A stretch of 63,101 bases of DNA, the filler included, from Reclinomonas americana ATCC 50394 (lineage: Eukaryota), in NCBI GenBank assembly GCA_048213135.1. It is 7 parts of 2 records of this genome, joined end to end, with 100 filler letters (N's around TTAATTAATTAA, not from the genome) between each part and the next. Parts side by side here need not be neighbours in the genome. Positions count along the whole stretch, not along the records: positions 1 to 30,757 come from PS015110.1; 6 more parts are not named here. One strand, given 5' to 3'. This document shows positions 1 through 63,101 of the stretch, one piece after another. Both the position numbers and the translations under genes were made by a program. Position 1 is the stretch's first letter, and each line of letters starts with the position of its first letter. The notes under the pieces were generated by a model, which saw only the letters and a list, made by a program, of their open reading frames with translations, made no database searches and was not told where the DNA came from.

Positions 1-10772: not shown

Positions 10773-13185
10773 CCCAGGCAACGAAGTCGGGGAACTGAGG
10801 TGGCATGGGAAGAGAGACTAAGCAACGCAGCAGCCAACATCACGAATGTGATTGTGTGCAAGCAAGAAAGGGGCGCAGAGAAGATAAACGCGAAAAATGA
10901 TCTTGCCAAGGTCGAGAGATGGCACACACGCACAGTGAGAGACTCAGAGAGAGTGAGAGAGAGACGCACACTGACACAGTGAGAGAAGTATGACAAGTGC
11001 GATCATGCTCTGTGTCATCGAAGATAAAAGCAGAGGAACATGACAACGCGAGGAGGAAGCACAGTCGTACACACAGAAGATGCGCAAACGAGTGAGAAAG
11101 AGCGCGACAAGGAGCGATCATGCAGAAAAAGGACACGCCATGGTGAGGAGAAATGAAGGCACCGAAAGAGTCAACACGACGAATGACATTTTGTGAGAGC
11201 AAGCACGAAAGACTGTCGCCCATGCTTCACACAGGTAGGCGATGGTAAAATGACGAGGAGAAAGAGAGTGAAGGAGTTGGCACACTCAGCAGCAAGCATA
11301 CCGCTGTTTTCAAGCAGCAGAAAACAATGCCTTGTAAAATGACAACACAGGTAAGAAACCTCACTCGTCTCTCTCTCTCTTTCTCTCTNNNNNNNNNNNN
11401 NNNNNNNNNNNNNNNNNNNNNNNNNNNNNNNNNNNNNNNNNNNNNNNNNNNNNNNNNNNNNNNNNNNNNNNNNNNNNNNATTGACGGCGTCTTGATGCCG
11501 ACCCACAGCCAGCGCAATCGAGTACACATTGAATGCCTGCGGTACGATGAGCGACCCATCTTCGGCGTCGCCGCGCGGTAGGAACAAACACACAAACCTC
11601 GAGGAAGAGCGTTCCCGGCGGTCCCATGGCGAGCGCCACATCGCGACACTCGCGCGCAATCGCCGCACCCAGATTCACCTTGAAGTCGTACGCCAGCATC
11701 ATGCCGAGCTTGGTGCGCGCTTTGATCACCAGCGGGTGATTCGGCCCGAAGGCTTCGGTGCGATCGCGCACCACCTCCTCCAGCAGCCGCACGGCACACT
11801 CAAAGCGGCGCGCAGCGTGCATGCTGTGCGCCACGCCATACTCGGCGTCGCACACAGCCATGTGGTCCGGCGGATCCAACTGGCACGACAGCTCGTACGT
11901 CTCCTGCGCCGCGGCCTCGGTTTTCGAGCAGTTGGAGTCGAAGGCAAATTGCGCCTCCGCCAGCTGCTGGCGTGCGGCAAGGGTGGCGGGGTGGAGGAGG
12001 CCGTAAGTGGCCTCGCGTACTTTTACATTCTCCGTCATGAGGCGGAACGATTCCGCAAAGTTCGAGTCCTCGATCAGGGCTCTGAGACACGGCGGGATGA
12101 GGGGAAGGAGGGAAAGGGTAAGAGAGAGAGAGAGAGGTGGGAGCGATGGCGCAACTGCGCTTGATACTGTTGGGTGGCAAGGGTGAAAAGGTGGTCTGGT
12201 TGCAGCAGTTCGGAGAGTCGCGCGTGTACTTCGCCGAGGATAGAGGCGGATTTGCCGAAGCGGCCGGCGGAGCAGAGCACTGGGGGAAAGGACAAGGGTG
12301 AGAGAGGGGATGAGAGGGGAAGAGAGGGGAAGAGAGGGGAAGAGAGGGGAAGGGAGAGAAAGGGAGGGAAAGGGAGAGAAAGGAGAGGGAAGGAGAGGGA
12401 AGGAGGGGGAAGGAGGGGGGAAGGAGGGGGGAAGGAGGGAGGGAGAGGGGAGAAAGGGGAAGAGCGGGGAAGAGAGGAGGAAGTGGAAGAGAAGAAGGGA
12501 CAAGGCGGGGGAAGGGNNNNNNNNNNNNNNNNNNNNNNNNNNNNNNNNNNNNNNNNNNNNNNNNNNNNNNNNNNNNNNNNNNNNNNNNNNNNNNNNNNNN
12601 NNNNNNNNNNNNNNNNNNNNNNNNNNNNNNNNNNNNNNNNNNNNNNNNNNNNNNNNNNNNNNNNNNNNNNNNNNNNNNNNNNNNNNNNNNNNNNNNNNNN
12701 NNNNNNNNNNNNNNNNNNNNNNNNNNNNNNNNNNNNNNNNNNNNNNNNNNNNNNNNNNNNNNNNNNNNNNNNNNNNCCTTGTTTCTGCAGCCATCGCTGC
12801 ACATGTGCCAACGGACAATCCCATCCCTTTCCCCTTTCCACGTACCTTCACCTTCCTCCACCCCCATCTCCTGCATGGCCTCCACCACCGCCTCCTCCAC
12901 CTCGCCCCGCACTCCCAACCGCGACCACACCAACAACCCACTCGCCTCTCCCCTTCTCTCCCTCAAATACGGCACCTCCACCACCGCCTCTCGCACTGCT
13001 TCCGTCACCGACAAGTGCGCCCACACTGCCAACGACGACGAATGCCGTTGCGGCCACTGCCACTCAAACGACTCACTGGGACTGGTCGGTGGCGCGGTGG
13101 AGCTCTCGTAAGGAGTGTCAATGGTGGTGGTGGTCGTCGCTGATGGCTGCTTCATGAGGTCTTCCAGTGCGTGGAGGAGCACGGC
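8505..13185 (-). CDS. Multi-exon TPR protein (kinesin-light-chain / nephrocystin-3-like TPR_10/TPR_12 repeats) with acidic C-terminus; 5' end uncertain, two gaps
   Basis: Repeated motifs LLEEVVRDRTEAFGPNHPLVIKARTKLG, REATYGLLHPATLAARQQLA, ALEILDSTVGKAHDDTL, RTEIVGPDHL, ALPLLNKVFEHRREYYGE. Exons join in frame through GT-AG introns; the last intron (~9885-8894) holds a minisatellite. Confidence 0.75.
9060..9900. repeat. Degenerate intronic minisatellite (core ctctctcactgcaccctcgccttgctca)
   Basis: Core or variant recurs at ~9062, 9172, 9359, 9473, 9584, 9663, 9777 and 9844. Confidence 0.85.
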
Positions 13186-13270
13186 TGACAGAGAGAGAGA
13201 GATAAAGAGAGGTTACTTTCCGAACATGATTGTGAGGCAGGAGGTGTGAGTGCTCACAAGCACAAGTACA

Positions 13271-13363
<93 letters not shown>

Positions 13364-13439
13364 ACACGCTGACTGTTTCTGTCTTGCACGTCTGTTCGAC
13401 TTTGTCTTTCTTCCTCTTCTTCTTGCAGACACACTTCCT

Positions 13440-13471
<32 letters not shown>

Positions 13472-14085
13472 ACTCTTCTCTCACTCTTTCACTTGACTGC
13501 CTCTCAGTCATTTCATGCATACGTGTTCGACATGTGTTTTTCGTCGCCTCTTCTTCTTCCCTCACAGCTGCAGACACTCTCTGACACACACACATACACA
13601 CACACACTCTCTCTCACGCACACACACACACACACTCTCTCTCTCTCGCACTCACAATTTCTATGTCTGTCATGCATGTTTCTCTTTTCCTCCTGTTCTT
13701 CTTCCCTCAGAGCTGCAGACACATTCCTCTAACACTCACTCTCTTCTCTCTCTCTCACACACACATCACTCTATAACTCATTTCACTGACTCCACTCTTC
13801 TTTTCTCTCTTCTTCTCTCTCTCATTGTCTGCAGTGGTACGCACTGTCGTCTTGGATGGCGATGCGCTGTGTCATGTTGGCCTCTCTCTCTCACTCTCTC
13901 TCTCTCTCTTCTTTCTCTCTTGTCTTGTGGCGTGGCCTTTGTTGTCCGTCCTGTCGTCCTCTTTTGTTCTTCCGACTTGCGACGCTCTTTCCGTACGTGG
14001 GAAAGAAGAAGAGCTCGTCCTTGTCAGTCAACTGGAGTTGAAGCCATTGCAACGCCGCAGAGAAACAATCCTCTGTACACGTTTA

Positions 14086-17000
14086 CTATGAAGGTCCGGA
14101 AGTGGACGTTCCTGCATCGCCAAGCACCGACGACTCGCACAGGCGTTTCAGTTCTTCGTACACGTATGACGCCGACACGCGTGACGCTTGTGGCCTCTAT
14201 TGCGCGCACTAAATGAGTTCACCTCGATTCGCCAGTCGACAACTTCGTAAACACGCAACCCAGCACTGGCGAATCAGATTGCGAATGTCTTCTGGAACGA
14301 CTGACCGCACGTCTTCATCATCTAGGTCGCCCGGTTGGACTCCGTCATGCATACGACGCATGATATCCAGCAGAGTGACCCCAGAGAACGGCTCACGTCG
14401 AGTGGCAATCAACCAAATCAGCGAACCGAGACCATACACATCCGCTCGTTCATCGTACTGTGGTCGGTATCAACGCCCCAAATAATAATGTACAAAGTCT
14501 GAAGCAGATGGAAGTTACCTCCTGATCCAACATGGTTTCCGGCGCAGCGTACGCCACAGTCCCGTGATTCGACTGCATCTTACCGAGAGTACCGTGAATC
14601 TTGGCCTCCCCAAAGTCGCAAACCTTGGCCACGAGTCGGTCCTCGCTGATGAGAATGTCTGCGAGCGTAGGTTTAGCCGAGGTGGTATCCAAAGGGCGCA
14701 TCCACTGCCGTCATACACCAGTCACGAAGTGTCTGCAGTGGAGAGAGGGACGCAACTCTGCGGCTTGAGGTCACGATGTACCACTCGTCGTGAGTGCATG
14801 TAGACCACCGCCGACGCCACTTGCAAGAGCAAGCTGAACAGCTGCTGAGTCGTCACTTCCGCTTTTCTCACAAGATCGTGCAGTGTTTCGGCATCGCCCT
14901 CGTCATCCTCTTGACCGACATATTCAAGGACAAGACCAAGTCCACTTCGATCATCGTTGCACACGGCCATCAGCTTTACAACATGTGGATGCCTGCGCAG
15001 AAACGAGTGAGCGACGACAGAAAAGCGATGTACAAGTAAAACAAAGGCGCAACTCAAGTTGCACCAGCAGTGACAGCTCGTTCTCGAAACACTCACGAAC
15101 ACGCTGCAGGTCCTCAGAGCTCCTGACCATGTACCGTTTGTACGCAACAATATGCATTACACCGCCAAGATGGAGACCGGCTCGGAACACGACGTTTTGG
15201 CCTGCGAGTATGCACAAAGCAGTGAACATCACTATGTATGCGCACAGATACGTCCAAGTCGCACCATTGCCGATCTGTCTGGATGCGATTTCGAGATCTG
15301 AGAACGGCACCACGGGTGCGCTGATTGCAAATCTGGCTGTCCTCTCTGTCACCAATTCGGCTGTCACATTTATGCGACTAATGTCTGTACCGACGAGTGC
15401 TGAGAATAAAATCTACAACATGGACGGATGCGAGCGTCGCACGTAACTGTCATATGATAGGAACAACAGGCGGATGCTCTCGTGTTGTCCATCGGGGAAC
15501 AGCGCGTGGAGCGAGTCGCGAACAAGCCGCATGACGCTCACATACTCTGCATCTTCGAGTGCAGAGAGACGGGCCAGGTGAGACACGCGATGGCGCACAT
15601 CCCGCAAGTTCTCCACAGCTTGAATCTGCAGAGCAGAAAGTCATGAGTTGACTATCTCACGAATTCGGAAGGTTACCGATTGGAAGGGCATACCATAGCG
15701 GCGTTTGCAACCAGGTGCACCGCCAGTTGGTCTTTGTTCGTGACAGGGTTCAGGCGTGTGCGACTCTGTAGTAGGTCCGCATCGCAGCAAGCGTCGGCAG
15801 GAACAAAGGTGATGTACAACAGTAGTGTGCTTAGCAGCGACACATCCATGTCCGTTGTCACTCCGCTTCTCTTGAATGTGCGAACAGCGTCGTAGTTGGA
15901 CGGGAAAAGCTCAACCGAGCGCATACGTATGCTACCGCGCTTGTCCAGCGTCATGCGACAGTATCTACAGGGCACAATCAGCGATCAAATCTCGGCCCCA
16001 GAGCAGAGACCGCGATCGTGCACCTTGGTGGCGGCGTTGGAAGACAGAGTTCCTCAACATCAAATTCTCCTGGGAAGAATTCGGCGACGAGTTGTTGCAG
16101 CAGCGAGCCAAGAGCCAGTGGGATGATCTCGTGCACGACTTCCGTAAGCATCAAAATAGGACGGCGGTCGCTGTGCTTATCCGACACAGAGTGAGACAGA
16201 TCATCTCATGAGATATGAAATAATAGCGGCAGGCAAGAACCTGAGAAAGTCCATATGAAAGAGAGCACGCATTTGGCCCTGCATCTCGTCTACTTTCAGC
16301 CGCATCTCGTCGCGTTCAGCGGCTATTGCGGCAAGCTGCAAACGGAGACATTCCCATTCCTCGGCGGTGACGCGAGTGGCAAGCGCAGCATTGGCGGATT
16401 CCACCTCGCGTCTGAGATGTTCACAATCAGCGATAAGCGCGTCGGTGGCACGCTGGGAGGCGACCATGTCTGCTGAGGTGGAGGAGACTTTGTACTCAGC
16501 GTCAGCAAGGTCCTCTGCGAGTCGACCTCAATAGGTGACGTGAGACACGGGGAAGGCGCACTCTGAGAGGAGCATGCGCAGGCAGCGACAAACCTGGATC
16601 TTTCATCTGCTGTTGAAAGCTGGCCAGCTGAGCGGTCAAATCGTCCTTCTCGCGCACGGCCACGGAAAGCTGAGCTGACGCTCGATCACACTCAGCTCCC
16701 AGCTGTGTGCTGCTATGCTGAAGCTCCAAGTTCGCTTGTTGCAGTTGGGCCACGATCTCCTCTAAATCTTGTCGCTGTTGATCCCATTCTCGCTGTTGCT
16801 GCTCATGACGCGCCTCGGCGAGTATGCACCGGATTTCGGCATCGGTGCGTTGTTGTGTGTCAACTGCAGAGTCAAGGACAGCCTGGACGACGCCGAAGGC
16901 ACACGGAACACGAGAATGGCATGCAGACACGTGAGGAGCATGAAAGCATGATTAGCAGCGGACAGAGCGAACAGTATGTACTGTTACCTGCAGAGGCGGC

Positions 17001-17794
17001 ACTGCGAGATCAAAGGGAAAACGCACAACGACGATATGCAACGTTGAAGGATTACGTCAAAGCAACGTCACACGCACCTGGTAGTGGCGACGAGAGAGGA
17101 CGTGGTTGCTGCAGGTTACGTGGCGCTGGTGGCTCAGCGAGGCGATCAAGCAATTCAGCCACTTGATGTTTGCCGCAGTCGCGAGCCACCTGAGCCGCTG
17201 TCTTGCCTGCCTTGTTGACCATGCGAATGAGACCGGGATCGTGAGTGGCGATGAGTTGTACAATTGCTTCATGGCCATTCTTGGCAGCAATGTGCAGCGC
17301 TGTGGACTCTGGGTTGCGGGAAGTAGAATTGGAGATCGTCCGCACCATATCCGGTGGACATCGTCCCTCTTCCGCAAGCAGCCACTCCACCACATGTAGA
17401 TGCCCATAGCAAGCGGCCATCATCAGCGGCGTCCAGCCCGAATCATTGACCCTCTTTGCGAGCCGCGGCCCAACGCCACTCTTCGCCCACAGATACTTCA
17501 GCACCGGGAGATGGCCCTTGAACGCGGCATAGTAGAATGCCGAGCTCCCGAATGTCATCTCCTCGCTGTTGAGCAATATTTCTGCCCCTTCGCGCGCCAC
17601 CAGCTTGCGCAGTGCATTCACATCGCCTTCCTCTGCCATTTCACACGCCCTCTTCCGCTGCTGACGACTGCCGAGTGCGCCAACGAGCACAACAGAGGAG
17701 GAGCGAGTTAATGACGAGTTCAATAAATCATCAGTGCACACCATACTGCAACGCACAAGCCGCCACTCAGTTCTGCACCCTGTGCTGCACCCAT
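14086..17794 (-). CDS. Ankyrin repeat - coiled coil - HEPN-like domain - TKL-type protein kinase (multi-exon)
   Basis: N-terminal MGAAQ. Ankyrin: SAFYYAAFKGHLPVLKYL, GWTPLMMAACYGHLHVVEWL, TALHIAAKNGHEAIVQL. Then coiled coil, MDVSLLSTLL...VENLRDVRHRVSH. Kinase: IGNGGQNVV, VAYK, ENE, HPHVVKL, HRDLKPQN, KVCDFG, GTVAYAAPE, DVYGLG, IRQCW. The junction near 16.2 kb was not fully resolved. Confidence 0.8.
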
Positions 17795-17982
17795 GGCGAT
17801 CACAGAAACAAAGACGAATCGACACGCAAAGAGCGCACGCGACGACCGACGGACGAGCTCGAGATGCGGGACATGGTTAGTAGGACTTCAAATCAAAACG
17901 CATTATTCCGCGCACGTCGAATGGGCTTCGTGAAGTAAGACCTAGTAGGAGAGCTCCACCTTTCGCGATTTACTCTTCACCC

Positions 17983-20900
17983 TCACCTCGCCACCACCTT
18001 CAACGCCTTCTTCGACTTCTTCACCTTCTTCTTCTTCTTCCCCTCTCCCTCCTCCTCCTCCTCCACCACCCTCGCCTTCTGCCTCTTCACCTCCCCCTCC
18101 CCCTCCCCATCCTCCCCCTCATCCCCAGAATCCGCCGCCTCCCGCCGCGACCGCTTCTCCCCGACCGCCTCCTTCTTTTGCTTCTTCGACTTTTTCGCCT
18201 TCGCCACCTTCACCTCCTCCTCCTCCATCTCAAACTCCGGCTCCAGCCCACTGTCCTCCTCGTCGGCCCACACCGCCTTTCCCTTTTCCACCATCTCCAC
18301 CTCCACCTCCTCAACCTCCCGCTTCACGCCACTCTTGGNNNNNNNNNNNNNNNNNNNNNNNNNNNNNNNNNNNNNNNNNNNNNNNNNNNNNNNNNNNNNN
18401 NNNNNNNNNNNNNNNNNNNNNNNNNNNNNNNNNNNNNNNNNNNNNNNNNNNNNNNNNNNNNNNNNNNNNNNNNNNNNNNNNNNNNNNNNNNNNNNNNNNN
18501 NNNNNNNNNNNNNNNNNNNNNNNNNNNNNNNNNNNNNNNNNNNNNNNNNNNNNNNNNNNNNNNNNNNNNNNNNNNNNNNNNNNNNNNNNNNNNNNNNNNN
18601 NNNNNNNNNNNNNNNNNNNNNNNNNNNNNNNNNNNNNNNNNNNNNNNNNNNNNNNNNNNNNNNNNNNNNNNNNNNNNNNNNNNNNNNNNNNNNNNNNNNN
18701 NNNNNNNNNNNNNNNNNNNNNNNNNNNNNNNNNNNNNNNNNNNNNNNNNNNNNNNNNNNNNNNNNNNNNNNNNNNNNNNNNNNNNNNNNNNNNNNNNNNN
18801 NNNNNNNNNNNNNNNNNNNNNNNNNNNNNNNNNNNNNNNNNNNNNNNNNNNNNNNNNNNNNNNNNNNNNNNNNNNNNNNNNNNNNNNNNNNNNNNNNNNN
18901 NNNNNNNNNNNNNNNNNNNNNNNNNNNNNNNNNNNNNNNNNNNNNNNNNNNNNNNNNNNNNNNNNNNNNNNNNNNNNNNNNNNNNNNNNNNNNNNNNNNN
19001 NNNNNNNNNNNNNNNACTTGCTCACTCGTCTTTCGTCGCAGACTGGTGTCATACGTGGCCTCGCGTTGCGAGAAATCACGGCACTTGGAGTTGCATCTGT
19101 TGTGGTGCAAGCACATTCTCAGCTCGCACGGACACGCGCTCCGGCGACAGGGTCTGTCGGCGTCGCTGGTGCCGGCCGGTCTCAATCCGCTGGAACTCGA
19201 GGCCGGTGTGTCGCTGTCGGTGCGCGCGTCGTCGTCGGGCGTGTCGAGCACGGCTGTGGCGGTGCTGCGTGCGCTGCACTCGTCGTTGACGCGCTCGCAC
19301 AATGCGTTGCAGCGCATTTGCGACGAGAATGCATACACGCTGCAGTTTTTGTGCACGGCCGTCAAGGCGGCGACCGNNNNNNNNNNNNNNNNNNNNNNNN
19401 NNNNNNNNNNNNNNNNNNNNNNNNNNNNNNNNNNNNNNNNNNNNNNNNNNNNNNNNNNNNNNNNNNNNNNNNNNNNNNNNNNNNNNNNNNNNNNNNNNNN
19501 NNNNNNNNNNNNNNNNNNNNNNNNNNNNNNNNNNNNNNNNNNNNNNNNNNNNNNNNNNNNNNNNNNNNNNNNNNNNNNNNNNNNNNNNNNNNNNNNNNNN
19601 NNNNNNNNNNNNNNNNNNNNNNNNNNNNNNNNNNNNNNNNNNNNNNNNNNNNNNNNNNNNNNNNNNNNNNNNNNNNNNNNNNNNNNNNNNNNNNNNNCGA
19701 CAAATATACACAAGCTCCTTTCCCCTTTCTCTCCTCACCTGTGCACAAACGGCGGCGGCACCGACTTGACCACCAGTGGCAACTCGTACTCCGGCGTGGC
19801 ATAGTACGCCGCATCAATGTACTCCTCCTCGTTCAGTCGCAACGCCGTCACCAGCGCCTCCGCATACTGCTGATGCTTGATGCAGCGACGCACGGCCGCC
19901 GGCGTCACCTCCAGCGCCAGCGCCGTCGGGTGGAAGGCCGTGGTCACATCGCGCGAAAAGATGCACACACCCTCCGGAGTCGCCACGGCAAATTGGCGGC
20001 CGTTGGGCGAGAAGCGCAGCGCCGACGCACGAATGGAGCGGCGAATGGTGCGCGACGAGAGCGCCGAGCCCTCGCGCACGCCGGGCAGCGTGTCGCGCGA
20101 GAAGCCAAACTTGTCGCGCAGGTCCGAGTACGCCGAGAGGGCGATCGGATCCAGCGCGCCGGCCTCGGTCATGAACTTGGAGTTGAGCTTGTCGGCCACA
20201 CCGTCCAGCGAGCGATTGTGCGAGAGCTGGAACTTGCGCAGCAGCGTGCGGTGCTGTGCCGAGTACAGGCATACCCATTTCGACTCGCCGGCGGCCAGCA
20301 CGCACGTGCCGTCGCCCGAGTAGCACACCGAGGTGAAGTACTTGCCGATGCTGGTGTTTTCGTGCGAGCGGCGGTCGGTGGTGCGGCGGCCGCCGGCCAC
20401 GTCGCGCGTGCCTTCGATGGAGCCCATCAGGGTGCTGGGAAAGGGAAAGGGGGGGAGTGAGGAGGGGGGAAGGGAAAGGGGGAAGTGAAAGAAGCGAGAG
20501 TAAGAAATATGGAGAGAGCTCAAAGGAGGAAGGAAAGAAGAGAGAGGAGAGAGCGAAGAAGAGAAAAGAGAGAGAAGCAATGGGAGCACACGGAGGGAGG
20601 ACGGCGAAGGGAGGGAACAAAGCGTGATGGAGATGAGTTTAGAATCAGAGTACTTGCTCATCACGGTCCTCCTGTCGCTTGCAACTCATTCTCTCACACA
20701 TAAAAGGGGGAGAGGACAAGGAGAGAAAGGTTGACTCGTGGTATCATCACACAACATGGTCGATCAGTCACATTCTGCGGATGCACAACCAGGGACAGAA
20801 GAAACAACAGTTGTGAAAATCTGGTTACACCTCTCTCGTCAGTCACACATCTCGAACTCCTCTCTCACACACAAACGCAGAGGGACAGGAGGCGGAAAGG

Positions 20901-23900
20901 AGTCAGTCTCATTCAGTCGAAGGCACGAAAGCAGCGACAGATTTGCATTCTGAGTATCACCAGAAAACAAACACATCTCGTATTCTCTTCAAGCTCTCTC
21001 ATCCCGAGAACCGAAGAGAATGAACGAAAGGAAGAGAACTCAGAGTGCAATTCCACACTCTGTTCTCTCATCCATTCTCTTCTAAGATAGAGAGAACGAA
21101 GAAGAAATAGGGCAGGGCTGAATTCCGATTATCATCAGAGCATCCGCACAGCTTGCCTTCTCACAGATGAACGAGAGAGAGAAAAGGGAAGAGATGACAG
21201 AGTGAAGGCGAGAGAAAAAGACTGAGCTGCATTGGGCGATCGAGAATCCGCCTCCATTCCCTCCTCTCGCTCTCTCTCACAGTCCACTCCCGCACCCCAT
21301 GGCACTCTGCGAACGACAGAAGAAAGAGAAAGCCAGGTTTAAACTCTGCACATCAATCTATCTCGAACATTTTCATCTCTCTTTTCCATCTCCCTATCTC
21401 TATCTCTCTGTTTGTGTGTGTCTCTCTCTCTCACACACACACAAACACTCTCTCATTCTTTTGTTTCTCATACGCCCCCTTCCCATTCTCTTTCCCTCTG
21501 TCCCCACCATCTCTCTCTTCCCTCCCACCCCCTTCCCCTTTTCCCTTTTCCCCTCCCTTGCCCTTGACTCACCCCTCCGACGGATCCCAAAAGTGCAACT
21601 GCCCATCCAGCGTGGCCGAGCACAACTCACGCCCATCCGGCCGGAAAGCCAACGCCAACACCTCCGCATCGTGCTCCAGGATCTCGCAGTGTCGCGTGCT
21701 GACTCCAATGGCTGCACCGGGGCCACTCGCAGTCTTGCCTGCAAGGGAAAAAGGTCAGCAACATCTCCTTTCCCCTTCTCCCATTCTCCTTCACCCACCT
21801 GTGGTGTACAAATCCCACACGCGCACAGAGCGATCCCACGATCCCGACGCCACCATTCCCGACGTGCTCGGACTGAATGCCACGGCCGACACCGGCGCCG
21901 TGTGCCCACCAAAAACCTCTAGCACGCGACCCGTCTGCAACGCCCACACCGTCACCTCGAAGGGATCCAAGGCGCCGGCCACCACCAGTTCGCCACTCGG
22001 ATCCGTGTCGACACACGTCAGCTGTGCCGGCGTGGCCTCTGGGGGCGTCATGGTGCGGAACTTGCGATAGCGCGTGAGATCAAACGCCTGCACCGTGCCA
22101 TCGCGACACGAGGCGAGAAGGGCGCGCGAGGGGGTGAACGACAGCCCCGTGATGCCGCCACTGCCGGCATTGGCGTTGGATTGTGCGCCGCCGACGCCTT
22201 CGCCCACAGAAAATGTCACAAAGCACTGGCCCGAGCGTGTGTCCCACACTGCGTGCACACACAAAGTGAGGAAAGAAAAGGGAAGAGATGGCGGCGCACA
22301 CACACCCCTTTGCCCCAAACCTTTGATCTTGCCATCGTCACCGCCCGTGGCAAATACCGACCCGTCCAGCGAGTAGGCGAGGCAAGAGACGTCGAGGGTG
22401 TGCCCCTGCTGCTTGAGCACGTACGTCTCCGACTGCCACTCCCACACCAGCAGCTGGCCGAGACGCGCACAGCCGAGCGCCATCCACTCGCCCGACGGAT
22501 TCACGTCCACCGACGACACGCGCGTCTCACTCACGCGCAGCGTGTGCACCGGTTCCAGCGTCGGCAGCTCGTACAGACCAAACACGCCGCTGCTGAAGCC
22601 GACCACCAGCATGTTGCAGGAGAGCTGGAAGCGGGCAGAGGTGACGCGAGCGGGGGATTGGTTGAAGAAGTGTTTTTCGATGCGCTCCCAGGGTTTCTGG
22701 CGCTCTGCGGGAAGAGGGAAATGAGGGGAAGGGGGCGGGAAGGGAATAATGAGGGAAAGGGGCGGGGAAGGATTGTCTTCAATCGCACCTTCTCAAACCT
22801 ACTTTGCACCGTTTCCTCCACTCTCTCTCTCTCTCGCGCGCGCGCTTTCTCTCTCTCTCTTATTGTTTCGCTCCCTGTCTCACATTCTCTCTCACACACG
22901 TCATGCATTTTCTGACATCTTGGTCACTCTCCCTCACTCTGATATACGCAAGCATACTTCGTTCGCATTCCCTCTCACTCCTCTCCCCTCCCCTTCTTCT
23001 CCCACCGCTCACCTCCCAACTCAGTCCTCCGCTTCCAGTGAAATAGCGCGCCATCCGCCGACACGGAATACATCTCCTGATAGCCATTGGCGAAGGCACA
23101 GCCCACCACACTCTCGCGATGTCCGGCCAGCGTCACTGTGCGATGCGGCACCGTACCGCGCGACTTGTCTGCCTCCGCGTCGTCCGTCTCCTCGTCCTCC
23201 ACCTCCACCTCCACTACTTTGCCTTCGTGTTGCACGCGCAGTGGTATGATGCGCACGCAATTGTCGCCGCTGCCGGCGGCCAGGGTGGAGGAGTCCTGCG
23301 TGAGGGTGGAGAGCGGGAAGAGTGAGGAGAGGAAAAGAGAGGTGAAAAGGGGAAGGGAGAACAGAGAGGAAAGGAAGTGAGGAAGGGAAGGGAGAACGGC
23401 GAGGAAAGAAAGGGAGACGAGCGAAAGGAAGGGAGAAGTGAGAATGGGAAGGGAGAACAGTGAGGAAAGGAAGGGAGAAAGGTGAGGACAGGGACGGAAA
23501 GAGTGAGAAAAGAATGCAGATGAGTGAAGGAAGGGAGAATGGCGAGGAAAGAAAGGGAGACGAGTGAAAGGAAGGGAGAAGTGAGAATGGGAAGAAAGAA
23601 CAGTGAGGGAAGGAAGGGTTGAGAAAAAAGGAAGAAAAGGAGGGAAAGGAAAGAGAACGGCGAGAACAGGAACCAAGAACAGTGACAAAAGAATGGAAAG
23701 GAAAGAGAACAGTGAGGACAGGAATGAAGAACAGCAAGGAATAGAATGGAGAAGAGTGAGAAACGAATGGAGACGAGTGAGGAATGGAACGGAGACAGTG
23801 AGGAAGGAAGAGAGGATAGGGACGAAGGGAAGAGAGAACAGTGAAAAAACAGGAGGGTAGAAAAGTGAGGAAAAGAAGGGAGAACCATGAGGAAAGAGAA

Positions 23901-55300: not shown

Positions 55301-58300
55301 GAAATGTCGTGCAGCTGCTCCGAGATGCGCGTCTCCTGCACACGAATCGTCTCGTGGTGCTCCTGCAGCGAATCCGTCAAGGTCGCACTGCGAAGGCGCT
55401 CCTCCGCCAGCTCGGCCTCCAACTTGGCCGCGCGTGTGTGCAACTCTGTGTTCTCCGTCTCAAACGCCGTCACCCGGCGACGCAGCTCCTCAATGTCACC
55501 CTGCAGCCGCGCCTTTTCGCGCAACAAATCCTGCGTCTCCTGCTCCAGGTGCGCCACTCGCCTCCTCAGCTCCTCGACCAGCGCCTCCAAGTCGAATCTG
55601 TCCTGCGCGTGCATTGTCTCCTGCAGCAGCTCTGCAATGCGCTCCTCGTAGGCCTCGTGCTGCACTTGCACCTGCGCGAAGACGGTAGGTGAGCAGGTGC
55701 GGGGGGATTGGAGGGCAGAGGGGCGACAGACCTCGCCGAGTTGCTCCTCCAAAATCACCACGCGCTGCTCGAGGTAGGCCAGACGAGCGCCGTCGACCTT
55801 GTCTTCCACAAAGTTGGGGCGTGGGTGGTTGCGGATGCGCACGGCGCGGGCCGCGTACTGCAGCGTGTTTTGCGTGTCGAAGCCGTCGCCCGGGTCCGGC
55901 GAGACGCAGGTGATCATCAGCTGTGCGGGTGGGAGGAGAGGGTGAGAGAGGAATGGGGAAGGGGCAAAGGGGAAGGGATGGGTGTGTACGCGGAGACAGA
56001 TAGAGACGAAAAAGAAAGTGATGATGATGATGATGAAGAAGAAGAAGAAGAAGCAGATGGATGCAACCGTGTTCAGTTGCATAAAATAAAAGAGAAGGGA
56101 AGAGAGAGAGGGGGGAGAAGACACAGAGAGGGAGAGACGAGGGGGAGAAGAGACAGAGAGGGAGAGAGTCATGAGAGCTGAGCGATGAGTGGTGAAAGTT
56201 TGGTCCAAGTGACCATTCAATGGAGAGAATAAGAAGATGTTTGGAAAGGGGAAACGAGGGATGACTGCAATGCAAGAGCTGCACAGAGAAATGTAAGGAA
56301 AGGACAGACGAAGAAGAAATGCAGAACGAATCGAGCGGAACGTATAACTGTGTTGAAGGTGCAGCTAATGAGAGAGAGAGAGACGAGGGGGAGAAGAGAC
56401 AGAGAGCGAGAGAGACAAGGGAGCTGAGCGATGAGTGGTGAAAGTTTGGTGCAAGTGACCATTCAATGGAGAGAATAAGAAGATGTTTGGAAAGGGGAAA
56501 CGAGGGATGACTGAAATCCATGAGCTGCACGGAGAAATGTCAGGAAAGGGTAGACGAAGAAGAAATACAGAGAGAGAGAGAGAAGAGGGCTAAGTGAAAG
56601 GACGGTGTAGCTGCCAAAGAGCAGAGAAGCTGGCGCCGCAGGTGATCAATAAATGGAGAGGGACAAACAGTCAAGGGGGAAAGGACAACTGAATGGAGTC
56701 CCACGCTGAGAAAAGATGTCAATGAGAAGGGAAAGAGCTGAGTACGTAAAGGTATTCAGTTGCTGTGAGGGAAGAGAGAGAGATTCCAATTATTCTTCTC
56801 CTTCGCACCCTTCTCTACCCTTTCCCTCTCCTCACCGTTCGACAATTGCCTCCAAACGCATGATGCAGCAAGCTCGTAAGCTTGGCATCGCGGTACGGCA
56901 CCGCGGCGAGATTCGGCGGCCCACCCGGCTGATTCAGCGCCATGATGACACGCGACAGCGTCAAAATGTCCTTGTTGTCCTTGGCCTGTCCGGAACCGGC
57001 CAGATCCACCACGTGAAATCTCGACTCCGTGGCCCGATGGTCGTGCGTCGCCCGCTGCCGCAGCGCAACGCACAGCATGAGGTGCGACTGACGCAGAACG
57101 TTCTTGGTGCGCGTGCGTCGCCGATGNNNNNNNNNNNNNNNNNNNNNNNNNNNNNNNNNNNNNNNNNNNNNNNNNNNNNNNNNNNNNNNNNNNNNNNNNN
57201 NNNNNNNNNNNNNNNNNNNNNNNNNNNNNNNNNNNNNNNNNNNNNNNNNNNNNNNNNNNNNNNNNNNNNNNNNNNNNNNNNNNNNNNNNNNNNNNNNNNN
57301 NNNNNNNNNNNNNNNNNNNNNNNNNNNNNNNNNNNNNNNNNNNNNNNNNNNNNNNNNNNNNNNNNNNNNNNNNNNNNNNNNNNNNNNNNNNNNNNNNNNN
57401 NNNNNNNNNNNNNNNNNNNNNNNNNNNNNNNNNNNNNNNNNNNNNNNNNNNNNNNNNNNNNNNNNNNNNNNNNNNNNNNNNNNNNNNNNNNNNNNNNNNN
57501 NNNNNNNNNNNNNNNNNNNNNNNNNNNNNNNNNNNNNNNNNNNNNNNNNNNNNNNNNNNNNNNNNNNNNNNNNNNNNNNNNNNNNNNNNNNNNNNNNNNN
57601 NNNNNNNNNNNNNNNNNNNNNNNNNNNNNNNNNNNNNNNNNNNNNNNNNNNNNNNNNNNNNNNNNNNNNNNNNNNNNNNNNNNNNNNNNNNNNNNNNNNN
57701 NNNNNNNNNNNNNNNNNNNNNNNNNNNNNNNNNNNNNNNNNNNNNNNNNNNNNNNNNNNNNNNNNNNNNNNNNNNNNNNNNNNNNNNNNNNNNNNNNNNN
57801 NNNNNNNNNNNNNNNNNNNNNNNNNNNNNNNNNNNNNNNNNNNNNNNNNNNNNNNNNNNNNNNNNNNNNNNNNNNNNNNNNNNNNNNNNNNNNNNNNNNN
57901 NNNNNNNNNNNNNNNNNNNNNNNNNNNNNNNNNNNNNNNNNNNNNNNNNNNNNNNNNNNNNNNNNNNNNNNNNNNNNNNNNNNNNNNNNNNNNNNNNNNN
58001 NNNNNNNNNNNNNNNNNNNNNNNNNNNNNNNNNNNNNNNNNNNNNNNNNNNNNNNNNNNNNNNNNNNNNNNNNNNNNNNNNNNNNNNNNNNNNNNNNNNN
58101 NNNNNNNNNNNNNNNNNNNNNNNNNCTCGTTGCGGCAGCGCTGAATGGCGTGGAAAATGGTGCTGATGCAGCGCTCCGGGTCGCGCACGTACCGCTCCGT
58201 CACCGGCTCAATGTAGAAGCCCATCTCCAGGTTGCCGCGCACGCGCAAATCGGTCGGAATGCGCGGCGGTGTGGCCGAACGAGTGAGTGTCGGTGGTCGT

Positions 58301-61110
58301 GTGCGCGCATCGCGCGTTCCCGCCGACTGTATGCGCCCGGAAGACGACGGTGCCGAGGCGCCGATACCGGCGGCCAGCGGTGACTGCGCCGGCGACGAGG
58401 CCGAGAGGTTGAGCGGTGAGGCCGCAGGCGAGGCCGCGGCCGTCATGGTCGGCTGGAGGGTGGTGAACGAGTTCGACGCCTGCACCGACGGTACCAGCAG
58501 GTCCTCAATGTACTCCGGATGCAGGTAGACCAGCGAGATGCGCACTTCGAAGGAGTACGAGTTGGCGTGGCGGTTCTGGAGAGGGGGAGAGGAAGGGAAG
58601 AGGGAAGAAGGGGGAAAGGAGGATGTAAGGAAAAGGCGAAGAGAGGTGTCTATCTGAGAGAGCAACACGTAGACCAAAGCGATCTGACTGCACGGCGATC
58701 AATAAAAGAAAACATCAGAGCAGTAAAGCGTGCAAACCAAGCAGACAGAAACAGCACACAACAACAGAGAAAGAAATCGAGAGCTGACACGCAAGCCTGA
58801 AACACGAGAGTAGGTGAAGAAGCATGCAGCCCTTGTGCAAAGGCGGAGAGAAACAGAAAGAGGATCAGGTAACACTGCGGCATTCCAAATTGCGTGGGAA
58901 TAGCACACAGAACAAGAGAGCAAAGAAATCGAGGGCTGACACGCCAGAGAGTAAGAGATGAAGCGTGCATGAAACCCTTTCTGTGTGTGTGAGAGAGAGA
59001 GAGAGAGNNNNNNNNNNNNNNNNNNNNNNNNNNNNNNNNNNNNNNNNNNNNNNNNNNNNNNNNNNNNNNNNNNNNNNNNNNNNNNNNNNNNNNNNNNNNN
59101 NNNNNNNNNNNNNNNNNNNNNNNNNNNNNNNNNNNNNNNNNNNNNNNNNNNNNNNNNNNNNNNNNNNNNNNNNNNNNNNNNNNNNNNNNNNNNNNNNNNN
59201 NNNNNNNNNNNNNNNNNNNNNNNNNNNNNNNNNNNNNNNNNNNNNNNNNNNNNNNNNNNNNNNNNNNNNNNNNNNNNNNNNNNNNNNNNNNNNNNNNNNN
59301 NNNNNNNNNNNNNNNNNNNNNNNNNNNNNNNNNNNNNNNNNNNNNNNNNNNNNNNNNNNNNNNNNNNNNNNNNNNNNNNNNNNNNNNNNNNNNNNNNNNN
59401 NNNNNNNNNNNNNNNNNNNNNNNNNNNNNNNNNNNNNNNNNNNNNNNNNNNNNNNNNNNNNNNNNNNNNNNNNNNNNNNNNNNNNNNNNNNNNNNNNNNN
59501 NNNNNNNNNNNNNNNNNNNNNNNNNNNNNNNNNNNNNNNNNNNNNNNNNNNNNNNNNNNNNNNNNNNNNNNNNNNNNNNNNNNNNNNNNNNNNNNNNNNN
59601 NNNNNNNNNNNNNNNNNNNNNNNNNNNNNNNNNNNNNNNNNNNNNNNNNNNNNNNNNNNNNNNNNNNNNNNNNNNNNNNNNNNNNNNNNNNNNNNNNNNN
59701 NNNNNNNNNNNNNNNNNNNNNNNNNNNNNNNNNNNNNNNNNNNNNNNNNNNNNNNNNNNNNNNNNNNNNNNNNNNNNNNNNNNNNNNNNNNNNNNNNNNN
59801 NNNNNNNNNNNNNNNNNNNNNNNNNNNNNNNNNNNNNNNNNNNNNNNNNNNNNNNNNNNNNNNNNNNNNNNNNNNNNNNNNNNNNNNNNNNNNNNNNNNN
59901 NNNNNNNNNNNNNNNNNNNNNNNNNNNNNACAAGATCGTCGAGGGAGCACTGCAGCGCTGAACAGACGAATGCAATGCCGACGGGCAAGCCTTCATGAAC
60001 GAGACCGTCCACAGAAGAACAACAAAGCCCGTTGACACCAAAGAGAGAGAGAGAGAGAGAGAGTCGGCAAGCACAGCCTCCTGTAAGACAAAGCACAACG
60101 AGCAACAGACGAACGCAACGCCGACATGCGAAACGACATGCAGCCTGCCGATCTTCTTCCCCCCTGTGCATCTAGCGCCTCACCTCCAACAACCTCCACA
60201 CATCGCGAATAAGCCGCGGCGTGACTCCACACTCATCCTCCTCCGCCAACGGCACCATATCCGCACCCCCACCCAACGCCGTGTACGTCTTGCCGGTATT
60301 CTCCGGCCCGTACGTGAACAGCGTACAATTGGTGCCGCCGACAAAATCAGACACCATCGGTGCCACACATCGCGAATAAAACGATTCCTGTGTATGTCGT
60401 CGTCGATATACGCATACATAAACAAAGATGCAACGTGCGCGTTGATGAGAAGAGAGGTCGTCGAGCGTGGAGGCGATGGGACATGTCCACTCTCGCACTC
60501 CCCCAGCCCGCCACTCACCTGCGAAGTGTCGCGATCGAACACGTGCGAGAAGGTGAATCTGCGCACAGACGAGATGCGGTGAGAGAGGGAAGGAGGAAGG
60601 AGGAGAAGAGAAAAATGGCGGGAAAATTGCATGCGGGGGGAGACAAGTGGTGTGTGCATGAGAGTGTGCGAAAGTGTGTGCAAGTGGTGTGGACGAGTGT
60701 GGGCAAGCGAGATGAGTGAGGGAAAGTGTGCGGAAGTGTGCGGAAGTGTGCGAAAGTGTGCAGAATATGCGTGAGATAGACAGAGAGAAAGGTGTCAATA
60801 GAGTGTGCAAGTGAGAGTTGTGCGTGCGTGCGTGTGCGTTGAGAGAGAGAGAGAGCATTCTCTGTGTGTATGTCGCACAGGCTCACACGCAGTCACAGAC
60901 ACACACGTGTGTGCATATTCACTTGTACTTTGCACACTCTTGCACACACTGTCTCCCTCTCTCTGTATTCCCTTGTCTCTCTCTCTCTCTCTCTTTGCTT
61001 TCTCTCTCTCTCTTCTGTCACACTCACCTGTGCTCCGGAATCGAGATCTCCGTCGGCGACAACACATGACAGAAAGCGCGTGTCGCCAGTCGCTCATGCG
61101 AAGGACCAAC
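52341..61110 (-). CDS. Kinesin-like protein A: divergent motor domain plus coiled coil; truncated at both contig ends
   Basis: [102 protein letters not shown]...TQNTLQYAARAVRIRN; then coiled-coil exons. Confidence 0.92.
56140..56560. repeat. ~245 bp direct duplication inside a kinesin A intron
   Basis: gagctgagcgatgagtggtgaaagtttggt(c/g)caagtgaccattcaatggagagaataagaagatgtttggaaaggggaaacgagggatgactg at ~56175 and ~56421. Confidence 0.85.
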
Positions 61111-61186
61111 CTAAACAAAGAGAGAAAGAGAGAGAGAGAAAAGAGAGAGAGAAAGTGAGGGGTTAGTCGACGATTAAAGTGACACA

Positions 61187-61221
<35 letters not shown>

Positions 61222-61494
61222 AGTGAGAGAGAGAGAGAGAGAGTGAGAGAGAGAGAGAGAGAAGNNNNNNNNNNNNNNNNNNNNNNNNNNNNNNNNNNNN
61301 NNNNNNNNTTAATTAATTAANNNNNNNNNNNNNNNNNNNNNNNNNNNNNNNNNNNNNNNNNNNNAGGAGGAGGAGGAGGAGGAGGAGAAGAACAAGAACA
61401 AGAACAACAACAACAAAGAGATGGAGAAGAAGAGGAGGAGGAGATTATGATGATCTCTCCATGTCTGTGTTCATGCATGATGCGTGTGCAAAGA

Positions 61495-62918
61495 TCACGT
61501 CAGTGCATCGAACCTGACACGAGCAACAGCTCCAGTCGACGCTCCCTGCAGCAATGCGATAGAGGCGCAGGAGCCACCAATGAGGGCGCCCGCGACTCCC
61601 AAAAAGAAGTCGAGCATCTGTTGTCCCGACACGCCTAACCGCAAGGCAAGCAAGGTGCAGGCGATGCCAATGACAAGCACACAGAGGCCGAGCAGAATAA
61701 ACCCATCATCCAGGCCAACTAATCTCCAGAACATGATTGGATTGGTCAAGTGTCCTCTCTCTGTCTTGTCGTGTCGACGTTCGCCCACAAGTGCTTGCAT
61801 CGTGATAGCTGTCAGTGTCACAGAGGACTATCACAACAAGAGCTCACGGCAGTCTTGTTCATTCTTCCGCATCTGCAGTGTCACATGGACCAACTTCCGA
61901 TACTCATGCAACACGTCCACGATTGCTGTGCTGCTTCCTGTCATGCGACGTGCGGCGCTGATCCACCATACAGCCTCCACCCACCCCACACTGCGAGCAC
62001 TGCACTGGTGCCGGCCAGGAACGACGCGTGCAACACGCGCTGCTTCTCGCTTGAACTTCGATCGAATTCCGAACGCGTTGAACAGACGCAGCATGGCGAT
62101 CGCGAAGCAGGCGCTGCTGAGCACGAGAGGAACGTTGACGGCGATCAGAGCGGCGAGGGTGAGGCTGGACCAACCGGCGGCGATGCCGCAGGCGGTGACA
62201 AGCAGCACAGTGTTGAGGTGGGAGAGCCATTGTGGAGGACCGGGAGGCGGAGGAGAGCCAGCGTCCGAGCGCGCCTGGCACTTGGTGGTGTACGCGTTCT
62301 GCCAGTGCTGTTGGACGGCGTTGATGATGGCCATTGCGCCGCAGCCGATGGCCACGAGAGGGAGACTGTGCGCAACAAACGGAACACATAAATGCATGTT
62401 CGGATTCACGAGACAGCAGAGAGGAGAGAGAGGAGAGGAGAGCTATCCAGTGTGCTCCATGGGTGTATAACTGTGTGTGATGTGTACTTTCATGCACATG
62501 ATCACGACGAGTAATCGAACCTGACACCTGCAATCGTTTTGGCCGACACGCCCAACAGCATGGCGATCGAGGTGCAGGCGATGCCACCGATGAGACTCGC
62601 ACCGCCAAAGATCAGAGTCGCTGCATACTGCTGGCCCAGTCCCGAGAACGCCATTGTCGAATCGATGAGTGAGTGGCGATCGCGAGCGTGTCAATTTGTC
62701 ATGGGGGAAGGTTCATTTGTCGAGAGCAACGCCAACACCTCTTGCTGCAGGCGGCTCTTCTCGCCCCCTCGCTGGCGCACCGCGACGATTGGCTCTTGCG
62801 ACAGTGGCGGCCAAGAGATCGGCGCCCACCGCATCCTTGTCGTCCCGTTGCCGATGTTGCTGCTGCTCCTGCACGTTGGCGGCGTTGCCGACGGCCTCGG
62901 CGAGGCACGCAGCGGCCT
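61495..62918 (-). CDS. Partial multi-pass membrane protein of unknown family
   Basis: Hydrophobic segments in ORFs 61831-62409 and 61495-61821 (e.g. FILLGLCVLVIGIACTLLAL, TVLLVTACGIAAGWSSLTLAALIAV). Exon boundaries only partly resolved. Confidence 0.55.
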
Positions 62919-62996
62919 CTGCGAGAGAGGGCAAGGAAAGGGGGGGAGCGATATTAAATGGAAGGGAATGGAGGGAGGAGAAGGGGGAGTGGGGGA

Positions 62997-63101
62997 GAAA
63001 CAGTGGGGAGACGCAGAGGGAGACAGTGGGGAGAGACAGTGGCGCAGAGACAGTGGGGAGAGACAGTGGCGCAGAGACAGTGGCGGTGAGACAGTGGCGG
63101 T
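62997..63101. repeat. Short minisatellite (gagacagtgg core, ~13-15 bp period)
   Basis: Directly visible at the window end. Confidence 0.85.

Follow-up and report, generated by a model that had tools for sequence, protein, structure and literature searches.

A predicted ankyrin-repeat protein kinase of Reclinomonas americana with a candidate divergent HEPN domain

Results

One predicted gene with four parts

The minus strand between positions 17794 and 14086 of the window (the whole stretch of 63,101 nucleotides, filler included, that was analysed from Reclinomonas americana ATCC 50394, assembly GCA_048213135.1) is best explained as one gene whose product of about 912 residues is either soluble or peripherally attached, and in which ankyrin repeats, a coiled coil, a very divergent HEPN-like helical domain and a protein kinase follow each other. 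We assign this explanation, taken as a whole and including the HEPN reading of the helical domain, a joint probability of roughly 45%. The features of the locus are as follows.

14086..17794, minus strand: whole gene model, 13 exons, 912 codons and stop (predicted splicing)
17747..17794, minus strand: putative exon 1, 16 codons, starting with MGAAQ, ATG at 17794; not secure
17078..17660, minus strand: exon 2, ankyrin repeat region (Pfam)
16988..17001, minus strand: optional micro-exon of 14 nt within the 214-nt intron 2
16241..16863, minus strand: exons 3 and 4 (16863..16594 and 16514..16241), coiled coil of about 170 residues
15448..16170, minus strand: exons 5-7 (16170..16024, 15964..15694 and 15625..15448), orphan helical domain of about 195 residues, candidate DZIP3/CXorf38-type HEPN
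15832..15846, minus strand: DVSLL motif, residues 481-485
15578..15595, minus strand: RHRVSH within AVENLRDVRHRVSH, residues 542-547, Rx4H motif whose R is followed by a polar H
14086..15399, minus strand: exons 8-13, linker and protein kinase domain (VAYK, HRDLKPQN, DFG, APE)
15148..15137, minus strand: VAYK
Residues 757-764, minus strand: HRDLKPQN, with the N separated from HRDLKPQ by an intron
14617..14609, minus strand: DFG
Residues 802-804, minus strand: APE
14088..14086, minus strand: stop codon

After predicted splicing, the 13 exons and 12 introns yield a single uninterrupted reading frame of 2739 nt. All 12 introns have GT..AG ends; 11 of them are 48-98 nt long, and one has 214 nt. 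Inclusion of the micro-exon in the latter leaves the frame open and gives a variant of 923 residues. The GC content at the three codon positions is 0.67/0.41/0.60, a pattern present in 11 of the 13 exons. Inside the gene, none of the seven plus-strand open reading frames has a Pfam match, and the search for paralogs in the window returned self matches only. The sequence strings quoted in the original prediction were all found on the minus strand where it had placed them, and the single model joins the ankyrin, coiled-coil, helical and kinase parts, as it had proposed.

A wrong gene model, with the ankyrin/coiled-coil and the helical-domain/kinase parts forming two adjacent genes or the locus being a pseudogene, is in our opinion very improbable. 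The junction at about 16.17-16.27 kb had been named as the least certain, and here the frame of exon 4 reads through to a stop at 16203..16201, with an ATG in the frame of exon 5 about 50 nt further on. However, such a gap is too short to hold a terminator and a promoter along with a 5' UTR, and the frame is restored by a GT-AG intron 4 of 70 nt, a length that falls among those of the other introns. The codon-position pattern is flat in exons 8 and 13, and three junctions have alternative in-frame solutions, but the 13 exons share one strand and an undisrupted frame, and the same domains are kept in every alternative.

The beginning of the model is not secure. Intron 1 has 86 nt, and the AG used as its acceptor is the second one downstream of the pyrimidine tract; translation from another in-frame ATG, at 17744, requires no intron and gives a different, unspliced N-terminus. 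N-myristoylation motifs have Gly as the second residue of the real N-terminus and a small residue as the sixth, a pattern that MGAAQG presumably fits. MGAAQ is a possible N-myristoylation site that depends on the putative 48-base exon 1, and it is insecure, the start at 17744 being equally open. The membrane anchoring that had been proposed from MGAAQ is for the same reason not supported in its original form. No transmembrane-like hydrophobic stretch was seen on reading the model translation.

Ankyrin repeats, coiled coil and kinase

Exon 2 contains several tandem ankyrin repeats by profile, matching the Pfam models Ank_2 (E 5.3e-24, 85 bits, cut-off 27.3) and Ank (E 2.4e-19, 68.8 bits, three matched stretches). 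In exons 3 and 4, the heptad score is raised across residues ~215-385, and the Pfam coiled-coil families give sub-threshold matches only (HMMR_N, 5.7e-5; CENP-F_leu_zip, 3.6e-4). The coiled coil of the originally described architecture gains support from structure prediction: two copies of exon 3 were predicted to pair with an ipSAE of 0.47 versus 0.00 for the best control, with at least 92% of contacts agreeing among three runs and a partner pLDDT of at least 83. Among proteins of solved structure, 21 of 30 one-chain pairs but 0 of 23 single chains attained the mark used for such pair predictions. The predicted contacts join residue i to residue i at a spacing of 3-4, and self-pairing of the coiled coil is predicted to be in parallel register.

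The C-terminal part belongs to the eukaryotic protein kinases both by profile and by the β3 lysine, HRD..N, DFG and APE motifs. The Pkinase family (PF00069) was found in all three pieces covering kinase exons 10-12, at 50.7 bits for the exon 10 piece (E 2.1e-13, cut-off 31.7) and at 28.2 bits (E 1.5e-6) and 18.8 bits (E 1.1e-3) for the next two. The model retains VAYK, HRDLKPQN, DFG and APE, in agreement with the claim that the kinase keeps its catalytic residues; in the glycine loop, GNGQNV, another residue stands in place of the third Gly. The kinase looks active, and we take it to be catalytically competent and of Ser/Thr type.

Among solved structures, exon 10 matched 243 kinase sequences at E<=0.001; CDK6 (36 bits, the best), SNF1 and NEK7 are among the best 60 of these 243, and RNase L and Ire1 are not, in what is a comparison of one exon rather than a phylogeny. 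A protein search with the same exon retrieved two multi-kinase proteins of 32-34% identity, which carry no other domains of interest. No specific kinase subfamily can be assigned from the exon 10 comparisons. Pfam gave no match to KEN or Ribonuc_2-5A in any of 10 exon pieces, and the chain ends about 25 residues past kinase subdomain XI, so that the KEN domain found directly C-terminal to the kinase in RNase L and Ire1 is missing here.

Motifs and predicted structure of the middle domain

PMC3710099 gives Rx4-6H as the main conserved feature of HEPN domains, the R being typically followed by a polar residue (N, D or H). In the helical domain, this feature is present as RHRVSH, 61 residues downstream of DVSLL. 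If the domain is HEPN, R542 and H547 would be the catalytic pair. D[IVLM][ST]LL alone occurs in 2.3% of 20,000 shuffles of the 912-residue model, and the same motif followed 30-110 residues on by R[NDH]x3-5H in 0.14%, which makes the pair unlikely by chance, in a test that is post hoc. R[NDH]x3-5H alone is common, with 155 occurrences in 126,198 six-frame codons of the window. We take the DxSLL upstream helix to resemble the signature of the DZIP3-type HEPN family.

AlphaFold2 modeled exon 7 alone with a pLDDT of 76 and helices at 2-20, 25-42 and 48-54. RHRVSH occupies residues 11-16, in the last third of the first helix, which is followed by a 4-residue loop and an 18-residue helix. The HEPN motif is placed at the end of helix 3, ahead of the loop to helix 4 (PMC3710099), and the predicted helix-loop-helix setting of RHRVSH, modeled on the exon 7 fragment, fits this description. 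The model of exon 6 alone was unusable (pLDDT 36).

Many HEPN families, but not all, have a second conserved acidic residue in helix 2, typically within Ex3[KR]. No Ex3[KR] is found in residues 393-590, where D479 and D481, beside SLL, could substitute for it. The absence of this motif and the H after R, in place of the usual N, would be in line with a HEPN fold that serves as a non-catalytic RNA-binding or dimerization module beside the kinase. Such a role has been proposed for several HEPN families, and some HEPN domains are predicted to bind RNA rather than to cleave it (PMC3710099). On the other hand, the R and H of Rx4H are both present at canonical spacing, and possession of the motif is taken in the same paper as predictive of RNase activity. 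We find a non-catalytic HEPN module distinctly unlikely.

Searches for relatives of the middle domain

The assignment of the middle domain to HEPN was the central claim of the original prediction, and it stands in part: the Rx4H motif, the polar H after R and the predicted helix setting agree with it, and membership in the family is putative, single exons having given no profile match and the searches below no homolog. In Pfam, the check that had been proposed for HEPN_DZIP3, exons 5, 6 and 7 scanned singly have no family match, HEPN_DZIP3 included, even at E<=10. This model (PF18738) has 144 positions and a cut-off of 27 bits; because the HMMER filters drop half-domain scores below about 16 bits, the negative result excludes a close member only. 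The same exons, scanned singly, have no match in NCBIfam and nothing relevant in PADLOC, where a HerA match to exon 5 (E 0.051, 10.2 bits) was dismissed. Neither a search of 402 bacterial genomes nor one of 14 control genomes found PF18738 itself.

An exhaustive phmmer search of exon 6 against 1.84 billion representative proteins found no true relative. Its two matches, to a WG-repeat protein and a Big_9/PKD repeat protein, were judged spurious, since each of them adds up several repeat stretches, 5 in one case and 8 in the other. By word index, neither exon 6 (as an ORF piece) nor exon 7 had a homolog, and when metagenome contigs were scanned with these two exons, the 507 and 595 pattern matches included no relative. 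Against the sequences of solved structures, exon 6 had no match, and two weak rows for exon 7 (E 0.67 and 1.2) were set aside as unrelated.

The one independent pointer to HEPN is a sub-threshold lead from the ESM Atlas, for which the marks are a score of 0.9 and 170 shared features. Exon 7 matched a DUF4559 cluster at 0.87, with 175 of 256 features shared, and HEPN_DZIP3 clusters at 0.85 (174 features shared) and 0.76, all of them below 0.9. We take DUF4559 (PF15112) to be the CXorf38 family of HEPN domains. The top two matches of exon 7 (0.91) are unnamed viral clusters, and 3 of its 10 best family-bearing matches agree, which the tool reads as 'family probably wrong'. Exon 6, the exon with DVSLL, had no usable match in the Atlas (low recognition value, 1327).

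These results bear on a rival explanation, which we regard as a real possibility, somewhat less probable than the preferred one: the middle domain may be helical, specific to its lineage and regulatory or scaffolding in role, with no relation to HEPN and with DVSLL and RHRVSH coincidental, in an otherwise ordinary ankyrin/coiled-coil signaling kinase. The pairing of ankyrin repeats with a kinase is common in eukaryotic kinomes. The lack of profile matches for exons 5-7 in three libraries and of homologs for exon 6 among 1.84 billion representatives and for exon 7 by word search, the frequency of R[NDH]x3-5H by chance and the unfavorable consistency check of the sub-threshold Atlas leads all speak for this explanation. 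Yet the motif pair is rare in shuffles, its predicted helix-loop-helix context fits HEPN, and the language-model search of exon 7, blind to the hypothesis, named DUF4559 and HEPN_DZIP3 only, in rows whose 174-175 shared features exceed the mark of 170.

Discussion

Relation to HEPN families and ankyrin kinases

Two HEPN families come closest to the middle domain. The DZIP3/hRUL138-like family (PF18738), known from animals and Capsaspora, shares with it the Rx4H form and is a target of the exon 7 leads in the Atlas; single exons do not match the Pfam model. In PMC9646362, Rx4H, with 131 proteins, is the commonest form among oyster DZIP3-like HEPN proteins, 194 of 202 of which have Rx4-6H, and N is typical after R, whereas H takes this place in the R. 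americana protein. Ankyrin fusions are listed for both the DZIP3 and the CXorf38 families in Table 1 of PMC3710099. The same paper lists the CXorf38 family as catalytically active, with NACHT, CARD and DEATH fusions as well, and describes an inserted Zn ribbon in its HEPN domain. The best named Atlas row of exon 7 belongs to this second family, but no Zn-ribbon-type Cys/His cluster is evident in exons 5-7.

Ankyrin-repeat protein kinases include, for instance, ILK, TNNI3K, DAPK1 and RIPK4. They resemble the predicted protein in carrying ankyrin repeats and a kinase in one chain (Pfam), but are not known to have a coiled coil plus a 195-residue orphan helical domain between the two. The available excerpts of the literature contain no protein with ankyrin repeats, HEPN and kinase in this order.

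Comparison with RNase L and Ire1

The protein had been described as RNase L-like, which as stated goes too far: what the two have in common is an inventory of similar parts, namely a single chain that joins ankyrin repeats to a kinase fold and perhaps to a HEPN RNase. The antiviral or cell-death role that had been suggested draws no support from any of the observations. Their order is ankyrin repeats, kinase and KEN in RNase L, whereas in the R. americana protein the ankyrin repeats are followed by a long coiled coil, the helical domain and the kinase, with no KEN after it. The kinase domain of RNase L is a pseudokinase; here, all catalytic kinase motifs are kept, and the solved kinases nearest to exon 10 are CDK6, SNF1 and NEK7, with RNase L absent from the best 60 of 243. 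In RNase L, 2-5A is bound by the ankyrin repeats and the pseudokinase; no feature of the R. americana protein points to 2-5A sensing. Action as a dimer, as in RNase L, is plausible for this protein because its coiled coil is predicted to self-pair.

Ire1, which has a lumenal sensor, an active kinase and a KEN RNase, offers a second parallel, an active-looking kinase adjoining a possible HEPN RNase, and activation by side-by-side oligomerization would be a natural model for such an arrangement. However, the HEPN domain of Ire1 follows the kinase, whereas the candidate HEPN precedes it here, and Ire1 is a transmembrane sensor of the ER, whereas no transmembrane-like stretch was seen on reading the present translation. 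By analogy, the likeness to RNase L and Ire1 appears to lie in the kinds of parts and not in ancestry. The kinase-KEN proteins are considered to descend from one KEN lineage that goes back to the last eukaryotic common ancestor (PMC3710099).

Proposed mechanism and implications

If our preferred explanation holds, the helical domain would be a DZIP3/CXorf38-type HEPN module that has diverged very far, with R542 and H547 forming a metal-independent RNase site. The coiled coil may keep two chains in register, which would bring two HEPN-like and two kinase domains side by side. We suggest that the ankyrin repeats could bind a regulating ligand or partner, and that trans-phosphorylation by the kinase may gate, or report, RNA cleavage in a stress or conflict response.

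A stronger version of this proposal, which we think rather unlikely, is that a unicellular eukaryote has independently built a functional counterpart of RNase L and Ire1: a coiled-coil-dimerized enzyme for antiviral or suicide signaling, whose ankyrin sensor would govern both an active kinase and, ahead of that kinase, a HEPN RNase of the DZIP3/CXorf38 type. Should the middle domain not be HEPN, the protein would be an ordinary ankyrin kinase, specific to its lineage and equipped with an orphan domain, of local interest only. The kinase-coupled HEPN RNases Ire1 and RNase L hold central places in the unfolded-protein response and in the antiviral defense driven by interferon. If true, the proposal would mean that the design of a HEPN RNase coupled to a kinase has arisen more than once, the second time by convergence, here from a different HEPN family and an active kinase in another order. 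It would also extend the DZIP3-type HEPN immunity modules outside animals and Capsaspora, and would provide a simple, constitutively dimeric model for the coupling of phosphorylation and RNA cleavage.

Gene structure

The introns in this window of eukaryotic DNA are short, and a chain of open frames runs along its minus strand from 17794 to 14086. The exons, 13 in total, were joined by inspection of the sequence.

Exons of the gene model (each based on an open frame and GT-AG joins) and two alternative features
17794-17747, minus, exon 1
17660-17078, minus, exon 2
16863-16594, minus, exon 3
16514-16241, minus, exon 4
16170-16024, minus, exon 5
15964-15694, minus, exon 6
15625-15448, minus, exon 7
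15399-15265, minus, exon 8
15201-15054, minus, exon 9
14992-14757, minus, exon 10
14658-14519, minus, exon 11
14457-14260, minus, exon 12
14196-14086, minus, exon 13
17001-16988, minus, optional 14-nt micro-exon, cutting the 214-nt intron into 76 and 105 nt (product of 923 residues)
17744, minus, alternative start ATG, in frame with exon 2 and making intron 1 unneeded

All 12 introns start with GT and end with AG, with lengths of 48-98 nt in 11 of them and 214 nt in the other. The spliced frame stays open over 912 codons as far as the stop of the original prediction, whose description of the gene (17794..14086) is borne out by this frame, the motifs quoted, and Pfam matches to ankyrin repeats and kinase. 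The GC content by codon position is 0.67/0.41/0.60 over the whole model, with the pattern present in 11 of the 13 exons (exons 8 and 13 are flat). Alternative in-frame solutions exist at three junctions, all with the same domain content: the micro-exon, the ATG at 17744, and another possible donor/acceptor pair joining exons 7 and 8. The putative N-myristoylation of the N-terminus would depend on exon 1 alone.

The ankyrin and kinase parts could instead belong to two adjacent genes split at 16241/16170, the junction least trusted in the original prediction. However, this reading leaves just ~50 nt from the stop to the next ATG, and a 70-nt GT-AG intron joins the two parts in frame. For both reasons we take the locus, as read from its sequence, to be one gene.

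Intron 8 (15264-15202, minus; 63 nt) interrupts the kinase glycine loop; its length is a multiple of three and it has no in-frame stop, so that retention would keep the frame open and add 21 residues within the ATP-binding loop. If introns 3, 9, and 11 were retained, no in-frame stop would arise within them either, but as none has a length divisible by three, the frame downstream would shift.

Ankyrin repeats, coiled coil, and kinase

The Pfam scan of ten minus-strand exon pieces leaves no doubt about two domains: exon 2 encodes ankyrin repeats (Ank_2, E 5.3e-24, 85 bits), and exons 10, 11, and 12 encode a protein kinase (Pkinase in three pieces, E 2.1e-13, 1.5e-6, and 1.1e-3). The spliced kinase contains VAYK, HRDLKPQN, DFG, and APE, with GNGQNV as its glycine loop, and looks catalytically competent. 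In a search of solved structures, exon 10 hits 243 kinase sequences at E<=0.001, headed by CDK6 (36 bits) and followed by SNF1, NEK7, and others; neither RNase L nor Ire1 is among the best 60 of the 243. Exon 12 matches two CDPK sequences and no others, so that the exon matches single out no kinase subfamily.

In exons 3 and 4, Pfam yields coiled-coil family matches, all below threshold, and a crude heptad score is elevated at residues ~215-385. The exon 3 peptide is predicted to pair with a second copy of itself (ipSAE 0.47, against 0.00 for the best control), with at least 92% contact agreement over three runs and partner pLDDT of at least 83. In the model each residue i touches its own counterpart, symmetrically and with 3-4 spacing, which points to a parallel coiled coil with its chains in register. 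Among proteins of solved structure, 21 of 30 one-chain pairs and 0 of 23 single chains reach the pairing mark; since coiled coils resemble many solved structures, part of the exon 3 score may come from structures that the predictor has memorized.

The middle domain as a candidate HEPN

A signature helix of DZIP3-type HEPN domains is D-[IV]-[ST]-L-L. Exons 5-7 code for ~195 residues, with DVSLL at residues 481-485 and RHRVSH at 542-547, the latter being Rx4H with H after R. PMC3710099 gives Rx4-6H as the most conserved feature of the HEPN superfamily, with N, D, or H usual directly after the motif R. Among oyster DZIP3-like HEPN proteins, as described in PMC9646362, Rx4-6H occurs in 194 of 202, the commonest form is Rx4H (n=131 proteins), and N is usual after R. 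In the AF2 model of exon 7 alone (pLDDT 76), the motif occupies residues 11-16 within helix 2-20, followed by a 4-residue loop and an 18-residue helix, a predicted context in keeping with the one published for HEPN domains.

The ESM Atlas was queried with exon 7, the hypothesis not being supplied. The top two hits are unnamed viral clusters (0.91), and the named rows are DUF4559, presumably the CXorf38 HEPN family (0.87, 175 of 256 features shared), HEPN_DZIP3 (0.85, 174 shared), and HEPN_DZIP3/DUF4559 (0.76), scores below 0.9 being leads only. At least 170 shared features are seen in 9/10 true family hits and in 1-2/10 chance hits; the tool warns that just 3 of the 10 best family-bearing hits agree.

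The main rival holds the middle domain to be an orphan helical module with no relation to HEPN and the protein to be an ordinary ankyrin kinase, a reading we regard as quite possible while short of probable. In its favor, exons 5, 6, and 7 singly have no match in any profile library, even at E<=10, Pfam included. HMMER filters discard weak half-domain scores; therefore these blank scans exclude only a close family member. The domain is cut by two frame-shifting introns, and the profile, AF2, and homology searches used single exons. Exon 6 has no hit in the ESM Atlas, no true relatives among 1.84 billion representatives, no match among solved-structure sequences, and an AF2 pLDDT of 36 alone; neither exon 6 nor exon 7 had a hit in word-index or metagenome searches, and the exon 7 fragment resembled generic helical hairpins and nothing else when compared by fold. 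The middle domain has no Ex3[KR] motif. A search for PF18738 (HEPN_DZIP3) members to compare with it found none in 402 bacterial genomes or 14 controls.

Weighing these observations, we consider a HEPN assignment slightly favored, at a little over one half, the smaller part of which falls to a catalytically silent form. In the full mechanism, to which we give a probability of about 0.45, the coiled coil would put two chains in register, the juxta-kinase helical domain would be a divergent DZIP3/CXorf38-type HEPN, and R542 and H547 would give the dimer a metal-independent RNase site; the ankyrin repeats would receive a regulating partner, and the kinase would trans-phosphorylate to gate or report the response.

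Surroundings in the window

The window has 27 N runs (6,111 bases), none inside the gene, for example 12517-12776, 18339-19015, 19377-19697, 57127-58125, and 59008-59929. Several occur in twos, each run 44 bases long and 12 bases from its partner (for example 30758-30801 with 30814-30857, together spanning one of the fillers between joined parts), and look less like assembly gaps than like the masking of a short repeated element. Just downstream of the gene 3' end, at 13190-13800, lie extended (TC)n/(GA)n and (CA)n microsatellite tracts, from which both strands yield lengthy but spurious open frames reading SLSL, ERER, and HTHT. A 607-codon uninterrupted ORF at 5905-7725 (plus) encodes an intron-less oxidase amid an intron-rich region (FAD_binding_4, E 8e-21; BBE, E 5.8e-12); its relatives lie at 5 loci in bacterial genome contigs (29-38% identity, nearly full length), and its origin is possibly bacterial.

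Nothing unusual is encoded by the neighbor genes in 21794-22792 (minus), 45002-46780 (minus), and 30806-33368 (plus), which comprise a WD40 beta-propeller protein (WD40, E 2.9e-31), part of a kinesin motor (E 3.8e-23), and a pair of long coiled-coil ORFs. The 18 long window ORFs scanned showed no HEPN or other immunity-type domain and no OAS/cGAS-like partner, and the window holds no paralog.

Relation to RNase L and Ire1

According to Table 1 of PMC3710099, RNase L and Ire1 have a kinase fold followed by a KEN-type HEPN (the RNase domain), RNase L bearing N-terminal ankyrin repeats in addition. In contrast, the candidate HEPN here precedes the kinase, KEN is absent, the kinase looks active, and there is a long coiled coil; these differences place the protein outside the RNase L/Ire1 family, of which it would be at most a convergent analogue. 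The RNase L-like interpretation originally proposed is partly supported: the ankyrin repeats, a coiled coil predicted to self-pair, and the intact kinase motifs in one model stand, the HEPN module is a candidate, the likeness to RNase L is one of parts, and the antiviral or cell-death role is a conjecture. For the DZIP3 and CXorf38 HEPN families, Table 1 lists ankyrin repeats among the fusion partners but no kinase, and the portions of the literature searched describe no ankyrin-HEPN-kinase architecture of this order. If the HEPN assignment is false, the protein would be an ordinary lineage-specific kinase; if it is true, both the domain order and the partner would be new.
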